A stretch of 57,636 nucleotides of DNA, taken from the sequence record SRR31156797_1773; one strand, 5' to 3'. Below are positions 1 to 57,636 of this stretch, piece by piece. Under the pieces are notes generated by a model, which saw only the letters and a program-made list of their open reading frames with translations, did no database searches and was not told where the DNA came from. A program made the position numbers and the translations under genes. Every line of letters starts with the position of its first letter. Positions within the stretch are counted from its first letter, which is position 1.

Positions 1-1
1 A

Positions 2-1699
2 TATCAAAAATATTTTGAAAAAGATAAAGCCCTTGAACGCAGATTTCAAATCGTGATGGTTAAAGAGCCCGATACACTGGATGCCATCTCCATCCTGCGC
101 GGACTCAAAGAACGTTATGAAACTCACCATCAAGTACGAATTAAGGACGATGCCATCATCTCGGCTGTAGAACTTTCGCAGCGCTATATCAGCGATCGAT
201 TTTTACCAGACAAGGCCATCGACCTGATTGATGAGGCAGCTTCCAAACTCAGGCTCGAAATCAATTCATTACCAGAAGAACTGGACGAAATTGAGCGCCG
301 GATCAGACATCTTGAAATTGAGCGTGAGGCCATTAAGCGGGAGAAGGATAAACTGAAACTTGTGAAGTTAAAAGAAGAGATTGCTAATCTTTCCGAAAAG
401 CGGAACCACCTCAGGGCCAAATGGCAATCAGAAAAGGAAGTTGTGGAAGCCATCCAGGGCCGTAAAAAAGACATTGAAAACCTGAAATTGCAGGCCGATC
501 AGGCTGAGCGTGACGGGAACTTTGGGAAGGTGGCTGAAATCCGTTACGGGCGTATAAAACAAGCCGAAGAACACCTTGAGCAATTAAAGGCAAAACTTGT
601 AGATATGCAGGGCGAAAACCCGATGATCAACGAGGAGGTAGATGCTGAAAATATTGCTGAAATTGTAGCCAGATGGACGGGCATTCCTGTGAGCCGGATG
701 TTGCAAAGCGAACGAGAAAAATTGTTGCAACTCGAAATGAAGCTACACAATCGTGTGGTTGGCCAGGACGAAGCCATCATGGCTGTTGCGGACGCAATCA
801 GACGAAGCAGGGCCGGGCTGCAGGATGCATCACGGCCGATCGGGTCATTTATTTTCCTTGGTACCACTGGTGTTGGTAAAACAGAGTTGGGCAAAGCACT
901 CGCTGAATTCTTGTTCAATGATGAGAATTCAATGGTTAGAATTGATATGTCGGAATACCAGGAACGGCACACAGTGTCTCGCTTGATAGGAGCGCCACCC
1001 GGATATGTTGGCTACGATGAAAGCGGTCAGTTATCCGAGGCAGTTCGGCGTAAGCCCTATTCGGTGATATTGCTGGATGAGATCGAAAAAGCGCATCCGG
1101 ATGTATTTAATATCCTGCTTCAGGTGCTGGACGATGGCCGGCTTACAGATAATAAGGGCCGTTTGGTGGACTTTAAAAACACCATTATCATCATGACGTC
1201 AAATATCGGATCGCACCTGATACAGGAAAGGCTGGGTGCCCAGAATGGTGGTGAGGATGAGGAAAAATTCGAAAGAACAAGGCTCGATGTATTTGAAGTG
1301 CTTAAGAAAACCATCAGGCCGGAATTCCTCAACAGGGTGGACGAGATCATCATGTTCAGGCCCTTATCCGAAAAACAGATCAATGAAATTGCAAGGTTGC
1401 AAATTCAACTATTGGATAAAAAGCTCCAGTCAAATGGTATCCATCTGGATATTGATGCAAAAGCTGTAAACTGGATTGCAAGTGCAGGTTTTGATCCACA
1501 ATATGGAGCCAGGCCCGTGAAACGTGTTATCCAGCGTAGTGTGATGAATGAACTCTCTAAATTGATCCTTGCCGGAAAATTAAACCGGAATGATAAAATT
1601 CTGATTTCTTCAGAAGGTGACGAGCTAACTTTTACAAGTGTTAAAAATGAGAATCCGAAACTGGAGGAGAGCATATCTAACGGTATAAATGATGCATGA
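2..1699 (+). CDS. clpB: ATP-dependent chaperone ClpB, 5'-truncated by window edge
   Basis: Frame open from position 2 (YQKYFEKDKALERRFQ); DRFLPDKAIDLIDEAAS, long coiled-coil M domain, NBD2 Walker A GTTGVGKT, RIDMSEY, GAPPGYVGY, LLDEIEKAH, YGARP. Confidence 0.97.
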   Translation, partial: YQKYFEKDKALERRFQIVMVKEPDTLDAISILRGLKERYETHHQVRIKDDAIISAVELSQRYISDRFLPDKAIDLIDEAASKLRLEINSLPEELDEIERRIRHLEIEREAIKREKDKLKLVKLKEEIANLSEKRNHLRAKWQSEKEVVEAIQGRKKDIENLKLQADQAERDGNFGKVAEIRYGRIKQAEEHLEQLKAKLVDMQGENPMINEEVDAENIAEIVARWTGIPVSRMLQSEREKLLQLEMKLHNRVVGQDEAIMAVADAIRRSRAGLQDASRPIGSFIFLGTTGVGKTELGKALAEFLFNDENSMVRIDMSEYQERHTVSRLIGAPPGYVGYDESGQLSEAVRRKPYSVILLDEIEKAHPDVFNILLQVLDDGRLTDNKGRLVDFKNTIIIMTSNIGSHLIQERLGAQNGGEDEEKFERTRLDVFEVLKKTIRPEFLNRVDEIIMFRPLSEKQINEIARLQIQLLDKKLQSNGIHLDIDAKAVNWIASAGFDPQYGARPVKRVIQRSVMNELSKLILAGKLNRNDKILISSEGDELTFTSVKNENPKLEESISNGINDA

Positions 1700-1751
1700 A
1701 AATCACCCTAAAGGACCATGAATAGATAACTTCAGCATATAATTGATTTAT

Positions 1752-1818
1752 GCCCCTTGTGAATGTATTCACCTGAATTTGAATGGTGAAATGGTTTGCA
1801 AGGGGCTTTTTATTTTTT
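1752..1818 (+). terminator. Intrinsic terminator after clpB (long interrupted hairpin)
   Basis: GCCCCTTG...CAAGGGGC outer stem enclosing a TTCACC/GGTGAA inner stem, followed by a T-rich tract. Confidence 0.75.
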
Positions 1819-2184
1819 CATTTTAAACCAGATAGGGTCTAAATAATGTAAAAATCAATGGGTATATGGTTTGTATTTCATTAAAATTTACTATAATTGT
1901 GTGCTACAAAGTACTATAACTTTACTGGGATTACAGGGCAAATAGGATTACTGGCATTACTACGACTGGCTAAAAAAACAATATGAAATGATTTACGCCC
2001 TGTTTTTGAGGATTATATGTAATAAATTAAATGTTTCAAAATATAGTTGAGGTACAAAATTGAAATGGCCTATGGCAGATGAATTTACATAGACTTATTC
2101 CTTTTCCGCAAATCAATCATGATCAAACCGAATCATGCAAATCAAACTAACGTATTTATAATTACTAATTTAAACCTAATGTTT

Positions 2185-5100
2185 ATGAAAAAATTTACGA
2201 TTTTACTTTTATTCATGTTTTCTTTTGGCTGGGTTTTTAGCCAAAGTGTATCATCAACATATACTCTTGGTGATATTCCAACTAATTATGATGAATACAG
2301 CGCATCATGCAATGGGGCTGCAACACCACTTGTTGTTTCGCTTCCATCCGGGGATTGGCTGGTAACAAGTGTTGATGTTTCTTATGATATCACAGCACAA
2401 GGTGGCGGATGGATGTCTGAACAACGTTCAATGCTGGCTTGTCAGGAAACAGGACTTGATGAAGGTTCCTTTACACCGGGAACTAGTAATAGTGGTGGAA
2501 CGATGTCCTATGACAGATCAATAGATATTGCTAACGGAGTACAGTCTGGTGATTTAACATTTGAATTGCAGGTTTATCGCACTTATGGATCTAGCCCAGC
2601 GTGTGGAACTGATTACCAGAAAGTTGACGATGGTACATGGACTGTAACTGTAAATTACGAACCCGTACCGGTTTATTGCCTGGATGCTCCTAACGGTCAG
2701 TGGCCATCTGGTGATCCATTTACGAATTCTTTATGTGATGGAAATACTGAAACTGTTTCGACATCAGCATGGACGGGTGAGTATAGTTTGGTAAATGTTA
2801 CCGAAGGAAATATTTATGGTTTCTCAACTTCGGTGCCAACAGATTTTATAACCATTGCCGATGAAACTGGCACAACAGGCATCATTACCGGTATCACACC
2901 TGTTGAATGGGTGGCTGATTTTACAGGCGTCGTGCAATTTATCAGACATGATGATGATCAATGTAATTATTCCAATGTAGGTAGGTCTGTTTTTGTTAGC
3001 TGTTCAGAACCACCTCCGCCGGTTTGCCTGGATGCTCCAAACGGACAGTGGCCATCTGGTGATCCATTTACAAATGCTTTATGTGATGGTAATCCTGAAG
3101 CTGTTACAACTTCCGCTTGGACAGGAGAATACAGTCTTGTAAACGTTACAATGGATAATAATTATTCCTTCTCATCTTCTGTAGCGACCGATTTCATTAC
3201 ACTTGCAACCGAAGATGGAGCAACAGCTATTATCTCAGCGACTACACCTTTGGAATGGAAGGCAGATTTTACTGGTGTTGTCCGTTTTATCAGGCATGAC
3301 GATGACCAATGTAACTACTCAAATGTTGGGAGGAGTGTTTTTGTTGCCTGTAGCGAACCACCACCAGAATGCGAATATTCAGTGGAGCTTTATGATTCTT
3401 GGGGTGATGGCTGGGATGGTTACCTGGATGTAATTGTTGATGGTACAACGGTTCTTGATAATATTTCACTTGCTGATGGACCTGGCCCTGAAACATTTTA
3501 TTTTACTGTTGCTACCGGATCAACCGTTGAGTTTGATTACACATCTACTGGATTTTATGCTTATGAAAATGAATATTATGTTTTTAACCACCTTGGCAAT
3601 TTAGTTTTTTCATCCGGTGAAGATGATGTTCTACCAACTGATGGCCAGATAACGGGTGATTGTGCAGATGAAACAGGTACCTTAGATGGTCTGATTTCAG
3701 ATGATCTAACTACAGATCCAATTGAAGGAGCCACAGTTACTGCAAGTAACGGTACTTCCACATATAGTGCAGTAACAGATGAAACCGGTGCATATGAACT
3801 AATTCTCCCGGTTGGCGAATATGATGTTACTGCAACTGCCCAGGGTTATGAGCCCGGCGAGCCGCTGGATGTGCTTGTTGTAATTTTGTTTGATCAAACA
3901 ACTACCCAAAACTTCAGCTTGTTTCCCATATTGGGCGCCAGTTGTTCCAATCCAATTGTAATTGATGAATTCCCTTATGAGGATTTGAGCCAGACCAATT
4001 GCGGACTGGGTGATACCTATGATCAAACCGCTTGCCTTGGCAGCTATGACAATGGTGAAGATATCCTTTACACATTTGAAATTACCGAAACAATTGCTTT
4101 GAACTTCACACTTGATCCAAAAGGAACAACCTATGCAGGTTTTGGAATTTTTGAAGGATGCCCTGATCTGGATGTTTGTGTGGATGCGGCAACCAATGGT
4201 TCTTCCTCAGATCCATTATCACTCGAAAACGTAGTATTTGAGCCCGGAACTTACTTCCTGATGATCGATACCTGGTCAGCACCTGATTGCATTCCTGATT
4301 TCGATCTCACCATCGAAGTCTCAGTACCAGGATATATCGAAGGTTTGGTAATTGATATGGATACCGATGAACCCATCGAAGGTGTTGAAGTGGTTGCTGA
4401 TCCCGGCGGATTTACAGCCTTTACAAATGTTGATGGCGAATATATCCTTGAAGTATATGAAGGTGTTTTTGATGTATCTTTCATGAAGCCGGAATATTTT
4501 GAAACAACAGTAAATGATACCACTGTTGCTGCCGGCGAAACCATTGTTGTAGATGCAGCACTTGAACTTATTCCAATGCCTGATTGTGCTGATCTGATTT
4601 ATCCTGCCGAAAATCAGATGTATGTGCTGCCTATGGGAATGACATTTGAATGGGAAAACGGCTCTGAAGTACCCGTGGACGGATACAGGATTTCAATTTA
4701 TGACTTCCTTTACGAAGAATGGGTGTTAGAAGGATTTGATGTAGGTAATCAAACTATATTTACTACCGATCTGGAATGGAACAGGAATTACGGTTGGCAA
4801 ATTCAGCCTTATAATATTGCCGGCTTCAATAATAACTGTCTGCCACAATTCTTTACAACATCTAATAAGGGTGTTATCGATGGTATGGTAACAGCCAGCG
4901 ACTCCGGTTTGCCACTCGAAGGTGTTGATGTTCTGGTTGAAAGTGTTTCTCCTAACCCGGGTATGGTATGGACAACCACCACAGCAGCCGATGGCTCATG
5001 GGGTCTTGATTTTGAAGATGGCCTCGAAGAAGGAACCTATGACCTATTCTTCCAGAAATATGGATATGACCCATTATTGGTTACTGAATTTGAAGTTCAG

Positions 5101-7059
5101 GCCAACAACCCAACAATGTCTGAAGTAGCATTGGTTCCTGCTGTACCATTTTCACTTCCATTTGTTGAAACATGGGATAATGGCAATGACCAACTTTGGG
5201 GTGGACAGGTTACTAACTGGATCATTACCACGCTTGATGGAAATCCAATTCCTACCGCTGCTTTCTCCTGGAGCCCAAGAATTCAAGCACCTTATAGCGA
5301 AGACCTGAATAGTTATTACCTTGATGGTACAAACGCTGAAAAGGTTTATGCGCAAATCGATTTGAGTTTGAACTATTATAATTTCTCAACACTCGAATCC
5401 TTCTCATTCATGGTTTATGATGGCACCGAGTGGCATATCCTACAAACCTGGGATAACTCCGGTTTAGGTGATATTCCATGGGATACATACACTTACGATA
5501 TCACACAGTATGCTGCAGGTAACGTATTCCTGGTAGGTTTCAGGGCTGAGGGTACCGATACATTTAGTTTCGATTACTGGTATTTTGATAACATTCTTGT
5601 TACCGGATCAGTTCTGGATGCCAATCCTGATGTAATTGCAGATGTTATGTTCTTCAATGGTACCGAAGATCATACAGTTACTTTAACCAATACCGGTAAT
5701 GCTGCCTTAAGTTGGGAAATTGATGCCTTGAGTTTGCCACTTTGGATTACTGCTGATGTTTATTCAGGAGACCTCGATCCGGGTGCAACACAAGACGTGG
5801 TTCTAACACTGGATGCAACGGTTGCAGGAGCGGGAACGCACAATGGTGAAGTATTGTTTACAGCGATGGATGGCTTCCTCGAAACAACTGTTGACGTTAA
5901 CCTGGAAGTTTATGAAGAAAACGGACAGGAAATCATGATTCCGGGAGCCGGAGAATGGGGTTACATCTCAAGTTATATAGACATGAATGTTGGTAAAATG
6001 CCGCTTGAGGAAGCCCTAGCAGCTATCAACGATGAATTGATCATCATGGTAGGTACTGAAGGTATCTACTGGCCGGGATTCGAAATTAATACCATTGGTG
6101 ATTACAATACCTATGAAGGTTATAAGATGAAGATGGGTGGTGCCGGTGCACTGGCTTTCCTCGGCGATATGGTTGAAGACCAAACCGTAACTTTCCCTGC
6201 AGGTACTTACATCATACCTATCCTTACATGGATACCTGTTGATGTACAGACTTTCTTTGATGGTAAAGCAGTTGAATTTGCATTCGGAATGGACGGATCC
6301 ATTTACTGGCCCGAAGGACCAATTTATACCCTGGAGACTTTCATGCCGGGTTATGGTTATCTGGTTAAATTCACCGAGGAAACCACACTTGATTTCGGCA
6401 TTGATCCACCAAAAGATGTGAAGCCAAACAACCCTCCAATGTTTGAGAATAGCACAGTTTGGAACGATGTTTACAAAACCGGTGATTTCCACATGGTTGG
6501 TATATCTCAGGAAGCTGCGGCAGAACTTCAGGCTGGTGATATTATTGGTGTTTTCAATACTGACGGACTTTGTACAGGTATGATGAACTACACAGGTAAT
6601 GATGAAGCGATTGGTATTCCGGTATTTGCTGATGATTTAACAACTGAGGAATTAGATGGTATGACAGTGGCTGAACCGATGATCATTAAGATCTTCAGAA
6701 ACGGCGAAGCAATTGATGCAACACCTGTTTATAGTGTTGACATGCCAAACCACGATGGTTTATATGAAACCAATGGATTATCAATGATTACCAGTCTGAA
6801 AGCTGGTTCAACTTCGATTGGTGACGAAGCTGTCCGTAGTATTTCAGTTTATCCAAACCCATCTGATGGTATCTTTAACATCGATGGAATAAGCTCTGCA
6901 ATTGAGTTGCAGGTAACCAATTCACACGGCCAGGTAATCGCAATCGATAGCGTTAATGACGATTACATGCTGGATATTTCTGATCATCCCGCCGGTGTTT
7001 ACTTCATCAGGTTGGTAGGTGAACAGGGTATTAAACTTGTTAAAGTAATTAAGCAATAA
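2185..7059 (+). CDS. Large acidic T9SS-secreted modular surface protein (tandem Cys-containing repeats, carboxypeptidase-regulatory-like domains, PPC-like domain, T9SS CTD)
   Basis: Signal peptide MKKFTILLLFMFSFGWVFSQ (start 2185 preferred over 2119); three G-x-V-x-D...P[IL]EG[AV]xV...T...G-x-[YW] carboxypeptidase-regulatory-like modules; C-terminal ISVYPNPS...GVYFIRL...KVIKQ. Confidence 0.9.
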   Translation: MKKFTILLLFMFSFGWVFSQSVSSTYTLGDIPTNYDEYSASCNGAATPLVVSLPSGDWLVTSVDVSYDITAQGGGWMSEQRSMLACQETGLDEGSFTPGTSNSGGTMSYDRSIDIANGVQSGDLTFELQVYRTYGSSPACGTDYQKVDDGTWTVTVNYEPVPVYCLDAPNGQWPSGDPFTNSLCDGNTETVSTSAWTGEYSLVNVTEGNIYGFSTSVPTDFITIADETGTTGIITGITPVEWVADFTGVVQFIRHDDDQCNYSNVGRSVFVSCSEPPPPVCLDAPNGQWPSGDPFTNALCDGNPEAVTTSAWTGEYSLVNVTMDNNYSFSSSVATDFITLATEDGATAIISATTPLEWKADFTGVVRFIRHDDDQCNYSNVGRSVFVACSEPPPECEYSVELYDSWGDGWDGYLDVIVDGTTVLDNISLADGPGPETFYFTVATGSTVEFDYTSTGFYAYENEYYVFNHLGNLVFSSGEDDVLPTDGQITGDCADETGTLDGLISDDLTTDPIEGATVTASNGTSTYSAVTDETGAYELILPVGEYDVTATAQGYEPGEPLDVLVVILFDQTTTQNFSLFPILGASCSNPIVIDEFPYEDLSQTNCGLGDTYDQTACLGSYDNGEDILYTFEITETIALNFTLDPKGTTYAGFGIFEGCPDLDVCVDAATNGSSSDPLSLENVVFEPGTYFLMIDTWSAPDCIPDFDLTIEVSVPGYIEGLVIDMDTDEPIEGVEVVADPGGFTAFTNVDGEYILEVYEGVFDVSFMKPEYFETTVNDTTVAAGETIVVDAALELIPMPDCADLIYPAENQMYVLPMGMTFEWENGSEVPVDGYRISIYDFLYEEWVLEGFDVGNQTIFTTDLEWNRNYGWQIQPYNIAGFNNNCLPQFFTTSNKGVIDGMVTASDSGLPLEGVDVLVESVSPNPGMVWTTTTAADGSWGLDFEDGLEEGTYDLFFQKYGYDPLLVTEFEVQANNPTMSEVALVPAVPFSLPFVETWDNGNDQLWGGQVTNWIITTLDGNPIPTAAFSWSPRIQAPYSEDLNSYYLDGTNAEKVYAQIDLSLNYYNFSTLESFSFMVYDGTEWHILQTWDNSGLGDIPWDTYTYDITQYAAGNVFLVGFRAEGTDTFSFDYWYFDNILVTGSVLDANPDVIADVMFFNGTEDHTVTLTNTGNAALSWEIDALSLPLWITADVYSGDLDPGATQDVVLTLDATVAGAGTHNGEVLFTAMDGFLETTVDVNLEVYEENGQEIMIPGAGEWGYISSYIDMNVGKMPLEEALAAINDELIIMVGTEGIYWPGFEINTIGDYNTYEGYKMKMGGAGALAFLGDMVEDQTVTFPAGTYIIPILTWIPVDVQTFFDGKAVEFAFGMDGSIYWPEGPIYTLETFMPGYGYLVKFTEETTLDFGIDPPKDVKPNNPPMFENSTVWNDVYKTGDFHMVGISQEAAAELQAGDIIGVFNTDGLCTGMMNYTGNDEAIGIPVFADDLTTEELDGMTVAEPMIIKIFRNGEAIDATPVYSVDMPNHDGLYETNGLSMITSLKAGSTSIGDEAVRSISVYPNPSDGIFNIDGISSAIELQVTNSHGQVIAIDSVNDDYMLDISDHPAGVYFIRLVGEQGIKLVKVIKQ
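2677..3366 (+). repeat. Intragenic tandem duplication, 2 x 348 bp (116 aa)
   Basis: Units start at 2677 and 3025, both CLDAPNGQWPSGDPFTN...FIRHDDDQCNYSNVGRSVFV.CSEPPP. Confidence 0.95.
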
Positions 7060-7080
7060 CCCTTTATTGGGGTAAAATTC

Positions 7081-7119
7081 AAAAAACCTGCCCGGAATTT
7101 ACCGGGCAGGTTTTTTTTT
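7081..7119 (+). terminator. Intrinsic terminator
   Basis: AAAAAACCTGCCCGG-AATTTA-CCGGGCAGGTTTTTT perfect stem with U tract. Confidence 0.92.
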
Positions 7120-7157
7120 ATTTTTGCGATTTCAAAATATACTAGCTAATACCGCGC

Positions 7158-8453
7158 ATGGAAAAATTTATCGAGAAGTCAGTATACAAATTGCAATCCC
7201 AGGCCACAGGTCGCGTTTTTGATGATTCAGGATGGATCCTCGAAGATGATCAGTCAGATAAACCCACTCTGATCAGGGCATTGTACAGCAAGAAGCAGTT
7301 GGAACCCAGGGGAAATGATTATGGAATTTACACTTTTGCAGACTGGCTCCCGGTTTACAAAACTTTAAAAGGGTCTTCAGCGCCGGTTACCTATAAAAGT
7401 GAAGGGCTGGCTGCGTATCTTGGTCTGAGTAACCTATATGTTACTTTTAGCGGGTATTGGCCTGAAAAAGGCGCACACATGCGTACATGCTCTTTCAAAG
7501 AAACCGAGGCTTACACCGTTTGTGCAAGGCTCGAATCAATACATGATAAAATACTGGTTGTAGCCTCTGCCGGAAACACAGCCAGGGCATTTGCCCGTGT
7601 TTGTTCTGATAACGACATCCCCCTTTTGTTGTGTATTCCGCAGGACAGAATTGATGTTATGTGGTTTGATGAACCCGTAAAAAGCTGTGTGAAACTGGTT
7701 GTTTCCGGAAAGGGAAGTGATTATTATGATGCCATTCATCTGTCGAACCTGGCGGCTCAAATGGAATTGTTTGTGATGGAAGGAGGTGCGAAAAATGTTG
7801 CCCGCCGCGATGGAATGGGAACGACTGTGCTTTCTGCTGCAACCACAATCGGAAATATTCCGGATTATTATTTCCAGGCTGTAGGCAGCGGAACGGGCGC
7901 TATCGCCGCCTGGGAAGCCAACCTCCGCTTGTTGGAAGACGGCAGGTACGGAAATAACAAAATGAAGCTTGTTGTTTCACAAAATGAACCCTTTATTCCA
8001 TTGTATCATGCATGGAACAAGAGATCGAGAGAACTTGACATTGCTGATCAACATGCAGCTCGTCAGCAGGTTGCTGAGATTGATGCAAAAGTACTTTCAA
8101 ACCGGAAACCGCCCTATGGCCTTGCAGGTGGATTGTACGATGCACTGGAGGACTCAAATGGTGAGGTGGTAACAGTTTCAAACGAAAAAGCCAGAGCAGC
8201 GGCCAAACTCTTTTTGGAGCTGGAAGGCAATGACGTTCACCCTGCTGCTGCAGTGGCAATTTCTTCACTTATCGATGCAGTTAAGGAAAATAAAGTAGCC
8301 AGCGATGCGATAATCATGCTGAATATTACAGGTGGCGGAGAAGAAAGGTTCAAGTCCGAAAATGATTTGCACTACCTGAAACCTGAGCTGACTTTTGATA
8401 TCGATCCTGATCCTGAATATGTGAAATCAAAGTTAGAAGAATTGTTTAACTAG
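7158..8453 (+). CDS. Cysteate synthase (PLP-dependent, threonine synthase-like)
   Basis: TCSFKETEA PLP-lysine motif, VASAGNTARAFA, EGGAKNVARRDGMGT, DYYFQAVGSGTGAIAAWEA, VLSNRKPPY, LNITGGG. Confidence 0.85.
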   Translation: MEKFIEKSVYKLQSQATGRVFDDSGWILEDDQSDKPTLIRALYSKKQLEPRGNDYGIYTFADWLPVYKTLKGSSAPVTYKSEGLAAYLGLSNLYVTFSGYWPEKGAHMRTCSFKETEAYTVCARLESIHDKILVVASAGNTARAFARVCSDNDIPLLLCIPQDRIDVMWFDEPVKSCVKLVVSGKGSDYYDAIHLSNLAAQMELFVMEGGAKNVARRDGMGTTVLSAATTIGNIPDYYFQAVGSGTGAIAAWEANLRLLEDGRYGNNKMKLVVSQNEPFIPLYHAWNKRSRELDIADQHAARQQVAEIDAKVLSNRKPPYGLAGGLYDALEDSNGEVVTVSNEKARAAAKLFLELEGNDVHPAAAVAISSLIDAVKENKVASDAIIMLNITGGGEERFKSENDLHYLKPELTFDIDPDPEYVKSKLEELFN

Positions 8454-8507
8454 GCCATTTTTATAACCCCGGCCAAGTAACACACATCCGACTCCGAAAA
8501 TTCGAAT

Positions 8508-9620
8508 TTGAAAAAAGCAATAGTTTCCGTTATCAACGACCTGGTCACCGATCAGCGGGTGAATAAAACCTGCAACGTTTTGGTTGAGCTTGGTTTTGAT
8601 GTGTTGCTGGTGGGTAGGCTAAAACGCGACTCGATGCCACTTCCCGGCCGAAATTACCGGATGCATCGCATGAAATTGCTTTTCGAAAAAGGCCCGCTTT
8701 TTTATGCTGAATACAACGTCAGGCTTTTCTTTTTTTTAATCACCCACAAGGCAAGCCTGCTTTTTTCAAATGATCTGGATACCCTGCTTCCAAACTATCT
8801 GATCTCAAAGCTTAAATCTTCCAATCTGGTTTATGATAGCCACGAATATTTTACAGAGACACCCGAACTCGTCAATCGCAAATTTGTACAGGGTGTCTGG
8901 AAAAAGATAGAGCGATGGCTTTTTCCGAAGCTAAAAGACGTAATCACGGTAAACGATTCCATTGCTAACCTGTTTAAGGAAAAATACGGTAATGAAGTCT
9001 CTGTGGTAAGAAATATCCCGCCCATGCCTGATGAAATGAAAGAGGCAGAGCCTAATTACAACATTCCTGAGGGGAAGCCGATCGTGCTTTTGCAGGGCTC
9101 GGGTATTAATATACATCGTGGTGCTGAAGAACTGGTCCAGGCCATGCAGTTTGTGAAAGTAGCACAACTGGTGATTGTTGGCGGTGGTGATGTGATCGGG
9201 AAACTGAAACAAATGGCCAAGGATTTGAACCTGGAACACAAAATCACTTTCATCCCTAAAGTACCCTTCGAGGAGCTTAGGTATTATACTTCCAAGGCTT
9301 CACTAGGCGTTTCAATGGATAAGGATACCAACATCAATTACCGGTTTATGTTGCCCAATAAAATTTTTGAATATTTCCATGCCGGTGTGCCTGTGCTGGT
9401 TTCACCAATGGTGGAAATGAAAAAGATAGTGGACGAATATGAGGTAGGCGAAACCATCGAAAATCATAACCCGGAAGACATTGCCGGCCATATTTCGAGA
9501 ATGATCACCGATAACGTTAAACTAAATTATTATCGCGACAATTGTAAAAAAGCCGCAGCTGAACTAAACTGGGATATCGAAAAACAGGTATTGGTCAAAA
9601 TACTTCAAAAATATGCCTGA
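8508..9620 (+). CDS. Glycosyltransferase family 4 (GT-B)
   Basis: TTG start; DLVTDQRV, NDLDTL, YDSHEYF, PNKIFEY..AGVPV. Confidence 0.9.
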   Translation: MKKAIVSVINDLVTDQRVNKTCNVLVELGFDVLLVGRLKRDSMPLPGRNYRMHRMKLLFEKGPLFYAEYNVRLFFFLITHKASLLFSNDLDTLLPNYLISKLKSSNLVYDSHEYFTETPELVNRKFVQGVWKKIERWLFPKLKDVITVNDSIANLFKEKYGNEVSVVRNIPPMPDEMKEAEPNYNIPEGKPIVLLQGSGINIHRGAEELVQAMQFVKVAQLVIVGGGDVIGKLKQMAKDLNLEHKITFIPKVPFEELRYYTSKASLGVSMDKDTNINYRFMLPNKIFEYFHAGVPVLVSPMVEMKKIVDEYEVGETIENHNPEDIAGHISRMITDNVKLNYYRDNCKKAAAELNWDIEKQVLVKILQKYA

Positions 9621-10743
9621 TCGTCATTTGCATATCATTGCTTTCGATGTACCGTTTCCGGCAAATTATGGTGGTGTTATCGATGTGTATTATAAACTGG
9701 TGGCACTTAAAAAAGCGGGGGTAAAGGTTCATCTCCATTGTTTTGATTATGGTCGGGGGCAGGCTGCGGAGCTGGATAAGCTTTGTGAAACGGTAAATTA
9801 TTATCCCCGGCAAACGGGCATAAATGCAAATCTTTCATCGAAGCCATACATCGTTTACAGCCGGCAATCCAATGATTTGATCAATAATTTATTACAGGAC
9901 GTTTATCCCATCCTGTTCGAAGGATTGCACTCCTGTTTTTATATGGATGATCCCCGGCTGAGAGACAGAATGAAGATTTATCGTGAAAGCAACATCGAGC
10001 ACCATTATTATTATCATCTTTTCAGGGATGAGAAAAACTGGTTTAAAAAGGTATTTTTTGCGTTCGAAAGTCTGCGTCTGAAAAGTTTTCAAAAAGTACT
10101 CAAACATGCTGATTTGATGTTGGTGGTTTCGCAAAGCGATACAGATTATTTGAAAAAATATTTCCCGGAAAAACAGGTGGAGTACCTGCCCAGCTTTCAT
10201 CCCAATGATGATTTTACGGTAATTCCCGGAATGGGTGATTATATTTTTTATCATGGTAAACTGTCTGTTACCGAAAATTACAAAGCTGCAGAATATCTGA
10301 TAAAAAATATCTTTTCCAAAACCTCCCACAGATTGATTATTGCCGGCATGGACCCGCCAATTCATCTACAGGAGCTTTGTTTAAATCATCAAAATGTAGA
10401 GCTGATCGCCAACCCTGATGATGATCAAATGTTCAGTCTGATTCAAGATGCACAGGCCAATATTTTAATTACTTTCCAGGCTACAGGACTAAAATTGAAA
10501 TTACTGAACACGCTTTACAAAGGAAAGTTCTGCATTGTAAATCCGGAGATGGTTCAGGGAACAGGTTTAGGTGAATTGTGTGCAGTTGGGAAAAATGAAC
10601 AGGAACTGATCCAAAAAATTGAAGAAATAATGGGACGGGAATTTGATATGGGTGAAATCGATAAAAGGAAAACAATCCTGTTTAAAAATTATTCCAATGA
10701 CCTGAATGCTCAAAAATTACTCACCCTGGCTTTTCCCAGATAA
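9613..10743 (+). CDS. Glycosyltransferase family 4-like
   Basis: Overlaps upstream GT; VPFPANYGGVIDVYYK, FEGLHS, NIEHHYY, TGLKLKLLN. Confidence 0.82.
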   Translation: MPDRHLHIIAFDVPFPANYGGVIDVYYKLVALKKAGVKVHLHCFDYGRGQAAELDKLCETVNYYPRQTGINANLSSKPYIVYSRQSNDLINNLLQDVYPILFEGLHSCFYMDDPRLRDRMKIYRESNIEHHYYYHLFRDEKNWFKKVFFAFESLRLKSFQKVLKHADLMLVVSQSDTDYLKKYFPEKQVEYLPSFHPNDDFTVIPGMGDYIFYHGKLSVTENYKAAEYLIKNIFSKTSHRLIIAGMDPPIHLQELCLNHQNVELIANPDDDQMFSLIQDAQANILITFQATGLKLKLLNTLYKGKFCIVNPEMVQGTGLGELCAVGKNEQELIQKIEEIMGREFDMGEIDKRKTILFKNYSNDLNAQKLLTLAFPR

Positions 10744-11630
10744 AATACAATCCCTGCCGCAGGACCCTGCAAATTAATATTAATTTTAAGCGGTTCATTC
10801 AAAATCGTGCTTTCGTGTTTTAAATTCAGGATATTCCATCCAAACTTTAAACTTGTTGATTTTCCTGAACGATAGTTAGCGGAGAAATTAATCAGGCTCG
10901 AAGATTTGTTTTGGAGAAAAAAGCCACCAATATCTCCCTGAACAATAAATTGCCATCGATTTAATGTAAAGCTGTTTTTTATGCCCAGCAAAACCTCAAC
11001 CCAGCCATGGGTTAAGTCGAGCTTTAAACCGGTTCCGTTCAAGTCTGATTTGGCTTCCAGATAATGCCATCTTAAGCCTGTTAAACCATGTAAAGTATAT
11101 CTGAACTTTTTATTTTGTGAACTATAGCTAAATAATCGGTAACCAAATGCCAGCCTGCTGTTGATGGATCTGAACTGCGAAGAAATAATATCTTTGTTGT
11201 TGTAGTTGAACTTTATATTATGTCCCACATTCCCCGAATAATTATCAAGCTTTAAGAAAAAGCGATTGTGCTCAAACTTGACGGCACCAATAAAAAAGAA
11301 TTTCAAATACCAGTCGGTCGAAAAAATCCTGGAAATGATGTCACCATCTTCGTCGTCGTCGGGGTCTTCAGGGTCACCGGGATTATCTCCATCGCCGCCT
11401 TCAAAATCTATGTCGCCGTAGGCAAATTCACCACGAAACCCGGGTATCCAAAGCGGGATTTCCAATGCAAAAGGTTTGGCATTGGATAGGAAACTTTTTT
11501 GTGCGTGGAAATCCCGGATCGAATCCGCCCGGCTTTGCCCCCTGGATGAAAAAAACAGTCCGAGTAAAATTATCAGAACGAATGCAGTTCTGAAATTAAT
11601 AAGCCGGTTATGTCCTGAAAATGCATTCAT
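10710..11630 (-). CDS. Hypothetical secreted / outer-membrane beta-barrel-like protein with an acidic loop
   Basis: Hydrophobic N-terminal signal, alternating aromatic beta-strand pattern, GDGDNPGDPEDPDDDEDGD loop; starts 1 nt after the GH31 stop. Confidence 0.65.
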   Translation of the reverse strand: MNAFSGHNRLINFRTAFVLIILLGLFFSSRGQSRADSIRDFHAQKSFLSNAKPFALEIPLWIPGFRGEFAYGDIDFEGGDGDNPGDPEDPDDDEDGDIISRIFSTDWYLKFFFIGAVKFEHNRFFLKLDNYSGNVGHNIKFNYNNKDIISSQFRSINSRLAFGYRLFSYSSQNKKFRYTLHGLTGLRWHYLEAKSDLNGTGLKLDLTHGWVEVLLGIKNSFTLNRWQFIVQGDIGGFFLQNKSSSLINFSANYRSGKSTSLKFGWNILNLKHESTILNEPLKININLQGPAAGIVFYLGKARVSNF

Positions 11631-11631
11631 T

Positions 11632-14082
11632 TTACCATGTTACAATGATCTTTTTATTCAGATTTTGAAAAATAACCGATTTGCAATGCATGGTGTAATA
11701 ATCTTGTTTGTATGGTTTTTCGGAAGCTTTTTGAAAATTAACATCCAGCATTTCAAAACGCTGTGGTTTGCCATCTATCTTTACCATCTCCAGGTCTTCA
11801 AACCCATGGAAAATCAATTGAACAAATTTAAACTTGCTTTCCAACTCTCCCGTTTGAGCTTTGAACTCCACTTCATTGATCCCGGGTTTGTAAATCATTT
11901 TCCTGAGGTAAAAATTGCCATCCTGATATTGATAGGTTTCTCCATCATCCTCATAATATTCCCATTCTACATCACTGGGCTCGTCTGAAAAATAGAGGTG
12001 AACCATCAATGTATCCGATGGCTTTTCGGAGGTGCTTTGAACCGGCGATTGTATTGGGATCATACTGCCGGCTTTTACAAACACGGGCAGTTTATCAATG
12101 GGGCAGGAGGTGGTTATTTCCTGTTTTCCCTTAAAAAATTCGTCAGTATAAAAATCGTACCAGCCACCTTTTGGCAAATAGGCTTTGGTGATTTGTTTGG
12201 TGCTTTCCACCGGTATGATCAAAAGTGAAGGGCCAAACATAAACTGGTTTTCGTAAATCCACCAGAAAACCTTTTCGTCATCAGTATAATCGATTGCCAG
12301 GCTGCGATTCATAGGCATTCCGGTGATTGTGGATTCGCGCATGCCTGTGTAAACGTAAGGCAACAGGTTGTACCGAAGTTGAATGTAGTTTCTTGCAATG
12401 CGTTCGGTTTGTTCGCCAAAAACCCATGGTTCAGCACTGGCCGTGTTGATTGCAGTATGGCCTCGGAAGAAAGGTGTGAAAGCACCAATTTGTACCCACC
12501 GCGCAAATAGATCCGGTGTTGCATTTCCCCCGAAGCCACCAACATCCGATCCTGTAAATGAAACTCCCGAAAGGCCAAGACTGTTCACCAGCCTTACGCC
12601 CAGCAACATGTGTTCGTTGGTGGCCTGGTTGTCGCCGGTCCAGATGGCTGTATAGCGCTGCAGGCCTGCAAAACCTGCCCGGGTGATATTCATGGGCCGG
12701 CGGCCATTCATCAGTTTTTTGGTCCCTTCAAAAGTGCTTCTGGCCATTTGCATGCCATACATATTTTTGGCTTCGCGATAGGTGGTTTTGTCGCTTTCCC
12801 AATCAAATGCTATGAGTGATGGCGGCTGCTGTCCCCAGGTGGCGATCTCGTTCATGTCGTTCCAAAATCCATCAATGCCCATGTTCACGTAACCCATAAA
12901 TTTCTCGCCCCACCAGGTGCGGGTGTCAGGATTTGTGAAATCAGGAAAATGGCACCAGCCGGGCCACACCTGCGCGGTCCAGGGTTTGCCGTCAGGATAT
13001 TTTACAAAATGGTTGTAAGCCATGCCTTCGTCGTACGCCTGGTAGCCTTCTTCTACCTTGATTCCGGGATCAACAATTACAGCCGTGTGGAAATCGAGGG
13101 CTTTCAGTTTTCCCAATAATTCTTCAGGGTTGGAGAAATTTTCCGGATGCCAGGTGAAGATTTTGTAGGCATCCATGTAATCGATGTCGAGATAAATTAC
13201 ATCTGCCGGGATTTTCTTTTGCCTGAAAGTGGTGGCAATATCCAAAACTTCCGTGTCAGGTGAGTAACTCCACCGGCACTGCTGATAGCCCAGCGACCAG
13301 AGAGGTGGCATTTGCATCCGGCCGGTAAGCCAGGTGTATGATTTGATGATGTCCGCAACTTTTTCGTGATAGATGAAATAATAATCCATCTCGCCATCAT
13401 CAGCAGAAAAATAGGAAAACCTGTCGTTGGAAGCTGCAAAATTGAAAACAGTCCGGTAGGAATTATCCAGGAAGATTCCATATTTCAATCCATTGTGCAA
13501 ACCAATATAAAAGGGGATGGAAGCATACAGCGGATCAGAATTGCTGTCGTAATTGGGGTTGTCCGTATTCCAGTTCACGTAGGCTTCACCCCGTTTATCC
13601 AGGTGCCCGGTTTTCTCACCAAGTCCCAAAAACTGCTCTCCGGGTTGCAGGGTTTTGTATGTAGTTACTTCTGTCCCAATCCAGGATGTCCCAAAATCAG
13701 TATCATCTTCACTGATAATCTTCCCGTCCTTGGTTTTAAAAGTAAACCGGAGCGGTTCTTTATTTACAAACAGATCCAGCGAATCGGTGCTGATAAAAAA
13801 CGTTTCATTGTCTTCACCATAATCAAAATTTCCACGGATCATCTCACCCACAACGGCGTAAGAAAAATCAGGGCCGAATCCTTTGGCAATTCGAATCCTG
13901 AACACATTGGGCGAAAAGATGGTAACTATGGCTGTGCCATTTGTTGTGGTGAAGGTGAAGGTTTGTTTTACCTTGTTTTTATCCACTTCGGTAAGGTTAC
14001 CAAGTGAGTTGTTGAGGTTATTTTGTGAATAGGTTGCTGTTGCCAAAATGAGCAGAATTATGAGTCCGATTTGTTTTTTCAT
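11632..14082 (-). CDS. Glycoside hydrolase family 31 (alpha-glucosidase-like), secreted
   Basis: GLGEK, LGYQQCRWSY, YLDIDYMD, nucleophile motif GFWNDMNE, WTGDN, GSDVGGF, FFRGH, YYEDDGET. Confidence 0.95.
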   Translation of the reverse strand: MKKQIGLIILLILATATYSQNNLNNSLGNLTEVDKNKVKQTFTFTTTNGTAIVTIFSPNVFRIRIAKGFGPDFSYAVVGEMIRGNFDYGEDNETFFISTDSLDLFVNKEPLRFTFKTKDGKIISEDDTDFGTSWIGTEVTTYKTLQPGEQFLGLGEKTGHLDKRGEAYVNWNTDNPNYDSNSDPLYASIPFYIGLHNGLKYGIFLDNSYRTVFNFAASNDRFSYFSADDGEMDYYFIYHEKVADIIKSYTWLTGRMQMPPLWSLGYQQCRWSYSPDTEVLDIATTFRQKKIPADVIYLDIDYMDAYKIFTWHPENFSNPEELLGKLKALDFHTAVIVDPGIKVEEGYQAYDEGMAYNHFVKYPDGKPWTAQVWPGWCHFPDFTNPDTRTWWGEKFMGYVNMGIDGFWNDMNEIATWGQQPPSLIAFDWESDKTTYREAKNMYGMQMARSTFEGTKKLMNGRRPMNITRAGFAGLQRYTAIWTGDNQATNEHMLLGVRLVNSLGLSGVSFTGSDVGGFGGNATPDLFARWVQIGAFTPFFRGHTAINTASAEPWVFGEQTERIARNYIQLRYNLLPYVYTGMRESTITGMPMNRSLAIDYTDDEKVFWWIYENQFMFGPSLLIIPVESTKQITKAYLPKGGWYDFYTDEFFKGKQEITTSCPIDKLPVFVKAGSMIPIQSPVQSTSEKPSDTLMVHLYFSDEPSDVEWEYYEDDGETYQYQDGNFYLRKMIYKPGINEVEFKAQTGELESKFKFVQLIFHGFEDLEMVKIDGKPQRFEMLDVNFQKASEKPYKQDYYTMHCKSVIFQNLNKKIIVTW

Positions 14083-14142
14083 AAGTAATTCGCCGGGCAG
14101 TTTGAACTGCTGATGGTTTAATGAAAGTGGAAAAAGTTTTAT

Positions 14143-15531
14143 TTATTTTATGTAGATCCTGTAATCCCAGGGCTTCAGCTTCAACTGATGATTTTCGATG
14201 AAAGTAACTTTTTTATTGCTGAATGCATCCGTGTATTCACCGGTAAAACCATTTCCTGAAAGTTTTATTTCTAATTCATCACCTGAAAGATTAATGATGG
14301 TGAAGACGGTATTTTCATTTTTTGTACGGGTAAAAGTCACTACTTTCTCTTCAATATTGTTTTTTACCGGAACGTATTCGCCGCCATAATTCCCATTCCA
14401 CAAGGCCTGGTTGCGTTTCTTGAGATTGAGCAGGTTTCTGTAAAAACCTTCCAGCGGGTAGTCTTTCCAGTCAACCGGATCATGCTCAAAAAATTCCAGT
14501 GCTTTATCGTTGGCTGCTTCCTGACCTGTGTAAATAAGTGGCATTCCGGGCACTGTTGCCATCAACACGGCAAAGGCATCACGCCCTTCACCATAGCGTT
14601 CAGCGGTCGTACCGTTCCACGAATTTTCATCGTGGTTTGTGGTAAAATTCATTTTGTATGCTCCTGCAGGTATTTTGGTTTTCAGCTCTTCAAAATATCG
14701 GGTTACCACATCTGCAGTGGTATCGCCTTTGGCAATGAGGTTACTCAGGTGATGGAAATGCCATCCGTAATCCATATCGAAAGCTTCTTCCAAAAGTTCG
14801 GGCTTATTGGCTTCAGCAAGCATGAAAACCGGTTTAATTTCATCCAGTTCAACACGAGCCTGGTTCCAGAATTCAGTAGGTACCATGCCTGCAACATCGC
14901 AGCGAAACCCATCGATATCAACCTCACGCACCCAAAATTCCATTTCACCAATCATCACATCCCATAGCTCCTTGTTTTCAAAATTGAGTTGTACCACATC
15001 CGACCAGCCAAAAGGTGCATACATTTGGCCTGTGGAGTCCAGGTCATAATATTCAGGATGTTTGGTGACCCATGCATGATCCCATGCTGTGTGATTTGCT
15101 ACCCAGTCGATGATCAGCTTCATACCCAGTTCGTGGGCAAGCTTTACCATATTTTTAAATTCACTGATGTTACCAAATTCGGGATTCACAGCCGTATAAT
15201 CCTGAACTGAATAATAGCTTCCCAGCCCGCCTTTTCGATTTTCTTTACCGATGGGATGCACCGGCATGATCCACAGGATTTCTACGCCCATATTTTTTAA
15301 TCTTGGCATTTGTTTCATAAAACCCTGCAATGTGCCCTCCCTGGAGAATTGCCTGAGGTTAACCTCGTAAATGTTGGCATCTTTGGACCAGTCGGGGTGT
15401 ACCACCTGACTTACATTGGCCTGTACTTTTTCAGTTGGGGTATCGGCCTTTTCGTCTTGCTTTTTTGTTGAGGTGTTGCATGAAGCAAATACAATCCCGA
15501 GAATCAGTAAAAACAATAAGTTCTTTTTCAT
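14143..15531 (-). CDS. Glycoside hydrolase family 13 (alpha-amylase family) lipoprotein
   Basis: Lipobox FASC; IYEVNLRQ, DWVANHT, DGFRCDVAG, LAEA, NHDENSW. Confidence 0.93.
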   Translation of the reverse strand: MKKNLLFLLILGIVFASCNTSTKKQDEKADTPTEKVQANVSQVVHPDWSKDANIYEVNLRQFSREGTLQGFMKQMPRLKNMGVEILWIMPVHPIGKENRKGGLGSYYSVQDYTAVNPEFGNISEFKNMVKLAHELGMKLIIDWVANHTAWDHAWVTKHPEYYDLDSTGQMYAPFGWSDVVQLNFENKELWDVMIGEMEFWVREVDIDGFRCDVAGMVPTEFWNQARVELDEIKPVFMLAEANKPELLEEAFDMDYGWHFHHLSNLIAKGDTTADVVTRYFEELKTKIPAGAYKMNFTTNHDENSWNGTTAERYGEGRDAFAVLMATVPGMPLIYTGQEAANDKALEFFEHDPVDWKDYPLEGFYRNLLNLKKRNQALWNGNYGGEYVPVKNNIEEKVVTFTRTKNENTVFTIINLSGDELEIKLSGNGFTGEYTDAFSNKKVTFIENHQLKLKPWDYRIYIK

Positions 15532-15630
15532 GAAATGGAAGTTTTAATTATTTCGATTTGATTGAAGCCAGCACATTTGGTTTTGACTATTTTTGACAAA
15601 AATAATTGAAAAATCAAATTGCTTTAGCTG

Positions 15631-16920
15631 ATGATAACCGATAAACTGATTCCAGAAAAGCTGGATCTGGTGATGCGTGATGATGACTTTGTGATTTATT
15701 ACGACGGTAAACCGATGAAAACTCCTGGTGGAGCACTTCTTGCTCACAGCAATGCGCGTGTGCTCAAACATATATTGATAAAGCTGCACCTGAACGCTTC
15801 TATCATTACAAAGAAGTTAAACAGTACCCATATTTTTACCTTTTTACTGGATTATATTTTAAAAGGGCATGATTTAATTGCTTCGAATTTTGAACTGGTT
15901 TTTAATCATGATTTTGTGATCATGGCGCATATGGGAGGCGATCCGGGCAAAATACACTCGAAAGATGTTGCCATCGAATATTTAATGCAGCATCCTTACC
16001 TGATGAGTCTTGTTTTTTGGAGCAATTCGGTGATCATTGAGGGTTTTAAAAGTTTTCTTAGCGGAATCGATGAACAGGCCGGTGATGAAGCTGCCAGTCC
16101 CCTGATTAAAAGGGTGAAGCGGAAATATGATGAACTTTCTGATGCACGGAAAGCCGGTGTAAACCTTCTGTCGATGCACCACAAAAATGGTTTGATTTTA
16201 CCCATGATGTTGGTACTGGGGTACATTTCACCTTCAGAATATGCAAATAGCACCTTGTCCGTGCAGGCCCGGCAGACAGACGATGGAAATCTTTTAAATG
16301 TGCTTGCTATGGCAGAAGAGGCCGGGGTAGAGTCATTTAATCTGGATGCTGAAGACCCACTTGGTTTTGTACGTGTTGTGCATGAGGAAGCCCTCAAGAC
16401 CCTTGAATTTCTTGGGTTCTTTAAGTCGGGACAGCGAAAAATTTCCGTTATCAACGAGTTGATAAGCCTTGGTGAAAGCGATCAGGTTGAATTCAAATCA
16501 ACGTTCCGCTGGGATATCCGCCAGGGAAAAAAGAACCCGGCCATCGAACATGCCTCACTCAAAACCATGGCTGCATTTCTTAATTCTGAAGGTGGCGATT
16601 TGCTTATTGGAGTAGAAGATGATGGAAATATCCTGGGCGTTGAACTGGATAACTTTCCCAACGACGATAAATTTCTGCTTCACCTATGGTCGCTCATCAA
16701 ATCATCGATGGGGCAGGACATTAGTCCGTTTATCAAAACCACATTGGAAAAAATGGATGGGAAAACGGTTTGCCGGGTGCATTGCCTGCCAGGTTCCAAG
16801 CCGGTTTTTTTGCGTCAAAAAGGTTTTGATGAGTCCTTTTATATCCGCATTGGCCCATCAAGTGGCAGGCTCGAAATCAGTGAGGCCTTAAAATATATTG
16901 CCGACAGGTTTAAATCCTGA
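15631..16920 (+). CDS. Schlafen/AlbA_2 domain protein with ATP12-chaperone-like N-terminal region
   Basis: C-terminal GESDQVEFKST, AAFLNSEGGDLLIGVEDDG..LG, FYIRIG; N-terminal FVIYYDGKPMKTPGG resembles the ATP12 LDGRxxKTP motif. Confidence 0.8.
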   Translation: MITDKLIPEKLDLVMRDDDFVIYYDGKPMKTPGGALLAHSNARVLKHILIKLHLNASIITKKLNSTHIFTFLLDYILKGHDLIASNFELVFNHDFVIMAHMGGDPGKIHSKDVAIEYLMQHPYLMSLVFWSNSVIIEGFKSFLSGIDEQAGDEAASPLIKRVKRKYDELSDARKAGVNLLSMHHKNGLILPMMLVLGYISPSEYANSTLSVQARQTDDGNLLNVLAMAEEAGVESFNLDAEDPLGFVRVVHEEALKTLEFLGFFKSGQRKISVINELISLGESDQVEFKSTFRWDIRQGKKNPAIEHASLKTMAAFLNSEGGDLLIGVEDDGNILGVELDNFPNDDKFLLHLWSLIKSSMGQDISPFIKTTLEKMDGKTVCRVHCLPGSKPVFLRQKGFDESFYIRIGPSSGRLEISEALKYIADRFKS

Positions 16921-16924
16921 CGAT

Positions 16925-17395
16925 TCAGAGTTTAAAAATCAGCCTGTCGCCCTCAAAGTTTACTTTATCCATTTTTTTGCCTGCTTTTTTCAGGTTATCA
17001 AAACCGAGGATGCAAATAAAAGCACCCACTGCAGTAACACCAACTCCCAAATCCATGAGGTTTTGGCGATCGTCTCTGTAACCCAGATATGCCACCGTTC
17101 CACCAACCAGGGCTATCCCGGCTCCGAATTTGAGATTTCTTGAAGCTTTGATCATTTCTTCGCCTGGTGTGGTATAAAAATTATTCACCAGGTGTGCTGC
17201 AGTTTCGTCCATGGCCAGCGCATGATGCACCTCCTCAGACCCCTTAAACTCAGTGAAAAATATACTGTCATTTCGGATTTCCTCGATTACGCATTCATAC
17301 CTTACACCGCTTTTCAGATATACCACATCAATATCTTTTTGCGCAAATGATAGGAAGGATGCCATGAGCAATGGCAAGGCTAATAATCTTTTCAT
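16925..17395 (-). CDS. Hypothetical secreted protein with C-terminal hydrophobic hairpin
   Basis: Signal peptide ending SFAQ, DVVYLKSG motif, two Gly-rich hydrophobic segments. Confidence 0.75.
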   Translation of the reverse strand: MKRLLALPLLMASFLSFAQKDIDVVYLKSGVRYECVIEEIRNDSIFFTEFKGSEEVHHALAMDETAAHLVNNFYTTPGEEMIKASRNLKFGAGIALVGGTVAYLGYRDDRQNLMDLGVGVTAVGAFICILGFDNLKKAGKKMDKVNFEGDRLIFKL

Positions 17396-17493
17396 CTGTC
17401 CCCTTTTTTGATTTTGTTTGCCCTACAAAGTAAATGAATTTTTAGATTTTTTAAGGGTTAAAATGGGCAAAATACGGGATGAGCTGTTTTTTA

Positions 17494-18897
17494 CTATCCA
17501 TAAGTCAGGCCGGTAAGATCCAGTATTTTGACGGTCGGGTTGTGGTCGAGGTGTGACCTGATGATGGAATGAACATGCTTGTTTTCGGTGTATGGTTTCA
17601 CAGCGTCCTTCATGAAATCGATATTATTTCCGGTATCTCCATGCAATGATATAAACCCAAAACCATGATATCTGCCATGCTCTATCCATACCACGGATTG
17701 CTCATCATCCGTCCTGCCCTCGCCAAGGATCATAAAACTGGCGTTTTTGTATGCATATCGCTCGATGGCTTTATCAACACGGGCATTGTATTCATCAGGA
17801 GATTCTTCACCAATGCAGGCGCCATAACATGCTTTGATTTTGTATTGAAAACATGAGTTTTTCGAATCGTACAAACCACATAGTTTCTGACAAAGGTTGT
17901 GGTCTTCACACAGTTGAAAAAGGAAATTTTTTGCCGACATTGATGAGTTAAACGTGGTGAGAGGAGGATCGCCGTCGCAGTCATCCAACTTACAGATTTT
18001 CAAACGAAGATATCCCTCTTCGTCGGGGAAGCAAAACAGGCCATGGTTATACATGCTGCGGCGTTGTGCCCGGTTAAACTGCGGAAGGTGTTTTTGAATT
18101 TCATGCGATTCGAGCAACAGTGCAATCAGTTCGTTGCCGGTTTGTTCACAGGTGATCTGTGCCACCTTGTTCTTCATTTCCAGAGCGCGTTTGGTTGAAC
18201 AATTGGAAAGGTGCGACAACACACGGCTTTTGATATTTTTGCTTTTTCCCACATAAATAATGTTGCCTTTTTCATCCAGGAAGTAATACACGCCGGGTTC
18301 CTCGGGCAGGGCTTTAATGTCTTGCTGATCCAGGTTGCTATTGAGGCCCTGCAAATTGATCTCAGCGGGATTTGGGTCAATAGATAGTAAGAACGAAAAC
18401 AGGTCGGCAGTTGCCCGGGCATCGCCAATCGCCCTATGCGGCTGGTGGTTTGTTATTTCCAGTTCCTCACAAATATTTTTCAGGCTGTACGATCTTTTGT
18501 GTGGTACCAGTTTCCGGCTTAGCTTTACGGTGCAAAGTTTTTCACGCCTAAAATCGTAACCCAGATATTTGAATTCCTGCCTGAGGAAATTGTAATCGAA
18601 ACTGGCATTGTGGGCAACAAGGATACAATCTTCTGTCATTTCCACGACCTGTTTGGCGACTTCAAAAAATTTGGGCGCATTTTCAACCATGCGGTCGCTG
18701 ATGCCGGTAAGTTGTTGTATCCGATAGGGAATGCGCTGTTCCGGGTTGATGAGCGAACTAAACTCATCAATTACCCGTGAACCATCATGTATCAAAATGG
18801 CTATTTCGGTGATCTTCCCGTTTTTGTAGCTGGTGCCGGTGGTTTCAACATCAACAATGGCATATTTTAAACCTTCCGATTTATTGTTATCGCCCAT
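17494..18897 (-). CDS. DEDDh 3'-5' exonuclease (DnaQ-like) fused to GIY-YIG (UvrC/Cho-like) nuclease
   Basis: DVETTG, AHNASFD, HRAIGDA; PGVYYF...IIYVGKSKNIKSRV..H; Cys cluster LCQKLC...CF...C.GAC. Confidence 0.92.
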   Translation of the reverse strand: MGDNNKSEGLKYAIVDVETTGTSYKNGKITEIAILIHDGSRVIDEFSSLINPEQRIPYRIQQLTGISDRMVENAPKFFEVAKQVVEMTEDCILVAHNASFDYNFLRQEFKYLGYDFRREKLCTVKLSRKLVPHKRSYSLKNICEELEITNHQPHRAIGDARATADLFSFLLSIDPNPAEINLQGLNSNLDQQDIKALPEEPGVYYFLDEKGNIIYVGKSKNIKSRVLSHLSNCSTKRALEMKNKVAQITCEQTGNELIALLLESHEIQKHLPQFNRAQRRSMYNHGLFCFPDEEGYLRLKICKLDDCDGDPPLTTFNSSMSAKNFLFQLCEDHNLCQKLCGLYDSKNSCFQYKIKACYGACIGEESPDEYNARVDKAIERYAYKNASFMILGEGRTDDEQSVVWIEHGRYHGFGFISLHGDTGNNIDFMKDAVKPYTENKHVHSIIRSHLDHNPTVKILDLTGLTYG

Positions 18898-18912
18898 GAA
18901 AACATATAAGAT

Positions 18913-19095
18913 TTAGGCGCCTGCAAATTTGAGCACCTCGTAAACAAGGAAAACCGGCCAGACAAATGATTTAAGTAAGCCAAGCAACCCAAGCCAGAAA
19001 CTTGTTGCGGTTGAAATGTAATAGATGGCAGCCCCAATGAGGCCAAAAGCATAAACTGCCGATGATTGAGGGCTTTTTTGGATTTGATTTTTCAT
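18913..19095 (-). CDS. Small membrane protein (60 aa)
   Basis: Two hydrophobic segments (AVYAFGLIGAAIYYI; FWLGLLGLLKSFVWPVFLVY); co-oriented 15 nt upstream of the exonuclease gene. Confidence 0.75.
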   Translation of the reverse strand: MKNQIQKSPQSSAVYAFGLIGAAIYYISTATSFWLGLLGLLKSFVWPVFLVYEVLKFAGA

Positions 19096-19287
19096 CAGAT
19101 AAAGTGTTGGTTTGGATCACAAATATCTAAAATCTTTACACGCATTTTGAACAAAGTGATAATTTTCTCAGGTCTGCAACAAAATTATAGATGTTGCGAC
19201 ATTCTGCCTTGAACATCATTGTTAAACCCGATTGGTTATTCAGGATGGTTGTTGTTGACAAGTAAAATTATCAAGAATCCGATATGA

Positions 19288-19881
19288 TTAATTCAGGGTT
19301 GGTTCTGAAGGGAAATTCGTCCAGTGTTTGTATTTTTCGCCAAGATCCAGCAGGGAATCCTGCCACATGGAATCTGTTTCTGCGTTCATTACCTGATCAG
19401 ATGTAAGATTTGAAACAAGCCAACTGTCGCGTTTGAGTTCCTTGTCTAACTGTTTGGGCATCCAACCGGAGTAACCAATAAAAAAGCGTGAATTTTCCTC
19501 ATTGAGGCGGCCAATTAAAATCAGTTCCCTAACTTTTTCAAGATCACCACCCCAATACAGGCCTTCCAGTATAGGCAGGCTTTCCTCAATCAGGTCGCCG
19601 AGTGTGTGAATGTAAAACAGGCTGTCGGTTTTAACCGGACCACCCAAATATATACGCGATTCAAATTCAGGGAAGTCTTTTACAACTTCGTTAAAGCTTA
19701 CTGCCATGGGTTTATTGATGATCACCCCAAAAGTGCCGTCCTTATTATGTTCAGCAAGCAAAACAACCGATCTTTTAAAATAATAATCAAACAGGAAAGG
19801 TTCCGAAATCAGGATCTTACCGGGCCCTGGTTTTATGTTATTGGTTTTAATACGTATGAGGTCATCAAAATTTTCCATCAC
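19288..19881 (-). CDS. yqgE: YqgE/AlgH family protein
   Basis: FKRSVVLLAEH..GTFGVIINKP, YLGGPV, FFIGYSGW...QL..EL...SW, C-terminal P..PTLN. Confidence 0.92.
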   Translation of the reverse strand: MMENFDDLIRIKTNNIKPGPGKILISEPFLFDYYFKRSVVLLAEHNKDGTFGVIINKPMAVSFNEVVKDFPEFESRIYLGGPVKTDSLFYIHTLGDLIEESLPILEGLYWGGDLEKVRELILIGRLNEENSRFFIGYSGWMPKQLDKELKRDSWLVSNLTSDQVMNAETDSMWQDSLLDLGEKYKHWTNFPSEPTLN

Positions 19882-19943
19882 TCAAAATTAATTATCTACT
19901 TTTGAAATTCAAAACAAATATTGGTCTTTCATAAATATTTAAC

Positions 19944-21311
19944 ATGTCATTAACGAACAGGACGCACGTTTTCAAAGCATTACGAAAAAAGCACCCGGTT
20001 CTTATTTATGAAAGACATCATATTTCAAAAAAACCGGATGGCCTCCATGTTTCTTTTGCCTTCAATTTGTCCGGTGAAATCACTTTTCGCCCCGAACTTT
20101 TTTTACCAGAACCGAAAGAAGGTTTCGGTTTAATAAACCGGGAAGAATTAGAACTTCTTGTTTTCCATATCGGGATGATCGAATTGATCAGCTACTGGAA
20201 AAGTGCTTGTCCGCCGGTAGTAAAAGTAAAGGCGTTTCAGCTGTCAGAAAAGCAGATTAAATTCTGGAAGAAACTTTGGTATAATGGGTTGGGTGAATTT
20301 TTTTATACCAATGGAATTGAGGTTGGGATGTCGGATTTTCTGGAATTATCCTGTGAAGGAAGTCGTTCGGCTAAGCCTTTCAATTACAGTCCAAATCATA
20401 AAATTATGGTTCCGGTTGGTGGCGGAAAAGATTCGGTAGTTACCCTTGAGTTGCTGAAAAATGCAGATAAAAACCTGATTCCTTTTATCATGAACCCCAG
20501 GCCGGCCAGCGTGAGGTCTGCAAAACAGGCTGGTTTGGATGAAGATGAAATACTGATTGCAAAAAGGACTTTGGACAAGCAACTGATTGACTTAAATAAA
20601 AGGGGATACCTGAACGGGCATACCCCATTTTCTGCATTGCTGGCTTTTGTAACATTGTTGGCTGCAAGGCTCAATGGCACCGGAAATATTGCCCTCTCCA
20701 ACGAATCCAGCGCTAACGAGCCAACAATTCCCGGAACACATATTAATCATCAATATTCCAAATCTGTCGAGTTTGAATCTGATTTCAGGAATTACGTCTC
20801 TGAGTTTATCAGCCCGGAGTTCAATTATTTTAGCTTTTTGAGGCCCTTGAATGAGTTGCAGATTGCAAACCTGTTTTCAAAGTTTCCACATCATTACAAA
20901 ACATTCAGAAGTTGTAACGTGGGCAGCAAAACAGATTCGTGGTGTGGAAAATGTCCCAAATGTTTGTTTACCAGAATTATTCTGGGGCCATTTATCGCTA
21001 CAGAAAAAATGAAAAAAATATTTGGACTGGAGATTTTGAATGATCCTGCGATGATAAACACTTTTGATGAACTGACCGGCATTGCAGATGAAAAACCATT
21101 TGAATGTGTGGGCACGGTGGATGAAGTTAATGCGGCTTTGGAAATGATGGTATTTCAAGCCGGGTCTACTGATTTACCTTTGTTGTTGAAACGGTTTCAG
21201 GATCAGATAAAACAAAGGACGGCCAGGCCGGGTAAACTTCTGGAGCAATTCAACCACCGGCATTTTCTAAAACCAGACCTGGAAAGACTGATTAAAGAAA
21301 ATATTTCATGA
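19944..21311 (+). CDS. murL: UDP-MurNAc-L-Ala-L-Glu epimerase MurL-like
   Basis: ISYWKSACP, VPVGGGKDS, LNGHTPFSA, SNESSA, NHQYSKS.EFE, FRSCN...WCGKCPKCLF, KPFECVG; coupled to a murD homolog. Confidence 0.85.
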   Translation: MSLTNRTHVFKALRKKHPVLIYERHHISKKPDGLHVSFAFNLSGEITFRPELFLPEPKEGFGLINREELELLVFHIGMIELISYWKSACPPVVKVKAFQLSEKQIKFWKKLWYNGLGEFFYTNGIEVGMSDFLELSCEGSRSAKPFNYSPNHKIMVPVGGGKDSVVTLELLKNADKNLIPFIMNPRPASVRSAKQAGLDEDEILIAKRTLDKQLIDLNKRGYLNGHTPFSALLAFVTLLAARLNGTGNIALSNESSANEPTIPGTHINHQYSKSVEFESDFRNYVSEFISPEFNYFSFLRPLNELQIANLFSKFPHHYKTFRSCNVGSKTDSWCGKCPKCLFTRIILGPFIATEKMKKIFGLEILNDPAMINTFDELTGIADEKPFECVGTVDEVNAALEMMVFQAGSTDLPLLLKRFQDQIKQRTARPGKLLEQFNHRHFLKPDLERLIKENIS

Positions 21312-22657
21312 TCAGATTGATTGAAAAATATTCCCAGGGTAAAAAAGTACTCATCCTTGGTTATGGAAGAGAGGGGAGATCGACTTATCGGTTTATTCGC
21401 CAAAAATTGCCTCATCTCGATGTTGGGGTTGCAGATATGAATGAAGCCATCGGAATGGAGTTATCCGGTGAGTTACCCACCGAAAAAGTTCATACGGGTG
21501 AGGCATATCTCAAATCCATTGGTTTATATGACGTGATCCTCAAATCACCGGGCATCCAAATTGATCAAGGCAGTGGGTTTAAAAATGGAAAAACCTGGCT
21601 GTCGCAAACCGGATTATTTCTGGAAAATTTTCGGGATCAAATCATCGGAATTACAGGAACCAAAGGGAAAAGTACAACTTCCAGCCTGATATATCATCTT
21701 TTAAAATCAGCGGGAAAGGATGCTGTTTTGGTCGGGAACATCGGTAAACCTCCATTTGATTTGCTAGAAAAAATCACAGAGGATACGATTATCGTTTTTG
21801 AACTATCCGGGAACCAGCTTGAAAATGTAACGGACTCACCCCACATTTCAGTTTTACTGAATTTGTTCCCGGAGCATTTGGATTATTTTGGTGAGGTGCA
21901 AAATTATTACCGGGCCAAGTTGAACATTTGCCGGTTCCAGCGGAAGGATGATATTTTTATTTTTGATGAGGGGAATCAAAACCTTCGGCAGCAGCTTCAG
22001 GCTTTCAAGCCTCCATCCCGGAAGTTAGCTTTGACGGTGAAGCCGGATAGCCGGAAAGAGCTTTTTGAGAAAGATCAGGTTGACCTTTTCTTTAAATCTT
22101 CAAATTTAAGAGGCAACCACAATCGAATAAATATTTTGGCTGCTGGCATGGCAGTGAAATCCTTGGGTGTTGGTGCTGACGATATCCTGGAAGGAATTAA
22201 AACCTTTATCCCTCTGCCTCACCGCCTGGAATATGTGGGTAAATTTTGCGGGATTGATTTTTACAATGATTCGATTTCAACAATTCCGGAATCGACCATG
22301 GAAGCAATAAAAACACTCAAAAATGTCAGAATGCTTATCCTGGGAGGTTTCGACCGGGGGATAGGTTACGGTAAACTGCTCAGGTTTTTGTCAGGTTCTG
22401 CGGTAAAGTATTTTGCATTTACCGGTCCGGCTGGCCACCGTATGATGCAGGAATTTGAAATGCTGAAAAATCAAGGACAACACTGTAGATTTTTCAATGG
22501 ATTCACAGAGATTTCAGATTGGTTTCCAAAAACAGGCCGGGGAAACGCTTGCCTTCTGTCGCCGGCAGCGCCCAGCTATGATGCCTTTAAGGATTTCGAG
22601 GAACGCGGAGATGTCTATAAAAAAATGGCAGAAAACCTTGCGATCTCCTGCCATTAA
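21308..22657 (+). CDS. murD: UDP-MurNAc-L-Ala--glutamate ligase (probably L-Glu-specific MurD2)
   Basis: ILGYGREG, KSPGI, GITGTKGKSTT, GNIG.P, EHLDY, LPHRLE, NDSISTIP, LLSPAAPSYD.F.DFEERG; ATGA overlap with murL. Confidence 0.92.
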   Translation: MIRLIEKYSQGKKVLILGYGREGRSTYRFIRQKLPHLDVGVADMNEAIGMELSGELPTEKVHTGEAYLKSIGLYDVILKSPGIQIDQGSGFKNGKTWLSQTGLFLENFRDQIIGITGTKGKSTTSSLIYHLLKSAGKDAVLVGNIGKPPFDLLEKITEDTIIVFELSGNQLENVTDSPHISVLLNLFPEHLDYFGEVQNYYRAKLNICRFQRKDDIFIFDEGNQNLRQQLQAFKPPSRKLALTVKPDSRKELFEKDQVDLFFKSSNLRGNHNRINILAAGMAVKSLGVGADDILEGIKTFIPLPHRLEYVGKFCGIDFYNDSISTIPESTMEAIKTLKNVRMLILGGFDRGIGYGKLLRFLSGSAVKYFAFTGPAGHRMMQEFEMLKNQGQHCRFFNGFTEISDWFPKTGRGNACLLSPAAPSYDAFKDFEERGDVYKKMAENLAISCH

Positions 22658-22725
22658 TATTTTAAATGGTTACCCGGATTGGTGATTAAAAATCAGTCAA
22701 TCCCAAGGTAGTAAAAACCTTCCGG

Positions 22726-22884
22726 TTATTTTTTAGCTTCCTTAACTTTTGTGAGGGTCTCGTCATGTTCAACATGTGTTTTCACCTGATCAAGAGGTGA
22801 TACACCCGGCTTCCGTGGACGACTTTTACCATATGAGCCTCTTACTCTTTTGCCTTTTTTGGTTCTTTGATCTCCTTTTCCCAT
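22726..22884 (-). CDS. thx: 30S ribosomal protein THX (bTHX), 52 aa; not in the ORF track
   Basis: Manual translation MGKGDQRTKKGKRVRGSYGKSRPRK PGVSPLDQVKTHVEHDETLTKVKEAKK*; matches the bTHX signature MGKGDxRTxRGKxxxGSYGKxRPRK. Confidence 0.92.
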   Translation of the reverse strand: MGKGDQRTKKGKRVRGSYGKSRPRKPGVSPLDQVKTHVEHDETLTKVKEAKK

Positions 22885-22998
22885 AATTAAAAATTATAAT
22901 AGTTTGATAGATTTTAATTTGAAGCGCAAAAGTATAATTTTTTGATGATATAAAAATCAACCCGTCAAAATCAATCAACAATCTTGATTTTCCTTAAC

Positions 22999-23032
22999 AA
23001 AAAAAGCCGGGTTCTTCAAGTTCCCGGCTTTT
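22999..23032 (-). terminator. Intrinsic terminator of the redox operon (possibly bidirectional)
   Basis: AAAAAAAGCCGGG...CCCGGCTTTT. Confidence 0.85.
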
Positions 23033-23058
23033 ATTCAAAAAATGGAGGTCATGAAATT

Positions 23059-23958
23059 TTATTCAAATTTATCGCCATCAACTTTTATCTTTCTTACCAA
23101 CAGTGCAACATAAACAATAGTTAGCCAAATGCCAATGGCCACCAATGAGAAACCGGCAAGTAGCCACAGTGGAATGTAATCGTTGTTTTTCCAAAGTGCA
23201 CGGCGTTCTGTCCAGTGATCTTTTGGGTTGATCAGGCCCCACTCTATTTCTGAGGTGGCTTCAGCCGGGTTGTATTCCATATCTTCGATACTCGCCACAA
23301 TATTCAAAACACCATTTTCATCACCAATGATATCATTGGGGAAAGTAACGGTAACTTCACCATTTTCATTGGTGTATTGTGTTTGGTTGAGAATGGACAA
23401 TGTGCCAAAATACCGTTCAACACCCAGGGTTACTTTAATCCGTTCTGCAGGGCTTTTTGTGCCATCATCAGCAACCTGTTCCACCTTTGCAGTCAATTCC
23501 TTCTTTTCTCCCTCCTCATTGAAAAACAGTGCGACTACCGCGTTTTTCATCACAAGGTCTTCGCGTTTTTTGGAAAGGGTTCTGATATAGTTAATTACAT
23601 TCCAAAGCTGTTCATCTGGCAATGCGGCAAAACTCGGCATCTGGCCGCGGCCTTCCTGTAGTTTCCAGAAAACTGCACCATCAGATTGTTGTTGGAATTT
23701 TTCATCAACCAGGCTTCCAGATTTAATCAGACCATCACCTTTGCCCTGCTCGCCATGGCAGGCTTTACATTGCAGATCAAAAAGGGCTTTACCGGCTTCA
23801 AGTGATGCTTTGTTGTCTTCGACAGGATTTTCAACGGCTGCTGCATTATCCGGAACTGGCCATGGAGGAAAGTCCTGCGCAATGGCAAAATAACTGCTAA
23901 AAATAAAAACCAGTAAAAGCGAACCAATTGTATATTTCTTGTTTCCAGTCATGTTCAT
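23059..23958 (-). CDS. Monoheme cytochrome c with Ig-like domain and C-terminal membrane anchor
   Basis: Signal peptide, CKACHG heme motif, distal GQMPSF, C-terminal TM helix; ATG at 23958 directly after the nrfD-like stop. Confidence 0.88.
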   Translation of the reverse strand: MNMTGNKKYTIGSLLLVFIFSSYFAIAQDFPPWPVPDNAAAVENPVEDNKASLEAGKALFDLQCKACHGEQGKGDGLIKSGSLVDEKFQQQSDGAVFWKLQEGRGQMPSFAALPDEQLWNVINYIRTLSKKREDLVMKNAVVALFFNEEGEKKELTAKVEQVADDGTKSPAERIKVTLGVERYFGTLSILNQTQYTNENGEVTVTFPNDIIGDENGVLNIVASIEDMEYNPAEATSEIEWGLINPKDHWTERRALWKNNDYIPLWLLAGFSLVAIGIWLTIVYVALLVRKIKVDGDKFE

Positions 23959-23959
23959 C

Positions 23960-25315
23960 TTATTTTTCAGCTTTAAAAATTTTATGAATACCACGGTCGT
24001 GTGCTTCTTCCCAGATGGGTACCACCGGGAAAATTCTTACCAACAAGGTGATGATCAGCAGCGCTCCCGCCAGTGTTGCCATATTTACTGCGATTTCGGT
24101 GTAGGTTGGTATATAATGTGTGAAATGTTCCGGCACATTCTGGATAGGGAATTGTGGATGGAACTGTGTGGGAACAACAATTATAAAACGTTTTACCCAA
24201 GCCCCCATCAGCACAAATAGCGCTATAATCAACGATGGAAGTGGTTTGCGCATCGGCTTGAATAGCATGAGCAATATCGGAAGTACCATACCTAAAATTT
24301 GTGTCAGCCAGAACAGTGGTGCTTCGTGGCCCAGAAATAACTCCTTCAGGTGTGCACCATCAAGTCGCTGCCAGGTGTAGCCCGGTACCAGGTATTCGTT
24401 TATGTTAAAATAGAGGTACAATAGTAAAGTCAGAACCAACAGTTTACCCATCATATCGAAATGTTTGTCGGTAAGATAGTCGGCCAGCTTATGACGTTTC
24501 CTGAAAACATACATGGCGATAATCACCGCGGCAGCCCCTGCAACAAAAGCACCTGCCACAAAGTAGGGCCCGAAAATCGTGCTGTGCCACCCGGCCCGGC
24601 TATTTACTGCAAATAACCAGGATGTTACGGTGTGAATTGAAAATGCTACAGGCAGGATTAGGATAATCATGATCCTGATGGATTTTTTAAGTAACTTCCA
24701 TTGTTTTTCAGTGCCCTGCCAACCTATCGACAGTAAGTTGTAAACTTTTCTTTGCCATATAGGTACATCAGTCATCCGGTCGCGGAGTATTGCAATATCC
24801 GGGATCATAGGGAGGTAGAGCAATACAATACTGATGGCCAGATAGGTGTTCACAATAAAAAAGTCCCACACAATGGGTGATTGCAAACGTCCGTGCAGCG
24901 GAATGTTTAAAACCCTGTCGGGACGACCCATGTCGATAACGATAGTTGCTGCAGCCATGGCAATTGCTCCCAGGGCAATTAATTCGGCAATGCGCGACAG
25001 CGGATTGGACCAGTTTTGATTGAGTAGCTTCAGAATGGCTGAGATCAGCGATCCAATTAAACTCACGGCTACCCAAAACACGAAACTTGCAATATAAAGC
25101 CCCCACGAAGAGTAATCTCGCATAGCGGTAACACCAAGACCTTCAACCAGCTGATGGCCATAGGCAACTGTTCCTAAAACAATGATTACGATCAGGAACC
25201 TTATCCATACCTGGTTCCAGAAAGTATTTTTATATAAGGGCCTGATTAGTTCTTCCCTTATCTGCTCAAATGATTTACTTCCTGGTTTTGCAGTGTTTGT
25301 AGATGATTCTTGCAT
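23960..25315 (-). CDS. nrfD: NrfD/PsrC/ActC-family polytopic membrane quinone-interacting subunit
   Basis: GLGVT, WGLYIASFVFW, RIAE, DMGRPDR, SPIVWDF, HTVTSWLF, GWHSTIFGPYFVAGA, WVKRFIIVVP. Confidence 0.9.
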   Translation of the reverse strand: MQESSTNTAKPGSKSFEQIREELIRPLYKNTFWNQVWIRFLIVIIVLGTVAYGHQLVEGLGVTAMRDYSSWGLYIASFVFWVAVSLIGSLISAILKLLNQNWSNPLSRIAELIALGAIAMAAATIVIDMGRPDRVLNIPLHGRLQSPIVWDFFIVNTYLAISIVLLYLPMIPDIAILRDRMTDVPIWQRKVYNLLSIGWQGTEKQWKLLKKSIRIMIILILPVAFSIHTVTSWLFAVNSRAGWHSTIFGPYFVAGAFVAGAAAVIIAMYVFRKRHKLADYLTDKHFDMMGKLLVLTLLLYLYFNINEYLVPGYTWQRLDGAHLKELFLGHEAPLFWLTQILGMVLPILLMLFKPMRKPLPSLIIALFVLMGAWVKRFIIVVPTQFHPQFPIQNVPEHFTHYIPTYTEIAVNMATLAGALLIITLLVRIFPVVPIWEEAHDRGIHKIFKAEK

Positions 25316-25405
25316 TTCTATAATTTGAGTTTTGTGAAACTTGCTGGAATTGTAAAACCAGAAATTCTCTGAAAAATGATATTTCCGGTTTATTTAATGT
25401 GATGA

Positions 25406-26362
25406 TTAACTTCGGTCTTCAGGATATTCGTCTTCATCCAGGAATTTATCCACAGGTTCATAATCAAAAGTTCTGTTCTTTGGCGGAAGGTAATATACCT
25501 GTGGCTTTGTTCCTAAATCTTCAAAATAGGTATAACCGGCATTTTCTTTGATTAGTTCACTAAATTTCCTTGTTTCGCCTGAAGTTCCGTTTGTTACTGC
25601 ATCTTCCATTTTATCACCAAACCAGTATACGCCATTCGGGCATGCTGATACGCAATAAGGAAGTTCACCTTTGCGAAGCCTGTCGGCACTAAACAAACAC
25701 TTGCTGATTGTGCCTTTCTTTTGCGGGACATTGAGCTCAACGTCATAAACCCGGTTGCGCTCTTCCTCCGTATATTCCGGTTCGAACCACTGGAAAATAC
25801 GTGCAGAATACGGGCAGGCTGCAATACAAAAACGGCAGCCGATGCACCGCTCATTGTCGATAAGAACAATACCGTCTTTTCTTTTAAAGGTGGCGTTGAC
25901 CGGACAAACTTTGGTACATGGCGGATTATCACAATGGAAACACGGTTTTGGCATGTAATAAGGTGCAGTGCTTTCCGAAGTCTGCATTTGTAAAACATTG
26001 ATATGATGTTGGTATGGAAGCAACTCGTGTGCACCCTGGCATGCCGACATGCATTTTCTGGCATTTTTACATTTCGACAGGTCGATCACCATCGTCCAAT
26101 GGTGTCCAACCAGGCCTTCACGACCACGTTCCTGAAGTTCGCTCAGTTTTTCTTTTCTTACTTTTTTAATTTGTGAAGGATCAACCTCAACCAAATCCCC
26201 GGTGGCAGTGAGTAACTTAATTTTTTCACCAGTAGATTCAGGCTCTGTGGAACATGAAGAAAGTACCCCGGCTCCGGCAATAGCACCGGCACCCAGCAGG
26301 GCTGAATTTTTCAAAAAATTTCTACGTGAGTCGTTTTTTGTCTGATCTTTTTCCTGTTTCAT
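25406..26362 (-). CDS. NrfC/PsrB/DsrO-family 4Fe-4S dicluster protein, Tat lipoprotein
   Basis: SRRNFLK Tat motif plus LSSC; MVIDL..C, CFHCDNPPCTKVCP, CIGCRFCIAACPY, PYCVSACP, GTKPQVYY. Confidence 0.9.
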   Translation of the reverse strand: MKQEKDQTKNDSRRNFLKNSALLGAGAIAGAGVLSSCSTEPESTGEKIKLLTATGDLVEVDPSQIKKVRKEKLSELQERGREGLVGHHWTMVIDLSKCKNARKCMSACQGAHELLPYQHHINVLQMQTSESTAPYYMPKPCFHCDNPPCTKVCPVNATFKRKDGIVLIDNERCIGCRFCIAACPYSARIFQWFEPEYTEEERNRVYDVELNVPQKKGTISKCLFSADRLRKGELPYCVSACPNGVYWFGDKMEDAVTNGTSGETRKFSELIKENAGYTYFEDLGTKPQVYYLPPKNRTFDYEPVDKFLDEDEYPEDRS

Positions 26363-26577
26363 CAATAAAAAAGGTATATGTGATTTGATTATCTGATTTC
26401 GCAAATAGAGGGTAAAATTAAAATTTAATTTCTTTAATAGGTGTTAAAATACTTAATTAGGAGAGATTTAAAAATAATCTAAATTATTTGGATTGCTGTG
26501 GATGGATCGGGCCTTTCCCCGATCATGGTATTCATTTGAATCTGTTATTTTCGCAAAACTAATTTTCATAAAACAAA

Positions 26578-28458
26578 ATGAGATTCCTGTCGACCATACT
26601 ATTTCTGAGTATTTATTTGTTGGCATCCGGGCAGGAACAGATAAAAGTGATGCACTACAACCTGCTGAATTTTGGAGTGCTAAACAGCTATTGTACCCTG
26701 GAGAATAACGATCCATCAGAAAAAATTGGTTGGGCCAAAACGATTGTGGATCATTATTTGCCCGATGTACTGGTGGTGAATGAGATTTCGCCCTCCGATT
26801 ATTACCAGAGCCTGTTTCTTGATGAGGTGATGAATACATCTGGTCGTGAAAATTATGCAAGGGCAATCGGAACAAACCAGGCAGGTTCCAATATTGCAAA
26901 CATGCTTTATTATGATGAAGATGTATTGGGAATTGCCAATCAGGACGTCATCAATTTCTGGTTACGTGATATAAACGTTTACCGGATGTATTATAAGGCC
27001 GCCGGATTATCCCAAAACAACGACACCACATTTTTGTATGTAATTTCTGCACATTTTAAAGCCGGAACCAGCGGAACAGATAAAACAACCCGGTCGCAAA
27101 TGGCAACAGCGATTGTGAATTACCTGCAGGAAAAACAGATTGCAGAAGCATGTTTACTTTGTGGTGACCTGAATTTGCAGAACAATCTTGAACCGGCTTG
27201 GAGTAACCTTACCGGTGGAAATGGTGAATATCAGTTTGTTGATCCAACGGGCCTTGAAGGTATATGGCACAATAACGCGGATTTTGCTTCGGTACATACG
27301 CAATCAACACAAACTGAATACGATGGATGCAAGGCTTCAGGCGGAATGGACGACCGTTTTGATTTTATACTGGCCAACAGTATTTTAACGGATCCGGAAA
27401 GCAAAGTGAGGTTGGTGGATGATTCATATGAAGTCCCCGGACAGGATGGGCTCAGGTTGAATGGTTCGTTGATTGATCCGCCAAATAACAGTGCACCGGC
27501 TGACGTAATTGAGGCGATGTTCAACATGTCAGATCATTTACCGGTAATAGTTGAACTTGAATTTGAGAAACTGAATCCGTTGCCTGAATCCTGGAACTAT
27601 ACAGTAACAGATGTTTTGCACGCTTTGTATTTACCTTTTGAAGTGCAGCCAACAGTAAATTCCGAGCCAATAACTGAGGGGTCGTATATTGGGATGTTTT
27701 ATACTGACGGTGGAACAGCTAATTGTGCCGGCTATAGCCAATGGGATGGAGGTACCGACATCGAACTAAAATGTTATGGAAATGATATAGCGAGCCGGAA
27801 TAAAAACGGCTTTTATGAAAATGAGCCCATTATTTTTAAGATTTTTGAAGTGCAACAACAATCTGAATATTTTGCTGGTACTGATTTTAATCCAGCATTT
27901 CCTGATCATGATGGCAGGTTTCACAGCAATGGTGTTTCGGTTTTGGATGGCCTGAATGCGGCGTACCTTCAGTATCACACCATCCTAATTAACGAAGGCT
28001 GGAATTCGCTATCCTCATTCATTGTGCCCAGATTACAAACTATCGAAAGTGTTTTTGGACCAAACTTGTCGAAGGTAATTTATATGCAGGACGGTAATTT
28101 GGAATGGTATCCCGAAGGCGGGATTTTAGATTTAACATACTGGACTGAAAATTCGTCTTTTTTACTCAAAGCCGTGGAATCATTTACTATCGATGTTGAC
28201 GGGCTTCTGGTTGATGAAACAAGTTTTATTCTCAATTTTGGTTGGAATATGATTTCAGTACCTGTGCCATGTTATGTGAATCCCGAAGATTTGGAAACAT
28301 ATCCACCCGGTGCGATAAATGCTATTCAGGCAATTTCTGACACACATGTTTTTTGGCCCGAAAAAGAAATTTTCACCCTGGATTTGCTGGTTCCTGGAAA
28401 TGCCTACCTGGTTTATGTAACAGACGACTGCTCCCTGACAATTGAATCCTGCAAATAA
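26578..28458 (+). CDS. Secreted endonuclease/exonuclease/phosphatase (EEP) domain protein with C-terminal beta-sandwich modules
   Basis: VMHYNLL, PDVLVVNEI, HFKAG, CGDLN, DRFDFIL, SDHLPV; signal peptide. Confidence 0.87.
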   Translation: MRFLSTILFLSIYLLASGQEQIKVMHYNLLNFGVLNSYCTLENNDPSEKIGWAKTIVDHYLPDVLVVNEISPSDYYQSLFLDEVMNTSGRENYARAIGTNQAGSNIANMLYYDEDVLGIANQDVINFWLRDINVYRMYYKAAGLSQNNDTTFLYVISAHFKAGTSGTDKTTRSQMATAIVNYLQEKQIAEACLLCGDLNLQNNLEPAWSNLTGGNGEYQFVDPTGLEGIWHNNADFASVHTQSTQTEYDGCKASGGMDDRFDFILANSILTDPESKVRLVDDSYEVPGQDGLRLNGSLIDPPNNSAPADVIEAMFNMSDHLPVIVELEFEKLNPLPESWNYTVTDVLHALYLPFEVQPTVNSEPITEGSYIGMFYTDGGTANCAGYSQWDGGTDIELKCYGNDIASRNKNGFYENEPIIFKIFEVQQQSEYFAGTDFNPAFPDHDGRFHSNGVSVLDGLNAAYLQYHTILINEGWNSLSSFIVPRLQTIESVFGPNLSKVIYMQDGNLEWYPEGGILDLTYWTENSSFLLKAVESFTIDVDGLLVDETSFILNFGWNMISVPVPCYVNPEDLETYPPGAINAIQAISDTHVFWPEKEIFTLDLLVPGNAYLVYVTDDCSLTIESCK

Positions 28459-28562
28459 TCCGATTCTTTTCTTATAAATTTTCTGTTTTTCATCATTATT
28501 CCTTTAAGTCAAATATCTCTGGATGTGCCTATTCATGATGGTTTTGGTAATTATTTTCCCGA

Positions 28563-28635
28563 TCAGTGTTTTCTGCCATCTTTTTAAGCAGGTGATATTC
28601 AGCCATGCAAATTGCTGGTGGCCAGGCTACATTTG
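28563..28635 (+). promoter_or_regulatory. Promoter of paralog 1: paired operator half-sites plus -7 box
   Basis: TTCTGCCA 28571-28578, TTCAGCCA 28598-28605, TACATTTG 28628-28635. Confidence 0.7.
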
Positions 28636-28701
28636 TATCATTAGTTCAACAAACAAAAAAGTTCTTTTACAAATTTTATTCATTTAAAAACAGAGGTTAT
28701 T

Positions 28702-29046
28702 ATGAAAACTTTAAATGTGATTTTAGTAGCAGTATTGGTGACGCTGACCACCATGGGCATGGCCCAAAACGTTGACAAGGTAGACCCGGTGTTCATTTCC
28801 AAGATGATCCCGATTGCATCAATCGATGTGAATTCAGGAATTGGCAGCGCAATTGCAGCCCAGGTTGATGCAAAGTTGTTCCTTTCAGGGAATAATCATA
28901 ACGGTATGTACGTGGCCACCGTTAGGTACGGTGGTAAGGTTTACAAAATTTATGGTACCTACATTCAGTGGGTACGTTTTTTGAGAGTCAATCCCAATCC
29001 TTTACCATCTGAAAAAGCTGATAAAAGTGGTAAAAAGATTGAGTAA
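28702..29046 (+). CDS. Small secreted protein, paralog 1 of 3
   Basis: Signal peptide ending GMAQ; QVD..LF...Y.A.V..GG.VYKIYGTY.QW.RF motif shared with neighbours. Confidence 0.88.
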   Translation: MKTLNVILVAVLVTLTTMGMAQNVDKVDPVFISKMIPIASIDVNSGIGSAIAAQVDAKLFLSGNNHNGMYVATVRYGGKVYKIYGTYIQWVRFLRVNPNPLPSEKADKSGKKIE

Positions 29047-29068
29047 AACATTTTTTTTTAAACTTCAG

Positions 29069-29094
29069 GGCCGCCTTCTGGTGGCCTTTTTTTT
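29069..29094 (+). terminator. Intrinsic terminator of paralog 1
   Basis: GGCCGCC-TTCT-GGTGGCC followed by T8. Confidence 0.88.
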
Positions 29095-29111
29095 GCACTC
29101 AGGCTATATGT

Positions 29112-29182
29112 TAGTAGATTCTGCCATTTTTATATTGAAGTAGATTCTGCCAAGGATTGAATTGCATGTGATTGTAGCTTTG
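29112..29182 (+). promoter_or_regulatory. Promoter of paralog 2: perfect 14-bp direct repeat plus -7 box
   Basis: AGTAGATTCTGCCA at 29113-29126 and 29139-29152; TAGCTTTG 29175-29182. Confidence 0.78.
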
Positions 29183-29229
29183 TTTTGTTGATTTAATTAA
29201 AAGTTCATACAAATAAAATGGAGGTTATT

Positions 29230-29568
29230 ATGAAAACTTTAAGAATCGTTTTACTGGCACTTTTTGCCACGTTCACATTGGTTTCGTTCGCTCAGCGTAG
29301 CGATAGGAACCATGCACAATTCAAATCTGAAATTGTGAAGATCACCACAATCGACAAAAGTTCAGCGCTTGGGCAAACCATCTTAAAACAGGTTGATCCT
29401 GATAAGTTGTTTAAAGACCGGGAACGTACGGGAACTTACATCGCAGTAGTTACATTTAATGGCGACCAGATAAAAATTTACGGAACATACTGGCAGTGGT
29501 TCAGATTTCTGAAATTGCATTACAGGGACTGGCCCAGCGTTGGCGAAGGAGATCCTCCGTTGCGATAG
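29230..29568 (+). CDS. Small secreted protein, paralog 2 of 3
   Basis: Start set at MKTL by homology; signal peptide ending SFAQ; QVDPDKLF...YIAVV...KIYGTYWQWFRF. Confidence 0.88.
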   Translation: MKTLRIVLLALFATFTLVSFAQRSDRNHAQFKSEIVKITTIDKSSALGQTILKQVDPDKLFKDRERTGTYIAVVTFNGDQIKIYGTYWQWFRFLKLHYRDWPSVGEGDPPLR

Positions 29569-29590
29569 TCGATGCTACGGTTACAAAAGG

Positions 29591-29620
29591 AGGCCATCTG
29601 TTTAGGTGGTCTTTTTTTTT
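29591..29620 (+). terminator. Intrinsic terminator of paralog 2
   Basis: AGGCCATCT-GTTT-AGGTGGTCT followed by a T tract. Confidence 0.85.
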
Positions 29621-29636
29621 GATCAGGAACACCCGC

Positions 29637-29708
29637 TAGCTGAATACAGCTATATTTTCTGATCGGGATAATCTGCTATTATTTCTGATGGCCCGGAACT
29701 TAGTTTTG
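29637..29708 (+). promoter_or_regulatory. Promoter of paralog 3: palindromic operator, second half-site and -7 box
   Basis: TAGCTGAATACAGCTA 29637-29652, ATCTGCTA 29671-29678, TAGTTTTG 29701-29708. Confidence 0.7.
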
Positions 29709-29758
29709 TCCTATCTTATTTAAACTATGGTTCACGAATAATAAAAACGGAGGTCATA

Positions 29759-30100
29759 ATGAAAGCTTTAAAAATGGTTTTAGTCACAATATTTGTTGTA
29801 TTTAGTGTAATGACATATTCCAGTGAATCTAATTCGCTGTCAGTTTCAAAGGTACCAGTAATGCTTGCGCATACTACAGCAAAGCATCTGCCAGAAGTTG
29901 TTTATTCTATAAATACCCAGGTTAATCCTGAGGTGTTGCTGGCCAGCAGCGAAAAAGTAATGCTCACAGCTAATGTAAAAGTTGATACACACAGTTACAT
30001 AATTTATGGTACCTACAAAGAATGGTATGAATTCTTTTATTCAAACGAGAAAAACATTCCCTTTGAGCAAGCAGATAAGTCCGAACGAAAAACGGAGTAA
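29759..30100 (+). CDS. Small secreted protein, paralog 3 of 3
   Basis: Signal peptide; QVNPEVLL...A.V......IIYGTYKEWYEF; C-terminus PFEQADKSERKTE matches paralog 1 PSEKADKSGKKIE. Confidence 0.88.
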   Translation: MKALKMVLVTIFVVFSVMTYSSESNSLSVSKVPVMLAHTTAKHLPEVVYSINTQVNPEVLLASSEKVMLTANVKVDTHSYIIYGTYKEWYEFFYSNEKNIPFEQADKSERKTE

Positions 30101-30120
30101 TTAGTTAGTCTATAGGATGG

Positions 30121-30144
30121 AAGCCGCCTTCGCGTGGCTTTTTT
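30121..30144 (+). terminator. Intrinsic terminator of paralog 3
   Basis: AAGCCGC-CTTCGC-GTGGCTT followed by a T tract. Confidence 0.75.
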
Positions 30145-30623
30145 ATACCCTGGCTTCAAGGTATATCTCTTTGGTTAAAATGCTGGTTTGTCTGTTCACG
30201 AAAATATGTTTGATTATTGATACCAGCTCTGATATGTATCTGGTAATATTATGAAACGGAGCATCAAACGTTGGTGCTCAAGGTGAGATAATTGTCAGGT
30301 AACTGGCTTTCCTTTAAAAAATTCTCATGCACACTTTTTCATATGCACAAACCACATAATTGTGCCCTCAAAGTAATTCGTGATTGAGCGGAAAGTGCGG
30401 GAAATGTTTTAAATCAAAAAAAATTGCCATTATTTTGGGTTTAAAAGGCTACCCATAAAGTCACTTTACCAGGTTTAAATATTTTTTTACCATCCATCAC
30501 TTCTGAAACAGACCAGCAATTAGACACAGGCATAATGCTATGAAAAGGTGGTTACTATTGCTGTCTTTAACCAGGCTCAAAACGTTAACAATGAACAGTT
30601 GGAATAGGTCCGAATAAAACCAT

Positions 30624-30654
30624 AAAAGGAAAGCTGCCAGGACAGCAGCTTTCC
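30624..30654 (-). terminator. Intrinsic terminator of the kinase/regulator operon
   Basis: Minus strand GGAAAGCTGC-TGTCCTG-GCAGCTTTCC-TTTT. Confidence 0.85.
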
Positions 30655-30693
30655 AAAGGGGCAAATGAAAAAGGGGGTAAAAAGGGGCAAATC
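30655..30693 (-). repeat. Three C-rich repeats in the 3' UTR (candidate sRNA seed)
   Basis: Plus strand AAAGGGGCAAATG, AAAGGGGGTAAA, AAAGGGGCAAATC. Confidence 0.7.
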
Positions 30694-30717
30694 AAAAATT
30701 CAAAATGGCTTTGTCTT

Positions 30718-31356
30718 TTAATCAACAAAATCATTTTCAACAGCCCAGCGAACCAGGCCTGCGGTATTTTTTGTCCCGCTCTTGTGCATTAGGTTTGCAC
30801 GATGACTTTCCACAGTGTGAAAACTGATAAAAAGCTTATCGGCAATTTCCTGTGATGAGTGTTCCTTGCATATCAGGTTCAGGATCTCCAACTCACGCGC
30901 GGTAAGTTTCGGGAAAAGAGAACTTGTGTTCTCAAGTTTTAATTCCTGATTTACGAGGCTTATGGATAAATGTGGACTGAAATACTTTTCTCCCTGGTTA
31001 ACTTTTTGTATGGCCTCAATAAGGTCGTCCCTACTCGAATCTTTAAGCAGATAACCGTCAGCACCATACTTGAGCATTCGTTTTACAAATCGTTTTTCGC
31101 TGTATTGCGAGAGGGCAATAATTTTAACTCCGGGAAATGCCCTGGTAACTTTTTTTGTGGCATCGAGCCCGTCGAGCTTGGGCATATTGATGTCCATCAG
31201 GATCACATCCACCTCAAGGCCTTCTTCAAGTTGCCTGATCACCTCGTAACCATTGGATGCGTCGGCAACGATCTCAACTTCAGTTGAATCGGCAAGCGTT
31301 GTTTTAATGCCACCAATCATCAACGGGTGATCATCGGCAATCATAATTTTAATCAT
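30718..31356 (-). CDS. NarL/LuxR-family response regulator
   Basis: IADDH, ILMDINMP, GADGYLLK receiver; LTARELEIL..I......EIADKLFIS.HTVESHRANLM.K LuxR HTH. Confidence 0.96.
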   Translation of the reverse strand: MIKIMIADDHPLMIGGIKTTLADSTEVEIVADASNGYEVIRQLEEGLEVDVILMDINMPKLDGLDATKKVTRAFPGVKIIALSQYSEKRFVKRMLKYGADGYLLKDSSRDDLIEAIQKVNQGEKYFSPHLSISLVNQELKLENTSSLFPKLTARELEILNLICKEHSSQEIADKLFISFHTVESHRANLMHKSGTKNTAGLVRWAVENDFVD

Positions 31357-31368
31357 ACCTGAATTTTT

Positions 31369-33459
31369 TTAGTTTGTCGATACATTTAAGGTAAATCTGG
31401 TACCTTGTCCCGGTGATGAAATCATATTAATATTTCCTCCCAGGTATTCTGAACGTGACTTAATGCTGGTAAGGCCAATTGTCTTTTGCCCAATTTTCTC
31501 ATCAACATTAAATCCTTTGCCATTGTCCCGATACTCAAGAGTAAGTGTATTATCTTGAATTTTTATCATGAGTATAACCTCAGTTGCCTCAGCATGTTTA
31601 ATGGTGTTATTGATCATTTCCTGTACAATACGGTAGAGCATAAACTCCTTCCGCTCTGAAAATCGCTGTTCTTCACCTTCAATCGTGAAATGGGCTTTAA
31701 TTGTACCTGATTCATTTACTTGTTCTATCAGGTCGTCAACTGCTTCAAACAAACCATACTTTGAAAGCAAGCCCGGCATCATGTTGTGGGTTATTTTTCT
31801 AACCTCGTTTGCTGCCATTTCCAGCAACTTGGTAGCGTTGTTGATTTTAGGCCGGTTATCAGGGTTGATGCCATCAATGGAAGTAAACTGCATTTTTGCA
31901 GTCGATAGCAATACCCCGATGCCATCATGCAATTCTTTGGCAATGCGTTTGCGTTCCTCTTCCTGGCCTTCGAGCAAAAACTGGGCGGAAATCAGTTTTT
32001 TGTCTTTTTCGAGTTGCCGGATTCGTTGCATGGCCAAATAGTTATCATTTTTACTTTTGGCTCTCAAAAATATAAATACGAAAACTGCAATTAAAACGAT
32101 TCCTGCGGTTAAAAACAGGTATATGTTGCGCTGGTTGGTTCGTTTCCTGAGTATGAGGTCTTTTTCCAGGTTTAAGTTGGTTAGCGTAAGGATTCTGGCC
32201 TGGTCTTCTTCACGCTCATAAATCATTCGTAGTTCCGCAATGTCTTTCTTGTTTAGCTGATTCAGAATACTGTCTCTGCTTTTATAATAAGCAGTTTGAA
32301 AATAAAGGGCATTTTTATAATCCTTTACATCCAGGTAGTAACTGTGATATTTATCCATGATATCGATTATGGTCTCATAGGATCCGATTGTTTTAGCCAT
32401 TCTGTAACTCGAATCCAATAATGTCTTGGCTTCTGGCTTGAGTCCAAGCTTTGCAAGCGCTTCCCCTTTGCTCGAAACTGCAGTAATGTAGCCAATGGGA
32501 TAGCTTTCGAAGGTAAACGTTTCCAGGGTAAGGTTGAACTTTTCAAGAGCCTTTTTATATGCATTCTTTTTTAAATACAGATTACCCATGTTAATACGCA
32601 GATTATTGATCCCTATTATATTATCAAGGCTTTGCATTATTTTATATGACTTATTAAAGAACATCATCGCTGAATCCAAATGGTCAGATTTCATTTCAAC
32701 AATGCCGAGCTTGGTATAGGCAAGAGCAACATGATTGAGATTGCTGATTTTACGGTTAAACGGGATGCTCCGTATCAAGTAATCACGAGCCAGAGAATCG
32801 TAACCCATGAGCATGTACAGATCTCCAATATTGATTAAAGCTGCTGCAATTCCAATTTCAAAATTTTTGTTTTCAGATTTTTTTAAAACTTCGAGAAAAT
32901 ATTTTGCTGCTACCTGATACATCGCAAACTTTTTGTAAATGATACCCAGCATATTTCCGGCACTGATTTGACCGTCCTCGTACCTTAGTTTTTGAAATAT
33001 TTCATTTGCCTGTAAAGCATATACAAGTGCTGAGTCAGGACCATAAACCCTGCTTAAAATTTTACTCTTTTGTAGATACCCATTTGCAAATGCAGCACTA
33101 TCATTTGTTAATTTTGCCAGTCTCAGATAAGTTTCTGTGTAGATTAGAGCACTATCAAATTTACCGCTTATTTTAAATGCATTGGTCAGGCTGTATGCGA
33201 TTAATTTTTGACCTTTAATGTATTTGAGATCCTGAGCTATTTCGTAAGCCTCTGTTCCGGTTTTTTGTGCTTCTGTTGGATTGCTTTTGTGAATATCTTT
33301 TATCCAGTTGTTGATGCTGTCAATTTTAGCTTTGTTGTTTTTATGATTAAGAAATGGATTAACAGGTTCATCATTAGCATTTGCCGGTAGGTAGTTTACG
33401 CAAATCAATAGTGATAAACATAAATAAGCAGCCTGATATATCCAATGTCTTATTAGCAT
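31369..33459 (-). CDS. TPR-repeat membrane sensor histidine kinase (HisKA_3 + HATPase)
   Basis: Signal peptide, TPR-like repeats (NMLGIIY, INIGDLY, TKLGIV, INMGNLY), one TM helix, EEERKRIAKELHDGIG, YRIVQE..NN..KHA, DNGKGF, GQGT. Confidence 0.95.
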   Translation of the reverse strand: MLIRHWIYQAAYLCLSLLICVNYLPANANDEPVNPFLNHKNNKAKIDSINNWIKDIHKSNPTEAQKTGTEAYEIAQDLKYIKGQKLIAYSLTNAFKISGKFDSALIYTETYLRLAKLTNDSAAFANGYLQKSKILSRVYGPDSALVYALQANEIFQKLRYEDGQISAGNMLGIIYKKFAMYQVAAKYFLEVLKKSENKNFEIGIAAALINIGDLYMLMGYDSLARDYLIRSIPFNRKISNLNHVALAYTKLGIVEMKSDHLDSAMMFFNKSYKIMQSLDNIIGINNLRINMGNLYLKKNAYKKALEKFNLTLETFTFESYPIGYITAVSSKGEALAKLGLKPEAKTLLDSSYRMAKTIGSYETIIDIMDKYHSYYLDVKDYKNALYFQTAYYKSRDSILNQLNKKDIAELRMIYEREEDQARILTLTNLNLEKDLILRKRTNQRNIYLFLTAGIVLIAVFVFIFLRAKSKNDNYLAMQRIRQLEKDKKLISAQFLLEGQEEERKRIAKELHDGIGVLLSTAKMQFTSIDGINPDNRPKINNATKLLEMAANEVRKITHNMMPGLLSKYGLFEAVDDLIEQVNESGTIKAHFTIEGEEQRFSERKEFMLYRIVQEMINNTIKHAEATEVILMIKIQDNTLTLEYRDNGKGFNVDEKIGQKTIGLTSIKSRSEYLGGNINMISSPGQGTRFTLNVSTN

Positions 33460-33500
33460 TTGCCCCTAAATTTTGTTGTTTTATTGGCCTGATTGGTTAC

Positions 33501-33959
33501 CTAGGCCTGATTCTCCTCCTCCAGGATGGGTTCTTCCATGATCCTGACCAGATCAATATCAGCGTCTTCAGAAATGTAGGTAACTGTTTTCCGGCCATCT
33601 GATCCGGCAACTTCCACCGTTACACGGTACCTTGACATTAAAGCATCGTCCTGCCCCTGATACCATAGTGCGCAATTGCCTACTGTTCTGGCGGTTCCAT
33701 CGTCAGGCCTTGAACACTTGCCAAGGCTCACCGTATCTGTATATCTGTATTGGGTATCTCTGTTGTAATTGGTGTCTGTTGTTACATCTTCAGTAAAAAT
33801 GTATTTGATTTTGGTTTTATCGTTGCCTTCAAATATGTGAGATTGGGGTGGTACAAGTTTTTTACCCTTAAACTGTGGAAGCCTGATGTTTACATCCAAT
33901 TTGATGTCGTCACCATCTGGTCTTACAGACAGGCCAACGAAGGATTCATAATTTTTCAT
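33501..33959 (-). CDS. Hypothetical protein (152 aa) with ISEDADIDL motif
   Basis: Open frame directly upstream of the kinase; motif shared with the next ORF. Confidence 0.8.
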   Translation of the reverse strand: MKNYESFVGLSVRPDGDDIKLDVNIRLPQFKGKKLVPPQSHIFEGNDKTKIKYIFTEDVTTDTNYNRDTQYRYTDTVSLGKCSRPDDGTARTVGNCALWYQGQDDALMSRYRVTVEVAGSDGRKTVTYISEDADIDLVRIMEEPILEEENQA

Positions 33960-34012
33960 AATTTTAGATTTTCAATGCTATTAATAAATTGAATTCGGAA
34001 TTTGAAATTTAA

Positions 34013-34426
34013 TTACGCAGTAAGGTCTATATCTGCATCTTCTGAAATACCGGTAATGTTGCTGCCCTCAATTGAGCCATCAGTTTCTTTAAAGACTGCG
34101 TTAAGTTTGAACCGTGCATTATAGCCGTATTGACTTAAATAGTCTTTGATAATAACCCTGAGCTTCTCATCGGTAACTTCATTTGGAATTTGAACTATAA
34201 TACTGAGTTTGATTTCCAGCGTAGCTGTAAAGTTGCCGGCGATTCCGGTCTGTGGCCTTTTTTTGAAAATTACTTCAAACTCAATGCCTGAACCATTGAT
34301 CACTATTTGGTCATAGGTAATTTGGTCAGTAACTATTTTATTGATTACAGATTTTAAATAAATTGCATTTTGCTTTTTATGGTATACAAAGCTTAGTTTT
34401 TGAAAGATTTCATTTGATTTTTTCAT
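34013..34426 (-). CDS. Hypothetical protein (137 aa) ending ISEDADIDLTA
   Basis: Open frame co-oriented with the kinase operon; motif shared with the previous ORF. Confidence 0.8.
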   Translation of the reverse strand: MKKSNEIFQKLSFVYHKKQNAIYLKSVINKIVTDQITYDQIVINGSGIEFEVIFKKRPQTGIAGNFTATLEIKLSIIVQIPNEVTDEKLRVIIKDYLSQYGYNARFKLNAVFKETDGSIEGSNITGISEDADIDLTA

Positions 34427-34571
34427 TGCTGGAAATTTTGTGGGTTAATATGCCCATAAAGGTACAACATTTTGAACGTCAATGCAAATCATACTATTAT
34501 AATCTTATGACACCACAATATTAATTTGAATTTATGGTACATATATAACTGAAATTGATGATAAGAAAAAA

Positions 34572-34587
34572 TAGCAGAATTCTGCCA
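34572..34587. promoter_or_regulatory. Palindromic operator-like site TAGCAGAATTCTGCCA
   Basis: Core GCAGAATTCTGC is a perfect palindrome; both halves match the TTCWGCYA half-site of the three paralog promoters. Confidence 0.6.
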
Positions 34588-34637
34588 GTGAATGTGCGTG
34601 GACAGAATAACTGTAGCTTTGTACTTTATTTAAGATT

Positions 34638-35402
34638 ATGTTAACCAGAAAGCAAATTACACAAATCCGGTCGTTGCAACATAAAAAATACCGTGACAAG
34701 TATGGGGAGTTCATTGTGGAAGGCCCAAAACTTGTAGCCGAACTTTTGAAAAGCGATTTTCATATTTCAGCCATTTTTGTTACCGATGATCATAGAGATT
34801 GGATTAGCAAACAAAACGATCTTAATTTGACACCCACAATTGTTTCAGCCTCCGATCTTAGGCGGATCAGCCATTTTAAATCGCCAAACGGAATTCTGGC
34901 CGTTATTAAACAGCCATCGCATCAGTTAGACCAGCTGAATTTCAAAGAAGATTTTGTTTTGATGCTTGATGGAATAAGTGACCCCGGGAACCTGGGTACA
35001 ATAATACGCACCGCTGAATGGTTTGGAATTAGAAACATTATTTGCTCCTACAACTGCGTGGAGCTTTACAACCCAAAAGTGGTACAATCAACGATGGGTT
35101 CTTTGTTCAGAACAAAAGTCTATTACACTGATCTTTTGGAATTGCTTCCGGATATCAAGCAACAGGTACCGGTTTTTGGGACATTTCTCACAGGAGAGAA
35201 TATTTACAGACAAAATTTTGAAAGTTCTGGAGTATTGGTGATAGGGAGTGAATCACATGGCATTAGCCCTGAAGTTGCTAAATTTATTGATGTGCGAATA
35301 CATATACCTTCTATTAAAAAAGGGGCAGAATCATTAAATGCTTCTGTGGCAGCCGCCATTTGTTGTTCAGAGATCAGAAGGCCTAAATTAAAGGATATTT
35401 AA
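34638..35402 (+). CDS. TrmH/SpoU family RNA methyltransferase
   Basis: FIVEG.K, LDGISDPGNLGTIIRTAEWFG, NPKVVQSTMGS, IGSESHGI, ESLNASVA. Confidence 0.95.
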   Translation: MLTRKQITQIRSLQHKKYRDKYGEFIVEGPKLVAELLKSDFHISAIFVTDDHRDWISKQNDLNLTPTIVSASDLRRISHFKSPNGILAVIKQPSHQLDQLNFKEDFVLMLDGISDPGNLGTIIRTAEWFGIRNIICSYNCVELYNPKVVQSTMGSLFRTKVYYTDLLELLPDIKQQVPVFGTFLTGENIYRQNFESSGVLVIGSESHGISPEVAKFIDVRIHIPSIKKGAESLNASVAAAICCSEIRRPKLKDI

Positions 35403-35468
35403 CAAAATTTCAGATGTAAAAAGTAAACCCTGAACTGAAGCATTTGTTAACTTTGCAAACTAAAATCT

Positions 35469-35693
35469 ATGCTAGAATTACTAATTTTAACTATCGTAAT
35501 ACTTGGGTTGGGGATTGCCGGAATTGCAATAAAGATGTTTGTGAAAAAAGACGGCGAATTCCAAAAATCTTGTGGCAGTGTTGATCCTGGAACTGGTCAG
35601 CGGACAGCTTGTTCATGTGGCAAACCCAGTGATGAAATGTGTCACAACAAACATAAATTTCAGGATGTTGAATTTGAAGAAATTACTGCCTGA
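35469..35693 (+). CDS. Small single-TM Cys-rich protein, NqrM (DUF539)-like
   Basis: N-terminal TM helix then four Cys (SCG...CSCG...C); adjacent to apbE. Confidence 0.6.
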   Translation: MLELLILTIVILGLGIAGIAIKMFVKKDGEFQKSCGSVDPGTGQRTACSCGKPSDEMCHNKHKFQDVEFEEITA

Positions 35694-35706
35694 CTAGGGG
35701 TCAAAT

Positions 35707-36726
35707 TCATTTTAAATCCGCACCATCACGCAGCCTTTCCATCATTTTTTCTGTTGCCCAGGTTTCATAGGAACCATCATTGTTGCTGAAAATCAGGTAT
35801 GCTTCGATATCGGTTCTATTGGCCAGAAATTTTTTGCTCTTTTCCAGTCCCATTACCATCAGTGCGGTTGCATATGCATCAGCAATTGATGTGCTGTCGG
35901 CAATAACTGTTGCTGACAACATGGAGTGCCTTACCGGATAACCAGTTTTGGGATCAATGGTATGCGAATATTTAATGCCGTTCACTTCATAATATTTTCG
36001 GTAATTGCCCGAGGTAGCCACTGCTTTGTTTTTAACTTTTATGGATGCATCAAGACTTCTGCCAGCATTGGCATCCTCAGCGGGCTTTTCAATACCTACC
36101 ACCCATAATTTACCATTTGGCTTTTTTCCTTTGGCGTATACCTCACCTCCAATATCTATAAGGTAATTGTCAATACCATTATTATGTAAAAAGCCGCTCA
36201 ATACATCTACTGAATATCCCTGGGCGATGGCATTGTAATCAATTTGAATATTATCATTGTCTTTGGATATTATCCCCCGGTCCAGCGTTACACTTTCAAA
36301 ATCAACAAGCTTAAGCAGGCTGTCAATTAACATTTCATCAACCGGAGTTTTATTTTTAAACCCGAAACCCCAGGCATTTACAAGCGGGCCAACTGTAATA
36401 TCAAATGCTCCATCCGTTTCCTTCCAAATCCGTTTGGACTGTTTAAAAATATCCAGGAAATATTTGTCTGGCTTCACTTTCTGGTTATTATTGATTTTAG
36501 AAATTATGGATTCCGGAACCCAAATTGAGGCTGACTGATCGAACGCTGTCAAAAGTGAATCAATTTGATTTTGAGATACAAGGGTGTCTGAACTAAAATA
36601 GGTTACGGCATAATATGTCCCCTGTGCTTCCCCAATAAATTGAATTTTGGATTCTTTGTGATGCTCGCAAGAACCCAGTATGAAAGAAAAAAGTAGTAAT
36701 CCTGTGATATTCAGAAGTTTGTTCAT
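35707..36726 (-). CDS. apbE: FAD:protein FMN transferase ApbE, lipoprotein
   Basis: Lipobox LGSC; GEAQGT, GAFDITVGPLV..WGF, NAIAQGY.VD, DIGGE, ATSGNY, YSHTIDP.TG, ADAYATA. Confidence 0.95.
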   Translation of the reverse strand: MNKLLNITGLLLFSFILGSCEHHKESKIQFIGEAQGTYYAVTYFSSDTLVSQNQIDSLLTAFDQSASIWVPESIISKINNNQKVKPDKYFLDIFKQSKRIWKETDGAFDITVGPLVNAWGFGFKNKTPVDEMLIDSLLKLVDFESVTLDRGIISKDNDNIQIDYNAIAQGYSVDVLSGFLHNNGIDNYLIDIGGEVYAKGKKPNGKLWVVGIEKPAEDANAGRSLDASIKVKNKAVATSGNYRKYYEVNGIKYSHTIDPKTGYPVRHSMLSATVIADSTSIADAYATALMVMGLEKSKKFLANRTDIEAYLIFSNNDGSYETWATEKMMERLRDGADLK

Positions 36727-37366
36727 TTGGTAATGCTCTAATGTTTTGGATGCAATTTGGATAAACAAAGATATGTGAAATTGGGTTGCGTTTCAGTTTA
36801 ATACGAAATCTGGATTTCTCCTGGGTTTTTATTTATAATCACCTGGTTTCCAATGGTAAACATTTCTAAAGTCGAATAAAATCTGAATTGAGGTCAAATT
36901 CTCAGGGATTTTTTTTGTTGTTATTCATGTATACCTATCGAATAAGAGTAGATATTATAGTTATAAGAGAACGATATTTTGTTAACAAAAAGTTAAATTT
37001 TTTAGTGTTGAAAACTTTGTTAATAAAAATGCACGGATATGCCGACTATTCATTGGTTCAGCAGGTTCATTTTTCGAATGAATGTTTAATTTTGCAGACT
37101 GGAAGTGAGCGCAAAATCATGACCTGAAACTAGTTAATGTTTGTTAATTATATAATCATGAAAAATCGATGGATATAGCAGGATTTGTTTAATAGCTAAT
37201 ACCTTATAAATTTATCAGATTTTAAATTTAACTGTTTTTTAAATTTCTGTTTTGATAATCCGAATTTATTATCTATAATTGCACTTGATTTGCAGGATTA
37301 GAAGCAGTTTGCAAATATTGAATTGAAAATAAATAAATTAAATATTAATTTTAAACTGAAATCATT

Positions 37367-40300
37367 ATGAAAACGTTTACCAAAATTTGTCTTTTAGCAA
37401 TGGTATTGTTGTTACCAACATTTATCATTGCACAAGAGTCACTTACTAATTTTACTGGTAACACATCCCCTGACAAACAAGAATTTATTCAGCAGCTGCA
37501 TGGTCCTACCCAGGTTGTTCCGCTTGCGATTGTTGGTGGTGGTAAGGCAGTAGGAGATGATTGTACTAATCCGGTACTTATTTCTATTGCGGATGTAGGC
37601 AGCGATCTTCCATATCAATCAGTAAGCCAAACAACTGTTGGTCGTGGCAATAACTACGACAATACCTGTTTGAACGACTTTGATGGTGGTGACGATATGA
37701 TTTACCAACTGGATTTGGATGAAGATGCTACGCTAACCTTTGAGTTGGATCCGAAGGGAACTACTTATTCAGGTTTCGCACTCAATGAGCAATGTTTCGA
37801 TAACCCAACAGCAACATGTCTTGCTGTTAGTACTGATACCTATGGTACAGGTGAAGCCCACGGTTTTGCAGTTGCACTTGAGGCAGGTACGTACTATATC
37901 ATGGTCGATTCATGGCCAAACACAAGAACATCGAGCATTCCTGATTTTGATTTGAATATTGCACTAACCAGTGACGTTCCAAACGATGAATGTGCTGATG
38001 CAGAAGAAATCAATGAGGTTATGGGCCTATTCTTCAATACGGAAGAAGCTACGTCTGCAGGTGGAGCTACTGGCGGAAGTAATATTTGGTATAAATACAC
38101 CGCAACTGTAACCGGTAATGTGGTATTCAGTGTTTGTGGTTCATTTTTCGATACCCAGCTGGCATTGTGGGATGGATGCGGTGGTAGCAATACTAACTTT
38201 AACGATGATAATTGCGGATTTGATGGCACACAATCATCTTTTACTGCATCTGTTGTTGCAGGAAATGACTACTGGATTGAGATTGGTGGTTTCGATGGAG
38301 CATCAGGTATTGGTTATCTTGATATTTATGAAGACCTAAGTGGGTGTGAATTAACTTGTCCAACAGGTGGCACACCTGAAGACGAAACCTGCGGTGACGA
38401 TGATAACGGTGGATGTAACATGGACACACCTGCTTTTACTTCGGTAAGTGATGGTGATACCATATGCGGGAATTCTTGGGCCAACTTTGGCGAAAGAGAT
38501 ACCGATTGGTTTGAAATATCAATAACTGAGGTTAGCAATATTAAACTTGCCGTTATTGGTGAAGAGGCCATGATTTTTGGTATGATTGCCCAGGTAGAGC
38601 AGGGTGGTGAAGGCTGCGATAACCTTTATGGTTATTTTGCCAGTTACAAGCAAACGGCTCCATGTATTGAAGATTCCGTTGAGTATAGTTGTTTACCTGT
38701 AGGTACCTACTATTTTATGGTTGCCCCAACAGACTTTTACAGTATAGAGTGCCCGGGTTTTGATTATCAGGCTGCCTTTACAGTTGACGCCAATCCTTAT
38801 GGTACCATTTCAGGTACTGTTGATGACGGTGCCAAAGCCGGTATCGAAGGTGTTGTTGTATCTGCTGATGTTTACAGTGCTACTACTGCCAGCGATGGTA
38901 CATACTCTATTCTTGTACCTCCGGGAACTTATGATGTGGAAGCTGATGGTTTTGATGTTGGATATTCATCATCCGTAAAATCAGGAGAAGTTGTTACGGA
39001 CGGAAATACAACAACTGTAGATTTCACCCTGAACGATATGGCACCAGTACTTACCGCATCAGCTGATGAGGATTTTGCTAAAGTTAACCTCAACTGGACA
39101 CCGATAGCTCCTCCAAAGAATTTTAAAGGTACTGATATTGTGATGGGATTTGTTGAAGCAAATTCCATGTACACACCTGGAGCAACCGAAGATATCAGTT
39201 TTACATTAACCATTTATGCACCATTCCCGGATGACCCTGATTATATTGAGTATTTTGAAATCACATTACCTGATGATTTTACCATAAACTCTGCAACTGA
39301 TTTTCCGGACGATGGTTACAATTCAACTGTGTCAGCAAATATTACCGGTCAAACGGTTAGCTGGACTACCAACTATAGCTATTTGTGGCATCAGTCCTGG
39401 GTAAGCCATGAATTTACCATAAATGTGACTTCAGACGCCGGGGCTTCCGGACCACAAGTTTGTGATTATTTGTTGAGTGGAGATGGCTGGACAGGCGATC
39501 CTGATTCTTTTGATGGACTCGTAACCATATTTGAAGAGGGTGGATCTTATGTTCCTACCTACAATGTTTACCGTGTGCTGGATGATGGTACCGGAAACGA
39601 ATTTATTCCGCTTGTGTCTAATATTCCGGATACAGAATTGTATGATGTGATCCATGAAGGAAACTGGTGTTATTTCGTTACACAAAATCTTGATGGTGGT
39701 GGTGAATCTGCAAGGTCAAATATTGTTTGTGTAGATGTTCTTGATCCTTGTGAGGATGCCATTGATTATGGTGCTCCTGGTGATGACCCCCAGGCAGCAA
39801 CATTAGAATATGAAGAACAAATTATTTGGTTCTCTTTTACAACCCTTGGTGGTGACGTACAGATATCAACCTGTGGTTCTGACTTTGATACACAATTTGC
39901 GCTCTATTCATCATGTGATGATATTCCGGAATTCCCGGATATGGTTCCAACCGGAGCAACAGATGTTGTTACCGATGGCTGTGATGATGCCGGACAGGCA
40001 GTTGGAGCAATTTGCGGCCTTGAGGCAGGTACATACTATGTAGCTGTTTATGGCGAAAATGAAGAAACAGGTGAGGTTGAACTGAATATTAATCAGGATG
40101 TTCAGTGTTTAACTATCATGGATCAGTGGAGTGGATTTTCACTTTACATTGAACCAGCCGGAAGTGATAACATCGAAGATGTATTAGCCGATATGGCTGA
40201 AGAAATGATAATCACAATACGCCAGACACCTTATGGAATCTGGTGGGTTCCTGAAAACATCAATACCATTGGTTCAATAACACCAGTATTGGGTTATAAA

Positions 40301-41263
40301 TCAAAGATGGATGGTCAGGAATCAACCATTGTTTATGGTAACGAAATTGACGACAAAACTGTTACCATTCCTGCAGGAGCAAGTTATCTGCCGGTTAGGG
40401 TTCCTTATCCAACTGATATTAATGAACTTGCCACACAGTTAGGTACTGAATTGTTGATTATATATAACATTAACAACGCTGCCGAACTTTACTGGCCCGA
40501 TGGTGGACTGAATACACTTCCTGAATTACTTCCGGATTATGCATATCAGATCAACGTTTATAATGAAGTTGATTTCACTTATCCAACAGCAAAATCCAGC
40601 CAGCCGTTAGCCGGTTTATACACACCAGCACCTTACAAAGGTGAAAATGTTGCCTGGAATGATGTTGTAAACACAGGTAATCCACATTTTATTTCAATTC
40701 AGAAAGCCGCGACTGACGAAATTATGATCGGTGACCTGATTGGGGTATTTAATGGTGATGGGCTTTGTGTAGGTGTTACTGAGGTAGTATCGCTAGATGA
40801 AAACATCCTGGTTAATGCATTCGGTGATGATGCGTATACCCTTGATGTTGTTGATGGACTTGAGGAAGGTGAAATGATGACCTTTAAATTATACAGACCA
40901 TCACTGGACGAAGAATTTGCTGTTGAAGTTTCATGGAATGCTTCAATGCCAAACAGCGATGGTACATTTGCAGTAAATGGAATGTCGATGATCACAAACT
41001 TTAAAGTGGGTTCAACTGATATTTCAGAAAGCGAGTTTGCAGCTGTTAGCATTTATCCAAACCCATCAACAGGTATGTTTAATATTGATGGCCTTCAGGC
41101 TGATGCTCAAGTTACTGTAACTAATGCACAGGGTCAGGTGATCTTTACTGGTGATGTATCTGAAAATGGATTACTTGATATGTCTGCACAACCTAAAGGT
41201 GTATATTTTATCAGATTGATGAATGATGAAGAAATGATGATCCAGAAGGTGATTCTTAAATAA
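37367..41263 (+). CDS. Large acidic T9SS-secreted modular protein (PPC-like and carboxypeptidase-regulatory-like domains, T9SS CTD)
   Basis: Signal peptide; repeated C.S.FDTQ.A.[WY]..C modules; C-terminal SIYPNPS...KGVYFIRL...KVILK. Confidence 0.92.
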   Translation: MKTFTKICLLAMVLLLPTFIIAQESLTNFTGNTSPDKQEFIQQLHGPTQVVPLAIVGGGKAVGDDCTNPVLISIADVGSDLPYQSVSQTTVGRGNNYDNTCLNDFDGGDDMIYQLDLDEDATLTFELDPKGTTYSGFALNEQCFDNPTATCLAVSTDTYGTGEAHGFAVALEAGTYYIMVDSWPNTRTSSIPDFDLNIALTSDVPNDECADAEEINEVMGLFFNTEEATSAGGATGGSNIWYKYTATVTGNVVFSVCGSFFDTQLALWDGCGGSNTNFNDDNCGFDGTQSSFTASVVAGNDYWIEIGGFDGASGIGYLDIYEDLSGCELTCPTGGTPEDETCGDDDNGGCNMDTPAFTSVSDGDTICGNSWANFGERDTDWFEISITEVSNIKLAVIGEEAMIFGMIAQVEQGGEGCDNLYGYFASYKQTAPCIEDSVEYSCLPVGTYYFMVAPTDFYSIECPGFDYQAAFTVDANPYGTISGTVDDGAKAGIEGVVVSADVYSATTASDGTYSILVPPGTYDVEADGFDVGYSSSVKSGEVVTDGNTTTVDFTLNDMAPVLTASADEDFAKVNLNWTPIAPPKNFKGTDIVMGFVEANSMYTPGATEDISFTLTIYAPFPDDPDYIEYFEITLPDDFTINSATDFPDDGYNSTVSANITGQTVSWTTNYSYLWHQSWVSHEFTINVTSDAGASGPQVCDYLLSGDGWTGDPDSFDGLVTIFEEGGSYVPTYNVYRVLDDGTGNEFIPLVSNIPDTELYDVIHEGNWCYFVTQNLDGGGESARSNIVCVDVLDPCEDAIDYGAPGDDPQAATLEYEEQIIWFSFTTLGGDVQISTCGSDFDTQFALYSSCDDIPEFPDMVPTGATDVVTDGCDDAGQAVGAICGLEAGTYYVAVYGENEETGEVELNINQDVQCLTIMDQWSGFSLYIEPAGSDNIEDVLADMAEEMIITIRQTPYGIWWVPENINTIGSITPVLGYKSKMDGQESTIVYGNEIDDKTVTIPAGASYLPVRVPYPTDINELATQLGTELLIIYNINNAAELYWPDGGLNTLPELLPDYAYQINVYNEVDFTYPTAKSSQPLAGLYTPAPYKGENVAWNDVVNTGNPHFISIQKAATDEIMIGDLIGVFNGDGLCVGVTEVVSLDENILVNAFGDDAYTLDVVDGLEEGEMMTFKLYRPSLDEEFAVEVSWNASMPNSDGTFAVNGMSMITNFKVGSTDISESEFAAVSIYPNPSTGMFNIDGLQADAQVTVTNAQGQVIFTGDVSENGLLDMSAQPKGVYFIRLMNDEEMMIQKVILK

Positions 41264-41283
41264 AATATGATTTCAGTGTTTTT

Positions 41284-41316
41284 AAAACCTGCTTCTGTAT
41301 GGGAGCAGGTTTTTTT
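41284..41316 (+). terminator. Intrinsic terminator
   Basis: AAAACCTGCTTC-TGTATG-GGAGCAGGTTTT followed by Ts. Confidence 0.88.
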
Positions 41317-41330
41317 ATTGATGATAATTC

Positions 41331-42035
41331 ATGCATTGGTTTTTTAACAGGGAGATTCAGGGACAAACATTTGTAACCTCGCCGGATGAGTCAAGGCATA
41401 TCTCTAAAGTGCTTAGGATGCTGCCGGGAGACGAAGCCATTTTCACGGATGGTGTTGGTAATTTGTATTTTTGTGAGCTTCTGGATAATCATCCCAAACA
41501 TTGTAGTTTTAATGTTGCCAGAAAGGATACCATATCCATGGATAAAAGGTACCATTTACATTTGGCAGTTGCCCCAACAAAGAATATTTCCCGTTTTGAA
41601 TGGTTTCTTGAAAAAGCCACTGAAATTGGTATTGACGAAATTACCCCATTAATTTGTGATCATTCTGAGCGGATTAAGTTAAATATCGACAGGCTCGAAC
41701 GAATTCTCATCGCTGCACTTAAGCAATCTCAACAAGCATGGTTACCCCAATTAAATCAACCCAAAGCTTTTTCTGAATTCATTCAGAATATGGCAGGCAG
41801 TTCATCAGGGTATATTGCATGGGTTAGTAAAGAACACGATACCTTGCTGAAGGACCATTACAAACCCGAAACAGATGCTGTGATTTTGATTGGCCCTGAA
41901 GGGGATTTTAGCCATACTGAAATTAAGCTTGCGCTTGACCATAAATTTAAACCAATAAGTTTGGGTGAAAATCGTTTAAGAACCGAAACAGCAGCACTTG
42001 TTGCCTGCCATACAATTGTTTTATTGAATCAGTGA
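41331..42035 (+). CDS. rsmE: 16S rRNA (uracil1498-N3)-methyltransferase RsmE
   Basis: HISKVLRM, EKATEIGI, A.KQS, IGPEGDFS..E, SLGENRLRTETA. Confidence 0.95.
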   Translation: MHWFFNREIQGQTFVTSPDESRHISKVLRMLPGDEAIFTDGVGNLYFCELLDNHPKHCSFNVARKDTISMDKRYHLHLAVAPTKNISRFEWFLEKATEIGIDEITPLICDHSERIKLNIDRLERILIAALKQSQQAWLPQLNQPKAFSEFIQNMAGSSSGYIAWVSKEHDTLLKDHYKPETDAVILIGPEGDFSHTEIKLALDHKFKPISLGENRLRTETAALVACHTIVLLNQ

Positions 42036-42040
42036 TTTTT

Positions 42041-42697
42041 ATGAAAAGGATTTTATGCTTATTAATTGGCGCTTTATTACTTAGTTCTGCCAGTCCGCCT
42101 GAAGGTTCGGTGAGTATCGCTTTGTTAAAATACAATGGTGGGGGAGACTGGTATGCCAATCCGACTTCTCTTCCAAATCTGATCAGGTATTGTAACATCA
42201 ATCTAAACACAACAATTAATCCTGATCCAGCAACTGTTGAAGTGGGGAGTGCTGAAATTTATAATTATCCCTTTTTACATATGACTGGTCACGGAAATGT
42301 AGTGTTTTCAAACCAGGAAGCAAAAAACCTCAGAGAGTATCTGATTGGCGGTGGTTTTTTACACATCGACGATAACTATGGAATGGATAAATTCATCAGA
42401 CCTCAATTGAAAAAAGTATTTCCTGAACTAGATCTGATTGAACTCCCTTTTGATCACCCTATTTACCATCAGAAATATAATTTTGAAAGTGGCCCTCCAA
42501 AAATACATGAACATGATAACAAGGCTCCACAAGGTTTTGGCTTGTTTTGGGAGGGCAGAATGATTGTGTATTATACCTATGAAACTGATTTGGGTGATGG
42601 ATGGGAAGATTTCGAGGTACATAAGGACTCGGAAGAAACCCGCACAAAGGCTCTGAAGATGGGAGCTAATCTAATTCAATATGTTTTTACGCAGTAA
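42041..42697 (+). CDS. DUF4159 domain secreted protein
   Basis: KYNGGGDWYANP, YPFLHMTGHGN, GGFLHIDDNYG, PKIHEHD, DLGDGWED; alternative GTG start at 42032. Confidence 0.85.
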   Translation: MKRILCLLIGALLLSSASPPEGSVSIALLKYNGGGDWYANPTSLPNLIRYCNINLNTTINPDPATVEVGSAEIYNYPFLHMTGHGNVVFSNQEAKNLREYLIGGGFLHIDDNYGMDKFIRPQLKKVFPELDLIELPFDHPIYHQKYNFESGPPKIHEHDNKAPQGFGLFWEGRMIVYYTYETDLGDGWEDFEVHKDSEETRTKALKMGANLIQYVFTQ

Positions 42698-42722
42698 TCC
42701 TAGATTTTAATAACTGCCTGCA

Positions 42723-43820
42723 TTACTTCTGGTTCATGAGTCGATGCTGTTCCTTTTGAATCTGTTCCATGAGCATCTCTAGGTTTTTCCTGTTTTCGGA
42801 TAATGTAAGTGCAAGTCTAGCAGGGGCATCAATCTCATTAAAGAGCTTTAGAACTTCGTGTGCTTTCTCTTCAAGGTTTTTAAGTTGATTTTTAATTGAT
42901 TCTGTGTTTTTCGGAAACCTGCCGCCTCTTTCATTCATTTCGTTTGCGTAGCTGTTATACCCTGCAACTACTTCGTTGAACTTTTCTATAGCCAGATTGT
43001 GAAGATCAACCTGGCGATTAGCAACATACACATTGTACCTGCGGTTTAGATTGGAATAATATCCCCTGACCATGGTATTCGCAATTCCAAATTCCTTCAC
43101 CCGATCCATAGATTCTTTAACCTGTTGTTCTTCACTGAGTGAAAAATAATTGTGTATATCCTTATTAACATCAAATTCCTGATTGCCCTGAATAAACATT
43201 CCTTTTTTAAAATTTTCGTGGCTCACAGGATTTGGGAGGAATTGAAACAAAGGATCGAAGGGCATATGGCTTTTGATCATTTCATCCGGAGAAACCATAA
43301 AATAATTATCCCTGAATTCCTGCTTGTAGGATGAACCATCGAAATATCCGGAACCCCAGGTGGGATCGAATAAGTGCCATGTGGTGTCGATCATCAGTGC
43401 GTTCCAGGCGTGAGGAACTTTATCAATTTTGCCATTTTGCAGGGTGTAACCAGATACCACAGTAGATTTAAAACCCGATGCAACGGCCAGTGCATGAAAA
43501 ACTTCGGCGTAATGTTGGCAGACACCTTTGCGCTTTTCGAGAGCTTCTTTTACCACCTGGGCGCTTTCAAATCCCATTGTAACATTCTCAACCCCCAGGA
43601 AATCATACGATATGTTTCGCACAACCCATTCGTAAATAGCATATGCTCTGTTGCGATCGGAGATTTTATTCTTTGTCAATTCAAATGCCAGTGAATCAAC
43701 CGTTTTATTAACTTCAACTGAGACTGGTTGATCAACAGGAATCCCTTGTCCGGAAAGTGCACCAGCCAAAACTGAAAAAAACAAAATCAGCAGAATAATT
43801 TTTAAATTAAATTGAATCAT
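42723..43820 (-). CDS. Transglutaminase-like domain secreted protein
   Basis: WVVRNISYD, GVCQHYA (Cys), HAWNA (His), DPTWGSG (Asp). Confidence 0.9.
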   Translation of the reverse strand: MIQFNLKIILLILFFSVLAGALSGQGIPVDQPVSVEVNKTVDSLAFELTKNKISDRNRAYAIYEWVVRNISYDFLGVENVTMGFESAQVVKEALEKRKGVCQHYAEVFHALAVASGFKSTVVSGYTLQNGKIDKVPHAWNALMIDTTWHLFDPTWGSGYFDGSSYKQEFRDNYFMVSPDEMIKSHMPFDPLFQFLPNPVSHENFKKGMFIQGNQEFDVNKDIHNYFSLSEEQQVKESMDRVKEFGIANTMVRGYYSNLNRRYNVYVANRQVDLHNLAIEKFNEVVAGYNSYANEMNERGGRFPKNTESIKNQLKNLEEKAHEVLKLFNEIDAPARLALTLSENRKNLEMLMEQIQKEQHRLMNQK

Positions 43821-44063
43821 TGAGATACATAACGACCAATCAACATATTTCGGTATCTGTTTTCATTTGAAAACACGTATAAAGTGTTGTGTTATTAAAC
43901 CGAAATTTCGAAAATATCCTGGATTTGTCAGTGCTTATTTAAACCACACATGCAGAACAAGTACCTTTATCTTGCAAACTAATTTTTTGAGGTGGCCTCT
44001 ACAGCATTTGTCCTGGGCTCGCCAGAGCCTGCTCCGAAACAACTAAGCAAAGTAAGTCGTTTT

Positions 44064-46883
44064 TCAACTTGATTTTATAAACTTTATATTCGTTGTTTCC
44101 ACCGGTGAAATTATCCGCAGAAAATATGTTCCGGGAACCAGATTGGATGTATTAAAATGCATCTTTTGCATTCCCTGGTCTGACATACCATGCTGCATAG
44201 TTTTAATGAAACGCCCATTGATGTCGTAGAGTCCGATGGTTAGTTTGCAACTTCGTTTCAGATCGTAGGTCAGAAAAGTTTCATTTATACAGGGATTTGG
44301 AGAAATTGCGGCATCGGAGATGACATGCCTGTCTGTTTCATTCATCCCCGAAGAAGCATCGAAATAGCTGCTGTAAATGCCGTTGCCCTGCGTGGCGATA
44401 GCCGTGTATCCATCCACGTTGCGCGCATCGATCATGTCAACCATGATGGAGCCAATGGTTTCAGCTCCCTCCTGTGTCCAGACTGTGTTTTCTCCGTCTA
44501 TCTCATAAGTTGACCACAATCCCACTGTTGTACCCGCATAGTAAATGGTATTGTTGTTATATGTCAATGATTTTACCCAGCGAACAGATGGGCCGTAGCC
44601 ACTGCCATCCGCAAAGTGCTCCAGGTTTCCACTAACGTGTGACCAGTTTATTCCGCCATCATCCGTATAAAAAATGCTTTGGACGCCGTAATTTGAGAAA
44701 ACCACAAACAGTTTGTCGGCATTGTTTTCATCCACATCAACGCAGGCGGTGTAGGCATTCAACGGGAATTCAGAGCCTGTGATTTCAGTGGCAGGTGGGC
44801 TGCCGGAGTGGGCGTCGTCCACCCGATACACATGCCCGTTGTTGGTACCGAAGAACAATTTGTTGGCCGGATTTTTAGAAACGGTAAGTGCAGTGATTTC
44901 CACGGATTCGCTCAACTGGATATTATTCAGCTGTTCCCATCCGGTGTTGCGCAGATTGGTGTCGTAAGCCGCAGTTTTCATATTGGTTTTTCGCCAAAGA
45001 CTGTTGATGGTGGGCAGGTAGAAAGTTTCGTTGTTGTTGGGGTCGAGAGCAAAATTGCAATAAAACGGAAATTCGGGGTTTGATCCGATGATCGGATTAT
45101 AAAAACTCAGCAGAGTATCAGGTGTTTGGTAATAGATGTCGATGGTATGCATGGTTTCATCAAACCGGGTTGTCCAGATGTTTCCGCTGTAAGCCGAAAC
45201 AATGGCATATTCATGATTGTCGGCAACTTTGCACGAAAAGCCGTCGTAGTATAAGTCCACGCTAAACCAGAATTCAGCAGGATCATCGGTTGGGGTGAAG
45301 TACCAGTTATTGTCCTGCAACCCGCCCAGGATGAAATCATCATCCCCATCGGCGTGATCTATCGTAACAGAATAAAACTGTGAGGTGGCGAGGTTTGTAT
45401 TCAGCCGGTTCCAGAAAATATCATTTGCCATACAATTTTCGGTGAAGATGATTCCACCGTCACAAGCAGCAAAAAATGTGTTTGGATCGGAAGGCAGGAA
45501 GGCAAAACCATGCTGGTCAGGGTGGAGCAAATGAATGGAATCCATATCGAAGGGATCGCCGCCCATCCAAGATGTATGCAGTGTATCGGCAAACCCGGTG
45601 GTGGATCTGAATAAACTCATGCCACCCATAAACACTACATTTTCATCATCGGGTTTCACTGCCAGTTCAAAAGTATATCCACCATAAGATATCAGTGCTT
45701 CAGGATAGCTCAGGAAGTCGCCTTTTCCGCCTCCAAACATGGTTTCGGTGCGGTCCTCCCAGGTAATGGCTGAGTCGGCAGGATTGTTTGTCATTTTCCA
45801 GAAAGTATTATCAGAATTAAAAATGCCGGAGTAAGGTACATGCACCTCCGACGGTTTTTCGGTCATCAGGTACATGATATTTTCGTTGGAAGGCGCTATG
45901 GCCAGTTTCATTACCCGGGTAACGTCAGGAAGGTTTTCGGGCGTGATGTCTTCCCAGGTAATGCCGTCAAACGATCGCCAGACTCCGGCTTTCTGAGGAC
46001 GCATGATGGACGTGGTGTATGAACTGAGTGCTGCATATAATACACCATTGGAAGTTATGGCTACGTCGGTGGCAAAAGATTTATTGGTGAGGTCGCCAAG
46101 TGTTATTGCCCAGGTTTCACCACTATCCTCTGAGCGCATGATTGCGCCATAGCAGGCTGCATACACGATGTCTTTATCAGGATTTGAAGGGTCAGTAACG
46201 ATATCCCATACCCCCTGAAAAACCCCATTCAATTGTCCCGGGTTTCCACCTTGTGTTGATTCGAGAGGTTCCCATGAAGCGCCGTTATCCGTTGATTTAA
46301 AAATCCCGTTTCCAACGCCAATTGTCCTTACGTTTGTACTCACATTGCGGTTGGTGGTGTTCAGGATTTCCCCGGTGCCATAGTACCAGGTATCTGTTTT
46401 ACCCTCCCGCTTATCCTGAACCAGGCAGGTAGCACTTTGCTCCCCGATGGCAGGCGTAACTTTGCTCCACGATGCACCGCTGTTGGTGCTGCGCCACATG
46501 CCTCCGCTGGCACTTCCGGCCAACATGTGGGTTTCATCCATTATATCAATTGCTATGCACAACATGCGGCCACCCACGTTATTTGGCCCCCGGTGGGTCC
46601 ATTCTTGTGAGTCTTTCGACTTGTATGTGGCTGCCATCTCTTTCACATATTCCAGTTCCAGCGCCCGGATATTTTCAGGAATTTTGCCGGTTTCCGGATT
46701 TCGGGTCTTCAGGTATTCTACCTCCGCATTGTGCAATGCAAAATGACCTTTGGCCAGTTTTTTATGGAGATGCTGCGAAAAGTTAGTTGTGGTTTGCGAA
46801 TTCTGATATTGAAACACAAATACCGTTGTGATGATTAGCCCAATGATGGCTGTCATCCATTTCATTTTTTGTAAAGTTTGCAT
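44064..46883 (-). CDS. T9SS-secreted BNR/Asp-box beta-propeller protein (sortilin/GH74-like fold)
   Basis: WTHRGPNNVGGR, ASGGMWRSTNSGASW, repeated S.D.G..W boxes, HPDQH, CDGGI; C-terminal ISPNP...GTYFLRI...KFIK. Confidence 0.88.
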   Translation of the reverse strand: MQTLQKMKWMTAIIGLIITTVFVFQYQNSQTTTNFSQHLHKKLAKGHFALHNAEVEYLKTRNPETGKIPENIRALELEYVKEMAATYKSKDSQEWTHRGPNNVGGRMLCIAIDIMDETHMLAGSASGGMWRSTNSGASWSKVTPAIGEQSATCLVQDKREGKTDTWYYGTGEILNTTNRNVSTNVRTIGVGNGIFKSTDNGASWEPLESTQGGNPGQLNGVFQGVWDIVTDPSNPDKDIVYAACYGAIMRSEDSGETWAITLGDLTNKSFATDVAITSNGVLYAALSSYTTSIMRPQKAGVWRSFDGITWEDITPENLPDVTRVMKLAIAPSNENIMYLMTEKPSEVHVPYSGIFNSDNTFWKMTNNPADSAITWEDRTETMFGGGKGDFLSYPEALISYGGYTFELAVKPDDENVVFMGGMSLFRSTTGFADTLHTSWMGGDPFDMDSIHLLHPDQHGFAFLPSDPNTFFAACDGGIIFTENCMANDIFWNRLNTNLATSQFYSVTIDHADGDDDFILGGLQDNNWYFTPTDDPAEFWFSVDLYYDGFSCKVADNHEYAIVSAYSGNIWTTRFDETMHTIDIYYQTPDTLLSFYNPIIGSNPEFPFYCNFALDPNNNETFYLPTINSLWRKTNMKTAAYDTNLRNTGWEQLNNIQLSESVEITALTVSKNPANKLFFGTNNGHVYRVDDAHSGSPPATEITGSEFPLNAYTACVDVDENNADKLFVVFSNYGVQSIFYTDDGGINWSHVSGNLEHFADGSGYGPSVRWVKSLTYNNNTIYYAGTTVGLWSTYEIDGENTVWTQEGAETIGSIMVDMIDARNVDGYTAIATQGNGIYSSYFDASSGMNETDRHVISDAAISPNPCINETFLTYDLKRSCKLTIGLYDINGRFIKTMQHGMSDQGMQKMHFNTSNLVPGTYFLRIISPVETTNIKFIKSS

Positions 46884-46981
46884 GATACTGAGAATGTTAT
46901 GGTTAATAATCAGAAGTTCACAGCTCAGAAGGTGTAAATATACGAAAATATATACCCTATTTTAAACAATGTCAGCAATTT

Positions 46982-49900
46982 TTAATTTATAAATACTTTT
47001 TTTATTTTTGATTTTGTATCTGTTTTCAATGAAATCATGTAGAATCCTTTGGGCATATTTAAAAGTGTCAGGTCTTCCTGACCTGTCAGGTTTTTTGAAA
47101 CCACTTGCTGTCCCAATAAATTATATACCCTAACCATTCCCGGCTCATCGGTGTTGATAAATACCTGATTTCCGTAATTGTAAATTTCGATACCAGCATC
47201 CGGCTGATTTTCCTCAAAACCGGTTGCTCCGTTTATGAGTAGCAGGAACCTGTCAGAGGAAGTATTCGTTGATTGGTTAATGGAGATTGAGTTATGTGTT
47301 TTTAAGTTATAAATAATTCCGGTTTCCAAATCTTTTAATGAAATGTCCACCGTTTCCCAAAAAGTGTTTTGAATAACGGCTATTGTGTATTCTCCATCTT
47401 CACCAACTTTGAGGCTGAGCGGGATGGTGATTTCCTCCGCGCTGTAAGGCAGCTCGTTTATGCTGAGTTTAGTGTCGCCAGTTCGTGTATATAATTGTGG
47501 TGCTGCTTCAACACCGGAAAGCTTGTGGGCATCAAAATCATGATCAAAACCATAGGATGCTTCTGGATTAAAATGGATGTAGGTTTTATCTGAGAATCCG
47601 TTGCCTTCAACTTGCATTACCAGCAAATCCTCAATAATTTCTTTCGATTTCAGAAAGTTGGTTGATGTGTGTGCTCTTGCAGCATTGGGGATAGTCAGCG
47701 TTGGGTTTTCGGAAGCTTTGATGAAAAAGCCATTCATGGGTGGGATAATCCCGTCATCAAGGCCACCGACAGTTCCATTCCAACTTAGGTATTGCCCGGC
47801 GTTACCATCAAAAACATAAACAGAGCCATCGATGTTGGTGCGTTCACATTCGTCCCAGTCCAGGCCGGAAGGGTAGGGGTTGCCCATCAGGTTCCAGCCT
47901 ATGCCGCCGCTTTCGGTGTAGGTGATGGCTGGCGTGGTGGTTTCGTCAAAAGTAAAATCGCCGGTATTGAGTTCGCCTTCAAAAAGTTTGGTTACATTTT
48001 CATTATAAGCGATGTTGTACCCACGGCCAACCACGAAGTTTTCTTCAAAAGCAGGGTCCCAGTTTTCGGAGTTGTCTTTGGCGTTAATCCAAATATATTG
48101 CTGTTCGGAAAACTTATAAAAATCTTCATTGGGATTAGGTGGGTTGGCTACGAAAATAGGCTGGATAGGCTGCTGGATAACCGGTGAAGAAAGATAGTGC
48201 CAGCCTGCGGTGTTGTCATATTTTGGGATGTAGCGTTCAACCGTGGCATTAGCGCCGGATGATTTATGGATTAATGAGGCCGTGCCCCCGCTGTTTGAGT
48301 TGAGTACCAGTCCGGCAGTCCCGGCTTCGTTAATGATGCTGTCGGCCACTGTTAGGGCTTTTCCTTCGCTGATGTTGAGGGATGCCCCTGCTTCGATTTT
48401 TAGGCCGAGGCATTGGGCAGGAGCTGCAGGATCGCTTAAAACGATGGGTTGAGTTCCTGCAGCCTCAATCAAAACAAGGTCGTTGGAAGTTGGCCCGCTA
48501 AAGGTTGTGCTCCAGTTATCGGCGGTGCTCCAGTCGCTGCTTTTTGCTGTGCCTTTCCAGCGTTTCCAAACAGCTTCCGTTTCTATCCAGTCATTATTTT
48601 CAATGAGGTTCAGGGTTCCGTCGTTATCATTCACCGACATATCGAATAAACGGTAGCCGGCTGTAGCGTCAAAATCGTAATATGCCACCAGGTTGGTTTC
48701 ATCCCCGTTTAGGGTTCGGTGCATATTTTGCCTGATTTCGGTTTGGCTGCGTACCACATTCCAAATTCTTACTTCGTCCATTAACCCATCAAGATATTGT
48801 CCATTGCTTGTACCGGAGGCAAGCACCTTGTCGCTTGTATTATCGGCATAATCAAAGGCCGTTTCGGTAAGGCTAACAGATAGACCATTTACATAAAGGG
48901 TGTGCGTCCCTGTTCCGGTACCAGAGCGTGTGTACGCTATGTGTGTCCATTCTCCGGTTGAAATAGCATTGTCAGCTGTTTCTATTACCCATGTGCTTGG
49001 GCCTGTTACCGCTATCCTATTGGTGCCACCGTTACCCGGACCTATTTCCAATTGAAAAGAATTGGATTCATTTTCAGTCCGTGTTGAAAACAGTCCCTGT
49101 CGTACGGTAAGATCATCCGGATATATCCAACATTCAATGGTCATTGTGTTTCCCAGGTCGAAGCTGCTTTCATTTCCCAGGTTTACATATTCATCAACCC
49201 CATCAAAAGATAAGGCGTATCCGGGAGGATTGAAAGGTGTATTGAAAATGATTTCTTCGCCATAACCGGTTCCTTTAGAATTTGTTGCATAAGCTCTTAC
49301 AAAATAAGTGGTGGATGGTAATAATGCGGTTAGTGTGCTGGTATAGCTGCCGGTTCCCGAGCCATTGGTCGTTATGTTATCCTGAATATCGGGTGTTCCA
49401 GAGGTATTCCAGCAAACGCCACGTGCCGAAACTGAAAATCCACTATTCGTGATTACGATACCCCCGCACGTAGCTGTACTGTTGCCTATATTGCTTACCT
49501 GTGATGTGGTAACTCCTGGAGTATTCAATTGGCGGTTCCATCCGATAAAGTCATTGTTATCTGACCAAACAATATCGAGGTCTCCATCACCATCCATATC
49601 TCCGGCAGCAATTGATTCAATATTAGCATTCAATTGATTATCTAAAACCATCTTTGTGAAATTACCGTTTCCATCGTTCACCCAAAGTTCAGGACCCGTA
49701 TTGCCGTTGAGAATGTCAAAATCTCCGTCCCCATCAATATCAACTACAGAAAAGGTATAACAAGTACTTGGACCTAAAATTTCATCTGTAAAATTTTGAT
49801 TTCCATCATTATAGCTCACCAGCAAATGTGAATTATTCAAAACTCCAACGATGTCCAGGTAACCATCACCGTTTAAGTCAGCTACCTCCCTGTCATGTAC

Positions 49901-52900
49901 CGTCCACATATGATGGTAAGTAAAAGAGTTATTTTCCTTGTGTTCATACCAAGCTCCAGAACTAATAAAGTCGATATCACCATCCTGGTCCAGATCTGCA
50001 ATTGCACAAGCTACATTGAATAGATTGTCAGGTAAGTATCTACGGGAAAAGTTACCAGAACCATCGTTTTCATACCAGGCTCCAAATCCATTGACAGAAC
50101 CAGTCACATCCATATCCCCATCCTGATCAATATCCACAGGAATAGCAGGAGCATAAAACTGACCGCCTGCATCATCATCGATTATGTGTTCTGTGAAGTT
50201 TTGATTCCCATCATTCTCAGCCCAACGTAATTCAGTATCGGCAGAAGGAGTTGTGCGATAATAAAGAATATCCCTATCCTGGTCACCATCAAAGTCCGTA
50301 ACAGTTATCTCGGCTTTATTTACCGTTGGCAATAATATCTCATGTGTTACAAAACTGGCCGTTCCATCGTTTTCCATCCAGTAGATTTTGTCTGATGTAT
50401 CATCTTGCCCAATAATATCCATGTCACCATCACTATCCAAATCCACCACTTTAATATTGTAACGAAAGTTTATACTATTATTAAGCGATGATGCCGGGCC
50501 AAAGTTTGCTGACGACAGCTCTTTTTGAGCGATATTGACCATGTAGTCTTCAACTTCACCGGGGCCTCCATACCATAGGGGAGTGCTAAATTTGTAATCC
50601 CCCACCCTGAACCTGGCAAAAGTTACCCCTGCCACGGCAAAATCGGGAACATCAAATACCAGGGTAGTGGTACCAGTACTAACAGACAGGTTCCATGCAA
50701 TCATTTCCTCCGGGCCACCCCAATAACTATCACCATTCCAATCGATCCAGGCATTGAGTACAGCAGGGCCATTCTGGATATTCACATCTACGGATGCATC
50801 ATGTGCGCCAACCGTAAGGTTTTGCCAGTTGCTTACCCCATCTTCATCATCATTTCCGTCATTATCATCACCATCGGCTTGTGCACTTGTCTGTGTGCTT
50901 AAATCTTCATCAGGCGGATTGCCCAATGACGGTCCGTTTAAAAGATGTGTAGCACCCTTATCTTCCATGCTTCTACTGTATGGCAAAGGAGCATCACCGC
51001 AATCGAAGCCCCCCTGGAAGAAAACCCGTAGTCCAAAATCACCAACCTGTACAATATCCAGCATGCCATTTCCATCCATATCCACTGCGGTGCTTACCCT
51101 GCTTCTATAGAAATCCGGAAGGGTGTTAAATGTACCGTCACCGTTATTATGAAGGATGTCTCCGGCGAGGATATCCAGGTAGCCATCGCCATCGATATCG
51201 GCTAAGTTCAGGTCAAAAGATTCTGGTATGTTATCAACCAACAGGTGCGACGTGAAGCTATTATTCCCATCGTTTTCGAACCAGAATAACTGATCCGTAT
51301 TGTAGTCACTTAAAAGGACGTCATAATCACCATCATTATCAAAATCAGCTGGCAAGCAATCGTGTAAACTATGATTGATATTCAGTGTATTAACATTGAA
51401 TTGATGTGTTCCATTATTCATACATAAATAAACACTACCACCACCCCCCAAAATATCCAGAAATCCATCATGATTCCAGTCGATGAAATTCATGTCATTC
51501 TGTGACAGGTCCTGACTAATCAGGGTGGATTCAGTGAAGTTTTCTTCTCCATCATTTTCAAACCAATTTACTCCACCTAATCCGGAAAAAATGTCCTTGT
51601 CACCATCACAGTCCAAATCGCCAACGGTTAAACTATAGCTGAATTGGCCAAAAAAATCAGTTGTGAAACCCTGATTTCCGTCATATTCAGAAATGGCAAT
51701 TGCACCGGGTGAGCGCCTTCCTTCAATCACATCCTGAAAGCCATCCATATTTATATCCGTAAGTACAAGATTTCTTGTGTCTTCTATATCATAAACGAGG
51801 CTTATTTTGCTAAAATCCAGGTTTCCTTCGTTTCGTAGCATGGATGGGTTAACATAATCCGTTATTTCATGTGCACCAATTACGAAATCAATATCCCCAT
51901 CATTGTCCATATCGCCTGCATCCAGAAAATCCACTTCAAAATCAGGGTCATATAAATTATGTGCAACCTGTGAAAATACCAGAGTACCGGTTGCCGCAGT
52001 TATCGTAACCTCATAATCCTCCACTTCACCTTCATAAGCAAATCCAGTTTGGCCGAGTCCATTTTCAGAGCATAATCTGAAACGTGCATAAGTTGTTTTG
52101 GCAGTAATATTTGCCGGGACGTCAAATTCCAGCAGGTTATTGCCAACTGAAACCGGTAATCCATCAACAATTTGCTCATTCAATCCTCCCCAGCTTCCAT
52201 CTCCGTTCCAGTCAATCCAGGCTGACAGATAAGCATTGCCACCCTGCACATTAACAGTAACAGATGCATCCAATCTGCCAACTTGTAGATTTTGCCAGTT
52301 GCTTATGCCATCTTCATCCGCACCATCGCCATCGGCATTGGTGCTGTGAGCTCCGTCACTTTCTGCATCACGGGTAGCGCCCAAAGTAGGCCCGGTTGGG
52401 ATATGACAGGCGCCAAACTCCGATTTTGTCACAAAATATGGAGCCGGGGCATCACCAAAATCCAGGGTAAAGGGAATAGTCGATGTCACCCAATCGCTGT
52501 TATCCATGTTGTTGAGCGTAAGGTTTACTGACCCTGTGGCATCATACGCAATATTGCCTGAGCTTTCGTTAAGTTTATAGTACACTTCTAATCCAGTTTC
52601 CGATCCGGTGAGTTCGACCAGCATGTTTGAGCGAATCTCCTGCTGTGAACGTTCCACCGTCCACACTCTAACTTCATCCAGATAGCCATGCATGGGTTGG
52701 CTTGGGTGGCTGATCTCAAAGTCGGTATAGGTTGCAAAAAGGCCATAACCAACATCCTGTTCTCCAATCAGCACACCGTTCAGGTAAAGCTTCATGATAT
52801 GATTGTGAAATGTGCCTGCCACATGGTACCATTTGCCAGATTCAAGTACATCATTTACACGCAGATGTTTTAGCCCATCACTTGTTTTAACGAAAAAGTG

Positions 52901-53437
52901 CAGTTGCCCCACAGCACTGGTTCCATCATGACGGATGCAAGCTACATCATCGGCATAGGTGAGGTAACGGTTTTTGGTTGCTGAAAGGTTGTGATGATAC
53001 ACCCAGGCTTCTACGGTTATGTCCCCGATGGTCCATGGAACGCCGGTACCTGAACAATAACCATCTACGCCATCGAAATCGAGCATGTCGCCCTGCGCTG
53101 CAGTGAGCATAGGAAATAAAAGGAACATCGCAGCAATGCAAAGGGATACTGAAATGTTCTTCTTTTTTTTCGTTTGGCTGTATTTCCTTACCTTGATGGC
53201 TCCATAAACCACGGTAAGCGTTCCAAGAATTAATAAGCCTTCACCAACCGGAGCACCTCCACCCGGGGGTTGGTTGCCGTTTTTGCCATGTTCACCTGGG
53301 GGAGGTGGTGGGTCACCGTTTTGGCCTTGCATACACAAAGGGCTCAGTGATAAAATGCTAAAGAGTAAAATAATGGGAATTGCCTTATCAATATTCCAGG
53401 TTTCTAAAAATGTGGTGAACTGTAAAAAAGTTTTCAT
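46982..53437 (-). CDS. Giant T9SS-secreted protein: PID-CTERM-like N-terminus, LamG, GEVED, FG-GAP repeats, GEVED, FG-GAP repeats, FN3-like, LamG, CTD
   Basis: ITVEAWV...WYHVA..LDEVRVW (LamG, twice), DFGDAP...GEVEDY (twice), many D.D.DGD.D repeats, RGVCW...YFVRAYATN..GT.YG, C-terminal VYNLLGQ...GFY..KKVFIN. Confidence 0.92.
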   Translation of the reverse strand: MKTFLQFTTFLETWNIDKAIPIILLFSILSLSPLCMQGQNGDPPPPPGEHGKNGNQPPGGGAPVGEGLLILGTLTVVYGAIKVRKYSQTKKKKNISVSLCIAAMFLLFPMLTAAQGDMLDFDGVDGYCSGTGVPWTIGDITVEAWVYHHNLSATKNRYLTYADDVACIRHDGTSAVGQLHFFVKTSDGLKHLRVNDVLESGKWYHVAGTFHNHIMKLYLNGVLIGEQDVGYGLFATYTDFEISHPSQPMHGYLDEVRVWTVERSQQEIRSNMLVELTGSETGLEVYYKLNESSGNIAYDATGSVNLTLNNMDNSDWVTSTIPFTLDFGDAPAPYFVTKSEFGACHIPTGPTLGATRDAESDGAHSTNADGDGADEDGISNWQNLQVGRLDASVTVNVQGGNAYLSAWIDWNGDGSWGGLNEQIVDGLPVSVGNNLLEFDVPANITAKTTYARFRLCSENGLGQTGFAYEGEVEDYEVTITAATGTLVFSQVAHNLYDPDFEVDFLDAGDMDNDGDIDFVIGAHEITDYVNPSMLRNEGNLDFSKISLVYDIEDTRNLVLTDINMDGFQDVIEGRRSPGAIAISEYDGNQGFTTDFFGQFSYSLTVGDLDCDGDKDIFSGLGGVNWFENDGEENFTESTLISQDLSQNDMNFIDWNHDGFLDILGGGGSVYLCMNNGTHQFNVNTLNINHSLHDCLPADFDNDGDYDVLLSDYNTDQLFWFENDGNNSFTSHLLVDNIPESFDLNLADIDGDGYLDILAGDILHNNGDGTFNTLPDFYRSRVSTAVDMDGNGMLDIVQVGDFGLRVFFQGGFDCGDAPLPYSRSMEDKGATHLLNGPSLGNPPDEDLSTQTSAQADGDDNDGNDDEDGVSNWQNLTVGAHDASVDVNIQNGPAVLNAWIDWNGDSYWGGPEEMIAWNLSVSTGTTTLVFDVPDFAVAGVTFARFRVGDYKFSTPLWYGGPGEVEDYMVNIAQKELSSANFGPASSLNNSINFRYNIKVVDLDSDGDMDIIGQDDTSDKIYWMENDGTASFVTHEILLPTVNKAEITVTDFDGDQDRDILYYRTTPSADTELRWAENDGNQNFTEHIIDDDAGGQFYAPAIPVDIDQDGDMDVTGSVNGFGAWYENDGSGNFSRRYLPDNLFNVACAIADLDQDGDIDFISSGAWYEHKENNSFTYHHMWTVHDREVADLNGDGYLDIVGVLNNSHLLVSYNDGNQNFTDEILGPSTCYTFSVVDIDGDGDFDILNGNTGPELWVNDGNGNFTKMVLDNQLNANIESIAAGDMDGDGDLDIVWSDNNDFIGWNRQLNTPGVTTSQVSNIGNSTATCGGIVITNSGFSVSARGVCWNTSGTPDIQDNITTNGSGTGSYTSTLTALLPSTTYFVRAYATNSKGTGYGEEIIFNTPFNPPGYALSFDGVDEYVNLGNESSFDLGNTMTIECWIYPDDLTVRQGLFSTRTENESNSFQLEIGPGNGGTNRIAVTGPSTWVIETADNAISTGEWTHIAYTRSGTGTGTHTLYVNGLSVSLTETAFDYADNTSDKVLASGTSNGQYLDGLMDEVRIWNVVRSQTEIRQNMHRTLNGDETNLVAYYDFDATAGYRLFDMSVNDNDGTLNLIENNDWIETEAVWKRWKGTAKSSDWSTADNWSTTFSGPTSNDLVLIEAAGTQPIVLSDPAAPAQCLGLKIEAGASLNISEGKALTVADSIINEAGTAGLVLNSNSGGTASLIHKSSGANATVERYIPKYDNTAGWHYLSSPVIQQPIQPIFVANPPNPNEDFYKFSEQQYIWINAKDNSENWDPAFEENFVVGRGYNIAYNENVTKLFEGELNTGDFTFDETTTPAITYTESGGIGWNLMGNPYPSGLDWDECERTNIDGSVYVFDGNAGQYLSWNGTVGGLDDGIIPPMNGFFIKASENPTLTIPNAARAHTSTNFLKSKEIIEDLLVMQVEGNGFSDKTYIHFNPEASYGFDHDFDAHKLSGVEAAPQLYTRTGDTKLSINELPYSAEEITIPLSLKVGEDGEYTIAVIQNTFWETVDISLKDLETGIIYNLKTHNSISINQSTNTSSDRFLLLINGATGFEENQPDAGIEIYNYGNQVFINTDEPGMVRVYNLLGQQVVSKNLTGQEDLTLLNMPKGFYMISLKTDTKSKIKKVFIN

Positions 53438-53480
53438 AATTGATATGTTTATATTCGATGATATTTGCTTGGAAATCTAA

Positions 53481-53750
53481 CTATTCAATAATCTCAAAGG
53501 ATTTGAAGATGGCCTCATCTATGTCCTTAATACTTATGTTTTGAATTTCAGAACCCGGGCAACCTAATCTGCAATATTTGATGAAGTGATCCATATTATC
53601 CTTTTGCCCAGTTGCATCTATGGCAATGGTGCTGTCGTCTTGATAACGCACGGTACCAATAATGCTGCAATGCTTCGCCATCTGTTTGATGAAATAGCGC
53701 AAACCTACTTTATAAACTTTACCTGTGAGGGATATGTGCAGGTTTATCAT
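53481..53750 (-). CDS. Acylphosphatase-like protein with degenerate active site
   Basis: GKVYKVGLRY...G.VR...I.A.G...F...C..G.P.S.I...F.I fold pattern. Confidence 0.75.
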   Translation of the reverse strand: MINLHISLTGKVYKVGLRYFIKQMAKHCSIIGTVRYQDDSTIAIDATGQKDNMDHFIKYCRLGCPGSEIQNISIKDIDEAIFKSFEIIE

Positions 53751-53831
53751 GATGCGATGATACTAACTGCTCTCTCTGATATGATGGGTGTTTGCAACCA
53801 CGCTCTTATACATTTGACCTTTATGTGATCC

Positions 53832-54713
53832 TTAATTGGTTATCACATAACCATATGCACCGTCCGATGATAAATCCGTACCCATAGGTGCATCACCAAA
53901 GGTGTCGATCCTCCGGAAATTACCATGTTCATCACCCTGAAATAGTTCGTATCCCTGGGTTATCACCCACAATGTTTTCCCATCCGATTCGCAGCAGATA
54001 TCCTGGGGCTGGTCATCAAATTCATAAATGTGGCCAACATATTCACCATCTGCGTATTTGCATACTTTTTTCTCTATGGTTATTACGTAACCCAGGGAGC
54101 CATCATCAGACAAGGTAACTTCCAACGGTATACTACCAAATGAATCTATGGTAATGAAATTCCCGTCTGTATCACCTTCGTGTAGTTTCTGATCATCAGT
54201 TGTAACCCAAATTTTGTTTCCGTCACCGGTGCAGGCTACGCCAATTGGTTCGCCGTTAAAACTGTGAATATGACCGACATAATTACCATTTTCGTATTTG
54301 CAAACATGGTTTCCACTGCTTGTTAATACATACCCCAGAGAACCGTCTGACGATAAAACGACCGATTGTGGGGTATCTTCAAAGGTATCGATGGTATGGA
54401 AATTCCCATTTTCATCTCCCTGTTTTAGCTCACCACCGCTTGGGTTGTAAAATGGATGCACGCCCTTGTAATTGGTGATAACCCATACTTTTTTACCATT
54501 TGATGTACATGCTATGTCGTAAGGTATGTCATCAAAACGCCAGGTATGCCCCTTGTAAATCCCATGTTCATATTTATCAACATGGTGTCCCTCGTTTGAA
54601 CCTTCAAGTGAATCGTCATCGATATTGTCATCGTCATCTTTATCACAACCTGCGGCAATTATCAATAGCAGAAAAACAAACCCCAGTAACTGAAATAATT
54701 TTTGTGTTTTCAT
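53832..54713 (-). CDS. Lipoprotein built from three ~75-85 aa tandem repeats (predicted beta-propeller)
   Basis: MKTQK...AAGC lipobox then acidic linker (start 54713 preferred); 3 x KY..G.Y.GH...F...P....C..[ND]G...WV.T...L..GD..GNF..ID.F...P....LS.DG..GYV.T. Confidence 0.88.
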   Translation of the reverse strand: MKTQKLFQLLGFVFLLLIIAAGCDKDDDDNIDDDSLEGSNEGHHVDKYEHGIYKGHTWRFDDIPYDIACTSNGKKVWVITNYKGVHPFYNPSGGELKQGDENGNFHTIDTFEDTPQSVVLSSDGSLGYVLTSSGNHVCKYENGNYVGHIHSFNGEPIGVACTGDGNKIWVTTDDQKLHEGDTDGNFITIDSFGSIPLEVTLSDDGSLGYVITIEKKVCKYADGEYVGHIYEFDDQPQDICCESDGKTLWVITQGYELFQGDEHGNFRRIDTFGDAPMGTDLSSDGAYGYVITN

Positions 54714-54876
54714 AATTTTTGTTTTTAAATTGAATTCTGTTTTGCTGTTTAATTCGAAAATAAAATTACATTGATGCCGTAGGCGATGCAAATTGTAGTG
54801 GTAAACATTCCGCAAAACGGGTAAATAATCCTCAAGGATATTGAGTAAGGGCCTGGAAATTAAAAAATAAGAAGTT

Positions 54877-54897
54877 TTTGTAGATCGATCCTACAAA
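54877..54897. promoter_or_regulatory. Inverted repeat between the AraC regulator and the lipoprotein gene
   Basis: TTTGTAG-ATCGATC-CTACAAA. Confidence 0.4.
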
Positions 54898-54930
54898 TCA
54901 TGTTTGAACAACATAAAACTCAAATATCAC

Positions 54931-56670
54931 TTAGATCGAAGCGATTGAATCTTTGAAATAGGAAGGGGTGAGGCCGGTGATTTTTTTAAAATTTTTATGA
55001 AATGCCACCCTGGAGTTGTAGCCGGCCATTTCTCCAACTGCTTCAATGGAGAGATGGTTGTATTTTGAATTGGTGAGGAATTGCCGCGCCGCTTTAACCC
55101 TGAATTCATTGATAACTGTGTTGAAGTTTTTTTGGTAAACCTCGTTGATGGCCTTTGAAAGATAGGTTCGGTTGGTTTCGAGCACGGGGCAAATGTCATC
55201 AATCTTCAGGTCGCTGTACAGGTAGGGCTTCTCGTCGAGCATATATGCATTGAACTTCTTTATGAGTTCAGCATTTTTGTCATTTTCTGCGGGCTGATAT
55301 CCTGGGATATTATCCGGCTTGATATTTCTTTTTTCGATGAGTTCACGATCGTATTCGGCCAATTCCAGGTTTTTGGCAACCAGGTTTCGGTAGGCAATTG
55401 TTCTTTTACGAAGCAGAAACAGGATCAATGAGATGAGGAGCAGGAGCACAATCAATCCGATGGTGAGGTAAAGAATGTGTAGCTCCTTTATTTCATTTTC
55501 AGTTTTCAGTTCTATGTTTTCTTTTTCCTTTTTCTCGGTTTCGTATTTTATTTCCAGTTCGGCAATTTTTGATCTGGTATTTTCACCCACCACCGAGTCC
55601 TTCATCTCGCTATACTGCCGGAAATACGCGAGGGCTTGTTGGGTTTTTCCCATTTTTTCATAAACCTCAGCCAGTTTTTCATTAGTCAGATATATCCTGT
55701 TTTTGGCGTTTAATGCTTCGGCAACGGATAAAGATTCATGGAGGTACAACAGTGCTTCATTGTAATTTTCTTCTGATATAAATATTCCTGCGATGTTGAA
55801 ATTTACAAGCGATAATCCAAATTTATCACCTGTTTTGGAAATGATTGATTTTGCCTGCTGGTAGTAGTACAAAGCACTGTCGGGGTTGCCGATGTTGGAA
55901 TGGATGTTTGCCACGTTGTTGTAAATGGCCGTTTGGTAGCGCAGGTGATTTATTTTTTTGGCAATTGCTAGGGCCATAAAATAGTTTTGCATGGCCAGGC
56001 TAAAGTTTTTCCGGGCTTTATAAACCATACCCATGTTTGACAATGAAGCAGTGATACGGATGCTATCGTTTATGTCCTGTGCATTTCTTAATGCCTTGTT
56101 ATAATATTCAAGGGGTTTTTCCAAACTATCAAGATTGTAGTAAAGCAATCCGATGTTTGTATATAAAATGGCTGATAATCTTTTGGCGGAGGATTCTTTG
56201 TCTGGATTCAGGATGAGTGTGTCACAACTTTTTTCAGCCTTTTGGAAATTATCGATGGCTTTATCATAATCACCCATCTGCATGTATGTATCTCCAATGA
56301 AGTTTGTGATTACCGAACCATCCAGGTATTCACCTGCATCAAAAAAGAGTTTTTCCGACCTGAAAAAATACTTCAGGCTCTTTTCATAATTTCCTTTGCT
56401 GTAATTGGCATAGCCGATTTTTTTCCAGGCATCAGCTTCCTCTGCTTTGTCTCCTAAGTTTTTTGCGATTTCAACAGCCAAAAGCCCGTACTTTTCGCAA
56501 CTATCCAGCGATTGGAACATACAGCCACGTGTAAGGGTTTGAAGGATTTCGAGTTTCTCTAAACCCTCGGTTTCTTCAAGCTTCAGTTTGAGGCTATCAT
56601 TTGTGGCTGAAGAAACCTGAACAAGAAGAGAGATGGTTATTGTAATCGCAATTCTTATCATCAAATTCAT
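54931..56670 (-). CDS. Membrane-spanning TPR-sensor AraC-family regulator
   Basis: Signal peptide, TPR repeats, TM helix, KPYL..DL.I......TNRTYLS.AIN...NF...IN.FRV..A, GY.S...F...FKKITGLTPS. Confidence 0.93.
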   Translation of the reverse strand: MNLMIRIAITITISLLVQVSSATNDSLKLKLEETEGLEKLEILQTLTRGCMFQSLDSCEKYGLLAVEIAKNLGDKAEEADAWKKIGYANYSKGNYEKSLKYFFRSEKLFFDAGEYLDGSVITNFIGDTYMQMGDYDKAIDNFQKAEKSCDTLILNPDKESSAKRLSAILYTNIGLLYYNLDSLEKPLEYYNKALRNAQDINDSIRITASLSNMGMVYKARKNFSLAMQNYFMALAIAKKINHLRYQTAIYNNVANIHSNIGNPDSALYYYQQAKSIISKTGDKFGLSLVNFNIAGIFISEENYNEALLYLHESLSVAEALNAKNRIYLTNEKLAEVYEKMGKTQQALAYFRQYSEMKDSVVGENTRSKIAELEIKYETEKKEKENIELKTENEIKELHILYLTIGLIVLLLLISLILFLLRKRTIAYRNLVAKNLELAEYDRELIEKRNIKPDNIPGYQPAENDKNAELIKKFNAYMLDEKPYLYSDLKIDDICPVLETNRTYLSKAINEVYQKNFNTVINEFRVKAARQFLTNSKYNHLSIEAVGEMAGYNSRVAFHKNFKKITGLTPSYFKDSIASI

Positions 56671-56877
56671 AAAATGTTGCCTCTAAAATAGCAATTTATT
56701 TCCTAATTAAATTTTGTGTTTTTGGAATTTCAAACCTATATATACGCTCATTGATTTGCGATTCATGGGAATATGTTTCTTTGAATCAGCTTTCCGGATT
56801 TATGAATAGTCCTTTATATTGATTCAAAATCCCTAAATTTGATCCGTTTATTTTGCCACTAAAACACCCAATAAACA

Positions 56878-57636
56878 ATGAAATACACAGGTAAGATGTT
56901 GGCGTTTTTGGTTATTATATTATCAACCATTATTACCTGTTTCAATTGTAATTCATGGCACCAGGGCGATAAATTGCTGGTCATCTCCTTAAAAACCGGC
57001 CTGGCTAAAAACAATGGTGCTACACCCTGGTATGCCGAACTTTCAATTGGTTCTGGAGATCAACAACAGCTCTTTAAACTGATCATGGATACCGGTACCG
57101 GGAGCACCTGGATTACTTCTGTTGCATGCACCACCAATGCCTGCATGCATCACCGACGGTATAATCCTGAACTGTCAGCTTCGCACCTTTGGATAGATAC
57201 CATGGAAAGACACAGCGAACTTGGCCCGTGGGGAGCTTTTAGTTTTAAGATGGGAATGGATCAATGGAATTTCATGGCTGAAAAATCTACCCAGACAGGT
57301 AGCCTAAAAAATATTGAAGTACCAGGAATGCAGTTCCTCGAAGCCACCAACCTCATCGATGGGAAGAACCCTGACGGGAGTTATAATTCAAATTGGGACG
57401 ACCTGGTTCAGGAAGGCTCTTTAGCTTTTCCATCCATAAATACATCTGGCCCTTCCGCACAGATTTTGGATTTACTTTTGAAGGAGCAGTTGATCGATCA
57501 TAAAATTATGAGTTATTGGACTTCGCAGGAACTTAACAGGGGTGAGGTCATCCTTGGCGGAATCGACACAAAAAAATTTGTTAAGGAAACGCTCCACTAT
57601 TTTCCGGTCGTTAGAAATATTGCAAAAGCAGACCAT
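56878..57636 (+). CDS. Pepsin-family (A1) aspartic protease, 3'-truncated by window edge; not in the ORF track
   Basis: Manual translation, open to window end: signal peptide, PWYAELSIGSGDQQQLFKLIMDTGTGSTWITSVACTTNACMHHRRYNPELSAS ... GEVILGGIDTKKF...LHYFPV. Confidence 0.88.
   Translation, partial: MKYTGKMLAFLVIILSTIITCFNCNSWHQGDKLLVISLKTGLAKNNGATPWYAELSIGSGDQQQLFKLIMDTGTGSTWITSVACTTNACMHHRRYNPELSASHLWIDTMERHSELGPWGAFSFKMGMDQWNFMAEKSTQTGSLKNIEVPGMQFLEATNLIDGKNPDGSYNSNWDDLVQEGSLAFPSINTSGPSAQILDLLLKEQLIDHKIMSYWTSQELNRGEVILGGIDTKKFVKETLHYFPVVRNIAKADH

Follow-up and report, generated by a model that had tools for sequence, protein, structure and literature searches.

What does a TPR-containing histidine kinase sense and control when its operon opens with two small proteins sharing an acidic C-terminal motif and converges on a row of three small exported proteins? 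The locus that raises this question lies in a stretch of 57,636 nucleotides, which was analysed as a whole and is called the window here. Open reading frames and domain matches bore out the gene set of the initial annotation: motif proteins A and B, a TPR kinase and a NarL/LuxR regulator on the minus strand, and three S paralogs with signal peptides on the plus strand. These seven genes, with their hairpins, are as follows.

28702..29046, plus strand: S1, exported small protein of 114 aa, Shine-Dalgarno-like AGAGGT at 28692-28697
29067..29088, plus strand: S1 terminator hairpin and T run, from a hairpin scan
29230..29568, plus strand: S2, 112 aa if begun at the ATG in register with the S1 and S3 starts (the ORF list gives 29218 instead), GGAGGT at 29220-29225
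29759..30100, plus strand: S3, 113 aa, GGAGGT at 29749-29754
30628..30654, minus strand: terminator-like hairpin (12 pairs) and T run 3' of the regulator gene, from a hairpin scan
30718..31356, minus strand: NarL/LuxR-type response regulator, 212 aa, receiver and GerE helix-turn-helix
31369..33459, minus strand: sensor histidine kinase, 696 aa, with signal-peptide-like N-terminus, TPR region (about 45-430), membrane segment (443-470), HisKA_3 (502-563) and HATPase_c (607-693)
33501..33959, minus strand: motif protein B, 152 aa, paralog of A, ending in TVTYISEDADIDL and a 15-aa acidic tail
34013..34426, minus strand: motif protein A, 137 aa, no hydrophobic segment, C-terminus GISEDADIDLTA

The kinase belongs to the HisKA_3 class, with HisKA_3 (1.4e-08) followed by HATPase_c (1.3e-12) in its Pfam matches and TPR_12 (1.6e-13) covering the sensor; ELHDGIG within the HisKA_3 match was invariant in four orthologs. 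A single strong membrane segment, 443-470, stands ahead of the cytoplasmic HisKA_3 core, and because the TPR region lies between this segment and the signal-peptide-like N-terminus, the predicted topology is one in which the TPR sensor must face the periplasm. Response_reg (9.6e-27, residues 4-117) and GerE (1.5e-15, residues 150-205) matches placed the regulator in the NarL/FixJ (LuxR-type) class. The best NCBIfam matches of the pair were MctS/MctR and UhpB, all far below equivalog cut-offs; for the MctS and MctR equivalogs (NF052443, NF052445), scores were 114.4 versus 700 bits and 173.7 versus 300 bits, respectively. Similarly, the kinase reached 52.8 bits against the cut-off of 600 for the FimS equivalog (NF053520), with the TPR region alone matching (E 2e-14).

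In hhalign, A and B matched as homologs from end to end (97.7%, E 2.3e-12, 130 columns), and 13 of 32 residues were identical in their C-terminal stretch (BLASTP, E 3e-4). Both carry the C-terminal motif ISEDADIDL, preceded by Y in B, and since the two copies differ at synonymous codon positions, this conservation is at the protein level. A third motif-protein type, C, was found in other genomes, and the conserved C-terminal module of the motif proteins reads [ST]-[ED]-[DN]-[AS]-D-I-[DE]-L. The acidic motif was invariant among homologs just 30-35% identical and common to two N-terminal scaffolds with no alignable similarity outside it (hhalign 3%); types A and C carry it at or close to their C-terminal end, and in type B it is followed by 3-15 more residues. 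The N-terminal 120 residues of A and B make up a conserved folded beta-rich domain, not a leader; operon-leading motif proteins have 104-158 aa and lack a leader or signal peptide. Hydropathy scans of A and B found no hydrophobic segment or signal peptide either (highest 19-residue values 1.25 and 0.23, respectively). A beta-sandwich model and an I-x-L ending prompted a look for HSP20/alpha-crystallin, and Pfam gave no such match for the motif proteins at E up to 0.1-1; the fold search with this model returned generic Ig-like sandwiches alone, at Z 4.3 or less.

S2 and S3 are paralogs of S1 (36% and 28% identical) with a common core, IYGTYxxWxxF, and an N-terminal hydrophobic segment was present in each of the three. 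At E up to 0.1, Pfam showed the T9SS sorting domain Por_Secre_tail in none of S1-S3, A and B; the search did recover this domain from four other window proteins. The S proteins also lack a lipobox or other lipoprotein export signal, and they have no conserved cysteines. Because sorting domain and lipobox are both absent, the S proteins would be held in the periplasm, and we infer that they are a periplasmic output in the same compartment as the sensor. They number 1 to 7 copies per genome, scattered, with tandem arrays of diverged paralogs that reach seven in one genome (G405:C78). In the sequence itself, hairpins similar to that of S1 lie 3' of S2 and S3, the S3 hairpin and its T run at about 30120-30146.

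A strong Shine-Dalgarno sequence preceded 35 of the 35 S genes found, in a class whose ribosomes ignore such sequences. In this the S genes resemble rpsU (bS21) of Flavobacterium johnsoniae, for which the available parts of two sources describe translational autoregulation with a strong Shine-Dalgarno sequence in an otherwise Shine-Dalgarno-blind class (PMC13000453, PMC9976891). Unlike that ribosomal protein gene, however, the S genes are a whole family encoding exported proteins.

A, B and S had no match in Pfam, PDB or fold searches and none among PADLOC models; against PHROGs, A gave two rows (E 0.02 and 0.046), both of unknown function. Thus neither small-protein family, the A/B motif proteins or the S proteins, is described so far, as had been surmised.

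The two halves of the locus had been proposed to share an operator-like motif, present in the three S promoters and upstream of the kinase operon. This motif proved to be part of a fixed promoter module that occurs above chance: two 9-bp boxes, WWTCWGCYA, lie 26 bp apart (27 at S1) and are followed after exactly 22 nt by a Bacteroidota -7 box.

28570..28635, plus strand: S1 module, distal box TTTCTGCCA at 28570-28578, proximal box ATTCAGCCA at 28597-28605 (27-bp spacing), -7 box TACATTTG at 28628-28635
29118..29182, plus strand: S2 module, ATTCTGCCA at 29118-29126 and 29144-29152 (26 bp), -7 box TAGCTTTG at 29175-29182
29637..29708, plus strand: S3 module, palindromic distal box TAGCTGAATACAGCTA at 29637-29652, proximal box AATCTGCTA at 29670-29678, -7 box TAGTTTTG at 29701-29708
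34516..34523, minus strand: predicted -7 box of the operon, TAATATTG, exactly 22 nt past the proximal box
34546..34554, minus strand: proximal box of the operon promoter, TTTCAGTTA, degenerate, its start 26 bp from that of the distal box
34572..34587, minus strand: distal box of the operon promoter, ATTCTGCTA at 34572-34580, part of a longer near-palindrome of 16 bp, TGGCAGAATTCTGCTA

The full module (box, 26-27 bp, box, 22 nt, TAnnnTTG) occurred exactly four times in the 57.6-kb window, at S1, S2, S3 and the operon. ATTCTGCYA alone had four window matches, all inside the locus (1.04 expected; 2 of 100 shuffles reached four), and TTCTGCYAT had six, three of them in the locus (1.25 expected; 0 of 100 shuffles reached six). 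From the position of its -7 box, the operon transcript would have a 5' UTR of about 85-90 nt. Across 28 modules, C4 and A9 were invariant in both boxes, while G6 and C7 each had no exception in one of the two boxes and were retained in 25 of 28 copies of its partner. Full dyad symmetry was seen in a minority of sites, the boxes being mostly direct repeats, and the 26-bp spacing puts them on opposite faces of the DNA helix.

The same element recurred in other genomes, where it again behaved as a common cis-regulatory sequence. It was found in 10 of 10 S and operon promoters of the window and loci L001-L006, and three chance matches elsewhere in that search departed from the distal box at 4-5 positions. 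Three whole MAGs (17.9 Mb) gave eight matches, all before S or motif-protein genes, versus none in the reversed control, and all 23 genomes of the GTDB family gave 15 matches in seven genomes, again versus none. Among these 23, the 14 genomes without S genes had no module, which was seen only in carriers of the system. Five of the 15 family-wide modules were not at S or motif-protein genes; three of them preceded other signal-peptide proteins and two had no downstream gene. Of the 22 distinct modules in the loci collected at that stage, 16 preceded an S gene and the other six a motif-protein gene. At each of the four close loci the module stood ahead of the kinase/regulator operon, and it also headed other operons whose first gene is of type C; genomes at a greater distance have AAACCACYA as their distal box.

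Gene content supported the claim that the operon and S halves form one conserved unit. The order ApbE, SpoU / A, B, kinase, regulator / convergent S genes was conserved in G001 (kinase 52% identical), G002 (39%) and G003 (50-65%), and also in G417, G404 and G410. In the 23-genome family, a kinase ortholog was present in seven genomes (plus a fragment in G403), A in six and S in nine, as one overlapping subset; in an order-wide sample of 401 genomes, S was strongly present in nine, all nine of which also had a motif protein, although system-carrying genomes are related and these co-occurrences are not independent events. Type C was present in 10 genomes of that sample, with G353 taken from separate locus data. 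Furthermore, the linkage of motif-protein homologs to TPR kinases elsewhere, on which the initial proposal hinged, was found: in 16 of 19 loci, some of them with regulator and S genes relocated, the gene immediately upstream of an orthologous TPR kinase encoded a motif protein and had the same orientation, whereas two (L110, L114) had no kinase in view. Rearranged loci still had S genes adjacent to the kinase or regulator; the tightest linkage to the kinase, however, was that of the motif proteins.

We read this locus, with a probability of roughly 0.6, as a clade-restricted, self-activating two-component regulon of Lentimicrobiaceae-like Bacteroidales. The phosphorylated regulator would bind both boxes, a step to which co-location and co-inheritance point. 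If the -7 box spans -12 to -5, as the available part of one source gives for the Bacteroidota box TAnnTTTG (PMC9723704), the boxes would be centred near -42 and -68, and the regulator on them is quite likely a class-II-type activator replacing the -33 element. Binding would then lead to positive autoregulation of the operon and induction of the S genes. Weighing against this reading are the scarcity of full dyad symmetry, the opposite-face placement of the boxes, the five family-wide modules away from S and motif-protein genes, the altered distal box of distant genomes and the two loci with no kinase in view. For A, B and S, which resemble no recognised fold or family, any role is a conjecture drawn from the gene neighbourhood; we tentatively place A, B and C as cytoplasmic accessory partners of the kinase or the regulator that may act via their conserved C-terminal module.

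An analogy to RRNPP quorum sensing had been drawn for the kinase, with a motif peptide as its input. RRNPP receptors are cytoplasmic TPR proteins that carry an output domain (helix-turn-helix or phosphatase) and bind re-imported peptides; the TPR region here is extracytoplasmic and part of a kinase, and A and B have no export signal, so the analogy is not supported. Pheromone precursors have a signal or leader peptide and are exported and processed to a short peptide; A and B show no hydrophobic segment, and the cluster encodes no transporter, exporter or peptidase. One could nevertheless suppose that the motif proteins, or a peptide released from the ISEDADIDL end, are the input, the periplasmic TPR region binding the acidic C-terminus as TPR clamps bind EEVD tails in a quorum- or kin-lysis-type loop. 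TPR domains are known binders of C-terminal peptides, the motif is invariant between poorly conserved homologs and across two scaffolds, with a terminal or near-terminal position in types A and C, and motif-protein genes come first in the kinase operon at 16 of 19 loci, as pheromone precursor genes do in plnABCD-type operons. Such an input is improbable, however, given a sensor that must be periplasmic and no visible delivery route to it: A and B lack a signal peptide or membrane segment, the cluster offers no leader-type cleavage site, the N-terminal domain is folded and the type B motif is not terminal. A somewhat better, still unlikely, candidate is the S family, whose members would act on the TPR sensor from within the periplasm, either as its ligands or as modulators in a feedback loop, much as CpxP does on CpxA, with the motif proteins as co-expressed cargo. 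The shared compartment and the persistence of S genes beside the kinase or regulator through rearrangements favour it, as does the protein signal suggested for the FimS TPR sensor in the available part of PMC5706477, but one to seven scattered copies suit an output family better than a dedicated ligand, and it is the motif proteins that are linked most tightly to the kinase.

The boxes might also be read by a different regulator, or by an alternative sigma factor, whose gene lies outside the locus, the adjoining two-component system controlling something else. Many NarL-family sites are inverted repeats, unlike these mostly direct ones, and some modules lie at unrelated genes or at none. Yet the module heads the kinase/regulator operon in the close loci and the type C-led operons, is confined to system carriers and has an ordinary -7 box of the type used by the housekeeping sigma factor, which leaves little room for such a reader. 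Least probable of all, the S family would be diversifying, secreted, bacteriocin-like antagonists under two-component control, with motif proteins as cytoplasmic immunity or helper factors. Promoters with direct repeats are a feature of class II bacteriocin regulons, which the separate promoter of each S copy and the arrays of diverged paralogs recall; however, S proteins have no evident route across the outer membrane, lacking a T9SS C-terminal domain or lipoprotein signal, no toxin-like fold or family was found for them, and conserved cysteines are absent.

The self-activating regulon favoured here shares elements with several known systems. NarXL, UhpBA, LiaSR and MctSR likewise pair a HisKA_3 and HATPase_c kinase with a receiver and GerE regulator in an autoregulated operon, but here the sensor is a periplasmic TPR array and the operator a 9-bp box pair, 26 bp apart, 22 nt before a Bacteroidota -7 box. 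In the Firmicutes peptide-pheromone regulons (plnABCD, comCDE, agrBDCA), a small gene leads an operon with a LytTR regulator and an ABC exporter. Leading small genes, positive autoregulation and a set of small exported products, each with its own promoter carrying two direct repeats, are common to both, whereas the regulator here is GerE-type, the leading proteins are folded and leaderless, and no ABC exporter or peptidase is present. In CpxP/CpxA and ZraP/ZraS, a small periplasmic protein is induced by a system with its sensor domain in that compartment, as predicted here for S, which has no sequence or fold similarity to CpxP or ZraP. FimS/FimR of Porphyromonas gingivalis likewise has a Bacteroidales kinase with a periplasmic multi-TPR sensor, of eight TPRs, and the available part of the source suggests a possibly proteinaceous signal; it names fimbrial gene targets and, in that part, mentions no motif-protein genes, S family or two-box module (PMC5706477). 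By analogy, the ligand of the TPR sensor here may be a protein.

A bolder extension, which we regard as a long shot, is that the acidic C-terminal module is a handle docking three small cytoplasmic scaffolds that differ in other respects (A, B and C) onto the kinase, gating it from inside, or from outside via the TPR sensor after kin lysis. The S regulon would then be doubly controlled, by the regulator at transcription and by a strong Shine-Dalgarno sequence readable mainly by bS21-free ribosomes with an exposed anti-Shine-Dalgarno. If true, this docking and double control would mean that Bacteroidia couple an envelope or protein signal to the condition of their ribosome pool.

The seven genes under study encode the motif proteins A and B, a TPR-containing kinase, a NarL/LuxR-type regulator and the three paralogous small exported proteins S1-S3. 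They lie in a Bacteroidota chromosome segment that otherwise carries ordinary housekeeping genes and four proteins with T9SS sorting domains, and occupy the interval between the following flanks.

26578-28458, plus strand: gene of a 626-aa exported protein, one flank of the cluster, directly upstream of S1
30628-30654: strong terminator-like hairpin after the regulator gene
34638-35402, plus strand: SpoU-type methyltransferase gene, the other flank
Minus strand, in gene order: A (137 aa), B (152 aa), kinase (696 aa), regulator (212 aa)

Gaps of 53, 41 and 12 nt separate A from B, B from the kinase and the kinase from the regulator, respectively, and the three S genes on the plus strand are convergent with this operon. 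A scan placed a terminator-like hairpin after S1, and comparable hairpins with T runs were seen in the sequence 3′ of S2 and S3; an Rfam search of 28300-34800 at E up to 0.1 gave no match. Pfam assigned TPR_12, HisKA_3 and HATPase_c to the kinase and Response_reg plus GerE to the regulator. The nearest NCBIfam models were MctS/MctR, UhpB and NarL-type systems for the pair and FimS for the TPR region, every score falling far under the equivalog cut-off.

The flanking 626-aa exported protein gave only a weak endonuclease/exonuclease/phosphatase match (E 0.018), and its gene has no two-box module of its own; in a related genome (G417, locus L039) its place is taken by a 652-aa protein whose C-terminal end is similar. 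Elsewhere in the window, a second TPR regulator, of cytoplasmic type, is encoded at 54931-56670 on the minus strand (579 aa, TPR repeats fused to an AraC-type helix-turn-helix), and a Schlafen AlbA_2 domain (E 1.4e-18) is present in the 429-aa product of 15631-16920 on the plus strand, a gene whose neighbours encode an amylase and an exonuclease. The open reading frame at 56878-57636 on the plus strand, which runs off the window end, matched the Pfam 'eukaryotic aspartyl protease' family PF00026 at E 1.6e-18; proteases of the pepsin type are uncommon in bacteria.

The motif ATTCTGCYA was found four times in the window, against 1.04 expected, and all four matches fell within the seven-gene cluster. 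Comparison of orthologous loci defined a longer module, in which two 9-bp WWTCWGCYA boxes, spaced 26 bp start to start (27 bp at S1), are followed by a T-rich spacer and a -7 box. The distance from the proximal box end to the -7 box is exactly 22 nt, and the latter reads TAnnTTTG at S genes and TAnnnTTG at operons. TAnnTTTG is reported as the -7 box of the Bacteroidota housekeeping sigma factor, at -12 to -5 (PMC9723704), which centres the two boxes near -42 and -68. No -33 element occurs at the usual distance, and the layout suggests a class-II activator site. Among 28 modules, C4 and A9 were invariant in both boxes, and G6 and C7 were each invariant in one box and retained in 25 of 28 in the other. 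A minority of the boxes form a full 16-bp palindrome, as TAGCAGAATTCTGCTA does twice in the orthologous locus L001; the conserved unit is thus the direct repeat. A terminator role for the operon palindrome was considered and rejected, since no minus-strand gene ends upstream of it.

Matches to the two-box module, by search space
Window, 57.6 kb: 4 matches, one each at the operon, S1, S2 and S3
Three whole MAGs, 17.9 Mb: 8 matches versus 0 in the reversed control, each preceding an S or motif-protein gene
GTDB family, 23 genomes: 15 matches, in 7 genomes; reversed control 0

The eight matches in the three MAGs included two previously unknown loci, and the 14 genomes of the GTDB family that lack S genes gave no match at all. 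Ten of the 15 family-wide modules precede S or motif-protein genes, two (L085 and L087, in related MAGs) have no downstream gene, and three precede other signal-peptide proteins of related MAGs:

L082, 1614-2129, plus strand: AhpC/TSA-like exported protein of 172 aa
L081, 1715-3013, plus strand: signal-peptide protein, family unknown
L084, 3-1181, minus strand: signal-peptide protein, family unknown

When one mismatch per box was allowed, all 22 distinct modules in the loci gathered at that stage preceded one of the small-protein genes, of the S family in 16 cases and of a motif protein in six. In more distant genomes (L093-L099; G314, G073, G353, G330, G096 and G224), the distal box reads AAACCACYA plus an A run; L093-L099 retain the -7 box and, 22 nt before it, the proximal box.

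The initial annotation had recognised neither small-protein family, and database searches agreed: A, B and S had no Pfam, NCBIfam or PADLOC match, PHROGs returned only two rows at E 0.02-0.05, and PDB sequence profile searches found nothing for A and B and, for S, two rows at E 0.2. A and B are paralogous to each other (hhalign 97.7%, E 2.3e-12 over 130 columns), and their ISEDADIDL copies differ at synonymous sites. Relatives were few, a word-indexed search of about 5.8 billion clusters yielding one for A, three for B and two for S1. With the B profile, HMMER scanned 1.84 billion representatives in full and returned 12 matches at E 1e-3 or better, nine of them 140-152-aa family members; the three long repetitive ones (P0013, P0015 and P0017) were judged spurious. 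DGRKTVTYISEDADIDL is invariant in the first four B sequences, themselves 32-36% identical, and across 14 sequences the motif residues I129, S130 and A133 do not vary at all, D132, I135 and D136 hardly at all. The structure model of B is beta-rich (pLDDT 67) and found no Foldseek match at E 1e-3 or better, the best VIA Z of 4.3 going to generic Ig-like sandwiches. That of S has a beta-alpha-alpha-beta-beta-alpha core (pLDDT 69 overall, 77-91 in the core), no Foldseek match and a best VIA Z of 3.2. An ESM Atlas search with S1 and B gave no usable match. A, B and S are real, rare and unclassified small proteins.

Other genomes encode a third type of motif protein, C. It is about 104 aa long and ends in NASENSDIELI, and its alignment with A is confined to the last ~30 residues (hhalign 3%). 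Type C retains 48-68% identity between genomes in which the kinases have diverged far more, and usually stands first in the operon, in the order C, A-like, kinase. Its genes include:

L036, 9428-9745, minus strand: type C gene
L104, 6804-7118, minus strand: type C gene
L103, 5036-5350, minus strand: type C gene
L018, 1181-1495, minus strand: type C gene

With the kinase as query, MAGs labelled Lentimicrobiaceae or Bacteroidales yielded orthologous loci:

L001: ApbE, SpoU, then A, B, kinase, regulator
L002: flanks as in L001; three or more S genes, and just one A-type protein, whose C-terminus reads IAENADIDID
L003 and L006 (from a single MAG): A, B and the kinase, plus two S genes

The B alignment retrieved no loci from the genome and metagenome contigs; these are pattern misses rather than absences, because the kinase query of the same genome collection recovered B homologs in L001 and L003. 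The A, B and S families were absent at the more distant TPR kinases (L004, L005 and L007-L010) and at a streptococcal kinase (L011). In the 23-genome GTDB family, a kinase ortholog occurs in seven genomes, plus a fragment in G403, A in six, B in three and S in nine, and the carriers form one overlapping subset. Of 401 genomes sampled evenly from the order, one contained B, 10 type C and nine strong S matches; 14 S rows were returned, and five weak ones (E 7e-6 to 8e-4, open frames of 257-842 aa) were left out of the S count. All nine S-carrying genomes also have a motif protein (A or B in G001 and G002, A in G353, C in the other six), a count over related genomes, many of them fragmented MAGs.

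Linkage of the small-protein homologs to TPR kinases elsewhere, on which the initial annotation had staked its reading, held up: at 16 of 19 loci examined, a motif-protein gene is followed by a TPR kinase gene on the same strand, often in the order C, A-like, kinase. Of the other three, L074 lies on a contig that ends in an unscored open frame, and L110 and L114 have no kinase in view. Furthermore, in G353, G096, G350 and G224 the gene order has changed, the regulator no longer adjoins the kinase, S genes are scattered among the others, and the families are still together, which argues for functional coupling beyond inherited synteny alone. The circuit and its operator are real, and their conservation is limited to a narrow clade.

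Kinases of the periplasmic-TPR type are common among Bacteroidota, and we know of no ligand or accessory factor for any of them. The kinase studied here starts with a short hydrophobic, signal-peptide-like stretch, as do both orthologs with complete N-termini, and has one strong membrane segment at 443-470. Because the ATP-dependent core is C-terminal to this segment, the TPR region of ~400 residues must face the periplasm. The TPR region of FimS is likewise reported to be periplasmic, and a 2017 review only surmises that the FimS signal is a protein (PMC5706477). Each of S1-S3 carries an N-terminal hydrophobic segment and no cysteine, hence no lipobox, and a Pfam search found no T9SS domain; from these three features we infer a periplasmic location, and the S proteins are probably periplasmic outputs. 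A and B have not a single hydrophobic segment, which points to the cytoplasm.

The initial annotation is confirmed in what it observed and supported in part in how it read the circuit: the conserved gene set and common operator stand, and the topology lends no support to RRNPP-like sensing. A peptide derived from the motif proteins would have to arrive as an extracellular input, and no export route is visible for them, so that this source of the signal is very improbable. Feedback of the S proteins on the TPR sensor, which would share a compartment with them, is unlikely. A co-folding prediction of the TPR region (30-440) with mature S1 (24-114), run without controls, scored 0.00 and counts neither for nor against such feedback. 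Within the demonstrated gene set, topology constraints, promoter module and co-inheritance, we favour a reading in which the regulator would bind the boxes and activate its own operon and the S genes (probability roughly 0.7). The motif proteins might act from the cytoplasm on the kinase or the regulator through their shared C-terminal module, a tentative proposal to which we give somewhat less than an even chance.

The S genes also share a translational signal. All 35 distinct S genes in 10 genomes, those of other genomes being from L040-L068, carry (A/G)GGAG(G/A)T 4-6 nt before the ATG, and the only strong Shine-Dalgarno sequences among the 37 genes of the window are the three of the S genes, at 28692-28697, 29220-29225 and 29749-29754. 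Shine-Dalgarno sequences reportedly go unrecognised by the ribosomes of Bacteroidia, and in F. johnsoniae the same reports name rpsU as the only gene with a strong one, serving bS21 autoregulation (PMC13000453, PMC9976891). Upstream of rpsU, AAGAGGT was present in four of five related MAGs examined. The 5′ UTRs of 11 S genes showed no structure beyond shuffled controls (z -0.5 to +1.6), and their Shine-Dalgarno sequences were not sequestered in any significant structure. To our knowledge, the S family appears to be the first non-ribosomal Bacteroidia gene set uniformly equipped with a strong Shine-Dalgarno sequence, which may mark specialised translation.

The two-component regulon itself is ordinary in its logic. 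With it come accessory proteins of two or three undescribed families, a promoter module that is exceptionally well defined, and the odd translational signal. A full-text literature search found no description of such a system; the families are nameless, so a text search does not settle priority. If the Shine-Dalgarno sequences of the S genes are functional, these genes would be a natural target regulon for the bS21-dependent 'blind ribosome' mechanism. The locus is a compact and unusually well-defined case, with an exact promoter module that predicts the regulon and an exported output family, and its kinase nearly always comes with one to three small proteins sharing the terminal motif. What TPR sensor kinases sense, and which factors help them, is thereby made testable with few constructs.

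Follow-up and report, generated by a model that had tools for sequence, protein, structure and literature searches.

A candidate clade-specific RNA element with a C-rich arm at the 3′ end of a Bacteroidales two-component operon

The last part of the 3′UTR of a NarL-type response regulator gene, in which a run of cytosines stands just upstream of an intrinsic terminator hairpin, is a single-copy element that has been kept at a fixed position in four genomes, among which synonymous-type sites have come close to saturation. Our leading reading, although a tentative one, is that this stretch is a clade-specific functional 3′-end RNA element with a C-rich single-stranded arm, for which we favor pairing as the mode of action. 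In the genome studied here the arm is also exactly complementary to the start of the histidine kinase gene of the same operon, and feedback on the kinase through this match is probably a chance or young local feature, as judged from the corresponding loci of relatives.

The operon, its host and the regulator 3′UTR

The element lies on the minus strand of a 57,636-base stretch of DNA, which was analyzed as a whole and is called the window below (Table 1). Its setting is best explained as a four-gene operon made up of two small ORFs, a TPR histidine kinase and a NarL-type regulator, with positions 30624–30717 as the 3′UTR and intrinsic terminator. The regulator combines a receiver domain with a LuxR/GerE helix-turn-helix and ends in the stop codon TAA (30720–30718, minus strand); when it was compared with NCBIfam, every best match stayed under its cut-off. 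The two small ORFs match no Pfam or NCBIfam family. They probably belong to the same operon as the kinase and the regulator because they are syntenic in three relatives (L001, L002, and L003), and the scan found no terminator-like site between them and the kinase.

The closest relatives of the kinase are those at L001 (52% identity; an uncultured Lentimicrobiaceae bacterium), L003 (50%; a Bacteroidales MAG in which the C-terminal end of the kinase is on L006), and L002 (39%), and these loci belong to genomes G001, G002, and G003, respectively. All three have the same gene order as here, i.e., a divergent SpoU-type methylase, the two small ORFs, the kinase, and the regulator, and the regulators of the closest relatives are 76–80% identical. 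Kinase matches were found in 9 of 23 family genomes, and the adjacent regulator is 73–80% identical at seven loci (G001, G002, G019, G003, G011, G005, and G006). The host is best explained as a Lentimicrobiaceae-like Bacteroidales genome that is poor in SD sequences. Three of 32 leaders in the window contain any SD-like 4-mer, a statistic that is based on our own gene calls (ORFs of at least 120 aa, ATG starts only, greedy non-overlap) and therefore covers 32 genes, with shorter genes and GTG/TTG starts left out. Ribosomes of Bacteroidia are reported to work without SD pairing, and A-rich, SD-less leaders are described for Bacteroidetes (PMC7797042, PMC9976891, PMC7366714).

The RNA-sense sequence 3′ of the regulator stop codon is UAAAAGACAAAGCCAUUUUGAAUUUUUGAUUUGCCCCUUUUUACCCCCUUUUUCAUUUGCCCCUUUGGAAAGCUGCUGUCCUGGCAGCUUUCCUUUUAUGG. 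Its three C-runs (30684–30687, 30673–30677, and 30658–30661, minus strand) form a loose tandem array with a period of ~11–13 nt, in which the 18-nt copies at 30655–30672 and 30681–30698 are 94% alike, and the regulator is the only one of the 32 window genes with at least two C-runs within 100 nt 3′ of its stop. All three are predicted to be unpaired in both the MFE and the centroid fold, where they lie between a weak 5′ hairpin and the terminator, whose stem is present in both folds. The terminator stands 63 nt past the regulator stop codon and has the tail UUUUAUGGUU. It is the sole terminator-like site behind the regulator gene (30654–30628), and by its position any small RNA derived from the 3′UTR would share this terminator with the parent mRNA.

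The −7 box of Bacteroidetes has the form TAnnTTTG, and no match to it was found on the sense strand of 30640–31000; a separate small RNA would then probably have to arise by processing of the mRNA (a sigma-70 promoter scan is not applicable to Bacteroidota). Rfam 15 at gathering thresholds, with FopS, GibS, rteR, and RsaE included, gave no match anywhere in the window, and at E ≤ 5 the region 29900–30900 gave only rteR at 20 bits (gathering threshold 72) at 30402–30467, together with a spurious lncRNA. Two other candidate explanations were tried and rejected. Small ORFs that overlap the element on the plus or minus strand, one of them an 18-codon plus-strand ORF starting at the AGGGGCAAATG copy, are by eye not conserved in L001; as for a recombination site or the end of a mobile element, no similarity extends beyond the two 11-mers themselves, and relatives have the operon in synteny.

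At the other end of the operon, the perfect palindrome GCAGAATTCTGC occurs once in the window, at 34574–34585 in the divergent region upstream of the first ORF. The corresponding place in L001 holds two exact copies of this palindrome 26 nt apart, and those in L003 and L002 hold two variant copies; related motif pairs were also seen beside regulator orthologs of other gene order (L223, L359, and L374). The palindrome looks like an operator of the regulator, a putative role which suggests that autoregulation of the system, if any, is transcriptional.

Table 1. Positions in the window of the operon genes, the 3′UTR features, and the possible pairing partners, and the element as it appears in each of the four genomes
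Feature	Positions	Strand	Basis or description
Response regulator gene, 212 aa, NarL/FixJ type	30718..31356	-	Pfam Response_reg 9.6e-27 and GerE 1.5e-15
Sensor histidine kinase gene, 696 aa	31369..33459	-	Pfam TPR, HisKA_3, and HATPase_c
ORF 5′ of kinase, 152 aa	33501..33959	-	syntenic in L001, L002, L003
ORF 5′ of kinase, 137 aa	34013..34426	-	syntenic in L001, L002, L003
Regulator 3′UTR, 94 nt	30624..30717	-	sequence; fold MFE -24.2 kcal/mol, z = -2.84
Three C-runs, loose tandem repeat UUUGCCCCUUUUUA / CCCCCUUUUUCA / UUUGCCCCUUU	30655..30698	-	repeat analysis, TRF
Intrinsic terminator hairpin, 12 pairs (6 G-C), loop of 3	30628..30654	-	followed by UUUUAU at 30622-30627
Conserved element: terminator-proximal C-run(s), hairpin GCUGCU-GUCCU-GGCAGC, U-tract	30624..30680	-	CM R1 69.4 bits; CM R2 40.8 bits
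Kinase initiation region AGGGGCAAAUG, including ATG	33457..33467	-	exact complement of 30657-30667
Another 11-nt stretch exactly complementary to the UTR (GGCAAAUGAAA), in the kinase coding region	33000..33010	-	control
Leader and start of 156-aa gene (AAAAAAGGGGACAGAUG; G-run 17400-17403)	17393..17409	-	no Pfam or NCBIfam family
Element, window			CAUUUGCCCC-UUUGGAAA-GCUGCU-GUCCU-GGCAGC-UUU
Element, G001			AAUUUGCCCCC-AAAUAUG-GCUGCC-GCCC-GGUAGC-CUUUU
Element, G002			GUUUGCCCCC-UUUACAAAA-GCUACC-UCCC-GGUAGC-UUUU
Element, G019			UUAACCCC-AUAAAA-GCUGCC-ACCC-GGCAGC-UUUU

A single-copy element behind the regulator in four genomes

A covariance model built without the window from three orthologous loci (CM R2) found the element as its top match in the window (40.8 bits, E 4.5e-8 by a rough calibration), and the next-best match in the window, at 22.4 bits, was an ordinary terminator. 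The model built from four sequences (CM R1) gave a single match of 62–70 bits per genome in G001, G002, and G019, each time behind the regulator ortholog; its remaining matches in the 23 family genomes scored at most 31 bits, and the 10 of these that were read are generic terminators, two of them after tRNA-like ends. When an exact degenerate pattern was searched in 185,579 species genomes, 65 matches were found, which is about the chance expectation by our own estimate, and the three that adjoin the regulator are again those of G001, G002, and G019.

The four loci share a layout in which a C-run with the core UUUGCCCC is located 2–9 nt upstream of a similar hairpin (GCUGCY-NCCC-GGYAGC) that is followed by a U-tract. 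The C-run is present in three copies in this genome and in one or two in the orthologs. Over 51–56 columns the elements are 64–69% identical. For the regulator gene, identity at the third position of conserved four-fold-type codons is 35–46% among the four element loci (24–46% with L002); no alignment among these loci was obtained for the remainder of the UTR or downstream of the U-tract. A run of at least four C in the last 22 nt before the stem was found at 4/4 loci (P = 0.0066), and the 8-mer UUUGCCCC in the same 22 nt at 3/4 loci (P = 0.0006), as determined from 5,000 shuffles with a 22-nt window that was picked after seeing the data. For an 8-mer common to three of the four whole UTRs, i.e., with no restriction on position, P was 0.08.

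For the stem, 95% of 40 cells are paired across the four loci, compared to 25–62% when the partners are slid by 1–3 columns. Three of the 10 stem pairs change on both sides, which 14 of 500 shuffles equaled; one stem pair appears as A-U, G-U, and G-C across loci, five of the 10 are unvarying, and the covariation is thin with four loci only. In leave-one-out searches with nhmmer, the upstream half of the element gave nothing at the locus and the hairpin half gave the locus at E = 0.37 only, and BLAST between the elements gave 9-nt matches only.

Several of these results would also be expected from a plain intrinsic terminator with C- and U-runs that are slow-drifting low-complexity filler and a kinase match that is due to chance, a reading we regard as a strong rival, though less likely than that of a functional element. 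The hairpin and U-tract are textbook, nhmmer fails to recover the upstream half alone, the unrestricted test of the shared 8-mer gave P = 0.08, and more distant orthologs are without the element and have other terminators; moreover, part of the conservation needs no further function because the terminator itself is under selection. However, termination needs no specific stem, CCC loop, or upstream C-run, and all three are kept near synonymous-type saturation. The stem-adjacent C-run at 4/4 loci (P = 0.0066) and the shared 8-mer at 3/4 (P = 0.0006) likewise argue against a plain terminator, as does the fact that no other gene of the 32 has two or more C-runs after its stop.

The distribution of the element is narrow. 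It is missing in the syntenic, more distant G003, G005, G006, and G011, at nine further loci from 401 genomes (an order-wide sample), and at 23 further regulator orthologs with 52–72% identity, a survey that left out L380, where the regulator is cut at the contig end. The regulator orthologs without it are 52–76% identical, and the distant ones use other terminators. In a metagenome scan with the regulator alignment, two 62–70% relatives of other gene order were found among the matches listed, both without the element. The possibility that the motif is a genome-wide repeat was considered as well and rejected: TTTGCCCCC is 2–3 times more frequent than its reversed control in G001–G003, yet among 30 loci inspected from a total of 198 matches, the motif stands before a hairpin at the regulator locus L176 alone, and the other loci look coding.

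The complement to the kinase start and the search for a conserved partner

The C-run sequence CAUUUGCCCCU (minus strand) is the exact 11-nt complement of AGGGGCAAAUG. In other words, AGGGGCAAATG has two exact copies in the window, at 30657–30667 (+) and 33457–33467 (−), the latter ending in the kinase ATG, and a one-mismatch copy at 30683–30693 (+) provides a 10-nt match. These C-rich repeats, the exact 11-nt complement, and the second copy of 10 nt had all been described in the original prediction and were borne out when the sequence was read again. With at most one mismatch allowed, AGGGGCAAATG has six matches in the window against 1.98 expected, a number reached in 3 of 100 shuffles. We compared the 94-nt UTR with the kinase leader (−25 to +10) in 20,000 dinucleotide-preserving shuffles, and an exact complement of at least 11 nt had P = 0.0066 when the UTR was shuffled and P = 0.052 when the kinase leader was shuffled; chance rates this high reflect the trivial pairing of U-rich UTRs with A-rich leaders.

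Among the 32 leaders, that of the kinase has the longest exact match (11 nt; 10 nt for the gene at 17395) and is one of two with GGGG at −16 to −4. Its cofold energy gain of −15.9 kcal/mol ranks second of 32, with the next three values at −15.8, −15.0, and −14.7. The 11-nt match is only marginally beyond chance and is, taken alone, suggestive at best because it was picked out of the whole 57-kb window. A plain terminator would accommodate these observations: the kinase match has P = 0.007–0.05 before correcting for the search of the whole 57-kb window, a second exact 11-mer complement lies in the kinase coding region (Table 1), and the kinase pairing energy is no outlier.

The kinase leader was also compared with those of relatives. 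This comparison comprises the three loci with the kinase start on the contig (it is off the contig in G019), and in the alignment with L001 and L002 the start Met of the kinase is unvarying. The leaders of L001, L003, and L002 are A-rich and have no G-run; G001 and G002 of these carry the element and G003 does not. The sequence GGGGCAAA is absent throughout L001, L002, L003, and L006, and the operons of L001, L002, and L003 hold no complement of at least 8 nt to the C-run. G001 and G002 keep UUUGCCCCC, yet their kinase leaders are A-rich without a complement. The original prediction named a lack of the complementarity in homologous loci as a result that would speak against it, and in L001, L003, and L002 the complementarity is indeed missing. 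The RNA-level role that had been proposed for the 3′UTR is plausible because the C-runs are unpaired and the terminator-adjacent C-run is conserved in three other genomes, whereas the specific role in controlling kinase translation does not carry over to relatives, where the complement is missing. The kinase-start match is peculiar to this genome and is most likely fortuitous, or at best a young secondary target; it is not the conserved function.

A lineage-specific feedback, in which the arm would pair with AGGGGCAAAUG and occlude the start codon, in cis or as a fragment of ~60–95 nt, has to be weighed separately, and we consider it improbable. Its significance is marginal and an equally long match exists in the coding region, although the complement is exact over 11 nt including the AUG, comes with a second copy of 10 nt, is the longest exact match among the 32 leaders, and involves an arm that is predicted to be unpaired. 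The energy ranks second of 32 but is close to the next three values. G-run leaders are rare (2/32), and this genome alone has the additional motif copies and the kinase G-run, as would follow from a joint origin; on the other hand, the leaders of L001, L003, and L002 have neither G-run nor complement. A precedent is available in icaR, for which species-specific pairing of the 3′UTR with its own SD region has been described (PMC3868564, PMC7049690), and since that mechanism is itself reported to be species-specific (PMC7049690), feedback confined to one lineage is still conceivable. Ribosomes of Bacteroidia, as described, work without SD pairing (PMC7797042, PMC9976891, PMC7366714), which counts against the feedback in that the kinase G-run then has no obvious part in ribosome binding, even though pairing would still cover the AUG. 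A version of this idea that we find doubtful to the same degree is that the C-rich 3′-end element, tripled in one lineage, captured the kinase start as a new target and throttles the kinase relative to the regulator; other rare G-run leaders, e.g., that of the 156-aa gene at 17395, could then also be targets.

By predicted pairing energy with the UTR, the 156-aa gene (16925–17395; leader sequence AAAAAAGGGGACAGATG) comes first in the window, at −23.7 kcal/mol, and is an outlier among the 32 leaders. Its orthologs in G019 and G001 have a G-run 5–6 nt before the ATG. The same leader position has GGAGG in G012, GGGGG in G016, and GGG in G022 and G011, all without the element, and nothing was found there in G003, G013, G014, and G015. 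Pairing of the 156-aa leader with the local element ranks third of 42 sampled leaders in G001 and fourth of 19 in G019, with ordinary energies. The G-rich leader that had originally been pointed out for this gene is present, as an SD-like feature in its own right. Because family genomes that lack the element have this G-run or SD-like leader too, it is no evidence for a shared regulon. With the leader kept in G012, G016, G022, and G011 and the energies in G001 and G019 being ordinary, the gene was rejected as a conserved target.

Targets in trans were sought with the pattern GGGGCAAA(N0-8)ATG, which has 149 matches in G001, G002, and G019 and is enriched over the control, plausibly reflecting Gly-Lys codons. 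The 30 of these 149 sites that were sampled (28 loci) are mostly inside reading frames; at most L262, L261, and L257 are possible gene starts, and none of them is orthologous to a window gene. Overall, no partner conserved across the element genomes was found in the operons of relatives, the 156-aa leaders, or the sampled GGGGCAAA...ATG sites.

This result would fit a protein-binding site, either an RNA site for a C/U-binding protein (as a decoy or for stability) or a DNA site, e.g., for the regulator itself, which we nevertheless hold to be very improbable. C-run repeats with U-rich spacers at ~11–13 nt would suit a multimeric single-strand binder, but the orthologs have one or two C-runs and no fixed array, no candidate protein was found, and the repeats, spaced by 13 nt, are out of helical phase for a DNA site. 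The stem contains GGCAG/CTGCC, pentamers that also make up the half-sites of the operator-like palindrome at the 5′ end of the operon; however, they are arranged opposite to the palindrome, and the two do not change together (in L001, the palindrome has AGCAG...CTGCU vs. GCUGCC/GGUAGC in the stem).

Relation to known RNAs and meaning for the clade

In our preferred reading, that of a functional RNA element with a C-rich arm, the last ~57 nt of the 3′UTR would constitute a clade-specific, single-copy element whose exposed arm pairs with rare G-rich (SD-like) mRNA stretches or holds a protein. The acting form may be the entire operon mRNA or a 3′ fragment that is cut from it and shares the terminator, and this genome would have multiplied the C-run to three copies. 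That the C-run is kept for pairing or binding, and all functional consequences, we infer from its conservation and predicted exposure; pairing is favored because exposed C-runs are reported to act in this way in the best-studied cases (icaR, RNAIII, and RsaE).

Of these cases, icaR of Staphylococcus aureus is the closest. The motif UCCCCUG in its 3′UTR is reported to pair with UAGGGGG, the SD region of icaR itself, and is also described in RNAIII and RsaE, where it acts in trans (PMC3868564); the icaR 3′UTR interaction is described as species-specific in Staphylococcus (PMC7049690). The locus studied here resembles it in having an unpaired C-run in a regulator 3′UTR that is complementary to a G-run in an initiation region of the same transcript (CAUUUGCCCCU with AGGGGCAAAUG). 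In contrast to icaR, the pairing would involve a different cistron, 2.8 kb upstream on a polycistronic mRNA, the motif is at the terminator rather than 260 nt past the stop, the host belongs to a class with SD-ignoring ribosomes, and the putative complement is absent in relatives. RsaE is reported to act via G-rich target motifs (PMC6158497). With RsaE/RoxS, the UCCC motif RNAs, and RNAIII, which are Firmicutes RNAs with C-rich seeds, the element has in common several exposed C-runs, which could pair with G-rich leaders, and a hairpin loop that also carries CCC, but it shows no sequence or structure homology to them, has no Rfam match, is the tail of an mRNA instead of an independent gene, and comes from another phylum.

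Within Bacteroidota, Bacteroides thetaiotaomicron is reported to have 21 UTR-derived sRNA candidates and a seed-plus-terminator family, FopS, which includes the 3′-derived FopS-14 (PMC7366714, PMC11697453), and RNAs of the FopS or UTR-derived type are described as acting near start codons in this SD-less host (PMC11697453, PMC7366714). Like RNAs of the FopS/GibS type, the element is laid out as a single-stranded arm with a terminator behind it (PMC11697453). FopS, however, is multicopy, has its own promoters, and is deposited in Rfam according to its paper (PMC11697453), whereas the element here is single-copy, matches neither Rfam nor the −7 box, and has a C-rich seed. Compared to an ordinary Rho-independent terminator, it has the same G+C-rich stem of 10–12 pairs, short loop, and U-tract, and differs in that the stem sequence, the CCC of the loop, and the adjacent C-run are kept near synonymous-type saturation. 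The idea is therefore known in kind, as an icaR/RsaE-like C-rich arm and as an element borne by a 3′UTR, and the element itself is outside described RNA families.

What is known of post-transcriptional control in Bacteroidota comes from a few small RNAs of Bacteroides, and C-rich arms of this kind have so far been characterized mainly in Firmicutes. With four members and a kinase-start match that is not conserved, the significance of the element is probably modest. In practical terms, the analysis yields a clean negative on conserved kinase feedback and a defined 57-nt candidate element with four members and a covariance model that recovers it. Because G-run leaders are rare (2/32) in an SD-blind host, a C-rich arm could be a very selective regulator. 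If the capture of the kinase start were true, it would represent icaR-like anti-initiation pairing on a polycistronic two-component mRNA in an SD-blind class. Should the element prove functional, it would stand as a conserved 3′UTR-borne RNA element on a two-component system in an uncultured Bacteroidales clade, in a phylum that is new for such arms.

A putative operator upstream of the operon

The intergenic region preceding the operon (two small ORFs, the TPR histidine kinase and the NarL-type response regulator) contains a perfect palindrome, GCAGAATTCTGC, which occurs only once across the window. At the equivalent place in locus L001 of a relative, two exact copies (2732-2743 and 2758-2769) were found 26 nt apart, and the corresponding loci L003 and L002 carry variant pairs. 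Related pairs also adjoin regulator orthologs in L223, L359, and L374. The palindrome is likely an operator of the NarL-type regulator.

Positions of features in the window
Feature	Position	Strand or setting
Palindrome GCAGAATTCTGC	34574-34585 (context 34560-34600)	divergent intergenic region 5' of the operon's first ORF
Terminator hairpin of the plus-strand gene	near 30119-30146	
RNase T/DEDDh exonuclease and GIY-YIG nuclease domain fusion, 467 aa	17494-18897	(-)
Neighbouring Schlafen AlbA_2 domain protein, 429 aa	15631-16920	(+)

Sequences 3' of the regulator and its orthologs

About 470 nt (30150-30620) separate the regulator terminator from that of the plus-strand gene, and this interval contained no ORF longer than 45 codons and no Rfam match; the sole weak match was rteR-like (30402-30467, minus strand), scoring 20 bits versus a gathering score of 72.

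In L206 (genome G005), approximately 14 tandem GGAACGA-like heptamers, G-rich and so the reverse of the window's C-rich tail in composition, lie about 20-140 nt past the stop of the regulator ortholog and are followed by a terminator differing from that of the window. Anti-SD-like heptamers (AUCACCUCC, ACCUCCU) were noticed post hoc 3' of the orthologs in L207 (G006) and L205 (G011), which are without the element (C-run and terminator hairpin), and, likewise post hoc, UGACCUCCAUUUUU was noticed at the stop codon of the gene 23059-23958 in the window (23051-23040, minus strand). More distant orthologs with another gene order (about 60% identical; L223 of G224, and L373) have UUCCCCUUCCCCUUUUUU or CUUUCCCCUUUUUU immediately past the regulator stop, which resemble the window's C-run/U-run repeats but are not accompanied by its conserved hairpin.

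SD-like leaders

Two Bacteroidales genomes carry tandemly repeated small ORFs whose SD is strong and canonical; in these, AAAGGAGGAUUACAUG on the reverse strand is followed by a short frame starting MFCPA (L273 of G019 and L277 of G002); the two copies in L277 are about 205 nt apart.

The window also encodes, at 16925-17395 (minus strand), a protein of 156 aa that belongs to no family and is predicted to be secreted or membrane-bound. We compared this gene with loci L345, L346, L350, L351, and L354, and an SD-like G-rich leader preceded it in 7 of the 11 genomes examined, taking the forms GGGG, GGGGGG, GGAGG, GGGGG, and GGG. Published work nevertheless reports that the host's class, Bacteroidia, does not use SD sequences (PMC7366714, PMC7797042, PMC9976891). 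The 156-aa gene is a possible candidate for specialised translation.
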